Shown here: positions 1 through 64,000 of the stretch, piece by piece
How the letters are laid out: each line of letters opens with the position of its first letter
How positions within the stretch are numbered: position 1 is the first letter of the stretch
Source of the DNA: an uncultured Bacilli bacterium
GTDB lineage: Bacteria; Bacillota_I; Bacilli_A; RF39; UBA660
Direction of reading: 5' to 3'
Assembly (NCBI GenBank): GCA_947627635.1
Contig: CANQWT010000001.1
Coordinates: forward strand, 18,325 to 82,324
Length of the DNA: 64,000 nucleotides
The notes under the pieces: generated by a model
The model's database searches: none
Told to the model about the DNA's origin: nothing
What the model saw: the letters and a program-made list of their open reading frames with translations, nothing else
Position numbers and translations under genes: made by a program

Positions 1-948
1 ACTGGAATTACTCTTCCTAATGAAAGTAGTGGTGCTCTTAATTTTAAGTATGAAACAGAAGTATTGAATGCTGGTTTTGGTCAAGGTATCTTAACAACTC
101 CAGTTCAAAACATTCAAGCTTTAACTTCTATTGCCAATGATGGAATGCTTCTAAAGCCTTACATTGTTGAAAAAATTGTAGACCCTGATACAAAAGAAGT
201 AATTTATGAAGGAAAGAAAAAGGAAATTGAACAAGTTGCTTCCACTCAAACTATTGAAAAGATTAAGGATTTAATGTGGAAGACGGTTAATGAAGATGGA
301 AATACGGGTGTTTATTATCGTCTTGATGGCTATAATTTAATTGGTAAAACAGGAACTGCTCAAATTGCTGCGGAAGATGGTAGTGGATACCTTCATGGCA
401 AGGAAGATATTATTTCTTCTTTTGCGGGAATTTATCCAAAGGATGACCCAAAAGTCATTATCTATGCTTCTGTAAAGCGTCCTTCAGGTGGACAACAGAA
501 TGCGATTTGGGATGCTGTAAAATCTGTAGTAGTGAACTTAAGTAAGTACTATGGTTACAAACATGATACAGTAAAGGAACTTCAAACTTATGAAATGAAG
601 TCATACATGAACCAAAACACTGAGGCTGCGAAGAACAAGCTTGCTAGTCAAAATTTGAAAGTTACGGTCATTGGAAATGGTAATAAAGTCATTGCTCAAT
701 ATCCTAAAAAAGGAAGTCAAATTATTGAAAATGACCAAGTATTCTTGATTACGAATGAGGAAAAACTGCATCTTCCAAATGTAGTGGGTTACTCGAGTAA
801 ACTAGCTACTTCACTGTTAGAACTTCTGGGTATTAAAGTCAAAACGGAAGGAACAGGTTATGTGGTTAGTCAGTCTCTTCCTGAGGGAACAGAAATTACT
901 AAAGGAATGGAAATTTCTCTAACTTTAGCTCCAAAATATGAAGGATAG
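1..948 (+). CDS. Class B penicillin-binding protein, C-terminal part (end of transpeptidase domain plus two PASTA domains); 5' end cut by window edge
   Basis: Frame is open from nt 1 to the stop at 948. Two PASTA-like repeats: KVTVIGNGNKVIAQYPKKGSQI and GIKVKTEGTGYVVSQSLPEGTEI. The upstream part has PBP transpeptidase C-terminal character. Confidence 0.7.
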   Translation, partial: TGITLPNESSGALNFKYETEVLNAGFGQGILTTPVQNIQALTSIANDGMLLKPYIVEKIVDPDTKEVIYEGKKKEIEQVASTQTIEKIKDLMWKTVNEDGNTGVYYRLDGYNLIGKTGTAQIAAEDGSGYLHGKEDIISSFAGIYPKDDPKVIIYASVKRPSGGQQNAIWDAVKSVVVNLSKYYGYKHDTVKELQTYEMKSYMNQNTEAAKNKLASQNLKVTVIGNGNKVIAQYPKKGSQIIENDQVFLITNEEKLHLPNVVGYSSKLATSLLELLGIKVKTEGTGYVVSQSLPEGTEITKGMEISLTLAPKYEG

Positions 949-1013
949 TTCTATTCTTCTTTTTTGTGACATAAAAATAAGTAGGAAGTAACAAGTAGCA
1001 AGTAGGTGGTCAT

Positions 1014-1355
1014 TTGTCTAAGGATGAATTTAAAACTTTTGTAAGAAGAAATCCCCATTTAATTACTTTAGTTCACCAGCATCAATTTTCTTGGCAAGAA
1101 TTATATGAGATTTATGTTTTGTATGGAAAGGAAGCTCCTGTTTTTAAACCTTCTATGAATTTGATAGAAAAATATTTTAGTAAAGAAACCATTCAAGAAT
1201 TTCTAGAGTTTTTAAAAAATGTTGACCTTGCAAGTGTTCAAAAGACTATAACAGGACTGGAAAAAGCAATAACAATTCTTGAAAGTCTTAGTACTTCAAA
1301 AGAGGAGAAAACACTGTATCAAGAACGACCGATTTATAAATATTATGAAGACTAA
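1014..1355 (+). CDS. YlbD-like small sporulation/coat-associated protein
   Basis: N-terminus KDEFKTFVRRNPHLITLV...SWQELYE resembles Bacillus YlbD (EEFKLFVRSHPGL...SWQSVYE). Sits directly upstream of a YlbE-like ORF, as in the Bacillus ylb cluster. Confidence 0.5.
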   Translation: MSKDEFKTFVRRNPHLITLVHQHQFSWQELYEIYVLYGKEAPVFKPSMNLIEKYFSKETIQEFLEFLKNVDLASVQKTITGLEKAITILESLSTSKEEKTLYQERPIYKYYED

Positions 1356-1576
1356 TGCAGTTTGAATTACAGGAAAAGCTAAGAAATAATCCTCTATTAT
1401 TGGAGTACTTAAGGGAAAATTCATATTGGTATAAGTATTTGAACCGTGGGGAAGAATATTTTTATCTTTTTGAAAGGGAAGCAAAATCTCATTATAAAAT
1501 AAGGTTTCAAGATAAGGTGGACCAAGCATGTTCTACAATACAGATGGTCAAAACAATGATGGATGTCTTAAAATAG
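1355..1576 (+). CDS. YlbE-like protein
   Basis: YWYKYLNR and IQMVKTMMD motifs match YlbE (HWYRKLSRN...IQMASMMMG). ATGA start/stop overlap with the previous ORF. Confidence 0.55.
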   Translation: MQFELQEKLRNNPLLLEYLRENSYWYKYLNRGEEYFYLFEREAKSHYKIRFQDKVDQACSTIQMVKTMMDVLK

Positions 1577-1637
1577 GCATCTTTTTTGGCGAATGAGAAA
1601 AAGGAAAGAAAAAAAGAATAGCTTTTTAAAATAAAGT

Positions 1638-2033
1638 GTGCTAGTATATGAGAATGAGGAGGAATTTCAAATCATGGAACAAAGGGATTTAACAATTGAA
1701 AATTATACTTATGAAAGATTAGAAAATCATTTTCGTTATGCTATTGTGCAGTTTTATAAAAGTGAAAATCAAGAAGAGAAAGTGAGCTTACAGTTCGATA
1801 ATGGCTCACGTTCAACAAACTTTCTACTGCATTGTTTAGGTGATGTCGATTATTGGGAAGATGCAAGTGATTTATGGAAGAATAAGAAAATTGAAATTGC
1901 TTTTCAAAGTGGGCAACCAATTGCTTTAGTAGAAAAAGACCATAAACGTATTTGCTTTATTAAAAGTAGTGATACCAAAAAATATGGTGTATCTAAGAAA
2001 GAATTAAAACAATTTGTTAAGAAGAGTGCTTAA
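1638..2033 (+). CDS. Hypothetical protein, 131 aa
   Basis: Clean ORF with no recognisable motif. Does not resemble YlbF or YlbG. Confidence 0.4.
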   Translation: MLVYENEEEFQIMEQRDLTIENYTYERLENHFRYAIVQFYKSENQEEKVSLQFDNGSRSTNFLLHCLGDVDYWEDASDLWKNKKIEIAFQSGQPIALVEKDHKRICFIKSSDTKKYGVSKKELKQFVKKSA

Positions 2034-2138
2034 AAATATTGCCAGAAATATGGCGATATTTTTTTGTCTAAATTTTTGCTTTTATTTATCTATAATAGAT
2101 ATTGAAGGAGAAAGCGACTATCATTTAAAATTCGACAG

Positions 2139-2575
2139 TTGACATTTATTAACATATTGCCGACGTCGGCAATATGTTAAGATTTGTAAAGTGAATTTAA
2201 AAGAAATAAGGTAGAAGATATTCGTTTATGAATGGAATTATGGAATATAATGAAAAAATATATAAAAATCAAAGTGATGTGTATAAAAAAAACTTTAAGA
2301 TAATAGATTGAGTTTACTCAAGGAATATGCCTTCAACACTATATTAAGTCATATAATTCATCGTATGATTATTGACATTTCTTAACATTTTCCCTACTTG
2401 GGGAAAATGTTAATTTTTGTAAAGTAAAAATTCGGAGAAAAACATTATAATATAAGGTGGAAAATATGCAATTATAAACAAAATTATGGAAATAATATAA
2501 GGATATTTAAAGTATTAAATATGTTGACATTTCTTAACATTTTGTCGGCGCCGACAAAATGTTAAGATTTGTAAA
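2139..2575 (+). repeat. Three copies of a module: TTGACATTT(A/C)T, then a 32-nt perfect palindrome (TTAACAT...ATGTTAA outer arms, variable complementary centre), then GATTTGTAAAG. Each copy is followed by a decayed or intact copy of the dinD promoter, RBS and 5' CDS
   Basis: The three palindromes are TTAACATATTGCCGACGTCGGCAATATGTTAA (2149-2180), TTAACATTTTCCCTACTTGGGGAAAATGTTAA (2382-2413) and TTAACATTTTGTCGGCGCCGACAAAATGTTAA (2534-2565). Centres differ but stay complementary. Downstream of copies 2 and 3 is TATAATATAAGGT(G/A)G. Copy 1 is followed by ATGAATGGAATTATGGAATATAATGAAAAAATA, a degenerate copy of the dinD start ATGAACGGAATTATAGAATACAACGAAAAAATA. Confidence 0.8.
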
Positions 2576-2623
2576 GGAAAATCAAAATAAAAGACTATAA
2601 TATAAGGTAGGAGGTGTTCGGTT

Positions 2624-3466
2624 ATGAACGGAATTATAGAATACAACGAAAAAATATTTGAAAACATTAAACACATTGACGAGTTTGGAAAGGAATTTTG
2701 GTATGCAAGAGAACTACAAAAAGTACTAGATTATAATGAGTGGCGAAAGTTTAAGGGAGTTATTGGAAAAGCTAAAGAAGCTTGCAAAAGTAGTAATATC
2801 AATACTTTGTACCATTTCATTGACACCGAAAAAATAATAAAAGTAGCTCAGGGTGCTCAACGAAAATTGGCAGATTATAAGCTATCACGATATGCCTGTT
2901 ACTTAATTGTTCAAAATGCTGACCCAAGGAAAGAAAGTGTGGCACTTGGACAAACCTATTTTGCGATACAAACAAGAAAACAAGAAATTAGTGAGAAAGA
3001 ATATAGTGAGCTTACTGAGGATGAAAAAAGATTTTATCAGAGAAATTTAACGAAGAAAGGTAATTTTTCTTTAAATCAAACTGCGAAAGATGCAGGAGTT
3101 AAGAACTTTGACCAATTTCATAATTTTGGATATAAAGGTTTATATAATGGTGAAACTGCAGATGATATTGCCAAGAGAAAAGGTCTAAGATATCGTGAAG
3201 ATATTTTGGATAATATGGGAAGTGAAGAATTGGCTGCGAATTTATTTCGAATTACTCAGACAGAAGCAAAGTTAAAAAGAGAAAATATAAAAACTGAAAA
3301 AAATGCAAATCATACACACTATACAATTGGAAGAAATATTAGAGAAGTTATTTTAAAAAATGGTGGGACAATGCCAGAAAACTTGCCAACCCCTAAGAAA
3401 AGTTTGAAAGAATTAGAAAAAGAAAAACGCGAGAAAATATTAAAAGAAAAAAGTTTTGAAAGTTAA
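2624..3466 (+). CDS. dinD: DNA damage-inducible protein D homolog
   Basis: Collinear with E. coli DinD from memory: WYARELQKVLDY vs WSARDLAPLLDY, LSRYACYLIVQNADP vs LSRYACYLVVQNGDP, GQTYFAIQTR, MGSEELAANLFRITQTEAKLKR vs MGSTELAANLFRATQTEEKLKR, GGTMPENLPTP vs GGTMPEELPTP. Confidence 0.8.
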   Translation: MNGIIEYNEKIFENIKHIDEFGKEFWYARELQKVLDYNEWRKFKGVIGKAKEACKSSNINTLYHFIDTEKIIKVAQGAQRKLADYKLSRYACYLIVQNADPRKESVALGQTYFAIQTRKQEISEKEYSELTEDEKRFYQRNLTKKGNFSLNQTAKDAGVKNFDQFHNFGYKGLYNGETADDIAKRKGLRYREDILDNMGSEELAANLFRITQTEAKLKRENIKTEKNANHTHYTIGRNIREVILKNGGTMPENLPTPKKSLKELEKEKREKILKEKSFES

Positions 3467-3625
3467 AAAATATCAAATAGTTTTAGAAACCCTTCAACTC
3501 CTAAGCTATCAATAATTATAAATCATTGGAAAAAGAAGTATTACATAAAAGTTTCTTTTCTAAATTGAAAACAAGGAAAAGATTTTGTATACTAAAATAG
3601 AAACAGAGAAAATGAGGAATGCAAA

Positions 3626-3934
3626 ATGGAAATCGATGAAAAATTAGAAGGATTACTAGATACTTTAAACAATTCAAGACTTGTAAAAAACTATCTAAAT
3701 GCGAAAGAAAATGTACTCAAAGATAAAGATTTGATAGAGCAACTACAACATTATCATCAAACACAAGACATTACTTTCAAACAACAAATTCTAGCCAATA
3801 AAACATATCAAATTTATCACGATGCAAGTTCTTGCTTATCCATTTTGATTTGGGGAATGAACTTGAAATTTAAAAATGGAAGGGATGATATTACATGCGG
3901 ATTATCCAAGGAAAGTATAAAGGCAGAAAAATAG
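3626..3934 (+). CDS. YlbF/YmcA-like small regulatory protein (tentative)
   Basis: Position corresponds to ylbF, upstream of rsmD (ylbH), with a Cys-containing C-terminus. Its 3' end overlaps the rsmD start by about 40 nt. Confidence 0.35.
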   Translation: MEIDEKLEGLLDTLNNSRLVKNYLNAKENVLKDKDLIEQLQHYHQTQDITFKQQILANKTYQIYHDASSCLSILIWGMNLKFKNGRDDITCGLSKESIKAEK

Positions 3935-4446
3935 AAGGATTTCAGTTAGAAGGAACAAGACCAACAATGGAACGAGTTAAAGAAAGTCTTTTCGCAATTT
4001 TACAAGAAAATATCCCAAATCGTGTTTGCCTAGATTTATTCGCAGGTAGTGGAAACCTTGGCATAGAAGCATTATCCATGAATGCCCATGAAGTTGTTTT
4101 TGTAGACCAAAAGAAAGAAGCCACTAAAACCATTGAGAAAAATTTAAAACAATTCAACATTGTAGCGCCTATTTATACTCTTGATTATTTAAAAGCCTTA
4201 GACCTTTTTAAACAACAACAAAAAAAGTTTGACATTGTCTTCTTAGACCCACCTTATCAAACTGATTATATTGAAAAAAGCTTAACAAAACTTTTAGAGC
4301 TTGACTTATTAAATCAAGAAGCATTGGTTGTTTGTGAAAGTGATAGCTTAGACAAAATCACTGTACCATTTGAAGCCTACCAAATTGTCAAGGAAAAGAA
4401 ATATGGAGATAAATATATTCGGATTTTGAAAAAAATGGTACAATAA
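3895..4446 (+). CDS. rsmD: 16S rRNA (guanine966-N2)-methyltransferase RsmD
   Basis: LDLFAGSGNLGIEALS SAM motif and the DPPY motif (FLDPPYQ), typical of RsmD/YlbH. Confidence 0.8.
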   Translation: MRIIQGKYKGRKIEGFQLEGTRPTMERVKESLFAILQENIPNRVCLDLFAGSGNLGIEALSMNAHEVVFVDQKKEATKTIEKNLKQFNIVAPIYTLDYLKALDLFKQQQKKFDIVFLDPPYQTDYIEKSLTKLLELDLLNQEALVVCESDSLDKITVPFEAYQIVKEKKYGDKYIRILKKMVQ

Positions 4447-4462
4447 AAGAGAAGGTGGATGT

Positions 4463-4636
4463 ATGAATAATAAGGGTTTTGCCATTTCTACTATTATATA
4501 TGGTCTAATTACTATGGCTAGTTTGGTTTTATTTATATTGGTTGCAAGTCTTTCATTTTCCAAAAAGTCAACTGATGATATGACTGATACAATTGAAAAG
4601 GAATTAAATGCCTGTGTGGCAGCGAAAACTTGTTAA
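4463..4636 (+). CDS. Small (57 aa) membrane protein with prepilin-like N-terminus
   Basis: Not in the ORF track because it is under 60 aa. RBS GAAGGTGGA sits 4 nt upstream. MNNKGFAISTIIYGLITMASLVLFIL resembles a class III (type IV pilin-like) leader, but there is no Glu at +5. Confidence 0.3.
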   Translation: MNNKGFAISTIIYGLITMASLVLFILVASLSFSKKSTDDMTDTIEKELNACVAAKTC

Positions 4637-4756
4637 GTTATTTTAATTTTGTGAAGAAAAGTTTTGACAGAGGCTTACAAATAAGTTATAATGAACGTTA
4701 AGAAAGGAGTGGGAACGAAAAAAATCCCACTCTTTCATTTCTCTTGGAGGTGGAAA

Positions 4757-5008
4757 GTGAAAGAAGAGATTACTCGCATCATTGACCCTGAAATCGAAGA
4801 GTTAGGTTTATGGGTAAGCGATGTTAAAAAAGTTCATCAAGAAGGTGTAATTGCTCTTGAAATTGAACTAGATAGTCAAGGTGTACTTGACCTTGATATC
4901 ATTACAAAAGCAACCGATATTATCAACCCTATTTTAGATAGAAATAATGTCATCGATGAAGAAATAGATGTGGTTGATATTTATGGAAAAAGTAAGGAAG
5001 AGGTGTAA
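4757..5008 (+). CDS. rimP: Ribosome maturation factor RimP, short form (N-terminal domain only)
   Basis: GTG start 5 nt after GGAGGTGG. EEITRIIDPEIEELGLWVSDVKKV...LEIELD matches the RimP N-domain. The stop lies immediately before nusA. The longer ORF from 4691 has no RBS and a non-homologous N-terminus. Confidence 0.6.
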   Translation: MKEEITRIIDPEIEELGLWVSDVKKVHQEGVIALEIELDSQGVLDLDIITKATDIINPILDRNNVIDEEIDVVDIYGKSKEEV

Positions 5009-5010
5009 AC

Positions 5011-6222
5011 ATGGATGGCAAAGAATTTATAAAAGCAGTTGAAAATATTGTCAAAGAGAAAAATATCGATAAAGCCGTTGTCTTTGATGCAATGAAACTT
5101 GCACTATCATCTGCTTATAAGAAAAATACTGGAAACAAAAACAGTAATGTAAAAGTCGTTATTGATGAAGATACTGGAGATATTAAAGTCTATTCTTTCT
5201 TAACCGTTGTGGAAGATGAAAAGATGACGAAAGAAGAATACGAAGACTACTTATTTGAACATTATACAGATGAAGACGATGAGGAAGAAGAAGCTGAAGT
5301 AGAAAAACAAGAGGAAGAAGCAACAGAAGATGAAGCATTAGAAAAACAAGAAGAAAAGATTTCTTTCTTTAATAAAGATACAGAAATCAAACTTTCTGAT
5401 GCTCGTAAAATTGATAAGTCCTTAAATATTGGAGATACCATTGATACAGAAGTTACTCCAAAAGACTTTGGACGTGTCGCAACTTCAACAGCAAAACAAG
5501 TTGTCATTCAAAAAATTCGTGAGGCAGAACGAAATAGTATCATGGACGAATTTGGAGATAAACAAGATGAACTTTTAATTGGAACTGTAGCCTTAGAAGA
5601 TACAGATAACTACTTTATTGACCTTGGAAGATGTAATGGAATTTTACCAAAGAAAGACATTATTCCAGGTGAGAAAATAGAGATGGGTTCACAAATTAAA
5701 GTTTATGTAACTAAAGTTGATAACAATGGACGAAACTTACTCATTCTCTTATCAAGAAGACATTATGGTTTTGTAAAACGCTTATTTGAACTTGAAATTC
5801 CAGAACTTTCTGATGGTAGTGTTCTTCTATATAGTGTCGCAAGAGAAGCAGGAGTTCGTAGTAAAGTTGCTGTATATTCTGAAAACTCTAAAATTGACCC
5901 AATTGGTGCATGTATTGGTGAAAAGGGAAGCAGAATTGCCAACATTATCACAGAACTTCATGGTGAGAAAGTGGATATCATTCGTTATGACAAAGACCCT
6001 GCAGTCTTCATTGAGAATGCTCTTTCTCCAGCGAAGGATTTAACTGTTGCAATTACAGATGCTAAAAAACAAGAAGCATTAGTCATTGCCGATGGAGATA
6101 ATTTCTCACTTGCTATTGGAAAACGTGGATTAAATGCAAGATTAGCTTCTAAATTGACAGGTTATAAAATAGATATTAAAACAAGAGAACAAGCAGAAGA
6201 GTTAGGCATCAATTTAAGATAA
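5011..6222 (+). CDS. nusA: Transcription termination/antitermination factor NusA
   Basis: S1 and two KH domains (GACIGEKGSRIANI, AIGKRGLNARLAS). Sits between rimP and ylxR-infB. Contains an acidic insert DEDDEEEEAEVEKQEEEATEDEALEKQEEK after the N-terminal domain. Confidence 0.9.
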   Translation: MDGKEFIKAVENIVKEKNIDKAVVFDAMKLALSSAYKKNTGNKNSNVKVVIDEDTGDIKVYSFLTVVEDEKMTKEEYEDYLFEHYTDEDDEEEEAEVEKQEEEATEDEALEKQEEKISFFNKDTEIKLSDARKIDKSLNIGDTIDTEVTPKDFGRVATSTAKQVVIQKIREAERNSIMDEFGDKQDELLIGTVALEDTDNYFIDLGRCNGILPKKDIIPGEKIEMGSQIKVYVTKVDNNGRNLLILLSRRHYGFVKRLFELEIPELSDGSVLLYSVAREAGVRSKVAVYSENSKIDPIGACIGEKGSRIANIITELHGEKVDIIRYDKDPAVFIENALSPAKDLTVAITDAKKQEALVIADGDNFSLAIGKRGLNARLASKLTGYKIDIKTREQAEELGINLR

Positions 6223-6236
6223 GGGAGAGATATCTG

Positions 6237-6716
6237 TTGGAAACAAAAGACAAAAAAATACAAAAAGGGTACAAAGGGGCAGTTGATAGATTAGGTAATT
6301 TCTATCCATTTGAAAAAGCTGAAGTTCTAACAGCAAGTCATGATAAAAATTTTAGAAGGCTTACATTAGAAGAGTTAGGACAAGACCCAAGAATTGCCTT
6401 TTTAGAAGTCAAGGATACCCTTCCACATCCTGAATTTTATGATGTAAACTATCAAGACTATGATTTTAAAGCTCTAGCAATTGATTTTTTAGGTTTTTGT
6501 TCCTTTTCCATTTATGGAGAACAACTAGGAAATTATGCTGCAATTGAAGTACCTAATCCAAATATTTACGGTTATTCTATTACTAGAGAGCAACAAGAAA
6601 CATTATGCAAATTAGTAGAAATCAATCATTGTAGCTTGGAGTCTTTAAAACCAGTATTTCAAACCAAAACTTATGATGTGGTGCTTGGATATCAATATGA
6701 AAAAACAATAGATTAA
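6237..6716 (+). CDS. Hypothetical protein (159 aa, TTG start) inserted between nusA and ylxR
   Basis: ORF with no recognisable motif. This position normally holds ylxR or ylxQ directly. Confidence 0.4.
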   Translation: METKDKKIQKGYKGAVDRLGNFYPFEKAEVLTASHDKNFRRLTLEELGQDPRIAFLEVKDTLPHPEFYDVNYQDYDFKALAIDFLGFCSFSIYGEQLGNYAAIEVPNPNIYGYSITREQQETLCKLVEINHCSLESLKPVFQTKTYDVVLGYQYEKTID

Positions 6717-6730
6717 AAAGGAGGAAGAAG

Positions 6731-6994
6731 ATGAAAGAGAGAAAAATACCCATGAGAACTTGTGTTGTAACTGGGGAAAAATGTGAAAAGAAAGACCTTC
6801 TTCGAATTGTAAGAAATAAAGAGGGAGACGTCTTTGTAGATGAGACAGGAAAGCAAAATGGTAGAGGTGCCTATCTTAAAAAAGATATTGCTGTCCTTCA
6901 AAAGGCGATAAAGACGAAAGCTCTTAATAGAAAATTAGAGTGTACCATTCCAGAAGATGTGTACATGCAAATTGAAAAAATTATAACAAAATAA
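6731..6994 (+). CDS. ylxR: YlxR/DUF448 RNA-binding protein
   Basis: MRTCVVTGEKCEKKDLLRIV...GRGAYL is the canonical YlxR motif. Lies upstream of infB. Confidence 0.75.
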   Translation: MKERKIPMRTCVVTGEKCEKKDLLRIVRNKEGDVFVDETGKQNGRGAYLKKDIAVLQKAIKTKALNRKLECTIPEDVYMQIEKIITK

Positions 6995-7001
6995 GAAAGA
7001 G

Positions 7002-9122
7002 GTGAATGATATGACAGTTAAAGAGTATGCAGAAGATGTTTCAAAAACAGTAGGGGAAATTCTTGAGCTTTGTAAGTCACTATCTATTCCAGTTGATGAT
7101 GAAGAAAGCTTACTAACCGATGATGCAATAATTATTTTGGATAATCAAATTCAAGATGAAGAAGACTATGTCACAGGAGATGCTGAGACTTTAGCAAAAA
7201 TTGAGATGGATGAGAAGGCAGAAGCTCTTGCCGATATGGTTGTTCAAGAAGAAAAGAACTTTACGAAAGTCAAAAAGAAAAATAAGGAGAAAAAAGAAGA
7301 AGCTCCTAATTTTAAAGAAGAGCGAAAGAAACTTTATAAGCATCGTGAAAAGTTACAAAGTAATGAAAAAGATGTGGATGATACAGTTATTGTTTACAAA
7401 GATGGAATGACAGTCAAAAGTTTGGCAGATGCTCTTGCTGTTCCATCAAGTGAACTGATTAAAAAGCTCATGGGTCTTGGAGTAATGGCCACATTAAATA
7501 ATCCTCTTTCTTTTGAAAATGCTGAGATTTTAGTAGTGGATTATGATAAGACACTAAAGAAAGAAGAAACTCAAGATATTTCTAATTTTGAAAACTATGA
7601 AATAGAAGAAGATGAGAGCAATTTAGTAAAACGTCCTCCTGTTGTAACAATTATGGGACATGTTGACCATGGAAAGACAACTCTTCTTGACTATATTAGA
7701 AAAAGTCATGTTGCAAGTGGAGAAGCAGGAGGGATTACCCAAGCAATTGGAGCTTATCAAGCTTCTTATAAAGATGAAGTGATTACTTTTATTGATACGC
7801 CAGGTCATGCTGCTTTTACAGAAATGAGAGCCCGTGGAGCTTCGATTACGGATATTGTTATTATTATTGTGGCTGCAGATGATGGAGTTATGCCTCAAAC
7901 GAAAGAAGCAATTGACCATGCAAAAGCTGCGAAAGTTCCTATTTTAGTTGCTATTAACAAAGTGGATAAGCCAGATGCAAATGTTGAAAAGGTCATGACT
8001 GGACTTGTTGAAGCAGGACTTACTCCTGAAGAGTGGGGTGGAGATGTACTCGTTTCTAAAATTTCTGCGAAAACAGGAGAGGGTGTTGAAGCACTTTTGG
8101 AAAACATTTTGTTGGTTGCAGAAATGCAGGAATTAAAAGCAAATCCTAAACGTTATGCAACAGGTGCTGTTATCGAGGCACAAATGGATAAGCATGTAGG
8201 AAGTATCGCAAGTATTCTCGTTCAAAATGGAACACTTCGTTTAGGAGACCCTATTGTGGTCGGAACTTCTTATGGTAAAGTAAGAACGATGAAAAATGAT
8301 AGGGGAGAAGAAATTACTGAAGCGCTTCCATCAACTCCAGTTGAAATTACAGGGCTTTCTGTTCTTCCTGCTGCCGGTGATAAGTTTATGGCATTTGAAA
8401 CAGAAAAACAGGCAAAACAAATTGCTGAAGAACGAGCTCTTAGAGTGCGAGAAGAAGATACAAATAGAACAGGAATGAGCTTGGAAGATTTATTTGGACA
8501 AATTCATGAAGGACTAAAAGAAATCAATGTGGTATTAAAGACAGATGTAAACGGTAGTCTAGAAGCTGTTCGTAATTCATTAGAAAAAATTGAAGTCGAA
8601 GGAGTTCGTATCAATGTCATTCGTGGTGGTGTTGGAGCAATTACTGAAAGTGATGTTGTACTCGCTCAAGCAAGTCATGCGATTATTATTGGTTTCAATG
8701 TTCGTGGAAACTTAAAGGTCAATGAAATTGCCAAAGAATATGGAGTAGAAATTCGTCTTTATGATATTATTTATAAAGTTGTAGAAGATATGGAAAGTGC
8801 TATGAAGGGAATGTTAGACCCTGAATATGAAGAAAAAGTTATTGGAACTTTGGAAATTAGACAACTCTTTAAGTTTTCTAAAGTTGGAATGATTGCCGGT
8901 TGTCATGTAACATCAGGAGTTGTTAAAAATAACGCATCAGCAAGACTTATTCGAGATGGTATTGTTATTTATACGGGTTCTATCAAGACTTTACAACATG
9001 AAAAAGACCAAGTAAAAGAAGTCAAAAACAATATGGACTGTGGTCTTACATTATCAGATTTTCAAGATTATAAAGAAAATGATGTCATTGAAGTTTATGA
9101 ACTAATAGAAATTGAAAGGTAA
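7002..9122 (+). CDS. infB: Translation initiation factor IF-2
   Basis: GTPase motifs GHVDHGKTT, DTPGH, NKVD, and IF-2 domain architecture. Confidence 0.95.
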   Translation: MNDMTVKEYAEDVSKTVGEILELCKSLSIPVDDEESLLTDDAIIILDNQIQDEEDYVTGDAETLAKIEMDEKAEALADMVVQEEKNFTKVKKKNKEKKEEAPNFKEERKKLYKHREKLQSNEKDVDDTVIVYKDGMTVKSLADALAVPSSELIKKLMGLGVMATLNNPLSFENAEILVVDYDKTLKKEETQDISNFENYEIEEDESNLVKRPPVVTIMGHVDHGKTTLLDYIRKSHVASGEAGGITQAIGAYQASYKDEVITFIDTPGHAAFTEMRARGASITDIVIIIVAADDGVMPQTKEAIDHAKAAKVPILVAINKVDKPDANVEKVMTGLVEAGLTPEEWGGDVLVSKISAKTGEGVEALLENILLVAEMQELKANPKRYATGAVIEAQMDKHVGSIASILVQNGTLRLGDPIVVGTSYGKVRTMKNDRGEEITEALPSTPVEITGLSVLPAAGDKFMAFETEKQAKQIAEERALRVREEDTNRTGMSLEDLFGQIHEGLKEINVVLKTDVNGSLEAVRNSLEKIEVEGVRINVIRGGVGAITESDVVLAQASHAIIIGFNVRGNLKVNEIAKEYGVEIRLYDIIYKVVEDMESAMKGMLDPEYEEKVIGTLEIRQLFKFSKVGMIAGCHVTSGVVKNNASARLIRDGIVIYTGSIKTLQHEKDQVKEVKNNMDCGLTLSDFQDYKENDVIEVYELIEIER

Positions 9123-9249
9123 TACCTTTCGTTTTCAAATTTCATTCTTATTAAAAGTGGGGTTTAATACTTATTGATCTAGATATTATTTTGAAATTTA
9201 TTGAACTATTAAAAAGTGAAGTGTAACAAAAGAATAAATCAAATATTAT

Positions 9250-9279
9250 TTGACAAAACCTAAAACGTTGTAATATAAT
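9250..9279 (+). promoter_or_regulatory. Sigma-A-type promoter for the pheST leader
   Basis: TTGACA (9250-9255), 18-nt spacer, TATAAT (9274-9279). Confidence 0.45.
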
Positions 9280-9289
9280 CAAATAGAAA

Positions 9290-9515
9290 TTTGTTGATGA
9301 AGAAATTATCTCAGTAGTTTATTTGAAACTCTAAAATTAGGGAATTATGGTCATGGACTGAAAGCCATAATAGATAAGCAAATAGATGAAATTCAATAAT
9401 GGAGTCAAATCGTGAAGAATGCGTTAATCTAAATAAGGTAGTAGGAATACTATAAAAAAAGGTGGTACCACGAAAGCAATTCGTCCTTTTAGGGATGAGT
9501 TGCTTTTTTATTCGA
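9290..9515 (+). promoter_or_regulatory. T-box riboswitch leader (Phe) ending in an intrinsic terminator
   Basis: Conserved T-box core AAAGGTGGTACCACG at about 9458-9472. Then hairpin GAAAGCAATTCGTCC...GGGATGAGTTGCTTTTTTATT, which is a terminator. Lies immediately upstream of pheS. A UUC-containing AAATTCAA segment sits in the candidate specifier region. Confidence 0.6.
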
Positions 9516-9549
9516 TTTCATTAGAGATAAAGGAAAGGAAGATGAAAAA

Positions 9550-10587
9550 ATGAAAGAAAAATTAGAAACGATTAAAAATGAGGGATTAAAACAAATTGAT
9601 GCTACAACAAGTACAGAAGCTCTTCAAGAAGTAAGAAAGGATTTAATGGGAAAGAAAAGTGAATTATCTATAATCCTTAAAACTTTAGGAAGCTTATCTC
9701 AAGAAGAAAGAAAAGAAATAGGACAATTAACAACAGAAATTAAAAATTTATTTGCGACAAAATTGGATGAGAAAGAGGAAACTCTAATGGCTTCTAAAAG
9801 TGTTTTGGATGAACCAATTGACCTGACTTTACCAGGCACAAAAGTAAGTGGTGGTGTACTTCATCCTGTAACACAAATGTGTTATGACTTAAATGATGCC
9901 TTTCGTTCTCTTGGATTTGAGGTCTTTAGTGAAGATGATATTAGTAGTGAGAAGTTTGCTTTTGATAACTTGAACTTCGCCGAAGACCATCCTGCTCGTC
10001 AAATGATGGATACTTATTGGATAGAAGGAACTGAAAATAAATCTGCTTCCGAACGACTTTGCTTGAGACCACACTTAACAGGTGCTTCTGTTCGTTATTT
10101 ATTAAAGCATGGTGCTCCTGCAAGGTTTGTCTATCCTGGTCGAGTTTATCGAAATGAAGATGTTGATGCTAGTCACGAAAGAGCTTTCTTTCAATATGAA
10201 GCGCTAATCGTTGATAAAAACATTTCCTTTTCATCAGGAATGGTGATGATACAAGCAATTTTGGAAAAAGTATTCGGTCGTTCTATCAATGTGCGAATGC
10301 GTGAAGGATTTTTCCCATTTGTAGAGCCAGGATATGAAATTGATATGGAATGCTTGGTTTGTGGAGGAAAAGGTTGTAAGGTTTGTAAACACAATGGTTG
10401 GATAGAAATTATGCCAGGAGGTGTCATTCATCCAAACGTTTTAAAATCCGCAGGACTTGACCCTGATACTTGGACAGGATTTTATATCAATATCGGTCTT
10501 GAAAGATTAGTAATGATGCGTTATGGAGTTGATGATGTGCGCCTATTCCATAGTGCTGACTTACGGTTCTTAGACCAATTTAAATAG
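9550..10587 (+). CDS. pheS: Phenylalanine--tRNA ligase alpha subunit
   Basis: Class II aaRS motifs (FRSLGFEV..., GFGLERLVMMRYG) and PheS N-terminal coiled coil. Confidence 0.95.
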   Translation: MKEKLETIKNEGLKQIDATTSTEALQEVRKDLMGKKSELSIILKTLGSLSQEERKEIGQLTTEIKNLFATKLDEKEETLMASKSVLDEPIDLTLPGTKVSGGVLHPVTQMCYDLNDAFRSLGFEVFSEDDISSEKFAFDNLNFAEDHPARQMMDTYWIEGTENKSASERLCLRPHLTGASVRYLLKHGAPARFVYPGRVYRNEDVDASHERAFFQYEALIVDKNISFSSGMVMIQAILEKVFGRSINVRMREGFFPFVEPGYEIDMECLVCGGKGCKVCKHNGWIEIMPGGVIHPNVLKSAGLDPDTWTGFYINIGLERLVMMRYGVDDVRLFHSADLRFLDQFK

Positions 10588-10597
10588 GAGGGAAAGT

Positions 10598-13021
10598 ATG
10601 AGAGTATCATTAAATTGGGTAAAAAAATATGTTGATTTACCTAGTGATTTAACACCAAAACAAATTGCTTATGACTTGACACTTCGTACTGTTGAAGTAG
10701 AAGAAGTCATTGATGAAAGAGAAAAATATCATGATATTGTTGTTGGAAAAATTTTAGAAATTAGACCACACCCTAATGCTGATAAGTTAAAGCTTTGTAT
10801 CACAGATATTGGCGAAGATGAACCTGTTCAAATTGTCTGTGGAGGCTCTAATTTATATGAAGGAGAAATGGTTGTTGTCTCAAAACCAGGGGCTGAAGTT
10901 GTTTGGCATGGAGAAGGAGCTCCTGTAAAAATTGAAAAGACTAAAATGCGTGGAGAATCTTCTTATGGAATGATTTGTGCTGCCGAAGAAGTCTATTTAG
11001 ATAACTTTTTCCCAAGTAAGGATGAACGAGAAATCGTTGATTTAAAAGGTGTCGAATGTTATCCAGGAGAAAATATCGCAGATGTGATTTGCATGAATGA
11101 CACAGTTTTAGAAATTGACAATAAATCACTAACGAATAGACCTGATTTATGGGGGCATTATGGTGTTGCCCGTGAACTTGCTGTCATTTATGACGTTCCT
11201 TTAAAAGAATTGCCTACTTATAAAATTCCTAAAAATATAAAGGAGTATCAAGTAGAAATTAAAGAACCTAGTAAGTGTCATCGTTACGTTGGTATTGAAA
11301 TTGAAAATGTTTATGAAAAAGAATCTCCAATGTGGATGAAGGCTTTGATTACAAGTTGTGGAATGCGCCCAATTAGTGCTATTGTTGATATTACCAATTA
11401 TGTTATGCTGGCTGTAGGACAGCCTTTACATGCATTTGATAGAACTCATGTTGAGGGTGAGAAAATCATTGTTCGAAATGCCAAAAAGGATGAAGAGTTG
11501 TTATTGCTTGATAATAATACAATTGCTTTAACGGAAGATGATTTAGTAATTAGTGATACTAAAAATGCTCTTGCTTTAGCTGGAATACGTGGAGGTAAAA
11601 AAGACTCTATCTTACCTGATACGACAGGAATTGTTTTAGAAGTTGCTAACTTTACCGCAAGTACAATTCGAAAAACTGGAAAACGCTTTGATGAAAAGAC
11701 AGATGCCTCTATTCGTTATGAGAAAAATATTGATACTGCCCGTGTTGATTTAGGAGTTGCTCTTGCTCTTGAGTTATTTAAAGAACTTTTTGATGAAAGT
11801 AAAATTGTTGCTTATAAAGATGCTTATCCTGTTCCTACAGAGTGTGCAAAAATAGATTTGCCACAAGAATTTTTAGATGTTCGTCTTGGAAAGAAGCTTT
11901 CTTGCGAGACGATTACTAAAATTTTAACTTCTTTAGGTTATCAAGTAAATTTAAAGGACGGAATTTATCATGTGACAGCTCCAATTTGGCGTTCTACAGG
12001 TGATGTTTCTTTAAAAGATGATGTCATGGGAGATATTGCTCGAATTTTGACTTATCAAAGTTTTGAATCCAAACCTCTTACAATTGAATTTTCTCATGCA
12101 GTTCATGATGGCAAGGACTTATTAGAGAGAAGAGTGAAAGAATACTTAGCTTATCGGGCAGGATTTAATGAGATTTATACTTATCCATGGATTGATATCA
12201 AATATATTCAAGCTGCACGAATTGATACAACTTCTTCTGTTCGTCTAGCTACACCCCCTGCGCCTAATCTTGCAATTCTAAGAAGTTCCCTAGTTCCTGG
12301 AATGCTAGAAGCAATTGCTAAAAACTTAAGATACTTTACTGATTTCAAGATTTTTGAAATGGCTCAAGTTGTTGAACAAGGAGAATATCATGAATCTTGT
12401 GAAGAAGAAACTCTTCCTATTCATAAGAAATTTGTAACGGGTGCAATTGTTTCTAAAGATGCCAAAGAAAACTTCTATGAAGTAAAAGGAGTTATTGAAG
12501 AAATGGCTCGGTATTGTCATATGGAAGATTTAACTTTTACAAACGAAGCAAAACCAAGTTGGGCTGATATCAATGCTTATTTAAATGTGGTTCATCATGA
12601 TAAAATCATCGGTTCTATTGGACTTCTTTCGCCAGTTGTTATGAATGATGCTAAAATCAAACGTACAAATGTCGCTATCTTTGAACTTAATTTTGATGAA
12701 TTTATTCCACTTCCATCAAGAACCAACCATTATGAAGCAATTCCACAACTTCCATTGGTTGAAAAAGACTTATCTATTTTAGTAAATTATGAAGTTTCAT
12801 GGGCTCAAATTCAAGAAGCAATTGAAAGTAAGGTTCGTGAGTTAGAGTTTATTGAAGAATATAAAGGAAATCAAATTCCAGCTGGTAAAAAATCACTCAC
12901 TTTAAGAGTTAAAATTGGAAATGATACCAAAACACTTACATCCGAAGAAATCAGCCAAGAAATGGAACATCTATTAAAACTTCTTCATAAAAAGTGTGGA
13001 GCAATTCTTCGCGAAGAATAA
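10598..13021 (+). CDS. pheT: Phenylalanine--tRNA ligase beta subunit
   Basis: MRVSLNWVKKYVDL start and tRNA-binding domain, 807 aa typical length. Immediately downstream of pheS. Confidence 0.95.
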   Translation: MRVSLNWVKKYVDLPSDLTPKQIAYDLTLRTVEVEEVIDEREKYHDIVVGKILEIRPHPNADKLKLCITDIGEDEPVQIVCGGSNLYEGEMVVVSKPGAEVVWHGEGAPVKIEKTKMRGESSYGMICAAEEVYLDNFFPSKDEREIVDLKGVECYPGENIADVICMNDTVLEIDNKSLTNRPDLWGHYGVARELAVIYDVPLKELPTYKIPKNIKEYQVEIKEPSKCHRYVGIEIENVYEKESPMWMKALITSCGMRPISAIVDITNYVMLAVGQPLHAFDRTHVEGEKIIVRNAKKDEELLLLDNNTIALTEDDLVISDTKNALALAGIRGGKKDSILPDTTGIVLEVANFTASTIRKTGKRFDEKTDASIRYEKNIDTARVDLGVALALELFKELFDESKIVAYKDAYPVPTECAKIDLPQEFLDVRLGKKLSCETITKILTSLGYQVNLKDGIYHVTAPIWRSTGDVSLKDDVMGDIARILTYQSFESKPLTIEFSHAVHDGKDLLERRVKEYLAYRAGFNEIYTYPWIDIKYIQAARIDTTSSVRLATPPAPNLAILRSSLVPGMLEAIAKNLRYFTDFKIFEMAQVVEQGEYHESCEEETLPIHKKFVTGAIVSKDAKENFYEVKGVIEEMARYCHMEDLTFTNEAKPSWADINAYLNVVHHDKIIGSIGLLSPVVMNDAKIKRTNVAIFELNFDEFIPLPSRTNHYEAIPQLPLVEKDLSILVNYEVSWAQIQEAIESKVRELEFIEEYKGNQIPAGKKSLTLRVKIGNDTKTLTSEEISQEMEHLLKLLHKKCGAILREE

Positions 13022-13124
13022 AAAACAAAAGGACTTTGTAAAAATAAGTTCTTTTTGTTTATTGATATGTTAGAATAGAAGTAGTAAAACATGTTGATTT
13101 ATTGATAAAAGAAGGAGGATAAAT

Positions 13125-13601
13125 ATGATTATTCAGTATGATAATTCTTATGAGGAAGAAGTACGTGATTTACTTTGTGAGCTACAAGACTATATTGTAT
13201 CCATTGACAAAGAAAAATATAATATCAGAACAGAAGAGTATAGAGAAAAATATTTCAAGAAAACCATGGAAGAGATATCTAAGTATCAAGGAAGAATGCT
13301 TCTTTATAAGAAAGAGAATAAAATTGTAGGTCTAGTTGTCGGTCTTATCAATAATGACCCAATTGATAGCTATGATTTTGTTGTTCCAAAACGAGGTAGA
13401 ATTACAGAATTAGTTGTGACTGAAAGTGCAAGAAAACAACAAATTGGAAAAGCTCTACTAGATGCCATGGAACAGTTTTTAAAAAATAAGGGTTGTGAAG
13501 ATATTTTACTTGGTGTTTTTGCCTATAATTTGCAAGCAAGAAGTTTCTATGAGAAAAATGGTTATCATGAAAGAATGATAGAGTGTAGTAAGAAACTTTA
13601 G
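13125..13601 (+). CDS. GNAT family N-acetyltransferase
   Basis: Acetyl-CoA binding motif RKQQIGKALLDAMEQFL and ...FYEKNGY at the C-terminus. Confidence 0.7.
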   Translation: MIIQYDNSYEEEVRDLLCELQDYIVSIDKEKYNIRTEEYREKYFKKTMEEISKYQGRMLLYKKENKIVGLVVGLINNDPIDSYDFVVPKRGRITELVVTESARKQQIGKALLDAMEQFLKNKGCEDILLGVFAYNLQARSFYEKNGYHERMIECSKKL

Positions 13602-13613
13602 AAAAGGTGTTAC

Positions 13614-14180
13614 ATGATGAAGAAACCTATATATCATGGTAGTTCAAATCCGAATTTAAAAGTCATCAAAGCCAACAAAAGTACCCACAATGTAGAATGT
13701 ATTTATGGGGCAGAAGATAAAATCACAGCATTACTTTTCGCAAATTCTGGTCAAAAAGATTTGGATACAAGAATTTCAAATGTCTCTGGTAAAGTAGAAT
13801 TAGTAGAGCGAAGAAGAGGTGTCTTTAAGAAACTTTATAATCGGGAAGGCTATTTATATGAACTAGATGGCAGTAGCTTTCAGCATTATGACTATTTATG
13901 GAGCTTAGAAGTTGTTTCTTTTGAAAAAGAGCTAAAGCCTTTAAGAAAAATTACGTATCAAAATATTTTAGAAGAAATTGAAAAAGAAGCTTACAAAGGA
14001 AATCTTATACTATATCGCTATCCTAATCGTCCTAGTGATATGCCACTTGATAACTCAGATTTAATTGAAAAATATATTGCTTTCGAAGAACAAGGCTTAA
14101 AAGGGGCAATTCAAAAATTATTAAATGTCTATCCAGAGTTTCAAGAAAGGGTAAGAGATAAAATCACACAAAAAAAGTAA
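13614..14180 (+). CDS. Hypothetical protein, 188 aa
   Basis: ORF with no recognised motif. Confidence 0.45.
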   Translation: MMKKPIYHGSSNPNLKVIKANKSTHNVECIYGAEDKITALLFANSGQKDLDTRISNVSGKVELVERRRGVFKKLYNREGYLYELDGSSFQHYDYLWSLEVVSFEKELKPLRKITYQNILEEIEKEAYKGNLILYRYPNRPSDMPLDNSDLIEKYIAFEEQGLKGAIQKLLNVYPEFQERVRDKITQKK

Positions 14181-14222
14181 GATGAGTAGTAGTACATACT
14201 AAAATAGCTTATCTTACTTTTT
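14177..14222. terminator. Bidirectional intrinsic terminator between convergent genes
   Basis: Stem GTAAGAT...ATCTTAC flanked by an A-run (14171-14176) and TTTTT (14218-14222). Confidence 0.45.
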
Positions 14223-15132
14223 AAATGGCTAATTCTTGATAAATTTCTTTCGGATAAAGATGTTCAGTATCTTCTAGTTCTTCCAGTTCACTCGGTGTAA
14301 TCAAATAGAAATTATATTCCAAACTGTCACTTCCATCAGACATAACAGGGTCATCCCAAGTCAGGTCCATATGGTACCATGCATGATTTAATTCTACAGC
14401 ATTCCATACATGATTTTCTGAGGAAACTTTATAGTTTTTAAGACCTAAGTCTTCTAGAAATAAAGCCATCGCATCTGTATATCCTCCACAAAGTGCAATT
14501 CCATCAATTAAAGAACCATATGCTGTATCAGACTGATATCTTACAATATTAGAATCACTTCTATCTTTATCGTATTTTGTATGGTTAATAATGTAGTCAT
14601 GCGCTGCTTTAATTTTATCTTGAATACTCATAGTATCAGTCCAAATCTCTTGTTCAATTTGCTTTAACTTTTGAGTAATCATAATAATTTTTTCCTTATT
14701 ATAAGTAGGTTCTATTTTTAAAGTCACAGCTCCATAACTATCATATTCTGTCTCAATATGTTTAAATCCATTGAAAGGATGAACAAAGTTATTGATATGA
14801 GAAAGTAAAACCTGATTATTCGCAAGTTCCTTTACATCTTCTGTACAAGTTTTATACTTTTTAGGACAGTGAAACGTAAAATTCTTTTTCCCAGCATTGA
14901 TTACAGTATAGTAAATAGAGATTAAATCCTCTTTAGTTGAAGGTACAAAGTTATCTGTTTGTTTTACAAAATCAAAGTCAAAATCTCGATAATAAGTATT
15001 CTTATCTTCCAAGACAATAGCCTCATGTTTTAATACAAATTGTTCTAAATAAATGCGATAAATCTCTTTTCTAAAGACATAGACTATCCCAAAAGATAGA
15101 ACTAACAAAATACATACAACATATTTTTTCAT
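14221..15132 (-). CDS. Membrane-anchored transglutaminase-like cysteine protease domain protein
   Basis: N-terminal TM segment. Cys-His-Asp signature region IDGIALCGGYTDAMALFL...ENHVWNAVEL...HMDLTWDDP typical of the transglutaminase-like superfamily. Confidence 0.6.
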   Translation of the reverse strand: MKKYVVCILLVLSFGIVYVFRKEIYRIYLEQFVLKHEAIVLEDKNTYYRDFDFDFVKQTDNFVPSTKEDLISIYYTVINAGKKNFTFHCPKKYKTCTEDVKELANNQVLLSHINNFVHPFNGFKHIETEYDSYGAVTLKIEPTYNKEKIIMITQKLKQIEQEIWTDTMSIQDKIKAAHDYIINHTKYDKDRSDSNIVRYQSDTAYGSLIDGIALCGGYTDAMALFLEDLGLKNYKVSSENHVWNAVELNHAWYHMDLTWDDPVMSDGSDSLEYNFYLITPSELEELEDTEHLYPKEIYQELAI

Positions 15133-15210
15133 TATTGTATCACCATAGTATCATTATAGTTAAATTTTAGAGAAATGCCAAGACTTCTTCCTTAAAAAAG
15201 TCACTGTTGA

Positions 15211-15237
15211 CAATAAAAAAAGTAGCGTTCAACTACT
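15211..15237 (-). terminator. Intrinsic terminator for rpsT
   Basis: Hairpin AGTAG-CGTTCAA-CTACT overlaps the stop codon. It is followed on the minus strand by a U-run (plus-strand A7 at 15214-15220). Confidence 0.4.
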
Positions 15238-15505
15238 TCTCAGTTTCTTTTGAATTTTTTAATTTTGTAAGTCTTGATTTTAATCTTGCAGCTTTATTTT
15301 TGTGAATTAAACCACTTTTAGCAGCTTTATCAATTCTTTGTACAGCAATATTTAAGTTCTTTGCAACCTCTTCAATTGTTCCTTCTTTAGCACTTTTTTC
15401 TACATTTTTAATTGCTGTTCTCATGCTTGATGTTACAAATGTATTTACTGTTTCTTTTTTTGCATTACTACGAACACGTTTTTTCGCACTTTTAATATTT
15501 GGCAT
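15233..15505 (-). CDS. rpsT: 30S ribosomal protein S20
   Basis: MPNIKSAKKRVR... is the canonical S20 N-terminus; 90 aa. Confidence 0.9.
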   Translation of the reverse strand: MPNIKSAKKRVRSNAKKETVNTFVTSSMRTAIKNVEKSAKEGTIEEVAKNLNIAVQRIDKAAKSGLIHKNKAARLKSRLTKLKNSKETEK

Positions 15506-15613
15506 TTTTTCACCTCACTTTTTTGTAAACATATACATAATATCAAAAAGTCACTAAAAAAGCAAATAAAAATAAGGAATTTGTTCAAAATAGAAAAAAG
15601 AAAGAGGGATAAA

Positions 15614-16630
15614 ATGGGAAAAAGAAAACAAATTGCTTTGATGCATACAGATTTAATTGAAGATATTATTTGTAATCAGGATAGAAAAGTTAAAGGGGAG
15701 GAATATTCTTATTCAGGTGGAAAGGTGAAAAGACTTTATTTAAATCAAGAAGATGAAAAAGCTTTATCGAAAAAGAAGGGATGGTATAGTACAATTTTTT
15801 TTGATGAACTGTTGCTTGATGAAAATGCAAATTCTATTCAAGAAGTTTTAGAAAAAGAAATATCTTTTTATATGAAACAATTTGAAATCAAAGAAAATGA
15901 TTTTGGATTAGTCATTGGATTAGGAAATCGAATGAGTACTCCTGATTCTTTAGGACCTAAGGTTATAGAAAATACTACTGTTACAAAGCATTTGTTTGAT
16001 TTAGGATTAAATGTAGAACTCAAGTATCGTCCTTTATCTGTTATATCCCCAGGTGTAATGGCTCAAACTGGAATTGAGACAAAAGAATATATTCTTGCTC
16101 TCATTGAAAAAATTCATCCAACATTTGTAATTGCCATTGATGCTCTTGCTTCAAACTCCTTAGAGAGGGTGATGAAAACCATTCAACTAACTGATACCGG
16201 AATACACCCAGGAAGTGGTATTGGAAATCATCGTAAAGAAATATCTCAAGAGACCATAGGAATTCCTGTTTTAGCAATTGGCGTTCCAACCGTCGTAGAT
16301 GCCGCAACAATTGTACAAAATACGCTTTCCTTTTTAAGTAAGAAAATCTCTTATCAAAAAGAAAACAAAAATAATCCCAAAAACAAGTTCCTAACAGGAC
16401 TTGAAGACGTTTATAAAAATCAAGAAGATACTTTGACAAAACAAGAAAAGCAAAGCCTATTAGGAGAACTTGGTCTTTTGTCTTTGGAAGAACAAACTCA
16501 TCTTTTTGAAGAAGTATTAACCCCTTTAGGTTACAACTTAATGGTAACCCCTACAGATGTTGATGCTTTAATTGAACAACTTTCTAAAATCATCAGTGGT
16601 AGTTTAAATCATGTTCTTCATAAGAGTTAA
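15614..16630 (+). CDS. gpr: Germination protease GPR (spore endopeptidase)
   Basis: Near-identity blocks with B. subtilis Gpr: AIDALASNSLERV..IQLTDTGIHPGSGIGN, GIPVLAIGVPTVVDA, SPLGYNLMVTP. The start at 15614 is preferred because AAGAGGGAT RBS precedes it; the track's TTG at 15581 has none. The rpsT-gpr-spoIIP order is conserved. Confidence 0.85.
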   Translation: MGKRKQIALMHTDLIEDIICNQDRKVKGEEYSYSGGKVKRLYLNQEDEKALSKKKGWYSTIFFDELLLDENANSIQEVLEKEISFYMKQFEIKENDFGLVIGLGNRMSTPDSLGPKVIENTTVTKHLFDLGLNVELKYRPLSVISPGVMAQTGIETKEYILALIEKIHPTFVIAIDALASNSLERVMKTIQLTDTGIHPGSGIGNHRKEISQETIGIPVLAIGVPTVVDAATIVQNTLSFLSKKISYQKENKNNPKNKFLTGLEDVYKNQEDTLTKQEKQSLLGELGLLSLEEQTHLFEEVLTPLGYNLMVTPTDVDALIEQLSKIISGSLNHVLHKS

Positions 16631-16695
16631 ACAATAGAATTCTTTCGACAGAGTTTTTAGTTTCTCTTTGTTACAATCATCTAAAAGGTGATAGT

Positions 16696-17664
16696 ATGAA
16701 GAAAAGATTTATCGTAAAAAAGAAAAAGAAAAGAGCTAATAAAAAGATAAAAGTCTTAATTTTGTTATCTCTTTTTCTAGTAGCTTTTTATAGTTCACTT
16801 TGTTTTTGTGCAAGGCTAAAATTCAAAAGTGACCATCAAGAACTTTTAAACATTTTACTTTCTCATAGTAACAGTTTTATTAAAGAGAAAAAGGATAATA
16901 CTTTTTTAGTCAAGGCTATTTCTTATCTATTACAAATTGATGTAAAGCGTCCTAGTACACTTCTATATACGGGTTATACAGGTATTTTTAAAGAACAAGA
17001 AAAAAGTACGCATATTATTTCTAAAAATGTTGAGGAAAAGCAGTCTATTCTTTATAAGGAACCTCGTGTTTATATTTATAATACACATCAAAAAGAGGAA
17101 TATCAGCCGAGTTCTTTTTTAGAATATAGTGTTTCTCCTAATGTGATGCTTTCAAGTTATATTTTAAAAGAGCAACTCGATAAAAGTGGTATTGCAACTA
17201 TTGTTGAAGAAAGAGATATACAAGGAGAGGTTTCACGTCTTGGTAAGAAATATTACTATAGTTATACAGTTAGTCGAAAGTTTATGGAAGAGGCAAAGCT
17301 AAAGTATCCGACCCTTGAATATTTTATTGATGTTCATCGTGATTCTGTGTCTAAAAATTTATCTTATCTTGAAAAAGATGGAAAGGGATATGCAAAAGTT
17401 CTTTTTATCATTGGAAAAGAAAATCCAAACTATCAGGAAAATTATAATTTCACAAAGCAAATCTTTGATTTGATGGAAAGTAAAGTTCCTGGAATTACGA
17501 GGAGTATTTATGAAAAAGCAGGAGAAGGTGTTGATGGAGTTTATAATCAGGATTTTTCACCGAATACGATTTTAGTAGAAATAGGTGGAGAAGAAAATAC
17601 TGTGGATGAAGTCTATAATACAACTCTTGTTTTAGGAGAAGTTCTAAAGGAAGTGATAGGGTGA
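16696..17664 (+). CDS. spoIIP: Stage II sporulation protein P (SpoIIP)
   Basis: Position after gpr. N-terminal TM plus amidase-like domain with YIYNTHQ...EEY and FIDVHRDS motifs. Confidence 0.75.
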   Translation: MKKRFIVKKKKKRANKKIKVLILLSLFLVAFYSSLCFCARLKFKSDHQELLNILLSHSNSFIKEKKDNTFLVKAISYLLQIDVKRPSTLLYTGYTGIFKEQEKSTHIISKNVEEKQSILYKEPRVYIYNTHQKEEYQPSSFLEYSVSPNVMLSSYILKEQLDKSGIATIVEERDIQGEVSRLGKKYYYSYTVSRKFMEEAKLKYPTLEYFIDVHRDSVSKNLSYLEKDGKGYAKVLFIIGKENPNYQENYNFTKQIFDLMESKVPGITRSIYEKAGEGVDGVYNQDFSPNTILVEIGGEENTVDEVYNTTLVLGEVLKEVIG

Positions 17665-17996
17665 AAGAAATCAAGAAAAATGGTGCGAGAATAATGGTAT
17701 TTACAACCTTTTTCTTATTTCTTGCTCTTTATATGACCCAAGCATCTGGATACAACGAATACCAACAAGCAAAACGGACAGCTTTAACAGATGAAGAAAT
17801 TGCAATTTTTGAACAGGATTTGAAAGAAGGAAAGGAAATCAAGACGAAAGAATATTTTAAAAATCAGGAGAAAAGTTATGATAACCGTTTAAGTAAAATG
17901 GGATTTTTTGTCTCTAAAGAAATTGAAAAAGTTTTTCAAAAGGGAATGAATGCATTTTTTAAGATGTTAGAAGATATGGCCAAAACTGAAGAATAA
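17661..17996 (+). CDS. Small membrane protein (YqxA/DUF3679-like position after spoIIP)
   Basis: Overlapping start with spoIIP. Single TM and charged C-terminus. Synteny with B. subtilis yqxA. Confidence 0.35.
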   Translation: MKEIKKNGARIMVFTTFFLFLALYMTQASGYNEYQQAKRTALTDEEIAIFEQDLKEGKEIKTKEYFKNQEKSYDNRLSKMGFFVSKEIEKVFQKGMNAFFKMLEDMAKTEE

Positions 17997-18002
17997 GTAT
18001 TA

Positions 18003-18200
18003 TACTAGAGGGGAATAGACGAAGAACGGTGATTATACCATCATGGTTAATGCTACAGGCCCATGGTCAGTCCGGAATGGTGCTCATCTCGATGGAGCAG
18101 GCACAGGAGTTTTCTATTTCCATCGCAACATCGGACATGCAAGTTCGGGCGCTTCCTTTCGCCAAGTGCTAACTCCTAATGAAAACTGATAATCTCACCA
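18003..18200 (+). promoter_or_regulatory. Structured, GC-enriched leader of infC-rpmI-rplT (L20-responsive leader candidate)
   Basis: A roughly 200-nt stretch far more GC-rich than its surroundings (GGCCCATGGTCAGTCCGGAATGGTGCTCATCTCGATGGAGCAGGCACAGG...). It lies directly 5' of infC and holds no credible ORF. Confidence 0.4.
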
Positions 18201-18404
18201 ATTTATAGAAAAAACGTTCAAAAATCATTGACAAATCATTATTTTTCGCATATATTATTACCAGTAAATGAAAAAGGAAAGCGATTTTATATCCACCTGA
18301 TTGCGAATAGCGATAGGTTAAAGGCCAAAAAAAAGAAATTCAAATGGTTTTTAAGTGGATATTTTCGTGGTATCCACTTTTCATTTGTTTTGGAGGTGTT
18401 TTGT

Positions 18405-18938
18405 ATAGCAAATAACAAAGGGAACAATTTACTAATCAATGACCAAATTAAAGTGCCTGAGGTATTAGTAATTGGTCCAAATGGGGAACAGGTAGGAATT
18501 AAATCAATTGAGGACGCAAGGACACTTGCTTCATATGCAGCCCTTGACCTTGTACTAATTAGTCCGAATGGAAACCCACCAGTTTGTAAAGTAATGGACT
18601 ACAACAAGTATCGTTACGAAAAGAATAAAAAAGAAAAGGAAGCTCTAAAAAGACAAAGAGCTAATCAACAAGAATTAAAAGAATTTCGTCTTTCACCAGT
18701 AATTGATGTTGGAGATTTTGAAACGAAACTTAAAAATGCTTCAAAGTATTTACAAAAAGGAGACAAAGTAAAATTAACCATTCGTTTTAAAGGAAGACAA
18801 ATGGCTCATACTGAGTTAGGACGCGAAGTTTTAGAAAAATTTACTGCTCGTTGTTTAGAGTTCGCTGAAGTACAAGACAAGCCAAAGTTAGATGGTAGAG
18901 TTATGAGCATGCTCTTAGTACCTAAAAAAGAAAAATAG
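18405..18938 (+). CDS. infC: Translation initiation factor IF-3, probable non-AUG (AUA) start
   Basis: Homology to IF-3 begins at NDQIKVPEVLVIGPNGEQVGIKS. GGAGG at 18393-18397 is followed 7 nt later by in-frame ATA at 18405; IF-3 genes classically use AUU/AUA starts. The track ORF from 18228 carries a spurious N-terminal extension. Confidence 0.75.
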   Translation: MANNKGNNLLINDQIKVPEVLVIGPNGEQVGIKSIEDARTLASYAALDLVLISPNGNPPVCKVMDYNKYRYEKNKKEKEALKRQRANQQELKEFRLSPVIDVGDFETKLKNASKYLQKGDKVKLTIRFKGRQMAHTELGREVLEKFTARCLEFAEVQDKPKLDGRVMSMLLVPKKEK

Positions 18939-18951
18939 AAGGAGTGAAATT

Positions 18952-19140
18952 ATGCCAAAGTTAAAGACACACAAAGGTTCAAAAAAAGTATTTAAAGTTA
19001 GAAAAGGCGGTACTATTAAAATGGGACATCCTGGAAGCCGTCACAACATGGGATATAAATCAGCAAAAGCAAATCGTAAAAAGAGAAGCAATGCTTCATT
19101 AAGCAAAGCAGACCAAAATCGTTTAAAAAACATTATTTAA
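18952..19140 (+). CDS. rpmI: 50S ribosomal protein L35
   Basis: MPKLKTHKGSKKVFKVRKGG is the canonical L35. Confidence 0.9.
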   Translation: MPKLKTHKGSKKVFKVRKGGTIKMGHPGSRHNMGYKSAKANRKKRSNASLSKADQNRLKNII

Positions 19141-19160
19141 TTTAAGAAAGGAAGTTTAAA

Positions 19161-19778
19161 ATGGCAAGAGTTAAAAATAGTGTGACAACAAAAGCACGTC
19201 ATAAAAAAGTATTAAAACAAGCCAAAGGATACTTTGGAAGTAAGCATAGACTTTATAAGTCAGCAAAAGAACAATTGATGCATTCAGGACAATATGCATT
19301 CCGTGACCGTAAACAAAAGAAAAGAGATTTTAGAAAATTATGGATTACACGTATCAATGCAGCATGTCGTGAAGAAGGAATTAGTTATTCAAGATTTATT
19401 GAAGGACTAACAAAAGCAGGAGTTGAAATCAATCGTAAGATGTTATCTGAAATCGCAATTAACGATAAAGAAAGATTTAAAGAATTAGTTCAACTTGCAA
19501 GAGATGGTAAGGCTGGAAAAGTATCACCATCAAAAGTAGAAATCAAAGAAGAAGTTACAATTAAGTCACAAAATAAGAAAGAAGAAGTAGAAAAGAAAAC
19601 AACTACTAAGAAAGAAACTGTAAAAGAAGATGCGAAGGAAGAAAAAAAATCTTCAAAGGAAGATGTTAAAGACTATAGTAAAATGACAGTTCAAGAACTT
19701 CGTGAAGTTGCAAAAGATAAGAATATCAAGGGTGCAAGTACAATGAAAAAAGCTGAACTTTTAGAGGCTTTAAAATAA
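19161..19778 (+). CDS. rplT: 50S ribosomal protein L20 with an ~85-aa C-terminal K/E-rich extension ending in a Rho_N-like motif
   Basis: [26 protein letters not shown] is canonical L20 through ~118 aa. It is followed by a low-complexity KE linker and then [31 protein letters not shown]. Confidence 0.9.
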
Positions 19779-19871
19779 AAAACATATTTGCGGATGGAAC
19801 TCCCTAGTGCTCTAAATAGAGTGGGATTCTTAGAAACAAATAGAAGAATGAACGAAAAGGAGATATAAGAT

Positions 19872-20855
19872 ATGACAGTAGTATCAATGAATTATTTATT
19901 AGAAGCTGGTGTACATTTTGGACACCAAAAAAGAAGATGGAATCCAAAAATGAAGGAATACATCTATACAACAAGAGATGACATTTATATTATCGATTTA
20001 CAAAAAACAGTAAAGAAAATGGAAGAAGCATACGAAGCAATTAAGCAAATTGCTGAAGCAGGTGGAAAGTTCTTATTTGTAGGAACTAAAAAACAAGCTC
20101 AAGAAGCTGCTGAAGAAAATGCTGTACGTACAAATATGTACTTCGTAAACGAACGTTGGTTAGGTGGAACTTTAACAAACTTCAAAACAATTAAATCAAG
20201 AATTCGTAGAATGGAAGAAATCGAGAAAATGGAAGAAGATGGAACTTTTGATTTACTTCCAAAGAAAGAAGTTATTAAAATCCGTAAAGAATATGATAAA
20301 TTAAACAAGAATTTACGTGGAATTCGTGAAATGAAGAAAGCACCACAAGCTATGATTATTGTTGACCCACGTAAAGAAGAAATCGCTATTAAAGAAGCAA
20401 GAATTCTTGGAATTCCAGTATTTGGTATTGTTGATACCAACTGTGACCCTGATATGGTTGATTATGTAATTCCAGGAAATGATGATGCTGTCCGTGCTGT
20501 AAAATTGATGCTTGGTGCACTTACAAATGCAATTGCTGAAGTAAATGGAAATGAAATCATCGATTATGTTACAGAAGAAGATAAAAATAAAGATGCCAAA
20601 GCAAAAGAAGCAGAAACTTCTAAGGTGGAAGTAACAGAAGAGAAAAAGGAAGAACCAAAATCTACTCCTTCTAAAGAAGAGGCCGTAGAAGAAGTTCAAG
20701 AAGAACCTGTTCAAAAGGATGTAACTACTAAGGAAGATAAAAGTACAGATTTAGAAAGTCTTTCTTTACAAGACCTTAAAGCAAAAGCGAAAGAACAAGG
20801 AGTAAAAGGTTACTCTAAAATGAAAAAAGCAGAACTTATTGAAGTATTAAAGTAA
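19872..20855 (+). CDS. rpsB: 30S ribosomal protein S2 with a C-terminal K/E-rich extension ending in a Rho_N-like motif
   Basis: [18 protein letters not shown] is canonical S2. The C-terminus is [31 protein letters not shown]. Confidence 0.9.
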
Positions 20856-20942
20856 TAGGAAGGAGGAGGGCAACCTCTTTTTTCTTGCTAAAATGACAAG
20901 TTCATAATAGAATAGAATTAGAAAATAAGAAAGGTGATAAAT

Positions 20943-21824
20943 ATGTTTAGTGCAAGTGATATTAAAGAGTTAAGAGATAAAACAGGAGCTGGAATGCTTG
21001 ACTGTAAAAAGGCATTAGAAGCAACTGAAGGAGATATGGACAAAGCCATTGACTGGTTACGTGAAAAAGGAATTAGTAAAGCAGCTAAGAAAGAATCACG
21101 TATTGCCGCAGAAGGACTTTGTGAAATCAAGGTTGATGGAAATACTGCGATTATGGTAGAAGTAAATTCTGAGACAGATTTTGTTGCTAAGAATAGTGAA
21201 TTTACTGATTTCGTAGATTATTTAGCTACTAAGATTTTAGAAAACAAAGTATCTACAAACGAAGAAGTATTACAAATTCAAGATGGAAGTGAAACAGTTC
21301 AAGATAAACTTGTTGCTTTGACTGCTAAAATTGGAGAAAAACTATCTTTCCGTCGTTTCGTTCGTGTTGAAAAAGAAGACAATGAATATTTTGGAGCTTA
21401 TACACATATGGGCGGTAAAATTGGAGCTTTAATTGTTCTAGAAAATGGATGTGAAGAAGTTGCGCGTGATATTGCAATGCATACTGCTGCTATGAACCCA
21501 ACTGCAATTAGTCGTGATGCTGTACCACAAGAAATGATAGAACGTGAAAGTACTGTAATTAAAGAACAAGTTATGAATGAAGGAAAACCTGCTGATATTG
21601 CTGAAAAGATGGTAGTAGGTCGTCTCAATAAATTTTATAAAGAAATTTGTCTAGAGGAACAAGAATTTATTAAAGATTCAAGTATGACTGTAGGTACTTT
21701 TGCTAAAAATAATGGAGCTACAATTAAAGCAATGTATCGTTTCCAAGTTGGTGAAGGTATTGAAAAGAAAGAAGAAGACTTTGCCAGTGAAGTCATGAGC
21801 CAAATTAACGGAGCAAATCAGTAA
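20943..21824 (+). CDS. tsf: Elongation factor Ts
   Basis: MFSASDIKELRDKTGAGMLDCKKAL is the canonical EF-Ts N-terminus. AAGGTGA RBS precedes the ATG at 20943; the track's GTG at 20934 is less likely. Confidence 0.9.
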   Translation: MFSASDIKELRDKTGAGMLDCKKALEATEGDMDKAIDWLREKGISKAAKKESRIAAEGLCEIKVDGNTAIMVEVNSETDFVAKNSEFTDFVDYLATKILENKVSTNEEVLQIQDGSETVQDKLVALTAKIGEKLSFRRFVRVEKEDNEYFGAYTHMGGKIGALIVLENGCEEVARDIAMHTAAMNPTAISRDAVPQEMIERESTVIKEQVMNEGKPADIAEKMVVGRLNKFYKEICLEEQEFIKDSSMTVGTFAKNNGATIKAMYRFQVGEGIEKKEEDFASEVMSQINGANQ

Positions 21825-21831
21825 TTTCATT

Positions 21832-22371
21832 ATGAAGAAGTATGTTGTAATCATATTGATTTTCACATTTTTAATGACAACAGGTTGCTCTGTTAAAAAG
21901 GTTGAAGAAGTAACTGATGCTGAAAAGTTTGCTATTGAATATAATATTTCCAAAGAAAATCCGTTTATCTATTTAGAGGATGAGGATATGCTTGAATTTA
22001 TGAAAGAGGGAACAGGTATCATTTATTTTGGATTTCCTTTAGATACCAAGTCACAAGAAGTTATCTCTCTTCTTTATAAAGTAGCTAAAAAACAAAATGT
22101 CAAAAAGATATACTATTATAATCCTAAGAAAATTAAAGAACAAAATAGCAAAACTTATCAAGAATTATTAAAAATTTTGGAAACTCAAGAAGATAATGAA
22201 CTATCAGAATTTTTACTTCCTGAAATTTATGCCTTAGAAAGTGGAAAAATCATCTCTCATAATCATACTTTAGGAAAAGTAGAGGGAAATATTCAAGAGT
22301 ATTTAACCAAAGCAAAAAAAAGAGACTTAGAAAAAGAACTACTTGAACTAGTAGAAATCTATCAAAAGTAA
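21832..22371 (+). CDS. Putative lipoprotein, unknown function
   Basis: Lipobox LMTTGC after a hydrophobic signal sequence. Confidence 0.5.
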   Translation: MKKYVVIILIFTFLMTTGCSVKKVEEVTDAEKFAIEYNISKENPFIYLEDEDMLEFMKEGTGIIYFGFPLDTKSQEVISLLYKVAKKQNVKKIYYYNPKKIKEQNSKTYQELLKILETQEDNELSEFLLPEIYALESGKIISHNHTLGKVEGNIQEYLTKAKKRDLEKELLELVEIYQK

Positions 22372-22437
22372 AGCTTTAAGAGGATAAAATAACGATAGGT
22401 TCATTAGAAAATATAAAATTAAAATAGGAGTTTGGTT

Positions 22438-24024
22438 ATGAGTATATATGAGGAACTAAAACACTTCAGTAAAGATTATATTTATGAACAATATATAAAA
22501 ATTGTAGAAGACCCTAAGTATTATGAAAACATTACGAAAATAAAAATGATAGATGCTATTTGTAAAATTTATAGTAATCCTGATAATATTATTGATATTT
22601 GTACGATAAAGGAATTAAAGTATTTGAAAATGGTTATTGATAATCTTTTTTCCCTTGCTGATGGACTTCAATCTAAAGAGAAGATAGATATTAAATATTT
22701 CAGTCATAAATATGATTGGGAAAGAAAAACTTTACAGAAAAAATTTTTACTAACGTCTGATTTTTATGGTGAAAGTACTATTCCTTTTGAAATAAAAGAT
22801 TCTGTTAAAAAGGCTTTAGAAAAAATCAAGTGGAGTAGTCAAAGAAAAATCAATGAATTAAATGAAATCTTAATAGGTTATTGTAAGATACAAGGTATAG
22901 TTTCTTTAGATGTTTTATGTGAATTTGCATCGAATATAACGGATTTAACTTCTGATGCTATATGTAATCATATATTTGATAATAAACTATTGAATTATTA
23001 TGTATATATTACAATGGTAAATAAGATAAAATCAGAAGAACAAGTTACTGTTGCTATTTTTCGTGAGAACTATGAGTTTGCTAGTACAATAGAAGATAAA
23101 AGAGATTTCATGGGATTAGTTGAAAATCTACAAATAACTGCTCAAACTTGTAAGAGTATATTCTATAATGATTTTGATATTTATAATCCTAAGGTCAAAA
23201 AACTTTTAACAGAAATTAAAAAGTTTCCTTCTTCTTGCGATATAGGACTAGAAGAAATTAGAGAATATGCTTTATTAAGTTGGTATAGAAAACCTTTAGA
23301 AGAGAAGATAAGCAATCTTTCGGAATTAGATGATGCGCACATCACTAAGTTTCTTAAGATATTAAATGAAGCTCTTGATGAAATGCCTTCTGGTGTTTTA
23401 GGTGGATACACACCTAATCAAGTTGGTGACATTAGAGACAGGCAAGTGCAACTGTTTAGGAAAAAAGATGCACAATATAAAAAACAAACAAATGCTCATT
23501 TGTCTATTCAAGATGCCAATCTTTTTAATAAAATCTATTTTGCTTTGTTAGAATATACGAACAAGAAATATAAAATCAATAAGAATTTTAAAATTTATAA
23601 ATGTAAGAAGGAAAATTCTGATGGACTAATGAACGTTATAGAGAAATTTTGGAAAGAAAAAGAAACAATTATTTTAGAATTTTGTAAGGTAAATCCTTAT
23701 AAATTTAGTCCAGAAGAGTTAGAATTTGCAAGCGAATTAAAAAAAGGAATGCGAAGAGAGTTTATTATTGCTAGATATGAACTAGATTACACTGCTTTTA
23801 TGGTAGATGATAGAATTTATATGGTCAAAGGACTACAGGGAAATATTGATAAGCTGATACCTTATGAATGTCTACCTTTTCCTGTGATGACAACAATTAT
23901 TCCATTTAGAGGAAACTTGATATATGATGGAATTATTCAAGGAATCAATAAGAAAATGAGTATTGAATTTGAAGAGATGGTTGAAAGAGAATACGATAAC
24001 TTAATGAAATATTATTATTTCTGA
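22438..24024 (+). CDS. Large hypothetical cytoplasmic protein (~529 aa)
   Basis: Long clean ORF. AGGAG RBS sits 7 nt before the ATG at 22438. No recognisable motif. Confidence 0.5.
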   Translation: MSIYEELKHFSKDYIYEQYIKIVEDPKYYENITKIKMIDAICKIYSNPDNIIDICTIKELKYLKMVIDNLFSLADGLQSKEKIDIKYFSHKYDWERKTLQKKFLLTSDFYGESTIPFEIKDSVKKALEKIKWSSQRKINELNEILIGYCKIQGIVSLDVLCEFASNITDLTSDAICNHIFDNKLLNYYVYITMVNKIKSEEQVTVAIFRENYEFASTIEDKRDFMGLVENLQITAQTCKSIFYNDFDIYNPKVKKLLTEIKKFPSSCDIGLEEIREYALLSWYRKPLEEKISNLSELDDAHITKFLKILNEALDEMPSGVLGGYTPNQVGDIRDRQVQLFRKKDAQYKKQTNAHLSIQDANLFNKIYFALLEYTNKKYKINKNFKIYKCKKENSDGLMNVIEKFWKEKETIILEFCKVNPYKFSPEELEFASELKKGMRREFIIARYELDYTAFMVDDRIYMVKGLQGNIDKLIPYECLPFPVMTTIIPFRGNLIYDGIIQGINKKMSIEFEEMVEREYDNLMKYYYF

Positions 24025-24149
24025 AATGTTACATAGATATTAAAGCTTAAAGTAGAAATAGATGGGTTAGAAGATATATTAAAATTAGACTATGATATTA
24101 TAGAAGCTTGAAAATGAAATGGTTATAAAAGTGTCAATTTGACAAAATT

Positions 24150-24800
24150 ACTTGAATATGATATAATGTGAAGCGTAATGGAAATGGCACACTATTCTAG
24201 TCAATTCCTTTATTACGAAGACGGGATTAAACCACCGTTAAAGAGCACATCTGTGAAACTTCTGGTGTTTGCTTCTTACGCCCAGTTTGGGGTGGATGCT
24301 GGAAGGTATGGATAATGGGTAGTCTATAATGGCATATAGATGAATCCCACTATCTTGGAGACCTAAACTTGTGAGATACCTATACGTGCTAACTGATGGA
24401 TATCTTACGACTTAGGTAGAACCTACTATGTGGCGAAAGTTATGAGTAGCGTAGCTTGTCTTGAGTGGAAAAGTTGGGATTTATGAGCTGACCTAATGAT
24501 TTGGCCAAATCGATTAGATAAACTGCATAATGAAATCTTTTCTGCAAAAAAGAATTAGTAATAAAGATTGGTGAGGAAATCTCCTAGAGTGATGTCGTTT
24601 GGGATTGCAGTGGGTACTAAGTGGTGATCAAGCCATACTTTAAGTATTCGACTTTCGTAAGGGGGAACCGCAGAATTGGTAACGATTCTGTAAAGAAGAG
24701 GGAAATCCTGCTTGACCTAAGGCCCAAAGTTTACCAAAGGATAGCCAACCATGATATTGAAATTAAAGTAACTTCGGTTGCTTTTTTTGTTTTTGTAAAT
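24150..24800 (+). ncRNA. Candidate large structured ncRNA (OLE-like?)
   Basis: About 650 nt with no credible ORF and clearly elevated GC compared with flanks (GGGGTGGATGCTGGAAGG..., GGGGGAACCGCAGAATTGG...). Immediately upstream, on the same strand, of a ~21 kDa 4-TM protein with a DxxxD motif. This is the arrangement described for OLE RNA and oapA. Confidence 0.4.
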
Positions 24801-24882
24801 GCATTATTTTATGGCATCAAAAGTCAAAAGCAAATTTACTTTTTCAAAGACTTTCGTTATAATAGAAAACATGAGGTGTCTT

Positions 24883-25488
24883 ATGAACAGAGAAGAAAGA
24901 AGTAAAATTAAAAGTGAGTTAAGAAATTTAGAAGTACAAACTAGAAGAAAAGAGAAGAAAAAGAAAAGTTTAGTAGACTGGAAATGGATAGGAACTATAT
25001 TTTTTGTAGCTTTTGTTCTATCAATGTCTCTTTCATTTGTCTCTGAAACAACCATCAAAGAAGCAAGCCTTCCTATTAGTATTTTGATTACGGTCTTCTT
25101 TATTTGCTTAGGAATTTTATTTGATATTATTGGAGTTTCAGTAACAGCAAGTGATGAAGCTATTTTTCATTCAATGAGTGCGAGAAAAGTAAGAGGAGCA
25201 AAAGTTGCTGTCACATTTAAGAAAAATGCGGATAAAGTATCAAGTTTTTGTTGTGATGTCATTGGTGATATTTGTGGAATTATTTCTGGTGCTTCAGGTG
25301 TTACCATTACAGCACTTTTAACTCAAACTTTTGATTTCCAACTTCTTCCAACAACTTTAGTAGTGACAGGAATGATTTCCGCCCTAACTATTGGTGGAAA
25401 AGCTTTAGGAAAGAGTTTTGCTATCAACAAAAGTAATATTATTCTATATGAGTTTGCAAAAGTGATATCCATAGTTTATAAAGGATAA
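24883..25488 (+). CDS. Small polytopic membrane protein with DxxxD motif (OapA-like candidate)
   Basis: GAGGTG RBS 6 nt before the ATG at 24883. About 201 aa with four predicted TM segments and a conserved-looking CCDVIGDICG (DxxxD). The track ORF from 24799 runs back into the noncoding block. Confidence 0.4.
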   Translation: MNREERSKIKSELRNLEVQTRRKEKKKKSLVDWKWIGTIFFVAFVLSMSLSFVSETTIKEASLPISILITVFFICLGILFDIIGVSVTASDEAIFHSMSARKVRGAKVAVTFKKNADKVSSFCCDVIGDICGIISGASGVTITALLTQTFDFQLLPTTLVVTGMISALTIGGKALGKSFAINKSNIILYEFAKVISIVYKG

Positions 25489-25499
25489 GGAGGATTAAA

Positions 25500-27095
25500 A
25501 TGATACAAGTTGACCACGTTACTTTAACATTTGGGAAAAGAACTTTATTTGAAGATGTCAATTTAAAATTTATGAATGGAGCTTGTTATGGCTTAATTGG
25601 CGCAAATGGAGCAGGCAAATCAACTTTCTTAAAGTTGTTGACTAAAGAGTTAGAAACAACACATGGGGAGATTACCATTGGAAAAAATGAGCGCGTTTCT
25701 TTCTTAAAACAAGACCATTATGCCTATGATGAAATGCGTGTTTTAGATATTGTGTTAATGGGAAATGATGCTTTGTGGAAAGTCATTGATGAAAAGAATA
25801 AGCTTTATAGTCAAAGTGAGTTTAGTGATGATGATTACATGAAAATGGCTGATTTAGAAGCAGAATTTCAAGACTTAGATGGCTATAATGCAGAACCTGA
25901 TGCAGCTCTTCTTTTATCTAATCTTGGAATTGATATTGGCTATCACTCTATGTTCATGAAAGAAATTCCTGTCAAGTTAAGAGTAAAAGTTCTTCTTGCT
26001 CAAGCACTTTTTCAAAATCCTGATATCCTACTTTTGGATGAACCTACAAACAGTTTAGATATGGCAGCAATTAAATGGCTAGAAGATTTTTTAATGGATT
26101 ATCCTAATACAGTCATTGTAGTATCTCATGACCGACACTTTTTAAATAAAGTTTGTACTCATATTGTTGATATTGATTTTGGAAAAATGAAAATATATTC
26201 TGGTAACTATGATTTTTGGTATCAGTCAAGAGAATTTGCTCTTAAACAGATGAAAGAACAAAACCGCAAGAAAGAAGAAAAAATCAAAGAACTTCAAGCT
26301 TTTATTGACCGTTTTTCAGCAAATGCTTCTAAGTCAAAGCAAGCAACATCAAGAAAGAAAATCTTAGAAAAAATAGAGTTGGACGAAATTGTTCCTTCCT
26401 CAAGAAAATATCCTTTTATTGATTTTAAAATGGAACGACCACGAGGAAATGATATTTTAGAAGTTAAAAACTTATGTAAAGAAGTTGATGGAGAAAAGCT
26501 TTTAAATAAAGTTTCCTTTACTATTCAAAAAGGAGATAAAATTGCCCTTCTTGGGGAAAATGACTTAGCTAAGACAACACTTTTAAATCTTCTTGCAGGG
26601 AAAGAAAAGTATGATAAAGGAGAAATCCATTATGGGAAAACGATTTTTCCTACTTATCTTCCACAAGATAATAGTTCTTACTTTCAAGAAGATTTACCAC
26701 TTCTTACTTGGTTATCAAAGTATTATGAGGGAAATGACTTACAATACTTACGTTCCTTCTTAGGAAGAATGCTATTTTCAAATGAAGAAGTATTTAAGAA
26801 AACTTCGGTTTTATCAGGAGGAGAAAAAGTAAGAGCGATGCTTAGTAAATGTATGTTAGAACTTCCTAATTTCTTACTTTTAGATGAACCTACAAACCAT
26901 TTAGACCTTGAAAGTATTACCTCTTTAAACAAAGGACTTTCTAATTTTCAAGGAGAGATGATTTTCACAAGTCGTGATTTAACTTTAAACGAAACACTTG
27001 CCAACAGAATTATTGAAATTCAAGAGGATGGTACAATTTTGGACAAACGATGTAGTTTTGATGAGTATTTTGCTTGGAAAGAGACCCGAAAATAG
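25500..27095 (+). CDS. ABC-F family ATPase (tandem ABC domains, no TMD)
   Basis: Two Walker A (GANGAGKST; GENDLAKTT), two LSGGE signature motifs, and a charged inter-domain linker. Confidence 0.85.
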   Translation: MIQVDHVTLTFGKRTLFEDVNLKFMNGACYGLIGANGAGKSTFLKLLTKELETTHGEITIGKNERVSFLKQDHYAYDEMRVLDIVLMGNDALWKVIDEKNKLYSQSEFSDDDYMKMADLEAEFQDLDGYNAEPDAALLLSNLGIDIGYHSMFMKEIPVKLRVKVLLAQALFQNPDILLLDEPTNSLDMAAIKWLEDFLMDYPNTVIVVSHDRHFLNKVCTHIVDIDFGKMKIYSGNYDFWYQSREFALKQMKEQNRKKEEKIKELQAFIDRFSANASKSKQATSRKKILEKIELDEIVPSSRKYPFIDFKMERPRGNDILEVKNLCKEVDGEKLLNKVSFTIQKGDKIALLGENDLAKTTLLNLLAGKEKYDKGEIHYGKTIFPTYLPQDNSSYFQEDLPLLTWLSKYYEGNDLQYLRSFLGRMLFSNEEVFKKTSVLSGGEKVRAMLSKCMLELPNFLLLDEPTNHLDLESITSLNKGLSNFQGEMIFTSRDLTLNETLANRIIEIQEDGTILDKRCSFDEYFAWKETRK

Positions 27096-27184
27096 GCTGT
27101 TTTTGTGAAAAATTGAAGAAATTTACGTACAAAGGCTTAAAAAAATTAGAAATATGTTATAATGAGTATAGGGAGGAAAAGATT

Positions 27185-27751
27185 ATGAGTAATAAACAAA
27201 AAGAGAATTTAAAAACTGCGATTATAGTAGTTTTAGTAATGGTCATTGTTTTTGGAGCTAGCTTTTTTGTTTCTGAATTGAGTGGAAAGGCAAGCACTTA
27301 TAGTAAGACTAGTTCATCTTCTAATGAAGCAGGAGAAGATACATCCTATGATGATATCGACTATGATGAGGGAGCAAGCATTCCTGAAAGTGAACAAAAG
27401 GACTTAACTGAAATCAGTGTCAGCAAATTTATTAAGTTAAAGAAAGCTAGTGAAAAATCTCTTGTCATTATTACAAGAGATGGTTGTTCATGGTGTGAAC
27501 GTTATTTACCAATTATGAAAAATATAGCTTATCTATATAAGAACTTAACAATTTACAATATCAATTTAGCAGAACTTAGTGATGATGAATCAACAGATTT
27601 AATGACTTCAGATGATTTCTTCACAGAAGAAGATTGGGGAACTCCACTAACCCTTGTTGTTCAAAATAATAAAATTGTAGATACCATCAATGGCTTTACT
27701 TCTAAAGACCTTACAATTGAATTCTTAAAAGACCAAGGACTTATTCAGTAA
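27185..27751 (+). CDS. Membrane-anchored thioredoxin-fold protein (CxxC)
   Basis: GGGAGG RBS. N-terminal TM segment and CSWC active-site-like motif in ITRDGCSWCERYLP. Confidence 0.5.
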   Translation: MSNKQKENLKTAIIVVLVMVIVFGASFFVSELSGKASTYSKTSSSSNEAGEDTSYDDIDYDEGASIPESEQKDLTEISVSKFIKLKKASEKSLVIITRDGCSWCERYLPIMKNIAYLYKNLTIYNINLAELSDDESTDLMTSDDFFTEEDWGTPLTLVVQNNKIVDTINGFTSKDLTIEFLKDQGLIQ

Positions 27752-27754
27752 CTT

Positions 27755-28192
27755 ATGAATACGTATGATTATGTTCAAAAGTTCATGAGAAAGTATCCCA
27801 TGACAATTGGGTGGAGGCTTAAAAAAAATTCTGCGATTATTGATAGGCACTTAAATCCAGGAGAAGAAATACGCTATGCTTTTGTTGCTCAAAAGAATGA
27901 CCGGTTTTATACCATCATCAATACAGCAATAGTTGCTCTTACAAACAAGCGCCTACTTATTGGTAGAGACCGTGTTGTTGTCGGATATTTCTTGGATTCT
28001 GTTACCCCTGATTTATTCAATGATTTAAAAGTAAGAAGTGGCTTTATTTGGGGAAAAGTAGAAATTGATACCGTTAAAGAATTTATTACCTTAACCAACA
28101 TTGATAAACATGCATTATCAGAAGTTGAGACAGCAATTTCTTCATTTATGGTAGAAATGAAACAAAAAAGAAAAGAGGAAACATCCAACTAG
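27755..28192 (+). CDS. Bacterial PH (bPH/DUF304-like) domain protein
   Basis: ALTNKRLLIGRD...GKVEIDT pattern typical of bacterial PH domains. Confidence 0.4.
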   Translation: MNTYDYVQKFMRKYPMTIGWRLKKNSAIIDRHLNPGEEIRYAFVAQKNDRFYTIINTAIVALTNKRLLIGRDRVVVGYFLDSVTPDLFNDLKVRSGFIWGKVEIDTVKEFITLTNIDKHALSEVETAISSFMVEMKQKRKEETSN

Positions 28193-28247
28193 GATGCTTC
28201 TTTTCATATAAAATAAAATTTGATAAAATAAAAGAGGAAGTGATAAG

Positions 28248-29510
28248 ATGAAGAAAATTTTAAAATGGCTTTTATTCATATTTGTCCTTTTTTGCTTGTA
28301 TCAAGTACTAATCTTCTTCTTTATTAAAGAACATGATGCTACCTATATTATAGGAAAAGGAAAAGAGAAGTATACCATTCAAGAAAATTTTAAAATCATT
28401 GATAAAAAACATATTTATACTTTTGAAATTATCGATAGTAAGAAAAGAAAATATCACCTTCAGTTGGAACAAAATTTACATAAAAGAAATAAAATTATTG
28501 AAAAAATAGAAACCTTTAGTGATAGTAAAAAGAACCTTACTTGTATTTATCCTATCTTTTTAAATGATGCTCAAAGTGATATTATCTGTGTCCAAAATAA
28601 ACAAGAATTAAGTAGTACATATCTTTTACAAAAAGAAGATGAAACAATTCAAAATTTTATTGAACAACTTAAAAAGAAAGGATACCAAAATGCAATTTGG
28701 GAGGAAGATTACCTAGCATCTAAAACCAAAGACCTCACTTATTATAAGGATGCTTTTCTAGAAAAAGAAGTACTCTACCTTTGGAATTATAAGGGAATTA
28801 CACGAATAAGTAAGAATGGTACTTCTAAAGAGATACTATTTGATGTTGATAAGTATGAAAATAATCAAAGCATTTTAGCGGGCACTATGGAAGATACTTT
28901 AGTTGTAATTGATACCGACCAAAAATATGATTTTGACAAGCTTTACTTAGTTTCTTTAAAAGAAGAGAAACAAGAGGAAATCAAGCTGAAAAATAAAATT
29001 CCTCAAGACAGTTATTTTTGTGGTAGTGTAGGAAATAAAGTTTACTTAATTGACCGAAAAAATATAAGACAATATGAAATTGATATTCAAAAGAAAACAG
29101 TAAAATTAGTGGGAAATAAAGAAAGTAATGCTAAGTATTATAACGGTAAGAAATTCTCAACTAGAAATATTTATGATTTTATTAAAGAAGATATAGTGTT
29201 TGAAGAAAAAATTCCTTCAAAAATTAGTAAAGCGTATAAAAATGCTATAATTTTAAAGGGAACGGAACGTTACTATTTAATTGAGAAAAATCAAGTTTCT
29301 TATATTCCTTCTCTTTATCCAAATCAACCAGTAAAGTTATTTGAAATGAATGACTTAAAAGAAGTCAAAACAAAAGAAAATGCTCTATTCTTTATTTATA
29401 AAGATACAGTGTATCAATATGATACAAATCAAGGACTTCGAAAATTATTCACATCAAGAGAATTATTATTTAATCAAAAAAATATGTATGGAGTAAGTTT
29501 TACAAAATAA
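28248..29510 (+). CDS. Hypothetical membrane-anchored protein, 420 aa
   Basis: N-terminal TM segment and a long extracytoplasmic region with no recognised motif. Confidence 0.45.
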   Translation: MKKILKWLLFIFVLFCLYQVLIFFFIKEHDATYIIGKGKEKYTIQENFKIIDKKHIYTFEIIDSKKRKYHLQLEQNLHKRNKIIEKIETFSDSKKNLTCIYPIFLNDAQSDIICVQNKQELSSTYLLQKEDETIQNFIEQLKKKGYQNAIWEEDYLASKTKDLTYYKDAFLEKEVLYLWNYKGITRISKNGTSKEILFDVDKYENNQSILAGTMEDTLVVIDTDQKYDFDKLYLVSLKEEKQEEIKLKNKIPQDSYFCGSVGNKVYLIDRKNIRQYEIDIQKKTVKLVGNKESNAKYYNGKKFSTRNIYDFIKEDIVFEEKIPSKISKAYKNAIILKGTERYYLIEKNQVSYIPSLYPNQPVKLFEMNDLKEVKTKENALFFIYKDTVYQYDTNQGLRKLFTSRELLFNQKNMYGVSFTK

Positions 29511-29645
29511 AAATGCAATTTGTAATAAGAATAAAAGTAAAATGAAAGAAAACAAGATATACTAAATAGAGAAGATTTGAAGTTTTATCTTCATCAGAAG
29601 GATAAAGACAGAAAGAATATCGATGATAGAAAGAGAGTTGTTTTT

Positions 29646-30842
29646 ATGAAATTTGAAAGATTAGAAGAAGAAGAGTTTCGAACATTTTTAGACCAACACC
29701 CTCTAAAAACATTCTTACAAACTCCTGAAATGGCAAGAGTAAGAGAAAAAATGGGGTTTGAAACATATTATGTTGGGGTAAAAGAAAATGATAAAATTAT
29801 TGCTGCAACCATGATGGGGAGAAAAAAAGCTCATTTTGGTCTCTATCTGTTTTATGCTCCAAGAGGTCTTTTAGTAGACTATGAAAATGAAGAAGTGTTA
29901 GATTTTTTCACCAAAGAGTTAAAGAAGTTTATCAAGAAGCACAAAGGTTATTTCTTACGAATTGACCCTTACTATATTACAGAAGAAAAAGATATCAATG
30001 GGAAAAAAGTAGAAGGGGGAATTACTCATAAAAAAGGAATAATGAACTTGAAAAAGGTAGGATTTCATCATTCTAAGGAAGTTTATCAACAGTTTCATTT
30101 AATGTTTTCGCTTCTTCTTGATAAAACAGAAGAAGAACTTTATGATAACTTTCATCACCTTACCAAAAGAATGATTAAAAAAGCTCAAGAAAATGAAGCT
30201 ATTGAAATTAGAGAAGTCGAAGATGATGAAATCATCGAAGTAGAAAAACTTATTGAAGAAACTGGCAAAAGAAAGAACTTTAGTTCTAGAAAAAGTGATT
30301 ACTATAAAGATTTGTATCAAGCCTTTCATCCAAGAGGAGAAATCAAGTTCATGGTCGCAGAGCTTAATCTTGTAAAATATCAAAATCAAAAGAAAGAAAT
30401 GATTACCAAGCTAGAGCAAGAACTAACTCAAATTAAGAAAGAAGAGAAAAGAAAGAAATATCAAGAAAAACTAGAAAAAGAAAAACAACTCTTAGAAGAA
30501 AGTAAAATGATGAAGACAAACTCTAAAAAGAAAGTACCATTATCAGGAGGAGTTTTCATTCTCTATCAAGATGAACTCATATACCTTTTTGGAGGAAATC
30601 AAAAAGAATATATGCATTTAGCATCTTCCTATCTCTTACAGTGGACAATGATAAAGTATGCAATAGCCCATCACTTTAAGAAATATAATTTTTATGGAAT
30701 TTCTAAACCTTCTAGAGAAGATGGTGTTTATAATTTTAAACGAGGCTTTTCTGGTTTTGTAGAGGAGTTAGTAGGAGATTATGAACTACCTACACATCCA
30801 TATTATTATTTAGATAAAATCATTCATTTTATAAGAAAGTAG
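29646..30842 (+). CDS. FemAB-family peptidoglycan interpeptide-bridge aminoacyltransferase
   Basis: FemAB-like N-terminal domain (FLQTPEMARVREKMGFETYYVGV...YAPRG). Central coiled-coil insert. C-terminal LYQDELIYLFGGN...KRGFSG. Confidence 0.65.
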   Translation: MKFERLEEEEFRTFLDQHPLKTFLQTPEMARVREKMGFETYYVGVKENDKIIAATMMGRKKAHFGLYLFYAPRGLLVDYENEEVLDFFTKELKKFIKKHKGYFLRIDPYYITEEKDINGKKVEGGITHKKGIMNLKKVGFHHSKEVYQQFHLMFSLLLDKTEEELYDNFHHLTKRMIKKAQENEAIEIREVEDDEIIEVEKLIEETGKRKNFSSRKSDYYKDLYQAFHPRGEIKFMVAELNLVKYQNQKKEMITKLEQELTQIKKEEKRKKYQEKLEKEKQLLEESKMMKTNSKKKVPLSGGVFILYQDELIYLFGGNQKEYMHLASSYLLQWTMIKYAIAHHFKKYNFYGISKPSREDGVYNFKRGFSGFVEELVGDYELPTHPYYYLDKIIHFIRK

Positions 30843-30849
30843 GAAATTT

Positions 30850-31284
30850 ATGAAAAAACCACCCATTGCAAAAGTTTATGAAGCTTTAACTGCAATTGTA
30901 TCAAATCGCGTAGAAATGATGGATGATAAAGCAATTGTCCATTCTTCTACCTTAGAGAAAAGTTATCAAGTGTGTTGGGATGAAAACAAGTATTCTTCAA
31001 CAGATAATGCAAGTGTTTGGCAAGGTTATCCAGGGTATCCCATTATCGCAGTTTTGTTTTTACAAGGACGTCTTCCTTACCACCAAGAACTAGCGATTTA
31101 TCTCAAAGATATTCCATGGAATGATGTCAATAAGAAGTATAAAAGAGACTATGATAAAGCCATTCAAGAAGTCTTACTTCCTATAGATAAAACTGTAAGA
31201 AAAGAATTAGAAGAATATGTATCGACCACTTACCAACAGCTTCTGTCTCTTGATTTAGAAATTGTAAGAACCATAAAAAAATAA
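30850..31284 (+). CDS. Hypothetical protein, 144 aa
   Basis: ORF only. Confidence 0.45.
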   Translation: MKKPPIAKVYEALTAIVSNRVEMMDDKAIVHSSTLEKSYQVCWDENKYSSTDNASVWQGYPGYPIIAVLFLQGRLPYHQELAIYLKDIPWNDVNKKYKRDYDKAIQEVLLPIDKTVRKELEEYVSTTYQQLLSLDLEIVRTIKK

Positions 31285-31325
31285 GCTTCTTCCATCTTGT
31301 AGAAGAGCTTATTCTTATTTTTAAG
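31275..31325. terminator. Bidirectional intrinsic terminator
   Basis: Stem AAGCTTCTTC...GAAGAGCTT with U-rich tails on both strands, between convergent genes. Confidence 0.4.
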
Positions 31326-31326
31326 A

Positions 31327-32340
31327 CTACTTTTCGTTTTCTGATACACTATAAGTATAGACAAATGACTTAGTAGAAACATAAAAGAAATGCTTATTTT
31401 GGGTAGTATCTTTATAATAAATAATGTTTAAATGATTTTGATATGCAACATCGATTAAATCCATAAAACCATCAAGATAAAGAAGTTCTAAATCTTTAAA
31501 ATCAGGCCTATTTTTGACAGATACAATTAAGTCTTTATAATCTTTAAGAAATTTATTGAGCTGTTTTTTAGCTTTATTTTTCTTGATATTATTCTGATAG
31601 AGAAGTAGGATGATAGAGATAAAAAGTACAAATACACTAGAGGTGATAAGAGATAGAATAGTACTGTTTGTTTTATTCTTTTGAATGACTACTTTCTTAA
31701 GTACTTTCGGTGAACTTGTTTTAGAAACTTCCATTATTTCATCAGTAAGTGGAATTAAAATCTCTTGCTTTTCTTTGAGTTTTAAAGGCTTTCTTCCAGG
31801 TATTGTAATTTGATAGGTCACAGTAAAACTAGATTTGATAAAGGCATCTACTTTTATGGAATAAGTATCTTCATACTGTTTTACTAGTTGTTGATAAGTA
31901 CTGTAATCAATTTCTTGTGTCGTATTTCGTTGCCATTTCTTTTTGTTTTCTATTGAAGCATTCTCTTTCTTATTTAAAATGGTCTTCTTCCATATTTCTT
32001 TAGAAACTCCATCTTTGTTTGTATGAGTAGCAACTAATTCTTGTTGTTCCTTTTGAACAAAAGAGATAGATACTTCTTTGTTACTTTCTCCTTTGACTTG
32101 AAAATCAATATTTAAAGATGAGACTGCATTTTTGGGATAAATTTCTTTACTTTGTTGTTCTTGATAGAAGAAGTTCGGTTTTAGTAGAACTCTATAGTGA
32201 CTGTTTTTATAAGATTTAATTTGATAGACTTGTGTATTATTTTGAGCGAATATAACATTGATGATGATAAGAAGACTTCCTAAAAGAAAGAGTACACCTA
32301 ATAAAATCATTTCAGAAAAATATCTTTTTTTCATGTTCAT
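31327..32340 (-). CDS. Hypothetical bitopic membrane protein, last gene of the tasA-like/sipW-like operon
   Basis: N-terminal TM, ~200-aa exposed domain, second TM near residue 225, then a charged tail. Confidence 0.45.
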   Translation of the reverse strand: MNMKKRYFSEMILLGVLFLLGSLLIIINVIFAQNNTQVYQIKSYKNSHYRVLLKPNFFYQEQQSKEIYPKNAVSSLNIDFQVKGESNKEVSISFVQKEQQELVATHTNKDGVSKEIWKKTILNKKENASIENKKKWQRNTTQEIDYSTYQQLVKQYEDTYSIKVDAFIKSSFTVTYQITIPGRKPLKLKEKQEILIPLTDEIMEVSKTSSPKVLKKVVIQKNKTNSTILSLITSSVFVLFISIILLLYQNNIKKNKAKKQLNKFLKDYKDLIVSVKNRPDFKDLELLYLDGFMDLIDVAYQNHLNIIYYKDTTQNKHFFYVSTKSFVYTYSVSENEK

Positions 32341-32365
32341 AATTCACCTACTTCAATTTTTCTTT

Positions 32366-33499
32366 TTATTCCTCTTTTAAAACGTCATGTAACCAAATAG
32401 AGGGGAAGCCAAGATATTTTAAAGAAAAACAATAAACTCCTTTAATTTGTTGTACTTTGACAAAGTTGTTATCAGGCATATTGTTATTGTCTCCTTTTGT
32501 TTGATAGAAGATATCATTTCCTTGTTTTACTACTTTAAAAATTCTATGAGCAACAAGTTGATGGGATGTTTCAAAGACGATAATCTCTTGTTCTTTTAAC
32601 TGCCTTTTTTCTATAGAAGATAACTTTTTTAAGACAATAACATCTCCTCTTTGGTATGTGGGATACATACTGTTTGATAAAATCGCAAGGGGCTCATAAC
32701 GAAAGATGCCTAACATGAAACTTGTGAAAATCGTCGCAAAAATTAGGACAAATGCATATAGTAACAATATAAAAGAATTTTTCTTTGGAAGATGGGAGAA
32801 GGGAAATTCTTTTATAGAATGATATTTAAAAATCATAGATAACAACAAGTATTTTATTAAATGAATAGAACCAGTTATATACCAGTTTGTAAAGGGAAGA
32901 ACTGGAAAGAGGAGAAGTGGTACTTCTTCTAAAAGCCGAAAGAGAATGGAAATACAAGAAGAGGTTTTATAGTCTAGGTAACTTGAATAGATATGGTTCA
33001 TTAGAAAGGGAAGCATTGTTCCTAAAAGAAATTGAAAGAACATTTCTTTGTTAGAAAATGAATATGTAAAGAAAGGATAGGGAATGGTTATTATGATAAG
33101 AAAGAGTGTGGAAAGAAAGAGTGCAGGTTTGTTTCTTTGATTTTTGATAATGAGAATACTTCTTAGATATTCAGTACTAAAAATAAGAAGTCCACTTGAT
33201 AATAGATTTTGGATGATACCTAGAATATTTTGGTTATAAGGATTTGTTTGAAATCCTACAAAAAAACCTAGACTAAAGTAACTGAGATGAAAAAGCAGTA
33301 CTAAAAAAATGATGGCAATGAAATCTTTCTTATTTCTAGTAAATCGAATGATATGAACATTTTTGTAATAGAATGCGACAAGAAGGAATACAATTCCTAT
33401 CAATAATTCTATTTTTTGATAAAGAGAAGTGCTACTTGAAAGAAGAAGTATTCCAGTTGATAGAAGGAATAAGAGCAATATAACTGTTTGTTTTTTCAT
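32366..33499 (-). CDS. Fusion protein: ~270-aa polytopic membrane domain plus C-terminal SipW-like type I signal peptidase (S26)
   Basis: C-terminus LSNSMYPTYQRGDVIVLKK...HRIFKV...TKGDNN carries the S26 catalytic Ser and GDNN box. The N-terminal 270 aa are about 8 hydrophobic helices with no match to anything I recognise. Confidence 0.6.
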   Translation of the reverse strand: MKKQTVILLLFLLSTGILLLSSSTSLYQKIELLIGIVFLLVAFYYKNVHIIRFTRNKKDFIAIIFLVLLFHLSYFSLGFFVGFQTNPYNQNILGIIQNLLSSGLLIFSTEYLRSILIIKNQRNKPALFLSTLFLIIITIPYPFFTYSFSNKEMFFQFLLGTMLPFLMNHIYSSYLDYKTSSCISILFRLLEEVPLLLFPVLPFTNWYITGSIHLIKYLLLSMIFKYHSIKEFPFSHLPKKNSFILLLYAFVLIFATIFTSFMLGIFRYEPLAILSNSMYPTYQRGDVIVLKKLSSIEKRQLKEQEIIVFETSHQLVAHRIFKVVKQGNDIFYQTKGDNNNMPDNNFVKVQQIKGVYCFSLKYLGFPSIWLHDVLKEE

Positions 33500-33501
33500 A
33501 A

Positions 33502-34026
33502 TTATTCTTGAACATATTCAATAATGCCAGTAATGGTTTTACTCTTAGTTGTTGGTGGGATTTTGGAATTTTCATCATAAGTTACAATGACATCAAAAGA
33601 AGTTTTCTCTCCAGCTTTGAGTTTGTTTGCAAAGGAAGTTGTCTGATAAAGAATGGCACTAGAACCTGTTTTTTCATCAGTTTGGAAGACGACATTTTCA
33701 AGTTTTGCATTGATAGAACCTAAGTTTTGAATGGTGACGCGATAGATAATTTCATCTTTTGGTTTTACTAATTGAGCATTGAAAGTTGCACTTGTGTTTG
33801 TGAAACTAGGTGTTCCAGGATTTGTTCCTTCACTTGCTTGGACGACTTCGATATTGGTAATTCTAACATCCCAAGCACCTATAATTTCAGCACTTCCACT
33901 CAAACGAAGTTGGGTAGCAAAAGAGGCATATCCAACAGCCATAATGAGTAAGAGAAACAGAAAAATACTCAAACTCAAAAGGATTTTCTTTTTATTTTGA
34001 CGCATATTTTTAACTCCTTTCATCAT
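33502..34026 (-). CDS. Secreted TasA/CalY-like (SipW-cognate signal peptide) protein candidate
   Basis: Long signal peptide ending AVGYASFATQLRLSGSAEI, similar to the TasA-type leader (GGTWAAFNDI...ASGT). Directly upstream of and co-directional with the sipW-like gene. Confidence 0.4.
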   Translation of the reverse strand: MMKGVKNMRQNKKKILLSLSIFLFLLLIMAVGYASFATQLRLSGSAEIIGAWDVRITNIEVVQASEGTNPGTPSFTNTSATFNAQLVKPKDEIIYRVTIQNLGSINAKLENVVFQTDEKTGSSAILYQTTSFANKLKAGEKTSFDVIVTYDENSKIPPTTKSKTITGIIEYVQE

Positions 34027-34163
34027 TTTGTCCTTCTTTTTTGATGAATGGCTTTGATTATGAGTCCTAATGTATTATATGCCAAAAAAACTTTATGTTT
34101 AGGCGAGAAAGACAAAGTAAGGAAAAGAAAAAGACTTCGTTTGTAGAAGTCTTCTATTTCAAT

Positions 34164-35213
34164 TTAACCTAAATCAATTCCTGATAAAAATCTCCGTTCC
34201 AAATGGAGTTGTTTTTCTTTTTCCATAGTTTCTTTTGAAATGTTTGGATAAGTTTGCATGACTTGATTTTCATAAGCAGCATTAAAGGTCTGTAATTGTG
34301 ACAGGATACCTTGCATTTGATTTAATATTTCCACTATTTCTTGTTGACTTTTAACATCCTCTATTTTTTGTGTTACTTTTTGAAAGTATTCAAAACTGTG
34401 GGCTAAATCATTACTAGCAACAGCCAAGTTGACAGAGTTTTTTATGGCTTGGTATTCAGCACCTTTTTGAGTTGCAAGATGATGAATGAGACCAATTGTG
34501 GTATCTGTTGTAATGCCATCGGGAAGTCTATCTATATCAAATACTAAAGTATTTAAGTATATTTTTCGACTAGTATCATTGATATTTTTATAAGTACCAT
34601 AACCATTTGTCCCAATTCTAAGACCATAACAAGACCCAGTTGTCTTATATCTTATTGGGTCTTCTAAGTAAGCAGGAAGCACTTCCATATTTTCTAAAAA
34701 GATAAATTCATTATCAAAAGAATCCACTTGATATTCTTCATTTTTAAAATCAATATCTTCTGAATAGTAAATGGTATCAAATCCTAAATCACTAACTTTT
34801 GAAGCAACTTTTTTAATTGTATCGATATCTTTAGGATGGTTTTTTAGGTATTCATAAAAATAATCTTCAGATAGTCCTTTTATTCTTTTTCCTTTGGCTG
34901 TATAACAAAAAAGTGTAAAGTCACTTAAATAGGAACGTTCTTTTAAAATATCAATGGTTTTTTTGTGTTTGTCAAGGAATGGTTTGTATTTATTGTTAGA
35001 TGCTTTTCCTTGCATTACTCTATATAGTTTTTCGATTAAGTTTTTATCATTTTTAGAATGAACTAAGTTTCCTAAATCTTCATAAAAAGACTGATAATCT
35101 TCTTTGATTTCACAGAGTACGACTAAGTGATTTACTTTGATAGCATGACTATTTTCTTCCCAATTTTCAGTTATATTTAAACGCATAACGAACCCTCCAT
35201 ACCTCAATATCAT
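34164..35213 (-). CDS. Hypothetical protein, ~340 aa
   Basis: ORF with no motif recognised. Very AT-rich. The start may be the internal Met (MRLNITENW). Confidence 0.45.
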   Translation of the reverse strand: MILRYGGFVMRLNITENWEENSHAIKVNHLVVLCEIKEDYQSFYEDLGNLVHSKNDKNLIEKLYRVMQGKASNNKYKPFLDKHKKTIDILKERSYLSDFTLFCYTAKGKRIKGLSEDYFYEYLKNHPKDIDTIKKVASKVSDLGFDTIYYSEDIDFKNEEYQVDSFDNEFIFLENMEVLPAYLEDPIRYKTTGSCYGLRIGTNGYGTYKNINDTSRKIYLNTLVFDIDRLPDGITTDTTIGLIHHLATQKGAEYQAIKNSVNLAVASNDLAHSFEYFQKVTQKIEDVKSQQEIVEILNQMQGILSQLQTFNAAYENQVMQTYPNISKETMEKEKQLHLERRFLSGIDLG

Positions 35214-35335
35214 TGTATCATTTCATCTTGATGCTTGACAACTATAAATAAAGTTTCAAAGGAAATATTCTTTTCTACAATAAAAAAGTGATAACTTGAA
35301 AGCTTTAGTTGTATCACTTTTTCATTGGTTTTAAT

Positions 35336-35776
35336 TTAGTCTTTTCTTTCTTTAAAGGAATGTAGGATTTCTCCACTTGTTGCATCAATATAGTATTCAT
35401 ATTCATATCTTTGATAATCAAAGTCAATTTCATAAACAGTCTTACCATATTTGTAGTCGAATTCTACACTGATATCATAAATATCATTTTGATTTAACTT
35501 AGCACTTTCTAAAGCAATGGAAAGCGCTTTTTCTTTAGAAATGTATGTTGTGTCAGTTTGAATTTCATGATTATCTTCATCATCATCTATATCATGAGTG
35601 ATTTGACCTTGATTTGCTGAGTTATTGGTTGATGATTTTCCTTCTTTTCCATTGATTGCAAAGATTAAAAGAACAACCAATAAAATAGTTATCATTCCTA
35701 GTAACATAGGAACAATCCAGTTAATAACGTCATTTTCTTTTTTTGTTTTTACTTCTTTTTCCTTCATATTTCCCAT
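35336..35776 (-). CDS. PepSY domain membrane protein
   Basis: TM segment plus PepSY-like ISKEKALSIALE...TVYEIDF...YEYYIDATSGEIL. Confidence 0.6.
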   Translation of the reverse strand: MGNMKEKEVKTKKENDVINWIVPMLLGMITILLVVLLIFAINGKEGKSSTNNSANQGQITHDIDDDEDNHEIQTDTTYISKEKALSIALESAKLNQNDIYDISVEFDYKYGKTVYEIDFDYQRYEYEYYIDATSGEILHSFKERKD

Positions 35777-35929
35777 CCTTTCTTAAACTAAGTGTATCAC
35801 AAATTAAGAGAAATGTTACCGATTATTTCATCTTTTTTAAAGTTCTTTATGAAAAGGTGTTATAATTAAATAAGAAGAAAAAATATATCATTTATCTCTT
35901 ACAAAAATATGATATGAGGATGTGATAGA

Positions 35930-36226
35930 ATGGATTTACTTTCCATCATGCCAGGGTTAATCATGATTACGCCTTTTATGGTTTGTGGTATGACAATGGT
36001 CTTACATGTTCTTTTTTTCCTTTTTAAAAAGCCAGCGCAAATTTTGATTTGTAAGTGCATTTATTATATTATGTTTTTGATATATTGGGCTTTTTTTATT
36101 CTGTTTTGGATTATTGATATTATTATGAAGAAAGAATATCTTCTTTTGGTCTTTGCTATTCCATTCATTGCTTCAGAAATTTATATAGCCAAGAAGCTCT
36201 ATCCGTTTAAAAGAAAAGAAGATTAA
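35930..36226 (+). CDS. Small polytopic membrane protein
   Basis: Three hydrophobic helices. Confidence 0.4.
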   Translation: MDLLSIMPGLIMITPFMVCGMTMVLHVLFFLFKKPAQILICKCIYYIMFLIYWAFFILFWIIDIIMKKEYLLLVFAIPFIASEIYIAKKLYPFKRKED

Positions 36227-36255
36227 AAATCAAAGTATAGAGGAAGGATGATATT

Positions 36256-37032
36256 ATGAACTCTAACAAAATTATAGAAACGATTAAATTTCTTATTGTG
36301 ACAATTGTTTTATTGCTTGTTCTTTTCTTTTTAATCACCATCAATTTGGATGCGAAAGGAATAGCAAAAATTATGTTTCTACCTTTTATTGTTGCTTTAT
36401 TTATTGATTTATTATATCAAATTTTTCGCTATTTCAATAAACCAGTTCAAGCAAAAATCTGTTATTTTATTGGGATAGCTACAGTTTTTACTTATTTTTT
36501 TGGAATACTTTTAGTTGGAACTATCCAGGCAATTGCTGCCAAAGAATATAGTAGCCTTTTTTATATTCTTCCATTTTGGGTCATCGTGATTTTTGCTCTT
36601 ATCATAAAAATTCGTCCTCCACAACTAAGTGATAAAGCAAAGGAAATCATAGAAACGATTATCTTTATTTCAATAATTGCTCTTAGTGCTATCGCAGGTC
36701 TTACTTGTATTTTACTAGGGATTTTTTCAAAACAGATAGAAGGGTCAAGAGCATTTCCTATTCTATTCGGTGTTGTCTTTCTTTTCGCATCTTTGTGGAT
36801 GCTTGCTTATCAACTAAAGTTGAATGAGAAAATCTCCTTTAAGAATATAAATATTGAGTTTGTTTTAGTGAGTGGCTGTTTTGTAGTAGTTGGAACAGTC
36901 ATTCTTGGAAGTCAAATCATCTCTGCAACTTCGATTATGGATTTCTTTAAAAACTTTAATGCAACCTCAATTATTTCACTGTTGTTTATTGTTGTTGGAG
37001 TGCTTGCTATGGTTCAAAATTTTCATAAATAA
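36256..37032 (+). CDS. Polytopic membrane protein, unknown function
   Basis: About 7 hydrophobic helices. Confidence 0.45.
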   Translation: MNSNKIIETIKFLIVTIVLLLVLFFLITINLDAKGIAKIMFLPFIVALFIDLLYQIFRYFNKPVQAKICYFIGIATVFTYFFGILLVGTIQAIAAKEYSSLFYILPFWVIVIFALIIKIRPPQLSDKAKEIIETIIFISIIALSAIAGLTCILLGIFSKQIEGSRAFPILFGVVFLFASLWMLAYQLKLNEKISFKNINIEFVLVSGCFVVVGTVILGSQIISATSIMDFFKNFNATSIISLLFIVVGVLAMVQNFHK

Positions 37033-37086
37033 AGATAGTAAAATCCAAAAAAATTAGATATAATAAAAAATGAAAGGAATGATAAA

Positions 37087-37965
37087 ATGGAAAAAGCAAA
37101 AGTTTATTTTACAAGAAAGTTAACACCTGAGGCAGTAGTACAATTGTATCAAAAATTAGGAAAAGAACTTCAAGGAAAAGTGGCAGTTAAAGTTCATTCA
37201 GGAGAACGAGGAAATCAAAATTATTTACGTCCAGAGTTTTTAAAACCAATGGTCGACTATGTTCAAGGAACTATTGTTGAATGTAACACAGCTTATGAAG
37301 GTGCAAGAAACACAACTGAAAAACATATAGAACTTATGAAAGAACATGAGTGGAGTAACTATTTTAATGTAGACATTATGGATAGTGAAGAAGATATTAC
37401 TTTAGAAATTCCAAATGGTAAAGTTATTCAAAAAAATTCTGTAGGAAGTCACTTGAAAAATTATAATTCTATGCTTGTTTTATCTCATTTTAAAGGACAT
37501 CCAATGGGAGGTTATGGTGGAGCTTTAAAACAATTATCTATTGGAGTTGCATCAGGAAAAGGAAAAAGATATATTCACTGTTGTGGACATGATGGTTCTT
37601 ATGAGGATATGTTTCATCAAGACCAAGATAGTTTCTTAGAAGCAATGGCTGATGCTGCAAGTAGTGTAACCAACTATTTTAAAGACAACATTTTATATAT
37701 CAATATTATGTGTAATATGTCTGTTGACTGTGACTGTTGCAATGTTGCTGAAGACCCTTGCATGAAAGATATCGGTATTTTAGCATCCACTGACCCTGTG
37801 GCAATTGACCAAGCATGTATCGATTTAGTCACACAGTCAACTGACCCAGGTCGCAACCATTTACTAGAGCGAATTAACTCACGTCATGGACTTCATACCA
37901 TCGAAGCTGCAGAAAATCTTGGAATTGGTACACGTGACTATGAACTTATTGAAGTAGAACTATAA
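37087..37965 (+). CDS. DUF362-like protein with Cys cluster (possible Fe-S ligand set)
   Basis: CCGHDG and CNMSVDCDCCNVAEDPC Cys-rich segments. Overall resemblance to DUF362 proteins is from memory and uncertain. Confidence 0.4.
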   Translation: MEKAKVYFTRKLTPEAVVQLYQKLGKELQGKVAVKVHSGERGNQNYLRPEFLKPMVDYVQGTIVECNTAYEGARNTTEKHIELMKEHEWSNYFNVDIMDSEEDITLEIPNGKVIQKNSVGSHLKNYNSMLVLSHFKGHPMGGYGGALKQLSIGVASGKGKRYIHCCGHDGSYEDMFHQDQDSFLEAMADAASSVTNYFKDNILYINIMCNMSVDCDCCNVAEDPCMKDIGILASTDPVAIDQACIDLVTQSTDPGRNHLLERINSRHGLHTIEAAENLGIGTRDYELIEVEL

Positions 37966-38049
37966 AATTCAACAATTTATACCGTTTAAAACGAAGTTTC
38001 AAAGCATAATTTTTCAAATTTGGAGATACTAAAATTGAGGTGTATCAAA

Positions 38050-38505
38050 ATGCGAAAAAGAAGTGCTTTTTTCTTTGCTTTTCTAATCATAACAACAGTA
38101 ATCATCACATTTGTTTTAGACTGTTCTGCCAAAGAAAAAACAAAAGTCAAACAATATAGGGATGAAGAAATCATCAAAGTTACTCTATTGTTTTCGAATA
38201 AAACAGTAACCACTAAAACTTTAAATCAGCTTTTAAAAAACGAAGGACTTCTTTTAGAAATCTTCTTCCAAAATAATTTATCTTATTTAGATAAGACCAT
38301 GGAAGAAAATTTATCCCATCTTTCTTTTTTTACGATAGAAGACTATGAAAAGTCTTTTGAGGAAAAACTGTTACAATATGGCTTTTTTGATGAGTGTGAA
38401 AAAATTAGTAGGCAAGGCGTGTTATTAAAGAAAGTTATTGTCTTACTTCCTTATAGAAGAATGTTAACTTTAGAAAAAATGGAAGGGGTAAAAGTGGAAC
38501 TTTAA
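38050..38505 (+). CDS. Hypothetical secreted/membrane-anchored protein
   Basis: Signal/TM MRKRSAFFFAFLIITTVIITFVLDCSA. Confidence 0.4.
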   Translation: MRKRSAFFFAFLIITTVIITFVLDCSAKEKTKVKQYRDEEIIKVTLLFSNKTVTTKTLNQLLKNEGLLLEIFFQNNLSYLDKTMEENLSHLSFFTIEDYEKSFEEKLLQYGFFDECEKISRQGVLLKKVIVLLPYRRMLTLEKMEGVKVEL

Positions 38506-38553
38506 CTTCTTTTTATTTTGTGTTATAATGAAAAAAATAAAGGAGGAAGCAAG

Positions 38554-39471
38554 ATGGATACGAAAAAAACAAAAAAGGTCAGTATTTTAACAACCTATGG
38601 TGAAAATTTTTCTAAGAAACAGTTTATTACAAATCCTGCAATTGGTAGGGAAGAAGAAATCAAACAGTTGGTTCTTATTTTGTTAACTCCTGAAAAAAGT
38701 GCGATTTTAACAGGAAAACCTGGTGTTGGTAAAACAGCCATTGTCGAAGGTCTTGCATATCGTATTCAAATTGGAAATGTACCAAATCATTTGAAGGGCT
38801 ATACCATTATCAAAGTCAATACTTCTGCCTTATTAGGAGTAGACCCAGATAGTGGAGAAAGTAAAGTCCAACTATTATTAGATGAGTTAAAAGAATATCA
38901 TAACTTGATTTTGTTTATTGATGAAATTCATACTTTAATGGGTTCTAAAGGAGAAGCACTAGACTTTGCGAATATGTTTAAGCCAGGTCTTGACCGTGGT
39001 GATATCAAAGTCATTGGTGCGACTACAACAGAAGAATATGAACGTTATATTTTAAGAGATAAAGCGTTTGTAAGACGTTTCCAAAAAGTAGAAGTTGAAG
39101 AACCAACAAAAGAACAGACTGTTGGAATTTTAATGGGAACACTTCCTAAAATCGAGAAGAAGACTGGGGCAAAACTCTTGTATAGTCCTTATGTCCAAGA
39201 AAAGATTATGACTTTTTTGACAGAACTTACTAGTGAATATAAAAGGATTTATGAAATAGGTTCACGATATCCTGATATTGCATTAACTCTTTTACAACAA
39301 GCATTCTCTTATGCTGTATTTGATAACCGTGATGAAGTCAATATTTTCGATATTCAAAAAGCTGTAGAAAATACCAAAAATGTCTATCCTGATGTCATTG
39401 AAAAAGAATTGGTTCGCTTTCAAGAAATTTTTGCGAAAGAACTTCAAACAAAAGAAGAGGATAAAGAATGA
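38554..39471 (+). CDS. Stand-alone Clp/Hsp100 NBD1-like AAA+ ATPase
   Basis: Collinear with ClpB NBD1: PAIGREEEIKQLVLIL...ILTGKPGVGKTAIVEGLAYRI (Walker A), ILFIDEIHTLMG (Walker B), GATTTEEYERYILRDKAFVRRFQKVEVEEPT (sensor/Arg finger). No N-domain, middle domain or NBD2. Confidence 0.7.
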   Translation: MDTKKTKKVSILTTYGENFSKKQFITNPAIGREEEIKQLVLILLTPEKSAILTGKPGVGKTAIVEGLAYRIQIGNVPNHLKGYTIIKVNTSALLGVDPDSGESKVQLLLDELKEYHNLILFIDEIHTLMGSKGEALDFANMFKPGLDRGDIKVIGATTTEEYERYILRDKAFVRRFQKVEVEEPTKEQTVGILMGTLPKIEKKTGAKLLYSPYVQEKIMTFLTELTSEYKRIYEIGSRYPDIALTLLQQAFSYAVFDNRDEVNIFDIQKAVENTKNVYPDVIEKELVRFQEIFAKELQTKEEDKE

Positions 39472-39896
39472 AAGCACTCAAAACAGTTTTATATGCTTCA
39501 AGAATTACCTCAAATATTTTCTACTTAATTTTGTTTATTTGGATGCTGCCTTATATTTATGATGCATCATGGCAAGGACTTCTTTTTATTGGAACAACCA
39601 TTATATACGTTGGCTTAACGCTTTGGACACTTCTTAAGAAGAAGCCTATCTTTAAAGAAACGATTAGTTACAACTTGATTATGATTGCTGTATTTTTCTA
39701 TTTTCTCTTGGTGACACTTCGTGTTTTATTTGACCCAAGATTACAAAGTACACTATATACCTTAAATATGGAATACTGTAGAAATAACTTCTTTTTGTTG
39801 AGCATCATTTTAATTGGAATGAGCCTCAATACCGTTTTACTAGCGCTCATTGAAAGCGATAAAGAAGAAGTACCGAAAAAGAAAAGACCCGTCTAG
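39468..39896 (+). CDS. Small 4-TM membrane protein translationally coupled to the AAA+ ATPase
   Basis: ATGA overlap with the upstream ATPase stop. Four hydrophobic helices and a charged C-terminus. Confidence 0.45.
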   Translation: MKALKTVLYASRITSNIFYLILFIWMLPYIYDASWQGLLFIGTTIIYVGLTLWTLLKKKPIFKETISYNLIMIAVFFYFLLVTLRVLFDPRLQSTLYTLNMEYCRNNFFLLSIILIGMSLNTVLLALIESDKEEVPKKKRPV

Positions 39897-39912
39897 GTCT
39901 TATTTTTCTTTA
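39878..39912. terminator. Bidirectional intrinsic terminator
   Basis: AAGACC-CGTCTA-GGTCTT followed by ATTTTTC on the plus strand. On the minus strand GACC...GGTC is followed by TTTTCTTTTT, after the ldh stop. Confidence 0.45.
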
Positions 39913-40817
39913 TAAACACTTTGAATGGCTTCTTTGATGACGTTAATAGAATGAGTTAGTTTTGCTTCTTCCTCTTTGGTCAAGTCCATATATATCCGTT
40001 CTTTTACACCATTTTTTCCCAGAATACATGGAGTTGAAATGTAGACATCATTTTCCTTATCGTAATTTGAAACTGGAAGAATAATTTCTTCATCTTTTAA
40101 AATTGCATTGGTAATTCGTTGTAGAGCCATAGAAATTCCATAGTAAGTTGCCCCTTTTCGCTTAATAATTTCATAAGCAGCATTTCTTGTTTTCTCTTCT
40201 AAAGCTTGTTTTTGTTCTTCACTTACAAAACGGTTTATATCTTGTTGAGCAATATTTGCTTTACTCCAGGCCACAAACTGGGAAGCACCATGTTCTCCTA
40301 AGACGTAAGCATGAATGCTTTTAGGACTTACTCCAAGACTTTCTGCCATGTAGTAAGAAAGTCGGGCACTATCAAGACTTGTTCCTGTTCCAATGACTTG
40401 ATTTGCAGGAAGGTTTGAATAACGATAAGCAAGATAGGTCATCACATCAAGGGGATTTGAGGCAATGAGTAAAATGCCATTGAAGTCTGTTTCGTTGATT
40501 TTTGCTAAGATATCTTGATAGAATACATTGTTTGCTTCTAAATCTTTTAAACGGTCATTTTCTGACTGAGGAATTCCTGCGGTAATGACAATAATTTTGG
40601 CATCATTACAGTCACTATAATCTCCAACTTTTACCGTAATATTGTTTGGAGTAAACTGTAAAGTGTGACATAAGTCAAGACGTTCTCCTTCAAGTTTTTC
40701 TTTATCAATATCAATCATGATAATTTCATCGACGTTATTCATTTGGTTCACAAGAGCATAGATATAAGTCATGCCAACCTTTCCACAACCAATTACGACG
40801 ATTTTATTTTGGTTCAT
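39900..40817 (-). CDS. ldh: L-lactate dehydrogenase
   Basis: NAD-binding VVIGCGKVGMTY. Substrate/catalytic region IVITAGIPQSENDRLKDL, GEHGASQF. Confidence 0.85.
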   Translation of the reverse strand: MNQNKIVVIGCGKVGMTYIYALVNQMNNVDEIIMIDIDKEKLEGERLDLCHTLQFTPNNITVKVGDYSDCNDAKIIVITAGIPQSENDRLKDLEANNVFYQDILAKINETDFNGILLIASNPLDVMTYLAYRYSNLPANQVIGTGTSLDSARLSYYMAESLGVSPKSIHAYVLGEHGASQFVAWSKANIAQQDINRFVSEEQKQALEEKTRNAAYEIIKRKGATYYGISMALQRITNAILKDEEIILPVSNYDKENDVYISTPCILGKNGVKERIYMDLTKEEEAKLTHSINVIKEAIQSVYKEK

Positions 40818-40987
40818 ATTCTACCATCCTCCTACTTGTTAGTATAGCATACTTTTTGCTTTTCTATGCTTTTCTTTGTCAAGCTTTGTGTCAAGTAAGA
40901 AACCAAAAATTTACATTTTTTTCTCTAATCTTATAGACGATACAAAAGGAATTTAGTATACTTTAAATGGAGTAAGGAGTAAGAATT

Positions 40988-42313
40988 ATGAAAAATCAAA
41001 AATTGAAGTGGGTTTTGTTGGGACTTGCAATTTTACTAATTGTAGGTGGTGGAATAGGTGCATATCTTTATTTGAATTCTAGTAAGTATATCTTTGAAAA
41101 AGCAATTACAAAGGCAACAGATACACTAACAGCAAATGAAAAGGAGAAAGAACTCAGTTTTGATACCATTCATTGGGAGACAAATACCAAAGTGAATGAA
41201 GTAGAAGATGGGACAACAACTTCTAATCAGTTTGATGGTACTTTAGGGTTTGACCTTGATAAACAAAAGATGAACCTCAACTTGATTTATCTTTTAAACG
41301 AAGCAAAGATATTGGATTTAGATGCTTTCTTTGAAAAAAATCGGTTTTATTTTAAACTAAAGGATATTATGGAAGAATTTTACTATGTAGAAAGTGATGA
41401 AGATGTTTTCGCATCACTCGATACTCAAGAGGATATCGACTATTCTTATATTGTTAAATATACTAGAGGTGTAATTCTTTCAAGTTTAGCAAATAAGGAT
41501 TTTAAGAAAGAAAGTTCTGAAATTGAAGTGGATAATACAAAAAGTAAGACGACTAAAATTACTTTAAAGTTAACAGAAGAAAAAGTTTATGATATTTATG
41601 TCAATTTCTTCTCAAAGTTAAAGACTGATAAGAAGATGCTTGGTGAAGTTAAGAAAATAAGTAAAGATTTTGATACAAAAGATATCAATACGCTTATTGA
41701 AGAATTTAAGAAAGAGAAAAAGGATGCATCCAGTGACAACTATATTTCTTATGTGATTTATGTAGATGGTAAAAAGAACATTATAAGACAAGAGATTACA
41801 ACAAATGAAAGTGATACAGCTATTAGAATTGATTATCAACAAGATAAGGATAAGAAAAATTATCGAGCAATTTCTGTCATGAGTAACAAACAGGAACTCG
41901 TTTCTTTCATCCTCAAAGATAAGAATGAAAAAGAAGCAGATATTACATTACAAAGTGCTTTTGTAAGTGCGAAAGGAACTCTTGAATATAGTGATAAATT
42001 ATTTGATTTAAAACTAACAATCAATGATTTCCTAGGAAATAAAGTAGGAGACGTTAGTTGTTATTTCAAAGAAGAGAATAAAAAAGAATATACTGTGAAT
42101 GTCCAATTTAGTTATAATGATGGAGAAAATCAAGTTCAATTGAATTCTCAAAACAAAATGATTTTGGACAAAGCATTGGAAGAGTTTGATACAAAAGGAA
42201 GTAAGAATGTTGATGCCTTAACCGAAGAAGAACAAGCAAACTTCTTCCTCAAACTCCAAGAATATTTTGCAACAACTTTATTGGGAAATAGTATGTTAGA
42301 AAATATGATATAA
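40988..42313 (+). CDS. Hypothetical membrane-anchored extracytoplasmic protein, 441 aa
   Basis: N-terminal TM segment. No recognised motif. Confidence 0.45.
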   Translation: MKNQKLKWVLLGLAILLIVGGGIGAYLYLNSSKYIFEKAITKATDTLTANEKEKELSFDTIHWETNTKVNEVEDGTTTSNQFDGTLGFDLDKQKMNLNLIYLLNEAKILDLDAFFEKNRFYFKLKDIMEEFYYVESDEDVFASLDTQEDIDYSYIVKYTRGVILSSLANKDFKKESSEIEVDNTKSKTTKITLKLTEEKVYDIYVNFFSKLKTDKKMLGEVKKISKDFDTKDINTLIEEFKKEKKDASSDNYISYVIYVDGKKNIIRQEITTNESDTAIRIDYQQDKDKKNYRAISVMSNKQELVSFILKDKNEKEADITLQSAFVSAKGTLEYSDKLFDLKLTINDFLGNKVGDVSCYFKEENKKEYTVNVQFSYNDGENQVQLNSQNKMILDKALEEFDTKGSKNVDALTEEEQANFFLKLQEYFATTLLGNSMLENMI

Positions 42314-42414
42314 AAGATTTCCAAAGAAAAACAAATAGCCAAATTGGAAGACTATTTGTTTTTTTATGTTCGCTTGTTTTAGAATGAGCTTTAGTTTTTA
42401 CATTTTCTTTTATC

Positions 42415-42789
42415 TTATTTTCCTTCACGTTTATAAGTATCATATAATTCTTTAAAACGATTAAAGTGAACAATTTCACGTTGTCTTAACCAGAGAAGTG
42501 GTCCTAAAATGTCAGGGTCATCTGTTAAATCGATTAGATTTTCATAGACAGCTCTTGCTTTTTGTTCGGCTGCCATATCTTCAGAAAGGTCGGCAAAGAA
42601 ATCTCCTGTTGTTGAGACATAAGTAATTGTAAAAGGAACACTATCTGCATCAGTTGGATAAAGTGCTTTTCCATGTTCTGTGTAGTGCGCATCAAGTCCT
42701 GCTTTTTTCATTTCCTCTGGAGTTGCATCTTTAGTCAGTTGATAGAGCATGGTAGAAATAATTTCCACATGAGCAAGTTCTTCTGAATA
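42415..42789 (-). pseudogene. cotJC: 3' half of spore-coat Mn-catalase-like gene cotJC, separated from its 5' half by the prophage insertion
   Basis: EELAHVEIISTMLYQLTKDATPEEMKKAGL...AEQKARAVYENLIDLTDDPDILGPLLWLRQREIVHFNRF aligns with the C-terminal ~115 aa of B. subtilis CotJC (EEFAHLEMIATMVYKLTKDATPEQL...AEEKARATYQWLIDISDDPDL...LREREIVH). The frame stays open upstream but homology stops near 42787-42790, and there is no start or RBS. Confidence 0.7.
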
Positions 42790-42884
42790 ACAACGATTGA
42801 AATAAATGTTAGTGATACTTTTATTTATGTCTAACGTAAATGTTCTAAAGAATGAGAACGTTTACGATTAAAGTATAAACAGTG

Positions 42885-44693
42885 CTAGAATTTTGGGTGT
42901 ATTACAATGGAAAAATTATTCTCGTAACCACGTCCGCCCTTATCTTTTTTATATTCTATATAAGATATAACAGACTTTAAAAGTTTGTTTTTCTTTTCTA
43001 TAGAATTAACTTTATTGTATGAATTTATTACTTTTTCTATTTTAGGTAATAACTTTTCTATACTATTTTTATTTAATTTAGATTGGTATTTATTTAATTC
43101 TTTTTCTGTATTTTTGATTCTATCTTTAATTACTTTTGTACGTTCTGTAAATTCTTTAGATGTATATATTCCTTGTTCTACTAATTCGTATGCTTTTTCT
43201 AGTTGTTTGTTATATTTCTCTAAATCTTTACTTAAAGAAATAGCCATAATATTATCTTCTTCCTCAGCTGGAATATATGTACTTAATAATTCTTTTTGAG
43301 TAGTAGCGTACTCTTTTAATCCGTTTATTACTTCTTTTTCAACGATAGAAAGATTAGAACCTATATTAGTACAATGAGCTTTAGAACATATTAAAGTGTC
43401 TTCGTGAGGGCTTATAATATTTTCTTCAAAAGTCATAATTGATTTATCAAACTCTGTTGTTGTTATATTTAATAAGTTTTTTAATTGTTCCCATTTATCA
43501 GCATAAGGAATAGTAAATTTATCTATAGTAGCTGAGAACCAATGATCTACGACACTTTTACTTATATGTAGTTCGTTAGCTATATCACGTAAACTATATT
43601 CTCCTTTATGTTCTCTTAAACATAGTCTCAATTTATCTTTATCGACTTCATACTTGCGTCTTAACTTTGGCTCTTGACCTTTAATTTCGTAATATGGTCG
43701 TCTTTGCATAGTTCTTCCGCAATCAGCACATTTTATCAAAGTAGCTAACGGATTCTGTAAATCAGTACCGTGTTTTGTACTTGTATTTCTAGGCTCTATT
43801 TTTTGTACTATATCAAACAAAGTTTGATCTATAATAGCTTCGTGTAATCCCTCGACTATAATAAGATCTTCTTTATTTCCTCTTTTACGAGTTTTTATAA
43901 TCTGACCGTTAACAAGACTTTTTTGTTGTTTATTATTATTCCACCTTATTTTCCCTAGATAGATTGGATTAGATAACATTCCTTTAATTGTAGACGGAGT
44001 CCATACATCAGACGTTTTAGGCTTAAAATCAGTTGTATTAAGCCAATTACATATTATATTATGTCCCATTCCGTCAGCTCTTTTTTGAAATATCTGTTTA
44101 ACAATTTCCGCTTCTTCTGGTATTATTTCTAAGGTAAAGCCTTTAGCGTATTTTATTTTTACTTTTTTATAGCCAAAAGGTGGCTCAGAAGCACAGTATT
44201 TTCCCTCTAGTACATTTGCAAGTCTTCCACGTTGCATACGCCTATTTATGGTTTTATATTCACGTCTAGACATAAATAATCCAAACTCGAAGTATTCTTC
44301 GTCTTCTTCACTATTAGGATCGTAGATTTTATTAAGAGTTATTATTTTAGTATTAGAGTATTTAAAAGCTTGAGCTACAACTCCTTGATCTTTAGCGTCT
44401 CCACGTGTAAGACGTTCTACTTCTACAACTAATATTCCGTCTACTTCGCCAGTTTCAATATTTTTAAGAATCTTTTGTATTTCTGGACGCTCTTGTATAG
44501 ATTCTCCAGATACAACCTCTTTATATATTTTACGAATTTTTATTCCTAGTTGTTTAGCTCTATCTTTTAAGAATTTTTCGTGTTGCTTTAACGTATCAAA
44601 TTTTTTAATTCGTTCCAATTCCATATCGGCACGAGATTTTCTTAAATAAACATCATATATTCCGTTTGGATCTAACGTAACAGTATTATACAT
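42885..44693 (-). CDS. Large serine recombinase (phage integrase, SprA/SpoIVCA-like class)
   Basis: N-terminal resolvase-type catalytic domain (YLRKSRAD...ILVVEVERLTRGDAKD), recombinase domain, Cys pair CADCGRTM zinc ribbon, and long coiled-coil C-terminus. Lies ~95 nt from the cotJC junction. Confidence 0.8.
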   Translation of the reverse strand: MYNTVTLDPNGIYDVYLRKSRADMELERIKKFDTLKQHEKFLKDRAKQLGIKIRKIYKEVVSGESIQERPEIQKILKNIETGEVDGILVVEVERLTRGDAKDQGVVAQAFKYSNTKIITLNKIYDPNSEEDEEYFEFGLFMSRREYKTINRRMQRGRLANVLEGKYCASEPPFGYKKVKIKYAKGFTLEIIPEEAEIVKQIFQKRADGMGHNIICNWLNTTDFKPKTSDVWTPSTIKGMLSNPIYLGKIRWNNNKQQKSLVNGQIIKTRKRGNKEDLIIVEGLHEAIIDQTLFDIVQKIEPRNTSTKHGTDLQNPLATLIKCADCGRTMQRRPYYEIKGQEPKLRRKYEVDKDKLRLCLREHKGEYSLRDIANELHISKSVVDHWFSATIDKFTIPYADKWEQLKNLLNITTTEFDKSIMTFEENIISPHEDTLICSKAHCTNIGSNLSIVEKEVINGLKEYATTQKELLSTYIPAEEEDNIMAISLSKDLEKYNKQLEKAYELVEQGIYTSKEFTERTKVIKDRIKNTEKELNKYQSKLNKNSIEKLLPKIEKVINSYNKVNSIEKKNKLLKSVISYIEYKKDKGGRGYENNFSIVIHPKF

Positions 44694-44694
44694 C

Positions 44695-44965
44695 TTACAC
44701 CTCCTCACTTTCTAATATTTTATCTACTTCTTTTTCATATTCGGCTATTTTTGATTTATCATAATTTTTTAAATGTCCTAGTTTATAATGTAATATTTCG
44801 TGTCTAAAATGACTTTTCTTTTTGTACGTCAGAAATAGAATCGTTAATTACTATATAAATACTATCGTCTAATTCTAAAATAAAGGCTCTAATTTTATTA
44901 GGTAACTTCATTATTTTTAATTTCAAACCGTATTTTTCGGCAATTTTCGACATTCTTTCGTACAT
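44695..44965 (-). pseudogene. ImmA/IrrE-family HEXXH metalloprotease (anti-repressor protease), apparently frameshifted at an A5 run
   Basis: N-terminal frame: MYERMSKIAEKYGLKLKIMKLPNKIRAFILELDDSIYIVINDSISDVQKEKSF*. The downstream +1 frame continues KKSHFRHEILHYKLGHL... (HEILH). Deleting one A from GTACAAAAAGAAAAGTC restores ...SDVQKKSHFRHEILH. RBS GGAGGTA precedes the start. Confidence 0.5.
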
Positions 44966-45001
44966 AAGTAATACCTCCTAAGACACAGGTACTACTTAAA
45001 A

Positions 45002-45532
45002 TTAGTGTCTATTTCTAGGCTTATAAATATAGCCATTTTCTTTTTTCTTTTGTAGATCTTCTAAAGTCTTATCTATAGTGTCTTTGAATATAGTATCATA
45101 TTTATAAATTGAAATATTTTTGCTAGTATTCAATACTTTAATAGCCTCGTCCAATCTATTCATTTTTACTAATAACTGTGATTCATACATTCTAGGTGGG
45201 GTAAGATATTCCATATCTATACCAGTTTTAGCGTTAAGTTCTATAATTTTCATTATTGAGTTATCAGCTAGCCTACAATGTAGTAAAGCTTTATCAAAGT
45301 TATATTCTTTTTCATATTTTTTAGCTAGTGCTAAATTTTCTTGATAGCTATTATAATAAAAATCGGTTTGTTGGTTGATTTCATTAAATTTACTATCAAT
45401 AGTTTTTTTATTATTTCTAAGATTCTTTCTTTTTTTATTTATTGCTAGTAATATACAAATAATATTTCCTATACCAGCTGTAGTAAAAAAAAGAATAATC
45501 TGTTTAGTTATTTTTTTCATTATTTTTGTCAT
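45002..45532 (-). CDS. Membrane-anchored protein in lysogeny module (superinfection-exclusion/abortive-infection candidate)
   Basis: N-terminal TM and a helical C-terminal domain. Located between the integrase and the repressor. Confidence 0.4.
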   Translation of the reverse strand: MTKIMKKITKQIILFFTTAGIGNIICILLAINKKRKNLRNNKKTIDSKFNEINQQTDFYYNSYQENLALAKKYEKEYNFDKALLHCRLADNSIMKIIELNAKTGIDMEYLTPPRMYESQLLVKMNRLDEAIKVLNTSKNISIYKYDTIFKDTIDKTLEDLQKKKENGYIYKPRNRH

Positions 45533-45929
45533 CTTTCTTGATAATAGTAACTATATCGACAAATTGTTTTAATTCGTCTTCGTTTAAGTCGCCCAGTTTA
45601 TCAAAAAGGACTTTTGCATTTTCATTTTTTACTAAATGATTAAATTTATCATATAATTCATTATCATTTATATATTTATCTATACGAGATAAATCCTCGT
45701 CTTCTATATAGTTACAAGCTTTTAATAATTCTTCATAAGTAACTATACCGTGGCTACCTTTGGAAATTTTTTTGAGAGTTTCTGGACTAGGAGGGTTAAC
45801 AAAATTTCCATTTAGTAATCTTGATAAATGACCTGCATTAACTTGACAAGATAGTGCAAATTGATTCAAAGTTTTATCTCCTTGAGCTTTTTTTATTAAA
45901 TTTATCAATTCATCATAATTTTTTTTCAT
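45504..45929 (-). CDS. XRE-family HTH repressor (CI-like)
   Basis: HTH LNQFALSCQVNAGHLSRLLNG. Divergent from the cro-like gene across the operator region. Confidence 0.65.
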   Translation of the reverse strand: MKKNYDELINLIKKAQGDKTLNQFALSCQVNAGHLSRLLNGNFVNPPSPETLKKISKGSHGIVTYEELLKACNYIEDEDLSRIDKYINDNELYDKFNHLVKNENAKVLFDKLGDLNEDELKQFVDIVTIIKKDDKNNEKNN

Positions 45930-46023
45930 TTATTTTTACACCCACTTTCCCTTTGTTTACAGGCAATATTATACTATATTTTGTTGCTTCCGTGCAAAGT
46001 TTTTTGAAAATTTTTAAAAAAAG

Positions 46024-46074
46024 TATTGCATTGGTGCAATAATTATGTTATATTAGTATTGCATTGAAGCAATA
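46024..46074. promoter_or_regulatory. Two operator copies in the CI/Cro divergent promoter region
   Basis: TATTGCATTGGTGCAATA (46024-46041; 7-4-7 inverted repeat) and TATTGCATTGAAGCAATA (46057-46074). TTATAT and TATATTAG -10-like elements lie between them. Confidence 0.5.
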
Positions 46075-46102
46075 GAGAAAGTTAAAAGGAGGTTTCAATA
46101 GT

Positions 46103-46312
46103 ATGTTAAATGTAGAAAAATTTACAGAATTGGTAGAAGTAAAATTCAATAATAATTATACCAGTTGTGCGAAAGAAATAGGCGTGAATGTAAGTACTAT
46201 ATCAAGAATCCTTAATAAAGAAGTAGAACCTAGTACAAAGTTTATTAAGTTATTTGCTGAATATTGTAAAAAAAATAAAATTGATTTTAAAAAGTATATT
46301 TTTTTAGCTTAA
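46103..46312 (+). CDS. Cro-like XRE HTH protein
   Basis: HTH CAKEIGVNVSTISRILN. AAAGGAGG RBS. Confidence 0.55.
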   Translation: MLNVEKFTELVEVKFNNNYTSCAKEIGVNVSTISRILNKEVEPSTKFIKLFAEYCKKNKIDFKKYIFLA

Positions 46313-46376
46313 TCGTTGCGTACACGCAATAACAAAAGAAAAGTTTTGAAGAATAAGATTAAATAGGAGGGTAGTT

Positions 46377-46595
46377 ATGAAAAAAAAGATTATTCCAGAT
46401 ATAAAGCCTAAAGTATCAATTTCTTTAGACTGTGTACCTACGAATATTGAAGAACGAAAAAACAATATAAAACAATTTTATGATGTCTGTAATGAAGTAA
46501 TAACGGATCCTAACTGTTTCTATTCTAAAGAAGAAATAGAAGAACTCAAAAAGAACGTACAAAAGCAAAAAGAAATGAATATAAAGTTTATCTAA
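46377..46595 (+). CDS. Hypothetical phage protein, 72 aa
   Basis: ORF preceded by AGGAGGG RBS. Confidence 0.35.
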   Translation: MKKKIIPDIKPKVSISLDCVPTNIEERKNNIKQFYDVCNEVITDPNCFYSKEEIEELKKNVQKQKEMNIKFI

Positions 46596-46658
46596 TAAAG
46601 AATCATTTAAGGAGGTGGTCGTATGTGAAAAATTATATAGACTTAACTTAAAAAGGAG

Positions 46659-46913
46659 GTGGAAAAAATGAAAGTTAAGAGAAGAAAAATAAATTGGTTA
46701 GCTGTGATTTCATTAGTATTGTTTTTAGCAAGTCTAGCCTTAATAATTCACGATTTCTATATGCTTACAATTTATAGCATTATTCATTCTATAACTGTAA
46801 GTCTGACCTGGTTTGGTTTAGGAACTCTAGTTATTGCTTTTATGGTTGCTGGCTGTACTTATGACTATTTAGAAGAAAGATTTACTAGAGTAACAAAAAA
46901 AGAGAGAGCCTAG
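46659..46913 (+). CDS. Small 2-TM membrane protein (phage)
   Basis: AAGGAGG RBS. Two hydrophobic helices. Confidence 0.35.
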   Translation: MEKMKVKRRKINWLAVISLVLFLASLALIIHDFYMLTIYSIIHSITVSLTWFGLGTLVIAFMVAGCTYDYLEERFTRVTKKERA

Positions 46914-46992
46914 GCGAGACCTCTCATTATGAATATTTTGTTAAATATTCACTCCACCATTATATCAAAAAAGTGGAGTTCTAGCAAAGGCG

Positions 46993-47697
46993 GTGGTAAA
47001 TATCAATGGTAATTGGATTAAATTGTTTTCTAAGTTTATAAATTGGGAATGGTATAAAGACCAAAATACCAAAAGTTTATTTATTCACTGTCTATTAAAA
47101 GCTAATTGGAAAGACGAAAAGTTCGAGGGAATAGTTGTTCCTAGAGGTAGTTTTGTAACGTCGCTAGATACATTATCAAAAGAATTAGGTTTGTCAGTAC
47201 AAGCAATTCGAACAGCACTAAAACACTTAATTTCAACAAAGGAACTAACAAGCAAAAGTACCAATAAATACCGCATAATTACAATAGTAAATTACGAATT
47301 GTATCAGCAAGTCAACAAGCAAACTAACAATCAATTAACAAGCGAACAACAAACAGGTAACAATCAACTAACAACAATAGAAGAATATATAGAATATAAG
47401 ACTAAAGAAGAATATAAGAAAAATAGTGTGTGTAATGAGGAGACGCAAAAAAATTTTGATTGTCATTTAGGTAGCTTTTATAAAACTTTAACTTGTATAG
47501 ATTGTATGAAGAAATGGAAGTGTCCGCTACCAGACGATCCTACTTTTAAAGGAATACACGGTAAGACATTTTACGAATATGTAGCGGAAAAGGAACTTAG
47601 AAAATTAGAGGTTGCTAAAGAATTAGAAAATATGAAAGAAAGCCCTAACCAAGAACTATTCGAATACGATTGGCTTAATGATAAGGGGGAGGAATAA
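46993..47697 (+). CDS. Putative phage replication protein (replisome-organizer N-terminal domain-like wHTH)
   Basis: WIKLFSKFINWEWYKD...LFIHCLLKANW...VTSLDTLSKELGLSVQAIRTALKHL resembles the phage replisome organizer N-terminal domain, from memory. Confidence 0.4.
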   Translation: MVNINGNWIKLFSKFINWEWYKDQNTKSLFIHCLLKANWKDEKFEGIVVPRGSFVTSLDTLSKELGLSVQAIRTALKHLISTKELTSKSTNKYRIITIVNYELYQQVNKQTNNQLTSEQQTGNNQLTTIEEYIEYKTKEEYKKNSVCNEETQKNFDCHLGSFYKTLTCIDCMKKWKCPLPDDPTFKGIHGKTFYEYVAEKELRKLEVAKELENMKESPNQELFEYDWLNDKGEE

Positions 47698-48344
47698 TGA
47701 AACGTGAAGAATGGCTAGAGGAACGTAATAAAGGTATAGGTGGCTCAGATGTAGCGTGTATCTTTGGTATGAGTCCTTACAAAACAAACGTAGAACTATG
47801 GGAGGAAAAAGTAGGAATAAGAGAACCAGAAGACATCTCTCAGAAAGAATACGTACAGAATGGAACCGATAGCGAGGATCCATTGAGAAAATTATTCGCT
47901 ATAGATTATAAACAATATGAAGTCTTACACGAAGAATACGAAAATATTGTTAATAAAGAATTTCCGTTTATAAGAGTAAGCCCTGATAGTAGACTTATTG
48001 AAAAAGAGACGGGACGCAAAGGCTTTTTAGAAATAAAAAGGTGCGAAATTATGAATCATAGACAATATGAAAAATGGAAAGACGGAAATATTCCGCAAAA
48101 TTACTATCTACAAACATTACAGTATTTTCTAGCTGACGAAGATATGGACTTTGGTTATTTAAGAGCATATCTTATAAGACATTTAGCTGACGGTACTGTA
48201 ATACGTGAGATACGGGATTATGTGATAGCAAATAGTCGCAACGAAGTACAAGACGATCTCGATTATCTTAAACCAAAGGAAATAGAGTTCTGGAATTGTG
48301 TAGAAAACAAAATAAGACCAGCACTTATATTGCCGAAAATATAA
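47697..48344 (+). CDS. YqaJ-like viral recombinase exonuclease (PD-(D/E)XK)
   Basis: GIGGSDVACIFGMSPYKT..ELWEEK is the YqaJ signature. Confidence 0.65.
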   Translation: MKREEWLEERNKGIGGSDVACIFGMSPYKTNVELWEEKVGIREPEDISQKEYVQNGTDSEDPLRKLFAIDYKQYEVLHEEYENIVNKEFPFIRVSPDSRLIEKETGRKGFLEIKRCEIMNHRQYEKWKDGNIPQNYYLQTLQYFLADEDMDFGYLRAYLIRHLADGTVIREIRDYVIANSRNEVQDDLDYLKPKEIEFWNCVENKIRPALILPKI

Positions 48345-48347
48345 AAT

Positions 48348-49214
48348 ATGGAGGAAAAAAATATGGAAACAAATTTACAATTAGTTATTAGTCCATTACA
48401 AAAAATGGAAGCAATTAAATTTAATTATGAAGAATTAAAAGAGGGGTTAAAGTCAAGTCTTACTAAATATCAAAATCTAGTGTATACGCCTGAAACAATA
48501 AAAGAGGCTAAAGACGATAGAGCTAAATTAAATGCACTAGCTAAATCTTTGAATGACGGGAAGATAAATATTAAAAAAGAATTTATGGTACCTTATGACG
48601 AGTTTGAGGGGAAAATAAAAGAACTAATAGAACTTGTTAAAGAGCCAGCCAACGAGATAGATAAACAAGTGAAAGTTTTTGAGGAGCAAGAAAAAGCCAA
48701 AAAACGTAAAGAAATAGAGGAAGTTTATCAAGAAAATATAGGTAATTACTCAGATTTAATTTTGTTAGAGAAAATATATGATTCTCGTTGGGAAAATAAA
48801 ACTTATAAAATTACAGACATAAAAAAAGAGATTCAAGATGTTGTTAAGAAAGCTGATAGCGATTTAAAAGTTATTGAAAGTCAAGATCCAGAATTTTTAA
48901 ACAATATGAAAGATGTTTATTTTAATACTTTAGATTTAGGACAAGCTTTAGTAGAAAAAGATAGATTAACTAGACTAAAAGAAACTTTAAAATCTAAGGA
49001 AGAAGTAAAAGAAACAACAGTAAATGACGATAGTGTGGACGCTGTTAGATATGCTACTGAAAATATAGGAGTAGATACTTCTAAAGAGGAATCAGTACAG
49101 GTAAATTCAAAAATAGTAAAAATTACATTTACTGTAGAATGTACCGAACAACAACTACTTGCTTTAGGACAATATATGAAAAATAACGGTATTAAATATG
49201 GGAGGGCTGAATAA
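48348..49214 (+). CDS. Hypothetical coiled-coil phage protein between exonuclease and RecT
   Basis: ORF only; highly charged. Confidence 0.4.
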   Translation: MEEKNMETNLQLVISPLQKMEAIKFNYEELKEGLKSSLTKYQNLVYTPETIKEAKDDRAKLNALAKSLNDGKINIKKEFMVPYDEFEGKIKELIELVKEPANEIDKQVKVFEEQEKAKKRKEIEEVYQENIGNYSDLILLEKIYDSRWENKTYKITDIKKEIQDVVKKADSDLKVIESQDPEFLNNMKDVYFNTLDLGQALVEKDRLTRLKETLKSKEEVKETTVNDDSVDAVRYATENIGVDTSKEESVQVNSKIVKITFTVECTEQQLLALGQYMKNNGIKYGRAE

Positions 49215-50113
49215 TGGCTGTTGCTAATAAACTAGTTCCAGCTACCTCACAAAAACCAAAAGTAACATTTACTGACTATATAGCTGGAGAAAATATTAAG
49301 AAAAAAATTAACGAAATGGTAGGAGGAAAAAATAGTCAGAGATTTATTACAGCTGTCGTAAGTGCTGTTTCAAATAATAGAGATTTAGGAATGTGTAATC
49401 CTAGCACCATTATTGCTGGAGCACTATTAGGAGAAGCTTTACAACTATCTCCGTCTCCTCAATTAGGACAATATTATTTAGTTCCTTATAACATCAAAAG
49501 AAAAGACGCTCAAGGTAAAGATTATTGGGAAAAAGTAGCTCAGTTTCAATTAGGTTATAAAGGCTATATTCAATTAGCTATTAGAAGTAATTTCTATCGT
49601 GATTTAGATGTTTTAGAGGTTAGAGAGGGAGAATACCTAGGACGTGATAAAAATACTGGTAAGCACCGTTTTAATTTCATAACTAACGAAGAAGAAAGAA
49701 ACTCTAAAGCTGTAGTAGGTTATTTAGCATACTTTGAATATACAAACGGATTTACTAAAACTTTATATTGGACTAAGTCAGCTATGGAAAATCACGCTAT
49801 TACTTATAGTAAAGCTTATGCGTCAGACAAAGAAAAAAATACTAAATTTAGTTTTTGGACGACTAAGTTTGACGATATGGCTTTTAAAACAATGATAAGA
49901 CAACTAATTTCTCGTTGGGGAATTATGTCTATAGAAATGCAAACAGCTTTTGAAAGAGATATGGCTGTTATCAATGAAAATGAAAGCTACGAGTATGTCG
50001 ATAATGACGATTCTATGGTTCCAGACGAGCCAATTATAGAACCACCTATAGAAAAACCAGTACAAGAACAAGAACCAGCGGACAATGCTGTAGACCAATT
50101 CTTTAATCAATAG
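49214..50113 (+). CDS. recT: RecT-family single-strand annealing protein
   Basis: VTFTDYIAGENIKKKINEMVGGK...FITAVVSAVSNN...LGQYYLVPY is RecT-like. Confidence 0.75.
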   Translation: MAVANKLVPATSQKPKVTFTDYIAGENIKKKINEMVGGKNSQRFITAVVSAVSNNRDLGMCNPSTIIAGALLGEALQLSPSPQLGQYYLVPYNIKRKDAQGKDYWEKVAQFQLGYKGYIQLAIRSNFYRDLDVLEVREGEYLGRDKNTGKHRFNFITNEEERNSKAVVGYLAYFEYTNGFTKTLYWTKSAMENHAITYSKAYASDKEKNTKFSFWTTKFDDMAFKTMIRQLISRWGIMSIEMQTAFERDMAVINENESYEYVDNDDSMVPDEPIIEPPIEKPVQEQEPADNAVDQFFNQ

Positions 50114-50124
50114 GAGGAATAAGA

Positions 50125-50385
50125 ATGTATATCGTAAACTTACTAAGTATGGAAAAACGTATAAAAGCGTATTTAACCAGTGAAAAAGAAAAAATAAATA
50201 AAGAATATGAGGTTTTAGACAAACCAACTAAGTATATGTGTGATCTAGAAGTTAGTTTTACTGAGGATTTATTAAAGCTAATTGATAACTATAAACAAAG
50301 ACTTGATAAGGTTACAGATATACTCATAGAAAATTCAAAGGAGGGAAAGAATGAATCTAGTAGTACAAACAGGACGCTTAGCTAG
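50125..50385 (+). CDS. Hypothetical phage protein, 86 aa
   Basis: ORF only. Confidence 0.3.
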   Translation: MYIVNLLSMEKRIKAYLTSEKEKINKEYEVLDKPTKYMCDLEVSFTEDLLKLIDNYKQRLDKVTDILIENSKEGKNESSSTNRTLS

Positions 50386-50803
50386 AGATGTTGAATTGAG
50401 ATACACGCCGAATAATAAAGCTGTAGCTCAATTCACTATAGCTGTAAGAAAAAGTTTTATTAAAGAAAATGAAGACGAAACAGCCTACTTTTTCCCAGTT
50501 ATTATATGGGGAGCTCAAGCCGAAAATTGTAAAAAATACTTACATAAAGAAAGTAAAGTAGGAGTTACTGGAGAATTAAGAAGCCGAAGCTATGAAAAAG
50601 ATAATCAAACTAAATATGTTACTGAAATAGTAGCCGATAGAGTAGAGTTCTTAGAACCTAAAGCAAAAGATAATACTAATACCGAACAAGATAACTATAT
50701 GCCAAACGAAGAAAATATACCGTACGAACCAGAAAGAGAACAAGCGTCGCTTTATGACAATGACTATATAAATCAAATTAGCGACGACGATCTACCGTTT
50801 TAA
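50351..50803 (+). CDS. ssb: Single-stranded DNA-binding protein
   Basis: OB-fold N-terminus MNLVVQTGRLARDVELRYTPNNKAVAQFTIAV and acidic DDDLPF tail. Confidence 0.85.
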   Translation: MNLVVQTGRLARDVELRYTPNNKAVAQFTIAVRKSFIKENEDETAYFFPVIIWGAQAENCKKYLHKESKVGVTGELRSRSYEKDNQTKYVTEIVADRVEFLEPKAKDNTNTEQDNYMPNEENIPYEPEREQASLYDNDYINQISDDDLPF

Positions 50804-51150
50804 TGGTTAAGAGCGAGTTTGAAGATTATTCCGAAATAAAAGAGGATTGCGAACAATATAGAGATTTAGCTCGAAGATATTTAGCTTTAGATTTATCAGA
50901 TCCTAACTTATGTTTTGAAGTAAAAAAAGACGCTTGGGCGTTAGCACAGCGTTGGAGTGATATAGCGAGTATGGCTAGTAAAATAGCAAGACTACACGAT
51001 TCTTCTAAAACAGATTTTAGGGATTGGGCGTATCAAAGATATAGACAATTACAATATATGCACGAAGACGCTCGTATGATGTGGAATAAAGCTGAGGAAG
51101 AATTAAAATTTATAACACGTTTTGAAAAATACGGAGTTGTAAGTAATTGA
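50803..51150 (+). CDS. Hypothetical phage protein, 115 aa
   Basis: ORF only. Confidence 0.35.
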   Translation: MVKSEFEDYSEIKEDCEQYRDLARRYLALDLSDPNLCFEVKKDAWALAQRWSDIASMASKIARLHDSSKTDFRDWAYQRYRQLQYMHEDARMMWNKAEEELKFITRFEKYGVVSN

Positions 51151-51503
51151 TAAGAACTAAACATCTAAAATCAAAAAGAGCTAAAGCTACCAGTATTACT
51201 AAGCAAGTAAAACTCGAAGTATGGGAACGTGATAAAGGGCGTTGCGTGGTATGTGGAAATACATATAACGTAATGCCTAACGCTCACGTTGTCCCTAGAA
51301 GCAAAGGCGGTATGGGTATAGTTACTAATATAGTTACTTTATGTACTAACTTAACTGAAAATAAATGCCACCATTATTACGACAACGGTACAAAAGCTCA
51401 AAGGGAAGCTATTGACGCTAAAATCGTTGCGTATATGAAACGGTGCTATGGGGAGAGTTGGAATAAGGAAGACCAGATATATAGAAAATATGGAGGTAAA
51501 TAA
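51147..51503 (+). CDS. HNH endonuclease
   Basis: CVVCG...NAHVVPRSKGG...LCTNLTENKCHH is HNH-like (Cys/His/Asn spacing). Confidence 0.55.
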   Translation: MIRTKHLKSKRAKATSITKQVKLEVWERDKGRCVVCGNTYNVMPNAHVVPRSKGGMGIVTNIVTLCTNLTENKCHHYYDNGTKAQREAIDAKIVAYMKRCYGESWNKEDQIYRKYGGK

Positions 51504-51790
51504 TGGAAAGCAACAATTTATCTGAATCATTTAAAAAGCTCGGAGAGGCTATTTCTGAAATAGCTGGAGGAATAATAGACGCATTTAGCGAAGCATTAAA
51601 AGAGGTTTTAAAGTTAATGGAAAAAATAGACTTAGATAAAAAATTATCAAGAAAAAAATTTATTAAACTTTTAATGAGTAAAGGTATTCAAAGAAACGAA
51701 GCAAATAAAATAGCTTGGGAAATTCATAAAGAATACGGAAAATATACACTAAAAAATTTATTAGAAATTGTAAAAAATAAGGAGGAATAG
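51503..51790 (+). CDS. Hypothetical phage protein, 95 aa
   Basis: ORF only. Confidence 0.3.
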   Translation: MESNNLSESFKKLGEAISEIAGGIIDAFSEALKEVLKLMEKIDLDKKLSRKKFIKLLMSKGIQRNEANKIAWEIHKEYGKYTLKNLLEIVKNKEE

Positions 51791-51792
51791 AA

Positions 51793-52011
51793 ATGTTAGA
51801 AGAAATTGTTAAAGAACAAAGGGAGTTACAGGTTGATTCAATAGGGCGTTTATTAGAATTACATAGGTTTTTAATAAATAAGGATCCAAAGCCAATAGAT
51901 AAAATTGAGGAAACTTGCTTTACTGATACGGTAAAAAATAGTTTAGAACAAACAAGATTGATTCACGATTTAATAATTGACATATCAGAAATAATTAAAG
52001 GAGGAAAGTAA
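51793..52011 (+). CDS. Hypothetical phage protein, 72 aa
   Basis: ORF with GGAGG RBS. Confidence 0.3.
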   Translation: MLEEIVKEQRELQVDSIGRLLELHRFLINKDPKPIDKIEETCFTDTVKNSLEQTRLIHDLIIDISEIIKGGK

Positions 52012-52012
52012 T

Positions 52013-52183
52013 ATGTCCTCTGTATTAAGAAAAATAAAAAGAAATAAAGAAAGAGACGAAGTTTTAAATAGGTATGGTAAGAAGCCTAAACACGCTTGTC
52101 CTAAATGTGGAAAACTTACATTATTTCAAAGAAAAGGTAAGAACGTAATATGCGTTCAATGTAAAAAGGTGGTTAACGAATGA
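52013..52183 (+). CDS. Small zinc-ribbon protein (56 aa; not in ORF track)
   Basis: MSSVLRKIKRNKERDEVLNRYGKKPKHACPKCGKLTLFQRKGKNVICVQCKKVVNE with CPKC...CVQC. GGAGGAAAG RBS. Confidence 0.35.
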   Translation: MSSVLRKIKRNKERDEVLNRYGKKPKHACPKCGKLTLFQRKGKNVICVQCKKVVNE

Positions 52184-52449
52184 CAGTAGTAGAGGGTTTA
52201 ATAAGTGTAGTTTTAATCGTAGCTATAGTAATTATGATTTTAGGCTATATAGGTACAAGATTCGGAGTAACTGAATTAAAAGAAGAAAATAAGAAAAAAG
52301 ACGAGTTAATAGTTAATCTAAATAATCAAATTTTAGAATTACATAAAAAGCTTCGTAAAAAAAGAAATAAGAAAAAAGAAACTAATTCAAAAAGTAAGTC
52401 TGGAGGTAAAAAAGATGTTAAAGGAAAAAGTAAGAAGAATCATAAATAA
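52180..52449 (+). CDS. Small membrane protein with basic tail (phage)
   Basis: One TM plus lysine-rich C-terminus. Confidence 0.3.
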   Translation: MTVVEGLISVVLIVAIVIMILGYIGTRFGVTELKEENKKKDELIVNLNNQILELHKKLRKKRNKKKETNSKSKSGGKKDVKGKSKKNHK

Positions 52450-52741
52450 TATTATAGATTTTATTAAAGGAGATACATTTAAACTAATTCTTACAATGTC
52501 GTCATTATGCGTAGCTTGTATAGCTGTATTGTGGGGGTATATTATGACGGTACTTACTAACGATTTAACAAATGTAGTTATTGAGAAAGATAAAGAAAAT
52601 CAGCAATTACAAACAGAAGTAGAATATTACAGTATGGAAGCTACAAGATATAAAATGCTTAGTGAAGAATATTACGAGTTATTTTATGATTGCCAGTCTC
52701 ACAATTCTTATACTGGAGAAATAGAGGAAGATAGTGAGTAG
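52415..52741 (+). CDS. Small membrane protein (phage)
   Basis: One TM plus coiled coil. Confidence 0.3.
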   Translation: MLKEKVRRIINNIIDFIKGDTFKLILTMSSLCVACIAVLWGYIMTVLTNDLTNVVIEKDKENQQLQTEVEYYSMEATRYKMLSEEYYELFYDCQSHNSYTGEIEEDSE

Positions 52742-53000
52742 CTATCAATTTGACATTTTTGGTAATTCAATTCCTATAGAGGAAACATCAAAAAATATAA
52801 AGCACGGTGGAAGAATTACTAAAAAAAGTTTATTTAGAAGTATCAATGGCTATAAAAGTGGATTCTATTGTAAAAATTGTAAATATTTTAGGGAATTAAG
52901 ATATAACAGAAAATATTTTAAGTGTGAAAAATTAGGTATTACATCTTCTGAGGCTACAGATATTCGCAAAAATGATATCGCTTGTAATTTATATAGGTAA
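52734..53000 (+). CDS. Hypothetical phage protein with CxxC pairs
   Basis: CKNCKY...CEK Cys pairs. Confidence 0.3.
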   Translation: MSSYQFDIFGNSIPIEETSKNIKHGGRITKKSLFRSINGYKSGFYCKNCKYFRELRYNRKYFKCEKLGITSSEATDIRKNDIACNLYR

Positions 53001-53003
53001 GCT

Positions 53004-53522
53004 ATGAATGAGATATGGAAACCAATAGAATATGATCTTAGGTATCAAGTATCTAATTGGGGAAGATTTAGAAAAAAGAATCCTAAAAATGGCTATAGAT
53101 ATTTAAAACCTTTTAGAAAACAAAATCTGTTTTTAATCAAGGTAAAAGATAAAGATATGAATTGTGCTAGATTGGTTGCTAATGCTTTTATAAAAACTTT
53201 ATCTCCAACTGATAGAGTTTATCATAAAAATAAAATTGAGGACGATAATTTTTATCGAAATTTAGAAGTAATTTCTTTGAAAGAACTCGGAAAAAGAACT
53301 GGCTATATGTCTAAATCCAAACGAGTAGTAGAAGTAAAAAACAACGAAATTGTTAGAGATTGGGGATCAGCCAGAAAAGCCAGTAAAGATTTATTTATTT
53401 CGTATCAAACAGTTATGGATTATTGTAATAATAAAGTTAAAAGACCAATGTATAACTTGATGTGGGAGGACGATTATTTCGATAAGATATTCGAAAAATT
53501 TAGTTGGGAAAAAAGGAGGTAA
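53004..53522 (+). CDS. HNH homing-endonuclease-like protein (NUMOD4 plus HNH_3)
   Basis: YQVSNWGR (NUMOD4 motif), ARLVANAF, and a C-terminal DNA-binding module. Confidence 0.5.
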   Translation: MNEIWKPIEYDLRYQVSNWGRFRKKNPKNGYRYLKPFRKQNLFLIKVKDKDMNCARLVANAFIKTLSPTDRVYHKNKIEDDNFYRNLEVISLKELGKRTGYMSKSKRVVEVKNNEIVRDWGSARKASKDLFISYQTVMDYCNNKVKRPMYNLMWEDDYFDKIFEKFSWEKRR

Positions 53523-53525
53523 ATA

Positions 53526-54092
53526 TTGGAAGTAGTTAATTTTAATAAAAAACAATGGCGACAAGACTTTGCGACATACGTTAAAAATAAATTAGGTTGG
53601 AATCACGCTAGAGTAACTAAATCAATAGTTATAGAAAAAAGTCATTATGATAATTCTTTAGGAGAATATATAACATCATTAAAAGAATTTAGCGTTATAA
53701 ATGGAACTGGGGACGAAGTAAAAATACAGTATTATCACGATAGTATTGTTGGAGAAGACGGTATGTATTATACAGACAGGGATTTTAATTTAGTTTATGA
53801 CTATTTAGAGGAAATAAAAAAAGAGCCACTGTGGTTTTTATTAAATGATTTCTTTTATAGAAATAAATGTAATAACGGTTTTATAAGTCAAGATAAAGAT
53901 TTTTACGCTTTTGTTAAAAAGAATAATAGATATAGAGTTTATAGAAAAAGTGATACTAACTTTACTATAGAAGTTGAAACAGTTAAATATTTTGAATGTA
54001 TATTATTGAAAAAAATAGAAAATATTAAGTCAATAAAATTGGTAGAAAAAATATTGGAGGAAATAATCAATGGAACTTATAAAGAGGAATGA
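53526..54092 (+). CDS. Hypothetical phage protein, 188 aa
   Basis: ORF only. Confidence 0.35.
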   Translation: MEVVNFNKKQWRQDFATYVKNKLGWNHARVTKSIVIEKSHYDNSLGEYITSLKEFSVINGTGDEVKIQYYHDSIVGEDGMYYTDRDFNLVYDYLEEIKKEPLWFLLNDFFYRNKCNNGFISQDKDFYAFVKKNNRYRVYRKSDTNFTIEVETVKYFECILLKKIENIKSIKLVEKILEEIINGTYKEE

Positions 54093-54300
54093 TTTAAAGT
54101 TAATTTTTACTAATTATATAGGAGAAGCTAAAGACGATAAAGATAATTTAATATGTGAGTGTAGAACAACACAACATTATGATCCAATTATAGTATTTCC
54201 AGACGGAGATATGGTAATAATATCGTGGACTGATATATATAACATAGCTAAAGAATATAAAGATAAATGTTATGAGGAGGTAAAAAATGAATCAATATAA
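54070..54300 (+). CDS. Hypothetical phage protein, 76 aa
   Basis: ORF only. Confidence 0.3.
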   Translation: MELIKRNDLKLIFTNYIGEAKDDKDNLICECRTTQHYDPIIVFPDGDMVIISWTDIYNIAKEYKDKCYEEVKNESI

Positions 54301-54649
54301 AGTGAATCTTTACGACGAAGTTATAAACGATAAAGGAACTTATAAAGTTATAGCTGGTAATTTAAAAAGAGGCTTTAGTACATTTATAGGTTGGACTGAT
54401 AATGATTCTACTCATTATGATATATTGTTTACTTATGGCTGTACTGGCGAGGGTTGTTATCAAAGAGGGATTAGAATTACTGATTTATTCGTAAGTATTA
54501 TGAGTATAGGTAGTTTTGGATTTAAAATTGATAGTCATAAGGAAGTTGGCTATATAGCGGAAAAATTATTCGGTAGTCGTATAGATAGAAGTGTCGAGGC
54601 TGTAACAGAACTTATTAACGGTGTTTTGGAGGAACTTAATAATGAATAA
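54287..54649 (+). CDS. Hypothetical phage protein, 120 aa
   Basis: ORF only. Confidence 0.3.
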   Translation: MNQYKVNLYDEVINDKGTYKVIAGNLKRGFSTFIGWTDNDSTHYDILFTYGCTGEGCYQRGIRITDLFVSIMSIGSFGFKIDSHKEVGYIAEKLFGSRIDRSVEAVTELINGVLEELNNE

Positions 54650-54827
54650 TTTAGGTAGTCAACAAAATCCAGCTCGTAATAATGACGAAATACGTAAGGC
54701 TCTAATTGGAAAAAGATATGGTGTTATATATACCTTAGGAACATTTAAAATAGATCAAGATGTTTTATTGGAATTAGAGTTTCATAGTGTAAAACTGTTA
54801 GCAATAGGGCGATTGGTTAGGAGGTAA
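54642..54827 (+). CDS. Hypothetical phage protein, ~61 aa
   Basis: The ATG at 54642 overlaps the upstream stop (MNNLGSQQNP...). The track's start at 54621 is less likely. Confidence 0.25.
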   Translation: MNNLGSQQNPARNNDEIRKALIGKRYGVIYTLGTFKIDQDVLLELEFHSVKLLAIGRLVRR

Positions 54828-54831
54828 TAAT

Positions 54832-55113
54832 ATGGAAATACCAGTTATACAAATAACAGCACCTAATATTTTAAATAAAGATACATTTAGCGAAAAAAAG
54901 GTAATTAGATATGATTATAGTGTTTCTCATTTAATTTATAAGGGAGAAGATTTAGGAACTATGGAAGACATAAAATCAAATATTCAAAAATTAAATGAAA
55001 TTACTGATATAGCTATGTTTCAAGCTAAAATGATTGAAAAATTAGTTAATAAAGATAAACTTACTAAGCAAGACAAAGAATACTTTTCACATTTTAAAAG
55101 GAGGGACAAGTAA
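54832..55113 (+). CDS. Hypothetical phage protein, 93 aa
   Basis: ORF only. Confidence 0.3.
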   Translation: MEIPVIQITAPNILNKDTFSEKKVIRYDYSVSHLIYKGEDLGTMEDIKSNIQKLNEITDIAMFQAKMIEKLVNKDKLTKQDKEYFSHFKRRDK

Positions 55114-55268
55114 TGTTTTTAATTAAGTTTATAGGTTATTTATTACTCTCAATAATAGCACTCATATTATTAGCTTTTATGTTTTTTCGTGATTAAGGCG
55201 TTCTTTATGTGTAATTTTACTAAGAAGAAACCATATAACTATAAAAAAATAGATGTAAGAGGTAAGAA

Positions 55269-55619
55269 ATGAATTTCGATACCACTGATTTAACAAGTTA
55301 CTACCCAGGTTATGACGAATATTGCGAACCTAGGGAAGAAACAAACGACGACGATTTTGATATAGACGCTATTATAGACGAGAGGAGACTTCAAGAAATG
55401 GAAGAAAAAGAAAGTAAAAAGGAAGTAGAATTATTCAAAGTTGTTTTTACTCAGGGGGCGAAAAGCGGACAGTTTGAGATTACTACATATCATAATGAAT
55501 TTTTAGAGAAAATTTGTAAGCAAGATCCTAGTACATTTCTAGCTACTAAGAAAACTATATTACAATCTCTAGAAAATATAGAAAGAAAAGTAAAGGAGGG
55601 AGAAAATGGAAGCGATTAA
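55269..55619 (+). CDS. Hypothetical acidic phage protein, 116 aa
   Basis: ORF only. Shares a ...ICKQDP.. / ..MCKQDP.. segment with the next ORF, so they may be paralogs. Confidence 0.3.
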   Translation: MNFDTTDLTSYYPGYDEYCEPREETNDDDFDIDAIIDERRLQEMEEKESKKEVELFKVVFTQGAKSGQFEITTYHNEFLEKICKQDPSTFLATKKTILQSLENIERKVKEGENGSD

Positions 55620-55878
55620 AAACGAAGCACCAGAACAAGAAAATAATAAAGTAGTGGCTGAATTATTATTAGTGTTAGCTGAGGTTAACAATGATAAACA
55701 CGAAGTAAGATTCGGAGCAAAAACCAATGAAGATGTACTATTAGAAATGTGTAAACAAGATCCAAAGTCTTGGGAAGTTTTTAAAAATGTAATTTTTGAA
55801 ACGTTAGATAAGATAGAGACAGCTTCTGGTTGCTATGCACTAAACGAAGAAAATACAGAAGTAATAAGAATAAAGTAA
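55606..55878 (+). CDS. Hypothetical phage protein, 90 aa (paralog-like of previous)
   Basis: EMCKQDPKSWEVFKNVIFETLDKIE vs EKICKQDPSTFLATKKTILQSLENIE in the previous ORF. Confidence 0.3.
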   Translation: MEAIKNEAPEQENNKVVAELLLVLAEVNNDKHEVRFGAKTNEDVLLEMCKQDPKSWEVFKNVIFETLDKIETASGCYALNEENTEVIRIK

Positions 55879-55889
55879 GGAGGTAAGAA

Positions 55890-56363
55890 ATGGAAAACTA
55901 TTATAAGCAAATAGCGGATCTGTTATGTTCTAGAGAGCGTTTGAATACATTAAGAGATAGACAATCCGAAATATTCGATAAATACTTCCCTATAACAGTT
56001 CGATATACTGATTCCGTGTCTACTGGAGGAGAAAAGCAAGATAAAATGGTATCTTACATAGCTGAATTAGAGGAGTCAGGATTAGACAAAGAAATAAAAA
56101 AAATAATTGAAAAAATAGATAAACTACAAAATAGCATTTATCGTATGGAAATGATATTAAAGAATGTGGAAAATATATCAGGTGTAGAGAATTTAGAATA
56201 TAAAGTTCTTAAATTAAAGTATTATGAAAATAGAAATTATACTTTACAACAAATAGCTGATAAATTACATTATTCTTTAGATAGAATTAAACAAGTAAGT
56301 GCTGATGTAGAAAGAAAAATTAAAAGTAATTATTACACTGAAAATACACTAATAAAGTGCTAA
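55890..56363 (+). CDS. ArpU/RinA-like late-gene transcriptional activator (sigma-70 region-4-like)
   Basis: Size and position (just before the packaging module). C-terminal HTH-like NYTLQQIADKLHYSLDRIKQV. Confidence 0.4.
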   Translation: MENYYKQIADLLCSRERLNTLRDRQSEIFDKYFPITVRYTDSVSTGGEKQDKMVSYIAELEESGLDKEIKKIIEKIDKLQNSIYRMEMILKNVENISGVENLEYKVLKLKYYENRNYTLQQIADKLHYSLDRIKQVSADVERKIKSNYYTENTLIKC

Positions 56364-56384
56364 AATGATAATGTGGAATAATTA

Positions 56385-56912
56385 AAAATGGCTAGCTGAT
56401 TGCCCTCTGAGTATTGGAAAAAATCAGCAATATATCTCGGTAGCGGTGTGATAGTCGCACGGGGGTTCCATATTCCCCAGGAGAGGTGCAATTCCTACTA
56501 CCGAAACCAATATGCTAGTATGGTGGAAAAGAGACACGCCTATATTAGGTGGGTAACCGTGAGGAACCCGTGGGAGGTTGTAACTCTCTACTAGCTCCAA
56601 TTATGCTATTATTCATTATTTCGTATAGACCTAAGATGTCAGTAAGGTGGAAGTCCTTACAACAACTCCTTTCTAAGCTCTGGCTTATCGGCTTCTAATT
56701 GATAAGATACGTTTTATAACGTATTCTCGTGAGCGAACGGGGTTTCACGTTGGTTATGACAAACATACGCTAAACTATTAGTCGTAATTCTAGGTAAGTT
56801 AACGTAATGGTTAACCTCGGTTATTGCCTAGGAAAATAGTATTTATGGGTAAGAGAGGTTAAAGCCTTAAATACCCGCCACGCTAGTATCACACTAGCCA
56901 ACCCCTTTTTAT
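56385..56912 (+). ncRNA. Candidate large structured ncRNA in prophage (ROOL/GOLLD-class candidate)
   Basis: About 530 nt with no credible ORF and far more GC-rich than the phage flanks. Bounded by a long-range pairing GGCTAG (56390-56395) / CTAGCC (56895-56900). Internal perfect hairpins include GTTAAC-GTAATG-GTTAAC and GGGGTTCC...CCCC. A U-rich tract follows (CAACCCCTTTTTATTCTTTTTT). Confidence 0.45.
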
Positions 56913-57058
56913 TCTTTTTTAGATAAACTAAAAGCACTACTTATCTTAGGTAGTGTACTGGTAACATAAAAACAACCACTAGCAGGTGCACGGAATCGAG
57001 GGTGGGCTCGTGTATGTTATTGGTACAGTATCTATGATAAAATTATTATGAATCGGAG

Positions 57059-57271
57059 GTGCCTATTATGAGTAGAGGCGAGTTTGTAGAGAAAGTACAA
57101 GCCAAAGAAATAGTGAACGGAACAAAGTTCGAGGTATACGATAAGAATGATACTAAACTGGGAACGGTAGGAGTAATTGATTCGACAATAGTATATTTAG
57201 ATATGAAATCAGTTCCAAATGATTTATTCATAGGGGAATATACCTTTAAAGAGATTAGAGAAGAAAAATAA
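57059..57271 (+). CDS. Hypothetical phage protein, 70 aa
   Basis: GGAGGTG RBS. Confidence 0.3.
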   Translation: MPIMSRGEFVEKVQAKEIVNGTKFEVYDKNDTKLGTVGVIDSTIVYLDMKSVPNDLFIGEYTFKEIREEK

Positions 57272-57375
57272 TAATGGTAGATACTCTCCTCAATCTATAA
57301 GCTATGAGACATTACAATCTTACGTAGTGTCTTTTTTTTGTATAAGGAGGCGTTGCGTTATGCGAGAGCGATATT

Positions 57376-57636
57376 ATGAATTTAGATAGCTATATTAAAA
57401 AGTTTCTTATTAACTTGTCTTTATATAGTCAATACTTCGATATAACAATAATGACTTATGAAAGATTTAATAGTAAGTACAATACTGTCAATAGGAGTTT
57501 ACTACTCCAGTACAGTGAGCCGAACCCTAAAAAGAAAGACTCATATTTTCGTTATAAAGAATGGTATAGCAATAAAAGAGAGTTAGTACAGAGGTTGAAT
57601 GAATTATGGCTAAAAAGAAAACAGACAAAGAAATAA
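57376..57636 (+). CDS. Hypothetical phage protein, 86 aa
   Basis: ORF only. Confidence 0.3.
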   Translation: MNLDSYIKKFLINLSLYSQYFDITIMTYERFNSKYNTVNRSLLLQYSEPNPKKKDSYFRYKEWYSNKRELVQRLNELWLKRKQTKK

Positions 57637-58118
57637 AGGAAATCATAGCATATTATTTAGATTGTAATAATTATAGTGAAACAGCTCGTAAATTCGGAAT
57701 GTCTGATACTGGTGTAAGAAAACTAATAAATAGGGAATCTGATAAAGAAAGTACGAGATTGTTAGAGGAGAAAAAAAATAATAATACTAAAGAAGTAATA
57801 CAAGATATGGACGACCGTAAGGAAACAGTTAAGAGATTACTCGGAAAGTTATTAGACGCTATAGAAGATAAAATAGACAATGTTGATATGTTTACTTCTG
57901 TTCGTGATATAGCTATGGCTTACGGTACGATAGTAGATAAAGAGTTTAAACGTCAAGAGTTAGAGTTAAAGAGAAAAGAAATAGCTTTAATGGAGAAAGA
58001 GTTAGAGGGCGATTCAAGTTTAAACAGTTCTATTATTCAAGCTATTAAAGGACAAATGACTTCTATATGGGAGGGCGAAGACGGAGATGTTAAAGAGCCT
58101 AAAAAAGAAACTAAGTAA
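57606..58118 (+). CDS. Terminase small subunit (HTH)
   Basis: Position immediately 5' of terL. HTH ETARKFGMSDTGVRKLIN. Confidence 0.5.
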   Translation: MAKKKTDKEIKEIIAYYLDCNNYSETARKFGMSDTGVRKLINRESDKESTRLLEEKKNNNTKEVIQDMDDRKETVKRLLGKLLDAIEDKIDNVDMFTSVRDIAMAYGTIVDKEFKRQELELKRKEIALMEKELEGDSSLNSSIIQAIKGQMTSIWEGEDGDVKEPKKETK

Positions 58119-59430
58119 GCCATTTATCTGGAGCCCTCTTTCAAAGAAACAGTTAAAAGTAATGTCGTGGTGGTGTGAGGGTAGTCCTTATAAGAATTAT
58201 GACGGAATAATAGCTGACGGTGCTGTTAGATCTGGAAAGACTATATCAATGTCTCCCTCATTCGTATTATGGGCTATGACAAACTTTGACGGATTAGATT
58301 TTGCTTTATGTGGTAAGACAATAGGTTCTTTAAGACGTAATGTTATTAACACGTTAAAAAAACAGATACTTACTTTAGGTTATCAATACGAAGAAAGACG
58401 TACAGATAACTTGATTATTATTTATAAAGGCGATAAGTATAACAATTTTTACTTATTCGGTGGTAAAGACGAATCTTCACAAGATTTAATACAAGGTATG
58501 ACGCTAGCTGGCGTCTTTTTTGACGAAGTAGCACTTATGCCTTATTCATTCGTAGATCAAGCTATGGCTCGTTGTTCTGTAGAGGGTGCTAAATATTGGT
58601 TTAACTGTAATCCAAAGAATCCGAATCACTGGTTTAAAACTGATTTTATAGATAAAGCCAAAGAGAAAAGATTTTTATATTTACATTTTACTATGGACGA
58701 TAATCTTACTCTATCAGAGAAAGTTAAGTTACGTTATAAGAGAATGTTCGCTGGAGTATTCTATAAACGTAATGTAGAGGGATTATGGGTAACAGCTGAG
58801 GGACGTATATATACGACCTTTGACGAGAGTAGAGTTATTAGCTATAAAGATTTTATAATAAATTATTCTAAAGATATTGTAGGAGCGTATATTGGTGTCG
58901 ACTTTGGAGGAAATAAATCGGCTACGTCTTTTACATTAACTTTAATTACTAGAGGTTTTAAACACGTAATAATAGCTGACGAGTGGTATCACAAAGAAGA
59001 ATTAACTCCTAAACAGTTAGAAGAAAAGTTTGTAGAGTTTGTAACATCTTCTTTTAGTAAATATCCTCAGTTACACGATATATATTGCGATAGTGCGGAG
59101 CAATTACTTATTAACGGTTTAAAGATAGCACTTAGGAAAGCTAAATATACAGATAGTAAGGGAATTGTTAGAGCATACCCTATAATAATTCATAATGCTA
59201 TTAAAGGAGAAATTATAGATCGTATTAGATTTACTACAGCTATGTTCGGACAAGATAGATTATGGGTTGTTAAAGAGAAATGTCCTAACACTATATCAGC
59301 ATTTGATAATGCTGTATGGGACGAGGACGAATTAGACGACGTTAGATTAGACGACGGTAATTATAATATCGACTCGTTAGATAGTTTTGAGTATTCGATA
59401 GAAAAACAAATGAAATTGATTTTAAGATAG
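58087..59430 (+). CDS. Terminase large subunit (PBSX/SPP1-type)
   Basis: Walker A GAVRSGKTIS and Walker B-like AGVFFDEVA. C-terminal nuclease region with acidic residues (DSAEQ..., D-rich end). Confidence 0.8.
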   Translation: MLKSLKKKLSKPFIWSPLSKKQLKVMSWWCEGSPYKNYDGIIADGAVRSGKTISMSPSFVLWAMTNFDGLDFALCGKTIGSLRRNVINTLKKQILTLGYQYEERRTDNLIIIYKGDKYNNFYLFGGKDESSQDLIQGMTLAGVFFDEVALMPYSFVDQAMARCSVEGAKYWFNCNPKNPNHWFKTDFIDKAKEKRFLYLHFTMDDNLTLSEKVKLRYKRMFAGVFYKRNVEGLWVTAEGRIYTTFDESRVISYKDFIINYSKDIVGAYIGVDFGGNKSATSFTLTLITRGFKHVIIADEWYHKEELTPKQLEEKFVEFVTSSFSKYPQLHDIYCDSAEQLLINGLKIALRKAKYTDSKGIVRAYPIIIHNAIKGEIIDRIRFTTAMFGQDRLWVVKEKCPNTISAFDNAVWDEDELDDVRLDDGNYNIDSLDSFEYSIEKQMKLILR

Positions 59431-59441
59431 GAGGTATAAGA

Positions 59442-60788
59442 ATGGATTTTATTGTTGAATATTTAAGAGGATTAGGTTATAACGTAGAGAAAGATTATTA
59501 CGGTTATATTAACACTTGGTGGGAATGGTACTCAGGTAAGGTAAAAAAGTTTCATCATTATAAACAATATAACGGTAAAAGACAAGTACCTAGAGAACGC
59601 TATACTTTAGGTATGGCTAAAAAAGGCTGTGAGGACTGGGCTAATAAATTACTTAGTGAAAAAGTAACTATTTCCACTACAGCTCAAGAAGAAGTAGACG
59701 ATATATTAGAGAGGAATAACTTTTGGCTTAATGGTAATCAATTAGTCGAGGAAACATTCGCTTTAGGTACTGGAGCGTTTGTTGAGTATAAAGCTGGGGA
59801 TTTCCCAGTTATTGATTATGTAATAGCACCTATGATATTTCCTTTAAGGTGGAAAAAAGGCGAGATTATAGATTGTGCTTTTGCTAGTGCTTTAGAATCA
59901 GATACCGAAAAACAATTTTATATTAACATTCATAAAAAAGTTGGTAATCGTTATTGTGTAGAAAATAAGATTATAATTGTTAACGGAGACGGTACTTTTA
60001 AAGAGGGAGAACTTCCTAAACAAGTTATGCCTGTTGTATGGAATGATGTTAAAACTTTTCAAATTATTAAGCCTAACATAGTTAACAATATTAGTTTAGG
60101 TAGTCCTATGGGTATAGCTATTTTTGCTAATGCTATAGACGAAATGAAAACGATAGATCTTATCTATGATAGTTATAAAAATGAATTTAATTTAGGTAAG
60201 AAACGTATCTTTGTTAAAAGTGGGGCTTTAAATATTGATTTAGAGAATGGAGATACAGCTCCAGTGTTTGACGAAAACGACGTAGAGTTTTACGCTCTAC
60301 CAGACGAAGACGGAACAGATATGATAACAGAATCTAAATTCGATATAAGAGCCGAACAACACGACGTAGGGTTACAAACGAATCTTAATTTATATGCTAA
60401 GAAAATCGGTTTTGGAGACAATGGTTATAGGTGGGAAAAAGGACAAGTTAAAACAGCCACTGAAACTATTAGCGATAATTCCGAAATGTATAGAAACATT
60501 CAAAAACACGAAGTTATATTAGAACCAGCTATTATTGGTTTAGTAGAAGCTGTTATGTATTTAAAAACTGGTAAAGTATATACTGGAGATACTACTGTTA
60601 ACTTTGACGATTCTATTATAGAAGATATGGCGGAAGTAAAACGTCAAGCTATGATAGAGTATAACGCTGGAATCATAGATAAAGTAGAATATTATGTTCG
60701 TGTTTACAAAATGAATGAAGACGAAGCTATTAAGAAAATAGAAACAATGGAGTCAAGAAAACCTAAAGAAGAAGTGTTAGAGGTTTAG
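59442..60788 (+). CDS. Portal protein
   Basis: About 448 aa. Lies between terL and the MuF-like head morphogenesis gene, in SPP1 gene order. Confidence 0.55.
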   Translation: MDFIVEYLRGLGYNVEKDYYGYINTWWEWYSGKVKKFHHYKQYNGKRQVPRERYTLGMAKKGCEDWANKLLSEKVTISTTAQEEVDDILERNNFWLNGNQLVEETFALGTGAFVEYKAGDFPVIDYVIAPMIFPLRWKKGEIIDCAFASALESDTEKQFYINIHKKVGNRYCVENKIIIVNGDGTFKEGELPKQVMPVVWNDVKTFQIIKPNIVNNISLGSPMGIAIFANAIDEMKTIDLIYDSYKNEFNLGKKRIFVKSGALNIDLENGDTAPVFDENDVEFYALPDEDGTDMITESKFDIRAEQHDVGLQTNLNLYAKKIGFGDNGYRWEKGQVKTATETISDNSEMYRNIQKHEVILEPAIIGLVEAVMYLKTGKVYTGDTTVNFDDSIIEDMAEVKRQAMIEYNAGIIDKVEYYVRVYKMNEDEAIKKIETMESRKPKEEVLEV

Positions 60789-60791
60789 TTT

Positions 60792-62345
60792 ATGCAAGAC
60801 GATAAGAAATTACGAGAAATCTACGAGAATATAGAAGCTGATTTACTTCGTAATATCGCCAGTCGACTTGATATTGACGAGATAGACGGAGGTACAGTTG
60901 AGTGGCACACCAGAAAATTAAACGAATTAGGTATGTTAAGTTCTGAAAATATCAAATTATTATCTAAATACTCTGGAAAAACAGAAAAAGAAATAAAAAG
61001 TATGTTAAAAAAGTCTGGGTATGAAAATATAGAGGAGAAAGCTTTTAAAGAAGCGTATAAAATAGGAACTTTAAGCGAACAACCTATAGCTTTAATGAAA
61101 TCAGAATCGTTAAAGAATATTCTTAATACATCTGTTGCTAACTCTATTGATTCATTTAATTTAGTAAATACTAAAGCGTTAGAAAGTGCTAACGAAGAAT
61201 ATTTAAAAATAATAAATCAAGTATACTTAGAAACAGCACAGGGAATATATGACTACAGTACATCTTTAAGAAAAGCTACTACTCGTTTAGCTGAAAAGGG
61301 AATAACTGGAGCTACTTATATGCGTACTGACGGAACTCATATAAGAAGAACTTTAGAAAGTGCTGTACGTATGCAAATATTAACATCTACAAATCAATGT
61401 ATGACTAAAATGCAAGAGGAAAGAGCTAAAGAATGGGGCTCTAATTTAGTAGAAGTTTCTTCTCATATAGGAGCAAGACCTAGCCACGCTGAATGGCAAG
61501 GAAAAATTTATATGTTAGAGGGCTCTAGTGATAAATACCCTAACTTTTATCAAGCGACTGGTTATGGTACAGTAACAGGTTTAGGTGGAGTTAATTGTAG
61601 ACATACATTCTACCCTTATTTAGAGGGAGTTAGTGAAAAAACATATAAACACTATAACCTTAACGAAAATAAGGAACAATACGAAAAAGAACAACAACAA
61701 CGTCTTTTAGAAAGAAAAATTAGGGTTGAAAAACAAAAGATAATTGTAGCCGAAGAAACTGGCGATAAGTTAATGCTAGAAAAAGCTAGTATGAAATTAA
61801 AAGAACGTAGAGACGACTTAAAGAAATTCTTAGAAGAAAATAATCTTTTGGAAGATACTTCGAGAGAGTTTAAATACGGATTCAATCGTTCTATGTCTCA
61901 AAAAGCCTTAAATACAAGTCGTAGCGTTGAAAATAAAGCCAATATGATGTATAATTTAGGTAGTACGGAGAATAATGTTAAAGCATACATTAAAGACGCT
62001 CCTATTAAGGAAACAATTAGTACAACTTATGATTTAGAGAAATACAGAGATAGTAAATGGGAAAAACACGATCCAAATAGTAAAGGCTATGAAACTAACG
62101 CTAGTCAAGTAACTATCTCAAAACAAGAAACAATAGATTTAATAAAAAAATATGCTGGTAAAGGTGCGTTGTTAAGAAATCCTAACGGAACTTGGAATAA
62201 ACAAGAACTAATTCATTCTGATACTGTTGTTGGTAAAGTATTAGGCGTTAATAATAAGTGGGTAGAAACTAAAACATTTAAAATACATTACTCTAAACGA
62301 GGAGTACATATTGTACCTAGTTTAAGAGATACAAAGGAGAAGTAA
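60792..62345 (+). CDS. Minor head protein (Phage_Mu_F/SPP1 gp7-like) with extra ~190-aa C-terminal domain
   Basis: Mu F core: TRLAEKGITGATYMRTDGTHIRRTLESAVRMQILT...EVSSHIGARPSHAEWQGKIY. Confidence 0.65.
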   Translation: MQDDKKLREIYENIEADLLRNIASRLDIDEIDGGTVEWHTRKLNELGMLSSENIKLLSKYSGKTEKEIKSMLKKSGYENIEEKAFKEAYKIGTLSEQPIALMKSESLKNILNTSVANSIDSFNLVNTKALESANEEYLKIINQVYLETAQGIYDYSTSLRKATTRLAEKGITGATYMRTDGTHIRRTLESAVRMQILTSTNQCMTKMQEERAKEWGSNLVEVSSHIGARPSHAEWQGKIYMLEGSSDKYPNFYQATGYGTVTGLGGVNCRHTFYPYLEGVSEKTYKHYNLNENKEQYEKEQQQRLLERKIRVEKQKIIVAEETGDKLMLEKASMKLKERRDDLKKFLEENNLLEDTSREFKYGFNRSMSQKALNTSRSVENKANMMYNLGSTENNVKAYIKDAPIKETISTTYDLEKYRDSKWEKHDPNSKGYETNASQVTISKQETIDLIKKYAGKGALLRNPNGTWNKQELIHSDTVVGKVLGVNNKWVETKTFKIHYSKRGVHIVPSLRDTKEK

Positions 62346-62346
62346 T

Positions 62347-62553
62347 ATGACAGAGGAAAAATTTATAAAATATTATGGTAAAGATGTGGAAATAAAACTT
62401 AATAGCGGAGAAACAATAACAGGGCACTGTGAAAGTTTTACACGTGCTGTTGATAGTGATACTAAAGTAGCTTCACTTACAATAGCAACTCAAGACGGTT
62501 ATTTTGAGATATACCAAAATGACGTTACAGAAATCAAAACTATTACACCTTAA
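62347..62553 (+). CDS. Hypothetical phage protein, 68 aa
   Basis: ORF with overlapping start. Confidence 0.3.
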   Translation: MTEEKFIKYYGKDVEIKLNSGETITGHCESFTRAVDSDTKVASLTIATQDGYFEIYQNDVTEIKTITP

Positions 62554-62715
62554 TTACACTCTTTTAGTGTTAATATGATATTGTGATAATTTATAAAGAA
62601 CTGGCGAGAGCTGGTTTTTTTATTTATTATGCGTTACTCGATTGTAAGAGAATAAATTACTATTTCGACTTTACAGCCTACAAGCTGAATAAAAACTGAG
62701 AGGAGAAGATAAAAT

Positions 62716-63279
62716 ATGGATTGGTTAAAAGAGATTTTAACAAACGCAGGAGTAGAAGACGAAAAAGTAACAAGTGTTGTAGAAAGTGTTAAAAAGGAAG
62801 TACCTAAGTATTATGTACCTAAAAATGACTTTAACGAAAAAGTTACAGAGGTAAATAATCTTACTACTGAAAAAGCTACACTTACTAAACAATTAGAGGA
62901 TCTAAAAAAAGTAGATCCAGAGAAATTGCAAGAAACAATTAACGATTTACAAAAAGCAAATAAGGACTTAGAAGACAAAAGCAAAAAGGATTTAGCTGAT
63001 GTAAAACGTATGAGTGCTATTGATTTAGCAATAGCTAACTCTAAAACTATTGACGCTGTTTCTCTAAAAGCACACTTAGACTTAGATAAAATCGAATATG
63101 ACGAAAAAAGCGGTACTCTAAAAGGTATCGACGAACAAATCAATACTATTCGTGAATCTAAAAAATACTTATTCACAGAAGCTCCTACTGACGGAGGTAT
63201 GCCTCAAGGTGGTGCACCAAAGCCAGAACAAACTATTGACGACGAAATCCGAGAACATATCTACGGTACGTCAAAATAA
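62716..63279 (+). CDS. Scaffolding protein candidate (coiled coil)
   Basis: Position between MuF and capsid. Heptad-rich (LTTEKATLTKQLEDLKK..., INDLQKANKDLEDKSKKDL). Confidence 0.45.
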   Translation: MDWLKEILTNAGVEDEKVTSVVESVKKEVPKYYVPKNDFNEKVTEVNNLTTEKATLTKQLEDLKKVDPEKLQETINDLQKANKDLEDKSKKDLADVKRMSAIDLAIANSKTIDAVSLKAHLDLDKIEYDEKSGTLKGIDEQINTIRESKKYLFTEAPTDGGMPQGGAPKPEQTIDDEIREHIYGTSK

Positions 63280-63301
63280 ATAAGTATAGGAGGAAAAAAT
63301 T

Positions 63302-64000
63302 ATGGCAATTAAATTAGAAGACGCACAAAAATTGTCTCAAAGTAAATTAACTAACAAAATTGTTGACGAATTTAGAAAATGTCCTTTATTAGACGCTATT
63401 CCATTCGACAACACTGTAAAACCTCAAGGAGGTAAAACTCTAGCTTACGTGTTTAATAGAATTACTACACAACCAAAAGCTGGAGCTCGTAAAATTAACG
63501 GAGAATATACTTCTCAAGAAACAGTTACTACACCAGCAACTGTATTATTAAAAGTTATGGGTGGTTCTTATGAATTAGACCGTGTTATCGCTAACGAAGA
63601 AAAACAAGTTGTAGATCACGTACAATTTCAAGCTACTCAAAAAGCTAAAGCTACAAGAGCTTATTTCCTAGATCAATTCATTAACGGAGATGTTGGAACT
63701 GACGCTGACGGATTCGACGGAATTGATAAGGCTGTTAAAGGAACTGTAACAGAATACAATACAGAAGAAACTATAGATTTATCTAGTTCTGACGCTATTG
63801 ATTCTAATTATAAAAAGTTCTTATATTTAATTCGTAGAATGACAGCTAAAATGGTTGAAAAACCTACTCATTATTTAATGAATAGTGATATGTACGCTGT
63901 ATTCCAAACTATCGCTGATAGAGTTCCAAATATTCATTATGATAAAGACGCTTTCGGAGAAGAAATTATCAGATATGGTAGAGCTGTATTAGTTGATATG
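63302..64000 (+). CDS. Major capsid protein, 5' part (runs off window)
   Basis: GGAGGAAAAAAT RBS, ATG at 63302, open to the window end (not in the ORF track because no stop was reached). Position after scaffold. Confidence 0.5.
   Translation, partial: MAIKLEDAQKLSQSKLTNKIVDEFRKCPLLDAIPFDNTVKPQGGKTLAYVFNRITTQPKAGARKINGEYTSQETVTTPATVLLKVMGGSYELDRVIANEEKQVVDHVQFQATQKAKATRAYFLDQFINGDVGTDADGFDGIDKAVKGTVTEYNTEETIDLSSSDAIDSNYKKFLYLIRRMTAKMVEKPTHYLMNSDMYAVFQTIADRVPNIHYDKDAFGEEIIRYGRAVLVDM

Follow-up and report, generated by a model that had tools for sequence, protein, structure and literature searches.

It is well known that ribosomal proteins can carry lineage-specific extensions, almost all of which are short peptides that pack against rRNA. 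SAP domains (PF02037; Ku70, Tho1, FAN1, PIAS, and SAF-A) bind DNA or RNA in eukaryotes. The N-terminal helix bundle of Rho (PF07498; 1a8v, 7oqh) has a positive charge and helps in the binding of RNA (bioRxiv 10.1101/2024.06.17.599428). In RHON1 from the Arabidopsis chloroplast, the C-terminal Rho-N motif of ~40 aa alone is sufficient for RNA binding, including fragments of 16S and 23S rRNA, with low specificity (PMC3458557). On the 30S subunit, uS2 is the docking place of bS1 (PMC10931766). A search of the literature for Rho_N, SAP, or HeH tags fused to ribosomal proteins found no description of them. A fusion of this kind is already recorded in NCBIfam as '50S ribosomal protein L20/unknown domain fusion protein', with the domain unnamed.

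Here, we analyzed a 64-kb stretch of DNA, referred to below as the window, in which rplT and rpsB code for extended forms of bL20 and uS2. In contrast to short rRNA-packing peptides, the extensions carry a module of a nucleic-acid-binding family that is predicted to fold separately and is attached to proteins of both subunits via long flexible linkers (Table 1). The canonical parts of both proteins were identified by Pfam profile searches, with 161 bits for PF00453 (L20, aa 3-109) and 333.6 bits for PF00318 (S2, aa 9-223). The cut-offs of TIGR01032 (65.65 bits) and TIGR01011 (76.3 bits) were exceeded by L20 (169.7 bits, aa 1-113) and S2 (339 bits, aa 3-224), respectively. The core stops near residue 113-115 in L20 and near residue 224-228 in S2. 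The two ORFs and the tail peptides quoted for them in the original prediction are as described there, and these peptides are the true C-termini of L20 and S2. Judged from the sequences, the tails are translated, since in each protein core and tail share one uninterrupted ORF, which is conserved across hundreds of clusters. Both genes lie in their expected operon contexts, infC-rpmI-rplT and rpsB-tsf, and the order infC-rpmI-rplT-rpsB-tsf was also observed in about 40 of the 80 related loci. No intrinsic-terminator-like site was found between rplT and rpsB. The true start of infC lies probably downstream of the mechanical ORF start at 18228.

Table 1. Positions of the bL20 and uS2 genes, their parts, and the neighboring genes in the window.
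Feature	Residues	Position	Strand	Basis
infC and rpmI, 5' of rplT		18228..19140	+	ORF translations
rplT (bL20)	205 aa	19161-19778	+	
Canonical bL20 core	aa 1-115	19161..19505	+	PF00453 and TIGR01032
L20 linker	aa 116-170	19506..19670	+	Alignment of relatives, charge count
L20 C-terminal HeH/SAP-type tag	aa 171-205 (35 aa)	19671..19775	+	Rho_N match, AF2 model
rpsB (uS2)	327 aa	19872-20855	+	
Canonical uS2 core	aa 1-228	19872..20555	+	PF00318 and TIGR01011
S2 linker, E/K/V/T-rich	aa 229-292	20556..20747	+	AF2 single-sequence model, charge count
S2 C-terminal HeH/SAP-type tag	aa 293-327 (35 aa)	20748..20852	+	Rho_N match, AF2 model
tsf (EF-Ts), 3' of rpsB, untagged		20934..21824	+	ORF translation

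To assign the tags to a family, their scores were compared with the Pfam gathering cut-offs of Rho_N (PF07498, 24.9 bits), SAP (PF02037, 23.9 bits), and HeH/LEM (PF12949, 28.9 bits). A match to the Rho_N profile had been set beforehand as the test of the original prediction, and the result was positive: residues 173-204 of L20 scored 36.2 bits (E 6e-9) and residues 293-324 of S2 scored 35.7 bits (E 8.5e-9). As predicted, the same module is carried by one protein of each subunit, L20 of the 50S and S2 of the 30S. The SAP scores (18.8 bits for L20 and 13.7 bits for S2) were below the cut-off. With HeH/LEM, the L20 tag reached 21.2 bits, again below the cut-off, and the S2 tag gave no match. The tails had also been described as ending in nearly the same motif. 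Although members of one family, the two tags fall short of near-copies: only 16 of 33 residues (48%) are identical in the protein, and the DNA identity is 57%. Each tag has a net charge of +2, and conserved lysines are located at the start of its second helix. Beyond L20 and S2, no ORF with the motif was found in any frame of the window.

The Rho_N-like identity of the tags proved correct at the level of the cut-off, but they are not specifically Rho-like. Some L20 orthologues have a tag whose loop is shorter by one residue, and these tags exceed the SAP cut-off (35.4 bits for L013 and 30.5 bits for L014); the L014 tag scores 18.4 bits against Rho_N, which is below the cut-off. As judged from these scores, the boundary between the two Pfam families cuts through one group of orthologous tags. 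Among solved structures, the best sequence matches were Rho of M. tuberculosis (7oqh, E 4e-4) and the Ku70 SAP domain (E 5e-4). The tag is better described as a HeH/SAP-superfamily module than as a Rho-specific one, because the orthologous tags flip to SAP and because the nearest sequences and folds are those of the Rho N-terminus together with the SAP domains of Ku70, Tho1, and FAN1.

The AF2 model of the L20 tag (39 aa, pLDDT 84) consists of a helix, an extended segment, and a helix, with the helices at 11-20 and 31-38. The top Foldseek match of this model was 1a8v_B, the Rho N-terminus (TM 0.75, rmsd 1.7 Å over 35 columns). The SAP domains of Tho1 and FAN1 could be superposed on it with an rmsd of 0.8-1.6 Å, and the FAN1 matches (0.8-1.0 Å) were DNA complexes. 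None of these Foldseek E-values was significant, because the domain is tiny. In the AF2 model of full-length S2, the tag showed a pLDDT of 80-91 and helices at 299-308 and 319-326. The latter model was made from a single sequence, without an alignment; its core was poor (mean pLDDT 52), and only the tail was used.

The Rho helix bundle resembles the tags in its helix-extended-helix shape and positive charge, and it is their best match among the above-cut-off Pfam families, the solved sequences, and the folds. In Rho, however, the module is N-terminal and rigidly fused to an OB-fold RNA-binding domain and an ATPase, whereas the tags of L20 and S2 are C-terminal and stand alone on a flexible linker. 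The domain content of the two proteins is Ribosomal_L20 or Ribosomal_S2 plus Rho_N only, with no Rho_RNA_bind or ATPase domain; thus, they are not Rho proteins, and there is no indication that the tag originated from Rho. SAP domains have the same fold, and that of Ku70 matches by sequence, but the window tags score below the SAP cut-off and are bacterial and ribosomal, while SAP domains are chromatin-associated. The closest functional analogue is RHON1, in which the Rho-N motif is located at the extreme C-terminus after a highly charged stretch. Homology to RHON1 was compared for the motif only; RHON1 is not a ribosomal protein, has RNase E as a partner, and contains an acidic linker.

Two sets of NCBIfam models were also compared with the window proteins. 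L20 aligned over its full length with NF011109 (PRK14537; aa 1-205 to model positions 1-224 of 232) and has the same architecture, but with 173.2 bits against a curated cut-off of 187 it is not a member by threshold. The scores of its relatives L064 (184.4), L076 (182.1), and L013 (180.9 bits) were also just below this value. The C-terminal part of the model aligned to the S2 tail (aa 221-327) and to a flavobacterial L21 tail as well; the model has no named function, and S2 and L21 are outside its scope. We also considered the 'sunset domain', which was found only as an NCBIfam model name and not in the literature. The L20 variant of this model (NF051450) gave 142.8 bits against a cut-off of 375, with only model positions 1-154 of 219 aligned, and the S2 variant (NF051451) gave 282.9 bits against 710, with only positions 1-226 of 382 aligned. 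In both cases the aligned part is the core, and this assignment was rejected, as the window proteins have a different C-terminal domain.

The linkers between core and tag are K/E-rich and probably disordered, and among relatives they vary in length and sequence while the tag is conserved. The L20 linker (55 aa, net charge +4) starts with a short segment, G-K-x-G-K ... E-V-T-I/V (aa 116-134), that is kept in close relatives and is followed by a variable K/E/T/V-rich stretch. In L20 alignment A2, G116, G119, K120, E131, and V132 are invariant, and the next conserved column is D171. The corresponding linkers of relatives have a median length of 38 aa (range 18-58). In S2, the linker is 64 aa long with a net charge of -9 (relatives: median 56 aa, range 40-99). 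It is predicted to be disordered, with a pLDDT below 50 at residues 247-278 and 280-290 and low confidence at residues 231-246 of the AF2 model. Expansion of the linkers by slippage was rejected because the linker DNA lacks tandem repeats; none were found in the S2 linker DNA.

The distribution of the tag was determined in clustered homologues, related loci, and metagenomes. Rho_N was present in all of the 120 best clusters of S2 homologues and in 119 of the 120 best clusters of L20 homologues, the remaining one being labelled SAP only. The tag is retained across hundreds of 90%-identity clusters. In a set of 80 species-representative loci from gut 'Bacilli' MAGs, 75 L20 genes were tagged, and the adjacent S2 was tagged in every complete case. 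A metagenome scan seeded with the tag yielded 91 tag ORFs, all of them ribosomal (52 S2, 3 S2 fragments, 35 L20, and 1 L21), and it showed that tagging is independent of the adjacency of rplT and rpsB. Across ~1 Mb of related loci, the tag was observed on S2, L20, and L21 only. A search of a representative library with the tag was dominated by multi-copy Rho_N/SAP proteins of very diverse origin, and no count of tagged ribosomal proteins was taken from it.

These data indicate that tagged L20 and S2 are a conserved architecture of a large clade of uncultured gut Bacilli/Tenericutes-like MAGs and not a one-off. The same module was found on bL21 in all of the 120 best clusters from cultured marine Flavobacteriaceae, with carriers in Christiangramia/Gramella, Leeuwenhoekiella, Zunongwangia, and Salegentibacter. 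This is an independent recurrence in another phylum, in which the arrangement was reinvented on a neighboring 50S protein, and the cultured carriers make its function directly testable. The view of the tag as a lineage-specific innovation therefore holds for the gut clade but does not extend to the module as a whole. A proposed link to spore dormancy was rejected, despite the presence of Gpr and SpoIIP in the organism of the window, since the carriers include the Flavobacteriaceae and a MAG labelled Acholeplasmataceae (L076). Neither of these groups is known to form spores.

L20 and S2 tags from one genome resemble each other more (identity 0.685) than those from different genomes do (0.58; permutation p < 1e-4). 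At the DNA level, the two genes share tracts of up to 96% identity that are confined to the tag. Codon identity of the tags was 0.74 within genomes and 0.64 between them, which is moderate support for gene conversion. Mapping on the core tree revealed at least six independent homogenization events. It allowed us to conclude that short gene-conversion tracts repeatedly homogenize the L20 and S2 tags of the same genome, in at least six independent lineages. The regex-based labels of tag types A and B are imprecise, and these conclusions are drawn from the identity values and the sequences themselves. The window's own pair of tags shows no recent conversion. With gene conversion recurring between the 3' ends of rplT and rpsB, both essential genes, the tags offer a clear, small case of concerted evolution of a protein module.

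The tag is absent from five of the 80 L20 loci, and these losses have at least four origins, counting L075, which is absent from the tree. The untagged proteins end in a strongly basic K/A/T-rich tail with a net charge of +9 to +15, and one of these tails gave a weak match to a model of histone H1-like DNA-binding protein (E 0.0076). The L20 tag was thus lost at least four times, and a strongly basic tail was kept each time. Such Lys/Ala-rich, histone H1-like tails replace the tag in the five related L20s, whereas the window proteins have a folded module instead.

In known ribosome structures, the C-termini of bL20 and uS2 point to the solvent. We tentatively favor a reading in which the tag serves as a flexible tether that would hold nucleic acid at the surface of the ribosome with low specificity. 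On both bL20 and uS2, the linker of ~20-100 residues ends in a small folded helix-extended-helix module of the SAP/LEM/Rho_N superfamily, and this module would bind nucleic acid largely irrespective of sequence. Its target may be RNA, either mRNA or the rRNA of assembling subunits, or it may be the AT-rich DNA of the nucleoid, and ribosomes or their subunits would be kept near transcripts or the chromosome. In favor of this reading are the family and fold of the tag, the RNA binding known for RHON1 and Rho, the conservation of the tag and its restriction to ribosomal proteins, its recurrence on bL21, the exchange between the L20 and S2 tags, the basic tails that take its place in some L20s, and its positive charge with the lysines at the second helix. 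DNA appears as plausible a ligand as RNA because the neighbors of the tag include the SAP domains of Ku70, Tho1, and FAN1, and the FAN1 matches are in complexes with DNA. Both tags probably serve the same ligand, since the overwriting of one by the other has been repeatedly tolerated. The uS2 tag may be compared with the flexible RNA-binding arm that bS1 forms when docked on uS2, as in each case an element that binds RNA would be linked flexibly to the part of the 30S subunit around uS2 (PMC10931766). The bS1 arm is built of S1/OB domains with no homology to the tag, and the analogy leaves the tags of bL20 and bL21 unexplained. If the tags do tether ribosomes to mRNA, nascent rRNA, or DNA, this would bear on transcription-translation coupling in small-genome bacteria, on mRNA recruitment where bS1 is weak or absent, and on the positioning of ribosomes in the cell.

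Rather more doubtful is a broader reading, according to which the SAP/Rho_N module on a long flexible tether, on the solvent side of uS2 and bL20 in gut Bacilli and of bL21 in Flavobacteriaceae, represents a new class of ribosomal appendage. Through it, ribosomes would be physically linked to the nucleoid or to transcripts still being made, uS2 would carry a built-in mRNA-capture arm of the bS1 type, and the tags of a genome would stay the same in function through gene conversion. Some properties of the tags count against a tether. Their net charge of +2 is modest, the acidic linker of the window's S2 (-9) would oppose nucleic-acid binding, and SAP-like modules are also able to mediate protein contacts.

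An adaptor for protein-protein contacts is an unlikely alternative. The tags of both subunits could bind a shared partner, such as RNA polymerase or NusA, an RNase or helicase, or a hibernation factor, or they could mediate contacts between ribosomes in polysomes or 100S dimers. The 30S-30S interface of the S. aureus 100S dimer includes uS2, which is also located at a reported docking site of RNAP (PMC5620080) and docks bS1 (PMC10931766). Concerted evolution of the two tags would fit a single protein partner equally well, and the tags are only mildly basic. On the other hand, all characterized relatives that were found (the Rho N-terminus, the SAP domains of Ku70, Tho1, and FAN1, and RHON1) bind nucleic acid, and a specific protein interface fits poorly with an L20 tag that has several times given way to a highly basic tail of low complexity. 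Moreover, bL20 and bL21 are far from the uS2 sites of 100S contact, RNAP docking, and bS1 docking in ribosome structures.

It is less likely still that the tag docks in cis on its own ribosome as an rRNA-contacting extension, for example, one that stabilizes or compensates rRNA features in small AT-rich genomes. The proteins bL20 and bL21 adjoin on the 50S subunit, which would place the region of the L20 tag within reach of the L21 tag of flavobacteria. Lineage-specific extensions that pack on rRNA are common, as exemplified by the C-terminal helix of bS6 in Bacteroidetes (PMC7797042), and the Rho-N motif of RHON1 binds fragments of both large rRNAs (PMC3458557). A fixed geometry is, however, difficult to reconcile with unconserved linkers whose lengths span a roughly three-fold range, and disorder is predicted for the linker of S2. 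Mutual overwriting of the two tags would also be unexpected if their sites on 23S and 16S rRNA differ.

We consider it very unlikely that the tails are largely neutral baggage with little or no selected function, produced by the K/E expansion typical of AT-rich genomes and by copying of a promiscuous module between adjacent genes: the genomic G+C content of 27-35%, the high promiscuity of the Rho_N/SAP module (5,992 cluster representatives with many partners), the easy local copying between rplT and rpsB, which adjoin in the window, and the loss of the L20 tag in some lineages would agree with it, but the tag is kept in hundreds of clusters and in most species-level loci, is far more conserved than the linker, occurs with or without adjacency of the two genes, belongs to a subtype found on ribosomal proteins only, and was acquired independently on bL21 in another phylum.

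Several apparent tag proteins of other kinds were rejected. The membrane-anchored protein P0238 is encoded on a 647-bp contig (1.4x coverage), where it is followed directly by an rpsB start that matches that of the window exactly; it is probably a chimeric assembly of an rplT 3' end. Another membrane-anchored candidate, P0258, was present on a single 877-bp contig only and was not accepted as evidence. Among the short single-tag 'proteins', some are mis-called tails of S2 or L20, and others are suspected to be the same; P0221, for example, is the S2 tail of L002.

In the window, both tailed ribosomal proteins are encoded in the gene order infC-rpmI-rplT-rpsB-tsf, as listed in the table. The L20 core is followed by a K/E/V/T-rich linker of 55 aa with a net charge of +4, and the S2 core by a K/E/V/T-rich linker of 64 aa with a net charge of -9. 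Each protein terminates in a 35-aa module, here called the tag, which scored 36.2 bits (L20) and 35.7 bits (S2) with the Pfam Rho_N model, against a gathering cut-off of 24.9. This analysis confirmed the original prediction of Rho_N-like motifs at the ends of the two tails and gave a positive result in the HMM search that it proposed. The motifs had also been described as nearly the same, which overstated their similarity: the tags share 48% identity at the protein level and 57% at the DNA level, and are therefore members of one family rather than near-copies. When all frames of the 64-kb window were searched with a profile built from both tags, these two copies were the only ones detected. 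Immediately behind its core, L20 shows at aa 116-134 (window 19506-19562) the pattern G-K-x-G-K ... E-V-T-I/V, which is conserved in close relatives, among which the remainder of the L20 linker is unconserved. This segment, distinct from the tag, might fold into a small structure or contact the ribosome.

Features of the window and of related loci (locus positions for L007, L013 and L132)
Feature	Position	Strand	Remarks
Gpr, germination protease	15581-16630	+	Peptidase_A25 324.5 bits; just upstream of infC operon
SpoIIP	16696-17664	+	176.8 bits; just upstream of infC operon
rplT (bL20)	19161-19778	+	205 aa; PF00453 161 bits; TIGR01032 169.7 bits, aa 1-113
rpsB (uS2)	19872-20855	+	327 aa; PF00318 333.6 bits; TIGR01011 339 bits, aa 3-224
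ORF	21832-22371	+	179 aa, lipoprotein-like N-terminus; between tsf and OLE RNA
ORF	22432-24024	+	530 aa; between tsf and OLE RNA
OLE (Ornate Large Extremophilic) RNA	24168-24764	+	full-length; RF01071, 354.5 bits (gathering score 50)
ORF	24799-25488		229 aa; directly downstream of OLE RNA; weak sub-threshold membrane-transporter-like Pfam match
L007 rplT	3986-4564		3' end near-identical to that of rpsB
L007 rpsB	4642-5577		3' end near-identical to that of rplT
L013 rplT	3998-4591		3' end near-identical to that of rpsB
L013 rpsB	4690-5649		3' end near-identical to that of rplT
L132 bL21	614-1090		tagged

The best sequence matches of the tag among solved structures were the N-terminus of M. tuberculosis Rho (7oqh, E 4e-4) and the SAP domain of Ku70 (1jjr, E 5e-4). 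AlphaFold2 modelled it as a helix, an extended segment and a helix (pLDDT 84). The full-length S2 model gave a pLDDT of 80-91 for the tag and values below 50 for linker residues 247-278 and 280-290. In the Foldseek ranking, the N-terminal subdomain of Rho came top (1a8v, TM 0.75, rmsd 1.7 Å), and the SAP domain of Tho1 and the SAP subdomain of FAN1 in complexes with DNA (0.8-1.0 Å) followed; the domain is so small that none of these E-values is significant. Tags of L20 orthologues whose loop is shorter by one residue ('...IATTGMKKADII...') scored higher as SAP than as Rho_N, and one of them (L014) exceeded the SAP cut-off and fell under that of Rho_N. The module is therefore an HeH/SAP-superfamily tag, on whose origin Pfam's closest label, 'Rho_N', gives no information. 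The original domain call was right, but its emphasis on Rho and RNA was too narrow. As a class, the module is very common and promiscuous: at E ≤ 1e-3 the tag profile matched 5,992 cluster representatives, many of them multi-copy, and among the best 115 matches scanned the partners were as different as kinases, HMG boxes and L7Ae-family proteins. The present subtype was found only on ribosomal proteins.

Among the best homologue clusters, PF07498 was found with S2 in 120 of 120 and with L20 in 119 of 120, the remaining one (P0043) being labelled SAP only. We also inspected the 80 best L20 loci among one-per-species genomes. The source genomes are uncultured MAGs from the gut of rabbit, goat, deer, chicken and human. 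They bear the labels Bacilli, Tenericutes, Erysipelotrichaceae, Mycoplasma or Acholeplasmataceae, and two of the contigs are about 1.2 Mb. All 80 L20 proteins carry an extension of 53-93 aa, which ends in the tag in 75. About 40 of the loci have rpsB-tsf after rplT, with the tag on each complete S2 encoded there. A metagenome scan with only the tag as seed returned 91 tag-bearing ORFs from 80 loci: 52 S2, 35 L20, 3 S2 fragments immediately upstream of tsf, and 1 bL21. Tagged S2 without rplT upstream was seen in 18 loci with enough flank, and tagged L20 without rpsB downstream in 18 loci; thus, double tagging is not a by-product of gene adjacency. Over-long L20/S2 database entries (P0001, P0010, P0273, P0274; 239-524 aa) contain internal core duplications, seen directly in P0001 and P0010 and apparently an assembly artefact. 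Two mini-proteins composed of a membrane helix, linker and tag (L161, L162) were rejected as evidence; they lie on single short low-coverage contigs, one evidently a chimera beside rpsB.

The five tagless L20 proteins (L035, L037, L040, L051 and L075; rplT 3' ends near locus positions 4350-4620) have tails of K/A/T/P-rich, AKKxxTKK-like repeats with a net charge of +9 to +15, one of which weakly matched a histone H1-like DNA-binding protein model. A basic tail can thus replace the tag. The first four, whose loci still encode a tagged S2, occupy three separate places on the core tree (neighbour-joining on IF3, L20, S2 and EF-Ts cores); L075 was left off it because its locus is without S2. Counting L075, this makes at least four origins of tagless L20.

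The L20 and S2 tags resemble each other more within a genome (mean identity 0.685) than between genomes (0.58; permutation p < 1e-4), and 14 of 72 tags have their best match anywhere in the partner from their own genome. In L007 the tags are identical at 101 of 105 nt and 31 of 34 codons, and in L013 at 29 of 34 codons. Near-identical DNA tracts in several genomes (also L004, L009, L024 and L029) begin at the tag or slightly upstream of it and run as far as the stop codon, and the flanking sequences are unrelated. Over their final 105-190 nt, rplT and rpsB of the same genome are up to 96% identical and form direct repeats about 1 kb apart, on either side of the essential rpsB core. Such 3' ends with sharp boundaries fit repeated short gene-conversion tracts. 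Codon identity at identical residues was 0.74 within and 0.64 between genomes, which, since codon bias is strong, backs conversion only moderately. Near-identical pairs (L007, L001, L026, L029, the L034-L018 clade, L015 and L024) are dispersed on the core tree among lineages with divergent pairs; for example, the L024 pair has an identity of 0.89 and those of its sisters L014 and L019 0.43-0.46. This scatter implies at least six independent homogenisations. No recent conversion event was seen in the window's own tag pair.

The single bL21 match of the metagenome scan (L132) led to a second system in Flavobacteriaceae. All 120 best bL21 clusters (P0402-P0521), from cultured marine members of Zunongwangia, Christiangramia/Gramella, Leeuwenhoekiella, Salegentibacter, Mesonia and Salinimicrobium, carry Rho_N, with a K/E linker followed by the same type of tag, which makes this the standard bL21 architecture in the group. 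bL20 and bL21 are neighbours on the 50S subunit, and bL21 tagging is an independent recurrence on that neighbour. In the passages of the F. johnsoniae ribosome structure paper retrieved by searching for bL21 and 'extension' (PMC7797042), no bL21 extension is mentioned.

The fusion is already catalogued in databases, since precomputed Pfam annotations record the domain pairs and NCBIfam holds a '50S ribosomal protein L20/unknown domain fusion protein' (NF011109). This model spans the whole window L20 with 173.2 bits, under its cut-off of 187, and its C-terminal part also aligns with S2 and L21 tails. Our literature search found no paper describing or studying the fusion. NCBIfam also holds 'sunset domain variant' models for L20 (NF051450) and S2 (NF051451), with which the window proteins align over the cores only. 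The names alone of these models hint at another lineage in which both proteins share a different C-terminal domain; a search for the term 'sunset domain' in the literature returned nothing. Ribosomal protein extensions as such are known; in this case they take the form of a tethered, separately folded module of nucleic-acid-binding type on both subunits, with concerted evolution of the tags and a parallel in another phylum. The feature is unstudied and widespread, and the flavobacterial bL21 tag offers an experimentally tractable system in cultured organisms.

Proteins of both subunits carry the folded module on a variable linker for which disorder is predicted or inferred. By analogy, the tag would bind nucleic acid with low specificity and act as a tether. 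The C-terminal 40-aa Rho-N motif of RHON1 suffices for binding RNA, 16S and 23S fragments included (PMC3458557), the positively charged Rho helix bundle aids RNA binding (bioRxiv 10.1101/2024.06.17.599428), and the SAP-DNA complexes among the fold neighbours are a further precedent; the present data accommodate RNA and DNA as ligand alike. Since bS1 docks on uS2 and catches mRNA with a flexible arm (PMC10931766), the S2 tail could play a similar role. It is safer to speak of a more general tether to transcripts, to rRNA during assembly or to the nucleoid, because the bS1-like reading leaves the bL20 and bL21 tags unexplained. Alternatively, both tags may bind a shared protein partner or mediate ribosome-ribosome contacts, in line with the location of uS2 in the interface of the S. 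aureus 100S particle and at a site for RNAP (PMC5620080). Evidence against docking of the tags in cis on rRNA comes from the varying length of the linkers and from the fact that L20 and S2 tags are interchangeable. That the tails are neutral baggage is opposed by the conservation of the tag, its specificity for ribosomal proteins and its independent recurrence.

A role in spore dormancy, also raised originally, is unsupported because carriers include an Acholeplasmataceae-labelled MAG and Flavobacteriaceae. The window's organism itself is probably a spore-former, as Gpr and SpoIIP are encoded there, despite the Tenericutes or Mycoplasma labels of related MAGs and two related contigs of only about 1.2 Mb. 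The G+C content of the window is 27-35%. Neither the 530-aa nor the 179-aa ORF had a Pfam match at E ≤ 0.001. The OLE RNA is the sole Rfam family at the gathering threshold in the window, and the 229-aa ORF could encode an OLE-associated membrane protein.

Follow-up and report, generated by a model that had tools for sequence, protein, structure and literature searches.

The GC-rich noncoding block of the window (the whole 64-kb stretch of DNA analyzed here) is, judged from its sequence, a complete copy of OLE (ornate, large, extremophilic) RNA, which has been described before, and positions 24139-25488 almost certainly make up a standard ole-oapA locus (Table 1). We scanned all 4227 Rfam families against the whole window on both strands at gathering thresholds, and the sole hit was OLE RNA RF01071 at 24168-24764 on the forward strand. 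The match was 597 nt long and covered model positions 1-616 of 616, which is the full length. It scored 354.5 bits, where the gathering score is 50 (a factor of about seven), and its E value of 1.6e-100 excludes chance. No match at gathering score was found anywhere in the window for ROOL, GOLLD, HEARO, raiA, riboswitches, tRNA, or rRNA. A reading made earlier from the sequence only had called the block OLE-like and had proposed searching it with RF01071 and with the ROOL, GOLLD, HEARO, and raiA models. The search left OLE as the only match, and while the OLE part of the label stands, the "-like" part does not, the RNA being OLE proper.

The same reading had placed the block in a gap between genes, and this gap is real. 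From 24024, where a 530-aa ORF stops, to the ATG at 24883, no credible gene was found. The gap holds only mechanical ORFs, namely 24178-24315 (45 aa), 24621-24905 (94 aa), and one that prolongs the downstream gene on its 5' side, all three of which fall within the RNA or the terminator region. The GC enrichment over the AT-rich flanks was likewise confirmed, with values of 0.37-0.40 over 24150-24749 and 0.25-0.31 in the flanks (300-nt windows). The proposed size of ~650 nt was too large, although the structured element itself exists; it measures 597 nt by the Rfam match, or ~620 nt when counted from the predicted transcription start to the U-run of the terminator.

Table 1 Features of the ole-oapA locus and the adjoining gene (positions in the window).
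Feature	Position	Strand	Basis
ole promoter: TTGACA, 17-nt spacer with extended -10 TG, TATAAT	24139-24167	+	Consensus match, putative
OLE RNA gene, full length	24168-24764	+	Rfam RF01071, covariation, invariant columns
5' half (UGGC) of the long-range terminal pairing closing the RNA	24185-24188	+	Partner GCCA at 24743-24746
Long, highly conserved hairpin with GCCCA loop	24259-24305	+	Rfam model positions 93-139
Shortened P13 hairpin, AUACU-UUA-AGUAU	24635-24647	+	Deletions in the Rfam alignment
P14.1 hairpin with GUAA (GNRA) tetraloop, retained	24670-24691	+	Rfam-projected structure
Intrinsic-terminator-like element: 8-bp stem AAAGUAAC/GUUGCUUU, UUCG loop, then UUUUGUUUUUG (U-run)	24765-24795	+	Fold prediction, putative
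Second, weaker promoter-like site: TTTACT, 17 nt, TATAAT	24835-24863	+	10/12 consensus match only
Ribosome binding site of oapA, GAGGTG	24873-24878	+	Read from sequence; four bases ahead of ATG 24883
oapA, 201-aa membrane protein, OLE partner	24883-25488	+	Homology, motif, fold
DxxxD codons (D125 V I G D129)	25255-25269	+	Conserved in homologues, aligned to published OapA
ABC-F family ATPase gene	25500-27095	+	Pfam ABC_tran twice and ABC_tran_Xtn

The protein encoded downstream of the RNA is a true OapA by its sequence, its conserved motif, and its predicted fold. Its gene starts 118 nt past the end of the Rfam match, on the same strand and behind the ribosome binding site that the sequence-only reading had already pointed out. 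BLASTP against the published OapA sequence (Supplementary Table 4 of Kretsch et al. 2025, PMC12286853) gave 37% identity over 164 aa (E value 5e-26), which establishes the relation to OapA that had been suspected. In this alignment, FCCDVIGDICGIISG of the window protein is matched to FCNDVIGDISGIVSG of published OapA. The DVIGD motif noticed earlier occupies residues 125-129, is the single DxxxD match in the protein, and lies opposite NDVIGD of published OapA. Among 66 diverse OapA homologues, D81, D125, G128, G136, K173, and K177 were invariant, and D129 was at least 90% conserved. The protein is small, as had been stated, with its size corrected from ~21 kDa to ~22 kDa (201 aa).

The four transmembrane helices ascribed to this protein depend on the method used. 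In Kyte-Doolittle hydropathy at a threshold of 1.6, only the first two segments passed, whereas an AlphaFold2 model (mean pLDDT 91.1), built from 65 sequences with the published OapA sequence left out, showed four long helices at residues 33-60, 63-89, 116-150, and 154-182. The best structural match of the model in the PDB was the CNNM/CorB Mg2+ transporter 7M1U, the same entry that has been published as the closest solved structure to OapA of Halalkalibacterium halodurans (BH2780). The window protein scored below threshold with Pfam CNNM (16.2 bits, cutoff 28.4), and the same was described for OapA by Fernando & Breaker 2024 (PMC11332333). Published OapA thus shares the DxxxD motif, the four long helices, and the sub-threshold CNNM score with the window protein. 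It differs in its shorter N-terminus, residues 1-33 of the window protein being highly charged (12 K/R and 6 D/E). Of the distantly related CNNM/CorB/CorC/MpfA Mg2+ transporters, CorB/MpfA have three helices together with CBS and CorC_HlyC domains, whereas the window protein has four helices and neither domain. CNNM domains are also marked by a conserved proline that published OapA lacks, and mpfA has been described as anticorrelated with OLE among genomes. With the NCBIfam library, which contains no OapA model, only noise hits to Mycoplasma families were obtained, and a sequence search of the PDB returned nothing significant (enoyl-CoA hydratase at E 0.84, which is noise).

To compare the locus with its relatives, 80 loci were fetched from one-genome-per-species collections via an alignment of diverse OapA homologues. 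The closest OapA (77% protein identity) came from a mouse-gut metagenome-assembled genome (MAG) labeled "uncultured Bacilli bacterium". Other loci came from goat, rabbit, ruminant, chicken, and human gut MAGs labeled Bacilli, Erysipelotrichaceae, or Bacillota, and the more distant ones belonged to Oscillospiraceae and other Clostridia. Homologues of the OLE RNA were searched for in related loci with Rfam and with nhmmer, using the window RNA as query. By nhmmer, an OLE homologue in the orientation of oapA was present in nearly all loci with enough upstream sequence, its end usually 40-100 nt away from oapA, and in the great majority of 84 loci OLE was the immediate upstream neighbor of oapA in that orientation. 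Rfam confirmed OLE in ten related loci, with scores of 360-410 bits.

The host is an uncultured gut member of the Bacillota, probably of the class Bacilli, that has sporulation genes, and the gut origin of the relatives suggests an anaerobic lifestyle. GTDB has been surveyed with Infernal for OLE, and the 2,822 genes found in Bacillota represent every major class other than Negativicutes; the survey also discussed lineages known from gut MAGs (PMC11332333). The sequence-only reading had expected that an OLE RNA here would extend the known distribution. This was not borne out, because that survey already places OLE across nearly all Bacillota classes and covers such lineages (PMC11332333), and the nearest gut Bacilli MAGs carry ole-oapA as well. 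The locus is therefore an ordinary member of a well-surveyed, already known family. OLE is among the largest conserved bacterial noncoding RNAs of unexplained biochemical function, so that each confirmed locus has some comparative value. The window locus by itself adds little, since the curated model detects it easily and the published survey covers such gut Bacillota. It does show that an OLE locus can be recognized from the raw sequence alone.

Transcription signals were found on both sides of the RNA. The putative ole promoter was the sole 12/12 consensus match in a scan of 23900-27300. It ends directly before the Rfam match and places the predicted transcription start at ~24173-24176. Among homologous loci, 41 of 51 had a match of at least 10/12 at the equivalent position and 20 of 51 had a 12/12 match, as compared with 2.4% and 0.08%, respectively, of random 74-nt windows of those loci. 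The RNA is followed by a terminator-like element, which was missed by a consensus scan because its stem has only two G-C pairs. In 31 of 51 loci, the OLE-oapA spacer held a comparable hairpin with a U-run. This spacer is shorter in most relatives and leaves no room for the second promoter-like site.

These signals suggest how the locus may be expressed. The sigma-70/sigma-A-type consensus promoter would drive strong transcription of a ~600-620-nt RNA that is predicted to fold into the OLE architecture, and the weak intrinsic terminator would set most 3' ends of the ole transcripts. Expression of oapA, and probably of the abutting ABC-F gene, would come from read-through and/or from the weaker promoter-like site in the spacer. 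In H. halodurans, ole is transcribed within a polycistronic RNA (PMC12265935), whereas ole of the window has its own predicted consensus promoter and terminator. An ole gene with its own near-consensus promoter and terminator in this clade would agree with the high levels at which the RNA is known to occur and with its high ratio to oapA mRNA. For the window organism, we infer the promoter, the terminator, the RNA ends, and the assembly of the ribonucleoprotein (RNP).

The arrangement of the locus could also be read differently, with the block as a long structured 5' leader whose sole role is the cis regulation of oapA and the ABC-F gene and which gives rise to no stand-alone RNA. In favor of this, oapA follows the block directly and in the same orientation, and the short spacer of the relatives (~40-60 nt) implies that oapA must often rely on read-through from the OLE promoter. 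However, the block matches over its full length a family that acts in trans as an abundant RNP component (PMC12265935), and a terminator-like hairpin stands between the RNA and oapA. Moreover, four related loci (L028, L036, L045, and L053) have OLE 0.6-3.7 kb away from oapA with other DNA in between. We therefore consider a leader acting only in cis very unlikely.

The structure of the RNA is supported by comparison as well. When the Rfam consensus was projected onto the window RNA, 150 of the 159 model pairs were kept, of which 136 were canonical. The Rfam structure was then evaluated on a MAFFT alignment of 51 OLE RNAs, including the window RNA. In this alignment 81.3% of the cells were paired, as compared with 42-46% when the partners were slid by 1-3 columns and a mean of 70.6% in shuffled alignments. 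Pairs changed on both sides numbered 103 of 150 (53-65 with slid partners; shuffle mean 82.4), and the covariation score was 0.367 (0.09-0.16 with slid partners; shuffle mean 0.172). In none of 500 shuffles were the observed values reached. The sequence-only reading had held that the block would be a long 5' UTR or a degraded gene remnant if covariation, a stable transcript, and a relation of the downstream protein to OapA were all absent; over the 51 homologues the covariation of the Rfam structure is strong.

Individual helices were examined in the same sample. As their loops anchor them, P13 and P14.1 are the only helices named here, and the others are given by coordinates; the published numbering varies between papers. 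The long hairpin with the GCCCA loop has 20 pairs that are 90.9% paired, 10 of them with compensatory changes, and its loop is invariant in the 51 sequences. P14.1 is 88.9% paired with 5 compensatory pairs. The middle helices at 24423-24555 are kept in the window RNA, and the hairpin at 24362-24416 has an 11-nt insertion in its distal loop. The small hairpin of model positions 424-435 is missing, as it is in all 50 aligned relatives. The terminal pairing that closes the RNA is absent from the Rfam consensus structure. Among the 51 homologues, UGGC occurs with GCCA, UGGU with ACCA in eight, and UGGA with UCCA in one; these pairings were judged by inspecting the extracted segments rather than by counting pairs, as many rows of the MAFFT alignment are shifted by one position near the 3' end.

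At the level of single nucleotides, the window RNA agrees with its 50 relatives at all 153 columns that are invariant among them and at 89 of the 98 columns with a conservation of 90% or more. Where it deviates from a near-invariant column, the change is in some cases compensatory, e.g., 24599/24737 and 24633/24710. Nearly invariant nucleotides make up ~25% of OLE according to the literature. The helices of OLE RF01071, for which H. halodurans is the model species and Clostridium acetobutylicum the source of the cryo-EM structure, are common to the window RNA and supported by covariation. So are its invariant blocks, e.g., UAUUCUAGUC, the GCCCA loop, AAUGGCAU, GGAGACC, CCUAGA, GGGAAAUCC, and GACCUAAG. 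The downstream oapA on the same strand and the Bacillota host are further features in common.

A minor departure from the family lies in P13, which in the window RNA has neither a GNRA tetraloop nor a bulge. A GNRA loop was found in P13 of 41 of the 51 homologues, as they fold, and is missing from the sequence in the window RNA and in five other species (L005, L010, L015, L017, and L030). The GNRA loop and the bulge of P13 are typical of full-length OLE but are no requirement for membership of the family.

These deviations bear on the question of whether the block could be a decaying, non-functional remnant of OLE. Its Rfam score (354 bits) is somewhat under those of the ten relatives tested, 14 of its 150 pairs are non-canonical, and the truncation of P13 has removed the OapB site. 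However, the invariant columns and most of the near-invariant ones are kept, with some departures compensatory, the consensus promoter is intact, and the oapA frame is intact with its conserved motif. The truncation of P13 is common to the five other species, which argues for a tolerated variant. Decay is thus even less probable than a cis-acting leader, and the conservation of the sequence identifies the window OLE as a functional RNA under purifying selection. The idea that the block is another large RNA (ROOL, GOLLD, HEARO, or raiA) or a coding gene such as the 94-aa ORF has nothing beyond size and GC content in its favor and can practically be dismissed, since the Rfam scan already refutes it, the ORFs are short and overlap conserved base-paired RNA, and homologues carry indels that are not multiples of three.

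The loss in P13 may have consequences for the composition of the OLE particle. In H. halodurans, the primary binding site of OapB is the GNRA tetraloop of P13 beside a single-nucleotide bulge, and P14.1 is a weak secondary site (PMC7936274). By analogy, the docking of OapB at P13 is probably lost or altered in the window organism, because its P13 is without the GNRA tetraloop that OapB recognizes. Many "variant 1" OLE RNAs are also without the OapB-binding nucleotides of P13, and such genomes often lack OapB and OapC (PMC11332333). The window RNA resembles these variants in that the OapB nucleotides at the end of P13 are gone, and likewise comes from an uncultured gut Bacillota lineage. However, the two OLE variant classes are recognized by the shortening or absence of stems P7-P9, whereas the alignment of the window RNA spans the Rfam model in full. 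The host also differs from RF39-type genomes stripped of sporulation genes, as the window encodes gpr and spoIIP. In the alignment of ~50 Bacilli OLE sequences, loss of the P13 OapB site recurs in RNAs that otherwise keep their structure.

Genes for the other partner proteins were also searched for. Neither the window nor any of the 84 loci gave a hit in tblastn with the published OapC sequence. For OapB, ten small ORFs outside the prophage region of the window, most of them without a Pfam match, were compared with the PDB, and only YlxR (1G2R) was matched. It should be noted that oapB (ybzG) and oapC (ybxF) are normally unlinked to ole, so their absence from the window says little. OapC (YbxF) binds the K-turn of OLE formed by the regions flanking P5.

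The predicted function of the complex is carried over from studies of H. halodurans and C. acetobutylicum (PMC12265935, PMC11332333, PMC7936274, PMC9723947, PMC12054373, PMC12286853). OapA dimers bind OLE RNA and hold it at the membrane, and the RNA homodimerizes. The essential RNA-binding partners in H. halodurans are OapA, OapB, and OapC, and the ribosomal protein bS21 is a further biologically relevant partner. Cells that have lost the OLE complex grow poorly in the cold, with short-chain alcohols or excess Mg2+, and when carbon sources are poor (PMC12265935, PMC7936274, PMC9723947, PMC12054373, PMC12286853, for all of these points). By analogy, OapA of the window, with its four predicted membrane helices, CNNM/CorB-like fold, and DxxxD motif, would bind OLE RNA as a dimer at the membrane, and the RNA itself would homodimerize. 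OapA binds OLE RNA in a 2:1 ratio. In this organism as well, the complex would aid adaptation to the same cold, alcohol, Mg2+, and carbon-source stresses.

The ABC-F ATPase that the sequence-only reading saw after oapA is indeed there. Its gene begins 11 nt after the oapA stop and is probably co-transcribed with oapA. The best NCBIfam match was PRK15064 ABC-F (645 bits, under its cutoff of 762). In ~16 of the nearest Bacilli loci, an ABC-F homologue (64-73% identity) lies 0-3.5 kb downstream of oapA, often followed by a bPH-domain gene and a 420-aa gene, whereas none of the more distant loci examined has an ABC-F homologue downstream of oapA. Because the adjacency is present in close Bacilli loci and absent from all distant ones, it fits a gene order inherited within one clade rather than a general functional link. 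The ABC-F gene is context and has no demonstrated part in the OLE system. One could speculate that the window organism and the five species with the same P13 loss have an OLE particle without OapB docking at P13, and that the ole-oapA-ABC-F order in the wider clade reflects a coupling of the membrane OLE RNP to an ABC-F translation factor. We regard this combined proposal as unlikely; if true, the coupling would be a second tie of OLE to translation, besides the published one through bS21.

The wider neighborhood of the locus differs from those usually described. Isoprenoid, DNA-repair, and nusB-type genes are common near ole (PMC12265935, PMC12054373), whereas none of these was found among the window ORFs scanned, and the window has translation genes and the ABC-F gene instead. 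The 530-aa protein encoded just upstream of the RNA (22432-24024) was considered as a part of the system and rejected, as it had no Pfam or NCBIfam hit and no homologue in the 84 loci. The translation and sporulation genes upstream include rimP, nusA, infB, pheST, rpsT, gpr, spoIIP, infC, rplT, rpsB, and tsf, and the window also encodes a YlbD coat protein and FemAB. In addition, the window contains a prophage region.

The hairpin at window positions 24362-24416 of the OLE RNA was compared among 51 Bacilli OLE RNAs, including that of the window, in a MAFFT alignment (A2). We found that most of these RNAs keep the block CCUAUACG...CUGAUGGA, which lies in the distal part of the hairpin (window 24379-24400, A2 columns 224-265). 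At this block, the Rfam OLE consensus shows only weakly conserved bases. The block is deleted in about 12 relatives.

Among the homologous loci fetched via OapA homologues, the distance between the OLE RNA gene (ole) and oapA is usually 40-100 nt. In five loci (L028, L036, L045, L053, and L029), however, the two genes are separated by 0.6 kb to >5 kb of other DNA, which indicates that ole and oapA can be uncoupled. No OLE RNA reaching the Rfam gathering score was found in the 5-6 kb scanned upstream of the oapA homologue in L016, L084, and L038, where this gene lies at 6001, 6001, and 5498, respectively, and the OapA homologues are 53-55% identical. Either ole is located elsewhere in these genomes, or they carry oapA without ole. 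Typical Bacillota ole-oapA genes also occurred under metagenome-assembled genome (MAG) titles reading 'uncultured Muribaculaceae' or 'Bacteroidaceae' (L013, L038, L041, L047, L050, L053, L056, L071, and L036), and these MAGs are probably mislabelled or contaminated bins. The published GTDB-wide OLE survey made a similar comment on the 24 OLE hits outside Bacillota (PMC11332333).

Other features of the window are collected in the table below.

Features of the window outside the ole-oapA locus
Feature	Position	Strand	Remarks
Bro-N domain protein	2624-3466		within a cluster of PBP, YlbD coat protein, rsmD, rimP, and nusA
159-aa ORF	6237-6716		no family match; between nusA and infB, ahead of YlxR
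YlxR	6731-6994		between nusA and infB; PDB 1G2R-like
Ribosomal protein L20	19161-19778		neighbour of S2
Ribosomal protein S2	19872-20855		neighbour of L20
Mn_catalase fragment	42415-42768	-	profile positions 70-189 only
Large serine recombinase	42885-44708	-	adjoins Mn_catalase fragment
DUF1351			farther along prophage-like region
Large terminase subunit	58087-59430		farther along prophage-like region
Minor capsid protein			farther along prophage-like region
Phage minor capsid protein 2 (Phage_min_cap2)	60792-62345		C-terminal Ntox50 toxin domain

The stretch from 42415-44708 onward to 64000 holds a prophage-like region, whose second end lies outside the window. The homology of the Mn_catalase fragment starts abruptly at ~42780, and a CotJC-like manganese-catalase gene appears to be the insertion site of this region, an arrangement that resembles the intervening elements splitting sporulation genes.

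The Bro-N family is typical of phages and mobile elements, and the gene cluster around the Bro-N protein is otherwise a housekeeping one. The nusA-infB interval contains no YlxQ (L7Ae-type) gene at the place where Bacillus has one. At their C-terminal ends, ribosomal proteins L20 and S2 are both extended by ~35 aa that match Rho_N, and the extension of L20 matches HeH as well; such an appendage on two adjacent ribosomal protein genes is unusual.

Follow-up and report, generated by a model that had tools for sequence, protein, structure and literature searches.

A signal peptidase fused to a CAAX-protease-like membrane domain, encoded with a putative AbpX-like subunit and a DUF5305 protein in an uncultured Bacilli bacterium

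In a 64,000-nucleotide stretch of DNA from an uncultured Bacilli bacterium (the window, hereafter), three adjacent genes encode a secreted protein, a signal peptidase preceded by a large polytopic membrane domain, and a further membrane protein. The sequence-only reading of this locus had likened it to the tasA/sipW type of operon, and had found no recognisable similarity for the eight-helix module joined to the peptidase. The locus thus raises the questions of whether the fusion is genuine, what the peptidase cuts, and what a polytopic domain might do on an enzyme of this kind.

The three open reading frames were recovered at the positions and on the strand given by that reading (34026..33502, 33499..32366 and 32340..31327, minus strand), and encode proteins of 174, 377 and 337 aa. 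They are co-directional and tightly spaced, with a promoter-like site ahead and a terminator hairpin behind, and form one operon spanning 34026..31327:

34155..34129, terminator-like hairpin closing the preceding 349-aa ORF, with the promoter-like site just after it
34074..34101, minus strand, promoter-like site upstream of gene 1 (TAAACA, 16-nt spacer, TATAAT), a consensus match only, from a consensus scan and sequence reading
33502..34026, minus strand, gene 1, secreted AbpX/TasA-superfamily-like subunit, an ORF of 174 aa from the first ATG
33499..32366, minus strand, gene 2, ORF of the 377-aa peptidase fusion
31327..32340, minus strand, gene 3, bitopic DUF5305 membrane protein of 337 aa (ORF and PF17231)
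31275..31310, minus strand, terminator hairpin AAGCTCTTC ... GAAGAAGCTT followed by seven T, directly past the DUF5305 stop codon, read by eye

The last hairpin is absent from the terminator-scan list, and is common to a convergent gene (30850..31284). Translation of gene 1 probably starts at Met8, where an ATG at 34005 has AAAGGAG 8 nt upstream; this gives a protein of 167 aa, and its 76 relatives, mostly of about 164 aa, begin there. No SLH or LPXTG anchor, sortase or c-di-GMP genes adjoin the operon in the window, and none of the flanking genes (the 349-aa ORF and those for a PepSY protein, a FemAB-like protein and a 144-aa protein) recurs beside the operon in 80 related loci.

A 377-aa frame of this composition might have arisen from separate genes merged by a frameshift or misassembly, a danger that the sequence-only reading had itself pointed out. 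The protein is, however, a real fusion. More than 230 full-length relatives (232 in the conservation counts) have the identical architecture, and all 232 are single unbroken frames from many independent assemblies, which rules out such a join. Two short relatives that match the N-domain only merely look split: one carries a frameshift and the other an in-frame TAA, both on contigs at about 2x coverage, and in both the peptidase sequence continues downstream. With no other support found for an artefact, we regard its probability as negligible. Stand-alone N-domain genes, considered as a split control, proved to be sequencing or assembly defects.

The fusion is also widespread and keeps its neighbors. 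At E < 1e-28, 103 relatives with lengths of 210-411 aa were found; 282 genome loci were confirmed, and at least 282 species-level genomes carry the fusion. The N-domain profile by itself hits at least 1,615 clusters (50% identity), the best 150 of these matches being mostly 360-400 aa long and the others shorter and fragment-sized. The 80 genome loci kept for comparison come mostly from rabbit and a few human samples and represent uncultured gut Bacillota. A small gene lies upstream of the fusion in 78 of them and a DUF5305 gene downstream in 71; the order small protein, fusion, DUF5305 is kept in at least 57, while in 12 further loci either the small gene occurs in additional copies or the DUF5305 gene is split, and synteny was unchanged in the most distant relatives looked at. 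Plasmids searched by tblastn yielded the peptidase domain alone, in Enterococcus, Bacillus and haloarchaea, and no N-domain; the N-domain profile, used in a word-indexed search, returned only the same metagenomic family, with no named proteins of cultured organisms.

The sequence-only reading had placed a SipW-like S26 peptidase at the C-terminal end of gene 2, and both strings that it quoted, SMYPTYQRGDVIVL and GDNN, lie within the 377-aa protein. Profile searches bear this out: archaeal/ER-type signal peptidase I (TIGR02228) is matched by residues from about 240 to 367 with 87.7 bits, above its cut-off of 51.85, and Peptidase_S26 of Pfam scores 29.4 against a cut-off of 22.9. The eight-helix module was likewise seen, both in relatives and in an AlphaFold2 model (pLDDT 86, pTM 0.79), in which nine membrane-length helices, eight of the N-domain and one anchor, precede the catalytic domain. 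The whole-chain pTM suggests a defined packing of the N-domain and the peptidase. The protein divides as follows:

32792..33499, minus strand, N-domain, residues 1-236, eight transmembrane helices with a modelled CAAX-protease/CPBP/Abi-like fold and degenerate catalytic motifs
33172..33170, minus strand, E110, helix 4
33163..33161, minus strand, R113, helix 4
32711..32788, minus strand, ninth transmembrane helix, residues 238-263, a helix in the model, with the TIGR02228 match beginning at residue 240
32366..32710, minus strand, extracellular Sec11/SipW-type signal peptidase I catalytic domain, residues 264-377
32671..32669, minus strand, S277
32548..32546, minus strand, H318 of the AHR motif, followed by D337 and D343

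Going by the model, the ninth helix is the peptidase's own N-terminal membrane anchor. S277, H318, D337 and D343 are invariant (232/232 sequences), which makes this a Ser/His rather than a Ser/Lys enzyme, and the spacing of these residues resembles that of Sec11. SipW has flanking membrane helices only. Gene 2 differs from that build, with 377 aa, nine helices and no C-terminal membrane helix, and it scores below the cut-off of the Bacillus SipW equivalog model (NF046067, 79.5 bits against 190).

The protein encoded next to this peptidase is its probable substrate. Two segments of gene 1 are of particular interest:

33925..34026, minus strand, signal peptide, residues 1-34, with a basic n-region, a 17-residue h-region and a c-region M-A-V-[G/A]-Y-[S/A]
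33868..33924, minus strand, predicted mature N-terminal extension, residues 35-53 (AFATQLRLSGSAEIIGAWD), a candidate donor strand

Cleavage is predicted after Ser34 (Ser34/Ala35). Among 65 family members the c-region holds Met at -6 and Gly or Ala at -3 in 65/65, and Tyr at -2 and Ser or Ala at -1 in 64/65. Conservation continues past the predicted cut, with Phe at +2 (62/65), Thr at +4 (58/65), Leu at +6 (59/65), a conserved Ile/Leu at +8, Gly at +10 (63/65), Ile at +14 (64/65) and Trp at +18 (64/65), and residues 35-53 are among the most conserved parts of the subunit. The model of the protein is a seven-strand beta-sandwich (pLDDT 88), and as a monomer it leaves residues 40-53 without regular structure and has 35-39 as the tail of the signal-peptide helix. 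From this pattern we infer that residues 35-53 may act as a donor strand.

Given the proposed kinship with TasA, it was reasonable to look for a SipW-cognate signal peptide, as had been suggested. TIGR04088 did not match the small protein even at E <= 10, and Peptidase_M73 matched weakly in 26/65 members (best E 1.1e-3), the protein of the window not among them. An alignment with TasA was weak as well (39% over 61 columns, an approximate figure). The closest characterised relative appears to be the archaeal AbpX instead: an hhalign comparison of the 65-sequence profile with the single Pyrococcus abyssi AbpX sequence gave a probability of 74.5% (E 2.7e-5, 134 columns). That alignment spans the signal peptide, the cut site, the donor strand (W2-I12 in AbpX) and the core, and it agrees with the predicted cleavage register, AbpX ...LTYA|QWSE; in full, ...LTYA|QWSETLSLSATI is aligned with ...VGYS|AFATQLRLSGSA. 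It suggests remote kinship of the small protein with AbpX within the TasA superfamily. A HMMER search of PDB sequences with the subunit did not find AbpX, and the AbpX structures 9sj2 and 9rhp, present in the PDB sequences, are yet not among the fold matches listed. The family is also acidic (median pI 4.35, Asp+Glu 14.4%), resembling AbpX homologues (low pI of about 4, about 15%); the subunit of the window is its least acidic member (pI 5.22, Asp+Glu 10.7%). The sequence-only reading was right about the type of operon, in which a dedicated archaeal-type signal peptidase is encoded with a secreted subunit of beta-sandwich fold whose P2' residue is conserved as aromatic, and less so about the nearest relative.

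It is also conceivable that the small protein forms no fibre, being a monomeric beta-sandwich of the surface or cell wall, similar to CARDB or DUF11 domains, that has its own enzyme because an aromatic P2' residue does not suit the housekeeping peptidase. The Pfam matches of the family, all weak, fit this, since the best of them (DUF7507, CARDB and DUF11) are found in many non-filamentous surface proteins, as do the fold searches, which returned generic Ig-like domains and are not discriminating, and the single copy of the gene in the window, where no minor subunit or anchor gene was found. However, a monomer leaves unplaced the alternating beta-strand pattern through which conservation reaches 18 residues beyond the predicted cut; the alignment with AbpX, a solved donor-strand fibre, takes in that very segment; and related loci have extra paralogues as well as adhesin-like proteins that share the N-terminus. 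We consider the monomer unlikely.

For the N-domain, the sequence searches offered no guidance. It was unannotated by Pfam and NCBIfam in the protein of the window, by Pfam in 19 N-domains, and by a profile search of PDB sequences, which returned no CPBP structure; PF02517 in particular matched neither the protein of the window nor any of the 19 N-domains at E <= 1. An invented CPBP consensus gave zero matches to PDB sequences, and a motif search of the window and the 80 loci turned up no canonical CPBP gene. The modelled structure, in contrast to the earlier impression of a module without recognisable similarity, has the eight-helix fold of Rce1 (CPBP, type II CAAX protease or Abi), so that kinship with this family is suggested by fold alone.

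The catalytic motifs of CPBP proteins, numbered 1 to 3, are EExxxR, FxxxH and HxxxD/N (PMC12260438). E110 and R113, each conserved in 99% of the 232 sequences, may correspond to motif 1, judging from their location on helix 4; as compared with EExxxR there is a single Glu, placed 3 residues before the Arg rather than 4 and 5, and a Glu at 109 occurs in 13/232. Motifs 2 and 3 are missing, with no helix position holding His in 15% or more of the 232 sequences; H169 of the window is Asn in the family (71%), and H213 is Gly, Glu or Asp. Further conserved residues fall in two predicted extracellular loops (G82/Y88 and P199/P202/W206), both of which face the catalytic-domain side in the model.

The sequence-only reading had compared the system with sortases and exosortases while noting the lack of a Cys/Arg signature. 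The latter holds, in that no Cys exceeds 33% conservation in the 232 sequences, and the comparison finds no support: there is no C-terminal sorting tag and no transpeptidase-type set of catalytic residues. An exosortase-like enzyme was rejected on this low Cys conservation, the absence of any NCBIfam match to exosortase or archaeosortase, and a substrate that has neither a C-terminal tag nor a C-terminal helix and ends in a beta-strand (GIIEYVQE). Exosortases, archaeosortases and myxosortase do resemble the fusion in being polytopic membrane enzymes dedicated to surface proteins with a common short motif, and myxosortase is a CPBP-family protein in a sorting role. In those systems, however, the tag is C-terminal with a membrane helix and the catalytic residues are kept, whereas here the motif is N-terminal and neither Cys/Arg nor His motifs are conserved.

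Is the N-domain nevertheless an active intramembrane protease, which through Glu110 removes the leftover signal peptide or makes a second cut in the substrate? E110 and R113, at 99% conservation, are on helix 4, the helix that bears CPBP motif 1 in Rce1, CPBP enzymes that act on surface or secreted proteins are known (MroQ, myxosortase), and to fuse two proteases that act in turn on one substrate would be sensible. On the other hand, the His motifs are gone, the spacing of the Glu-Arg pair is altered and the second Glu rare, and the similarly degenerate SpdC, LnsB and SpbR are non-catalytic; we find an active protease improbable. The Glu-Arg pair, invariant and buried, could still have a catalytic function, or a ligand other than a signal peptide. 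We also assign a low probability to a broader proposal, in which the N-domain, peptidase and DUF5305 protein would together form a membrane platform that takes up each subunit's signal peptide in an intramembrane cavity and feeds cut N-termini straight into the fibre, or the N-domain would be a new Glu-dependent protease that clears the spent signal peptide. Either version would account for a Glu-Arg pair that stays invariant across more than 200 sequences although the remainder of the CPBP site is gone, and the platform, if real, would be a minimal chaperone-free machine for the assembly of donor-strand fibres in Gram-positive bacteria. The coupled secretion and polymerisation machine proposed by the sequence-only reading is conceivable as well.

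A precedent for a non-catalytic role comes from Staphylococcus aureus, where SpbR, a polytopic CAAX-protease-like protein with degenerate motifs, is paired with SpsB, a type I signal peptidase; it co-purifies with SpsB and inhibits cleavage by it in vitro, and the contact involves the membrane helix and the extracellular domain of SpsB (PMC12260438). SpbR and SpsB are separate proteins and SpsB is a Ser/Lys housekeeping enzyme, whereas here the two parts are one polypeptide and the enzyme is of the Ser/His type in a substrate-specific operon. By analogy, the N-domain might be an inhibitor that holds the peptidase off until a signal arrives, switching fibre output after translation, and it is true that SpbR-SpsB, the sole studied pair of pseudo-CAAX protein and signal peptidase, is inhibitory. 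Permanent fusion of an inhibitor to a dedicated enzyme beside its only evident substrate is, however, hard to account for, a fusion fixed in more than 1,600 clusters is more in keeping with a positive role that is obligatory, and there is no sensory domain. This makes an inhibitor very unlikely.

Gene 3 had been described as bitopic, and indeed has two hydrophobic segments: an N-terminal helix and a helix at about residues 226-249, with an extracellular domain between them and about 90 aa of cytoplasmic tail. The protein belongs to DUF5305 (PF17231, 44.9 bits against a cut-off of 29, E 1.2e-11, profile positions 6-217 of 217). Proteins of this family are encoded with the peptidases of two other systems (below), and on that analogy we propose that it is an accessory subunit of the signal peptidase.

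Taken together, we consider it probable, if well short of certain, that the operon encodes a fibre or matrix protein of an AbpX-like branch of the TasA superfamily together with a private peptidase whose N-domain has a non-catalytic docking or regulatory role. The gene 1 product would be exported by Sec on its long signal peptide and cut by the Ser277/His318 site of gene 2 after ...M-A-V-G-Y-S34, and the exposed N-terminus, A-F-A-T-Q-L..., would serve as a donor strand that joins subunits head to tail; the cleavage position and this mode of polymerisation are what the conservation pattern leads us to infer. The peptidase carries the eight-helix CPBP/Abi-like domain before its anchor and lacks the usual C-terminal helix. 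Having lost its His motifs, the N-domain would most likely be a non-catalytic membrane partner of the peptidase that either offers the cognate signal peptide a docking site within the bilayer or gates access to the active site, either of which could limit the enzyme to Y-[S/A]|x-[F/L/I] proteins; such a docking or regulatory role, drawn by analogy, would make the N-domain and peptidase a covalent counterpart of SpbR-SpsB. The DUF5305 protein would be an extra accessory subunit.

An operon of this type is not new, since a January 2026 preprint (bioRxiv 10.64898/2026.01.04.697558) already describes, in archaea and Bacillota, AbpX loci that encode a signal peptidase of ten helices along with a DUF5305 accessory protein; the architecture is less novel than the sequence-only reading took it to be. 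Like the present operon, AbpX loci encode a small acidic subunit (of the TasA superfamily, a putative placement here) whose amphipathic donor strand, a candidate one here, has its second position aromatic, a TIGR02228-type many-helix peptidase, a DUF5305 protein and, at times, minor or tip subunits. They differ in donor-strand position 4, which is Thr in 58/65 and Ser in 6/65 family members in place of the acidic residue of the AbpX calcium site, and in the peptidase, which here has a predicted nine helices with none at the C-terminus, compared by description only with the ten reported there; the hosts here are uncultured low-GC gut Bacillota. For the extra helices no fold is named in the preprint, and the modelled CPBP identity of the fused domain may thus be a new clue on many-helix peptidases. 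If correct, this assignment joins the AbpX many-helix peptidases with the pseudo-CAAX control of signal peptidase in S. aureus, and the natural fusion would be independent evidence that the pairing of the two is old and widespread. A single-chain fusion also offers an object for the study of how a partner affects signal-peptidase specificity.

Other systems resemble the operon in part. The haloarchaeal tat-fimbriae also pair a peptidase (TafD) and a DUF5305 protein (TafG) with donor-strand pilins, and deletion of tafD leaves the pilin unprocessed; TafD, however, combines four helices with another extracellular domain, its second, and is not CPBP-like, and the pilins are exported via Tat. SipA/LepA of Streptococcus pyogenes lacks the catalytic residues and serves pili built by sortase. 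By the title of PDB entry 4n31, this homologue of signal peptidases is essential for pili to polymerise; gene 2, in contrast, keeps all catalytic residues, and there is no sortase in the window around the operon. The tapA-sipW-tasA operon of Bacillus subtilis likewise encodes a dedicated archaeal-type Ser/His peptidase with a beta-sandwich subunit bearing Phe at P2', and TasA is reported to polymerise by donor-strand exchange and, because of that Phe, to need SipW (PMC10269814); the SipW model has 189 positions, and TapA is absent here. The eukaryotic signal peptidase complex (SEC11 with SPC12, SPC22/23 and SPC25) also has accessory subunits, as separate chains with a fold unrelated to CPBP.

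The size of the family suggests that many gut commensals may make AbpX- or TasA-type fibres or matrix proteins, and the motif, an h-region followed by [G/A]-Y-[S/A] | x-[F/L/I]-x-[T/S]-x-L, could serve as a search model for substrates. Between the pilin and peptidase genes, 17/80 loci encode a further protein, roughly 300-380 aa long; the four longest of these also have the N-terminal motif, and one that was scanned has CBM_2 and Big_2 domains. These motif-bearing proteins fit tip or adhesin subunits cut by the same enzyme, and a giant repeat protein bears the same N-terminal motif.

A reading from the sequence alone had proposed a TasA-like/SipW-like operon at 31327-34026 in which a signal peptidase is fused to a membrane domain, and the three-gene arrangement was confirmed, with co-directional ORFs running from 34026 to 31327 on the minus strand and separated by gaps of only 2 and 25 bases.

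34155..34129, minus strand: terminator-like hairpin ending the preceding 349-aa ORF (sequence scan)
34101..34074, minus strand: promoter-like TAAACA-16-TATAAT, after that hairpin (consensus match)
34026..33502, minus strand: gene 1, ORF for a 174-aa small protein
33499..32366, minus strand: gene 2, ORF for the 377-aa fusion protein
32340..31327, minus strand: gene 3, ORF for a 337-aa DUF5305 protein

The stop codon of gene 3 is followed by a hairpin and a run of seven T, and with a promoter-like site and terminator-like hairpins on both sides the three genes look like an independent operon. In this window of ~30% G+C the operon is flanked by genes for a FemAB-like protein, a PepSY protein and several proteins of unknown kind; across 80 related loci, none of these is found next to the operon again. 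The 349-aa ORF (34164..35213, minus strand) lies directly upstream, with the terminator-like hairpin in between; neither Pfam nor NCBIfam recognises it, the 80 loci contain no relative of it, and it is itself preceded by a membrane-anchored PepSY-domain protein (35336..35776, minus strand). Within the operon the order is well kept: the fusion gene is preceded by one or more small-protein genes in 78/80 loci and followed by a DUF5305 gene in 71/80. These loci come mostly from rabbit-gut and in a few cases from human-gut metagenome-assembled genomes labelled uncultured Clostridia, Bacilli or 'Tenericutes'.

The possibility that a frameshift or assembly error had created the fusion meets strong evidence to the contrary. 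At E < 1e-28 a search with the 377-aa protein gave 103 relatives, nearly all of them 360-400 aa long; exact copies of the protein are present in ENA metagenome assemblies, and a pattern scan using one genome per species gave 282 confirmed loci. A profile limited to the N-terminal 236 residues found 1,615 clusters at 50% identity (1,257 below 1e-10); among the best 150 of these most are proteins of 360-400 aa, the rest being shorter, fragment-sized sequences. Two apparently stand-alone N-domain genes were inspected, and in both the peptidase resumes right after the break:

L089 207-1400: N-domain gene and peptidase gene of an apparently split relative
L090 106-1290: N-domain gene and peptidase gene of an apparently split relative

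A +1 frameshift accounts for one break and an in-frame TAA within an A-rich run for the other, and because both contigs have a coverage of about 2x the splits are probably errors or pseudogenes.

Residues 240-367 of gene 2 match the archaeal/ER-type signal peptidase I (TIGR02228; 87.7 bits vs a cut-off of 51.85), while the Bacillus SipW equivalog cut-off is far from reached (79.5 vs 190). All 232 full-length family members have S277, H318, D337 and D343, and the predicted catalytic residues are the Ser/His/Asp set of Sec11-type enzymes, not the Ser/Lys pair found in LepB-type ones. The profile matches stop short of the C-terminal membrane helix that the family models include, and a hydrophobic C-terminal tail is missing from all 232 sequences; helix 238-263 and what precedes it are therefore the peptidase's only anchor.

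The small protein has 76 relatives, most of about 164 aa, in which conservation is highest at the N-terminus. In 65 sequences the predicted cut is preceded by M (-6), A, V, G/A (-3), Y (-2), S/A (-1) and followed by A/T/S, F (+2, 62/65), A, T (+4, 58/65), Q, L, x, I/L, N, G, T, A, E, I, x, G, E, W, D, V, K, I. The small residues at -3 and -1 would suit a type I cleavage site at this predicted position, and Phe at P2' is reported to be what makes TasA dependent on SipW (PMC10269814). The start of gene 1 may lie at either of two codons, 34026 or 34005 (minus strand): the first ATG is preceded, at a distance of only 4 nt, by a weaker GAAGGA, and Met8, the position at which the relatives start, has a strong AAAGGAG 8 nt upstream. 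In the structural model (pLDDT 88) the signal peptide is helical, residues 40-53 are unstructured and residues 54-173 form a seven-strand sandwich.

Pfam gave weak matches to DUF7507 (65/65 members), CARDB (60), DUF11 (54) and Peptidase_M73 (26). The most telling indication of the small protein's probable kinship came from comparison with the literature-derived sequence of AbpX, the TasA-superfamily fibre protein of Pyrococcus abyssi: against this single sequence from the preprint supplement the family profile gave 74.5% probability (hhalign; E 2.7e-5, 134 columns), with cut sites and donor strands in register (...LTYA↓QWSETLSLSATI in AbpX and ...VGYS↓AFATQLRLSGSA here, ↓ marking the cut). The match to TasA was weaker (39%, 61 columns; with an approximate TasA query). 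AbpX homologues are reported to be acidic (bioRxiv 10.64898/2026.01.04.697558), and likewise the gene 1 family has a median pI of 4.35 and 14.4% Asp+Glu. The mature part of the window's subunit (33502..34026) is the least acidic of the family, at pI 5.22 and 10.7%.

The January 2026 preprint covers AbpX loci of archaea and Bacillota: their dedicated signal peptidase 'possess[es] ten transmembrane helices', and a DUF5305 protein, in some cases joined to that peptidase in one chain, probably serves as an accessory subunit (bioRxiv 10.64898/2026.01.04.697558). Those peptidases, whose extra helices may be homologous to those of gene 2, differ from it by one helix. In haloarchaeal tat-fimbriae a DUF5305 protein (TafG) likewise accompanies the signal peptidase TafD, and tafD deletion blocks pilin processing. 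We consider it quite probable that this is a fibre locus of the AbpX type (TasA superfamily) in a bacterium, with polymerisation putative. The alternative is a substrate that does not polymerise; the candidate donor strand aligns with that of a solved donor-strand fibre, and at its position 4 the family has Thr in place of the calcium-binding acidic residue. The system belongs to a recently described type and is no new kind. What the sequence-only reading observed is confirmed and its interpretation is partly right: the fusion and the type of operon stand, but the SipW equivalog cut-off is missed and the subunit aligns better with AbpX than with TasA.

The N-domain, initially described as resembling nothing recognisable, indeed matched no sequence library searched (Pfam, NCBIfam, a profile search of PDB sequences), but its fold is that of the CAAX-protease/CPBP/Abi superfamily. 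In a fold search with a confident AlphaFold2 model built on 37 sequences (pLDDT 86, pTM 0.79), the three best membrane-protein PDB matches all belong to this superfamily, the next membrane protein standing at 5.1. Three motifs, EExxxR, FxxxH and HxxxD/N, characterise the CPBP enzymes that are active (PMC12260438). E110-x-x-R113 on helix 4 is invariant, each residue being 99% conserved, which could speak for the alternative of an active Glu-dependent protease; no position in the N-domain helices has His in at least 15% of 232 sequences. His169 and His213 of the window's protein (FLMNH, residues 168-169; GSIHLIK, 213) resemble the FxxxH/Hxxx motifs by accident, because the family has Asn (71%) and Gly/Glu/Asp, respectively, there. 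The fold matches and the lack of a conserved His therefore make the N-domain a CPBP-type domain whose active site has degenerated, as in the non-catalytic SpdC, LnsB and SpbR (PMC12260438).

Also conserved are G78, G82, Y88, N98, F155, P164, Y174, P199, P202 and W206. Because the catalytic domain must face outside and the basic loops at 46-56, 116-124 and 232-237 fit the cytoplasmic side, we infer a cytoplasmic N-terminus; the G82/Y88 and P199/P202/W206 loops would then be extracellular, on the side of the catalytic domain, and E110/R113 would sit in the cytoplasmic half of the bilayer.

A parallel exists in Staphylococcus aureus, where SpbR, a CAAX-protease-like protein with degenerate motifs, co-purifies with the signal peptidase SpsB and inhibits it (PMC12260438): there too a degenerate CAAX-like protein is paired with a signal peptidase. 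That inhibition is what a purely inhibitory module, the other alternative for the fused domain, would resemble. We tentatively favour a non-catalytic partner that would dock the cognate signal peptide or gate the active site, a role we put at somewhat short of even; the explanation as a whole, an AbpX-type fibre locus with a non-catalytic fused partner, seems reasonably probable. The AbpX preprint makes no mention of CAAX, CPBP or Rce1 (bioRxiv 10.64898/2026.01.04.697558), and a literature search found no paper tying CPBP to a signal peptidase fusion. The new elements are a fold for the extra helices and the SpbR-SpsB parallel, both directly testable.

In 17/80 loci a four-gene variant has an extra gene, for a protein of roughly 300-380 aa, between the subunit and peptidase genes; it is absent from the window operon. 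The N-terminus was noted for the four longest of these proteins, from L001, L013, L045 and L051 (13 further loci share the arrangement), and the domain scan covered L051 alone:

L001 4911-5828: extra-protein ORF with the same N-terminal cleavage/donor-strand motif
L013 643-1569: extra-protein ORF with the same N-terminal cleavage/donor-strand motif
L045 4688-5836: extra-protein ORF with the same N-terminal cleavage/donor-strand motif
L051 3686-4837: extra-protein ORF with the same N-terminal motif, and CBM_2 and Big_2 domains

The extra protein is a candidate carbohydrate-binding tip subunit. The distant locus L086, with three small-subunit paralogues, encodes just after the DUF5305 gene a 2,062-aa product with Listeria-Bacteroides repeats (7250-11131, running off the locus), and the motif at its start (...TIAYS↓AFTSSLQI) suggests that the dedicated peptidase may also process large adhesins. 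Small subunits and adhesin-like proteins share the motif, which in this respect resembles an N-terminal signal specific to a class of proteins. Synteny persists even in the most distant members, where the motif reads AYA↓ALSTTL.

Elsewhere in the window lies a full-length OLE (ornate large extremophilic) RNA (RF01071; 24168..24764, plus strand; 354.5 bits, model positions 1-616 of 616). It is followed directly by a 229-aa ORF (24799..25488), which matches OPT transporters only weakly and could be the OLE-associated membrane protein.
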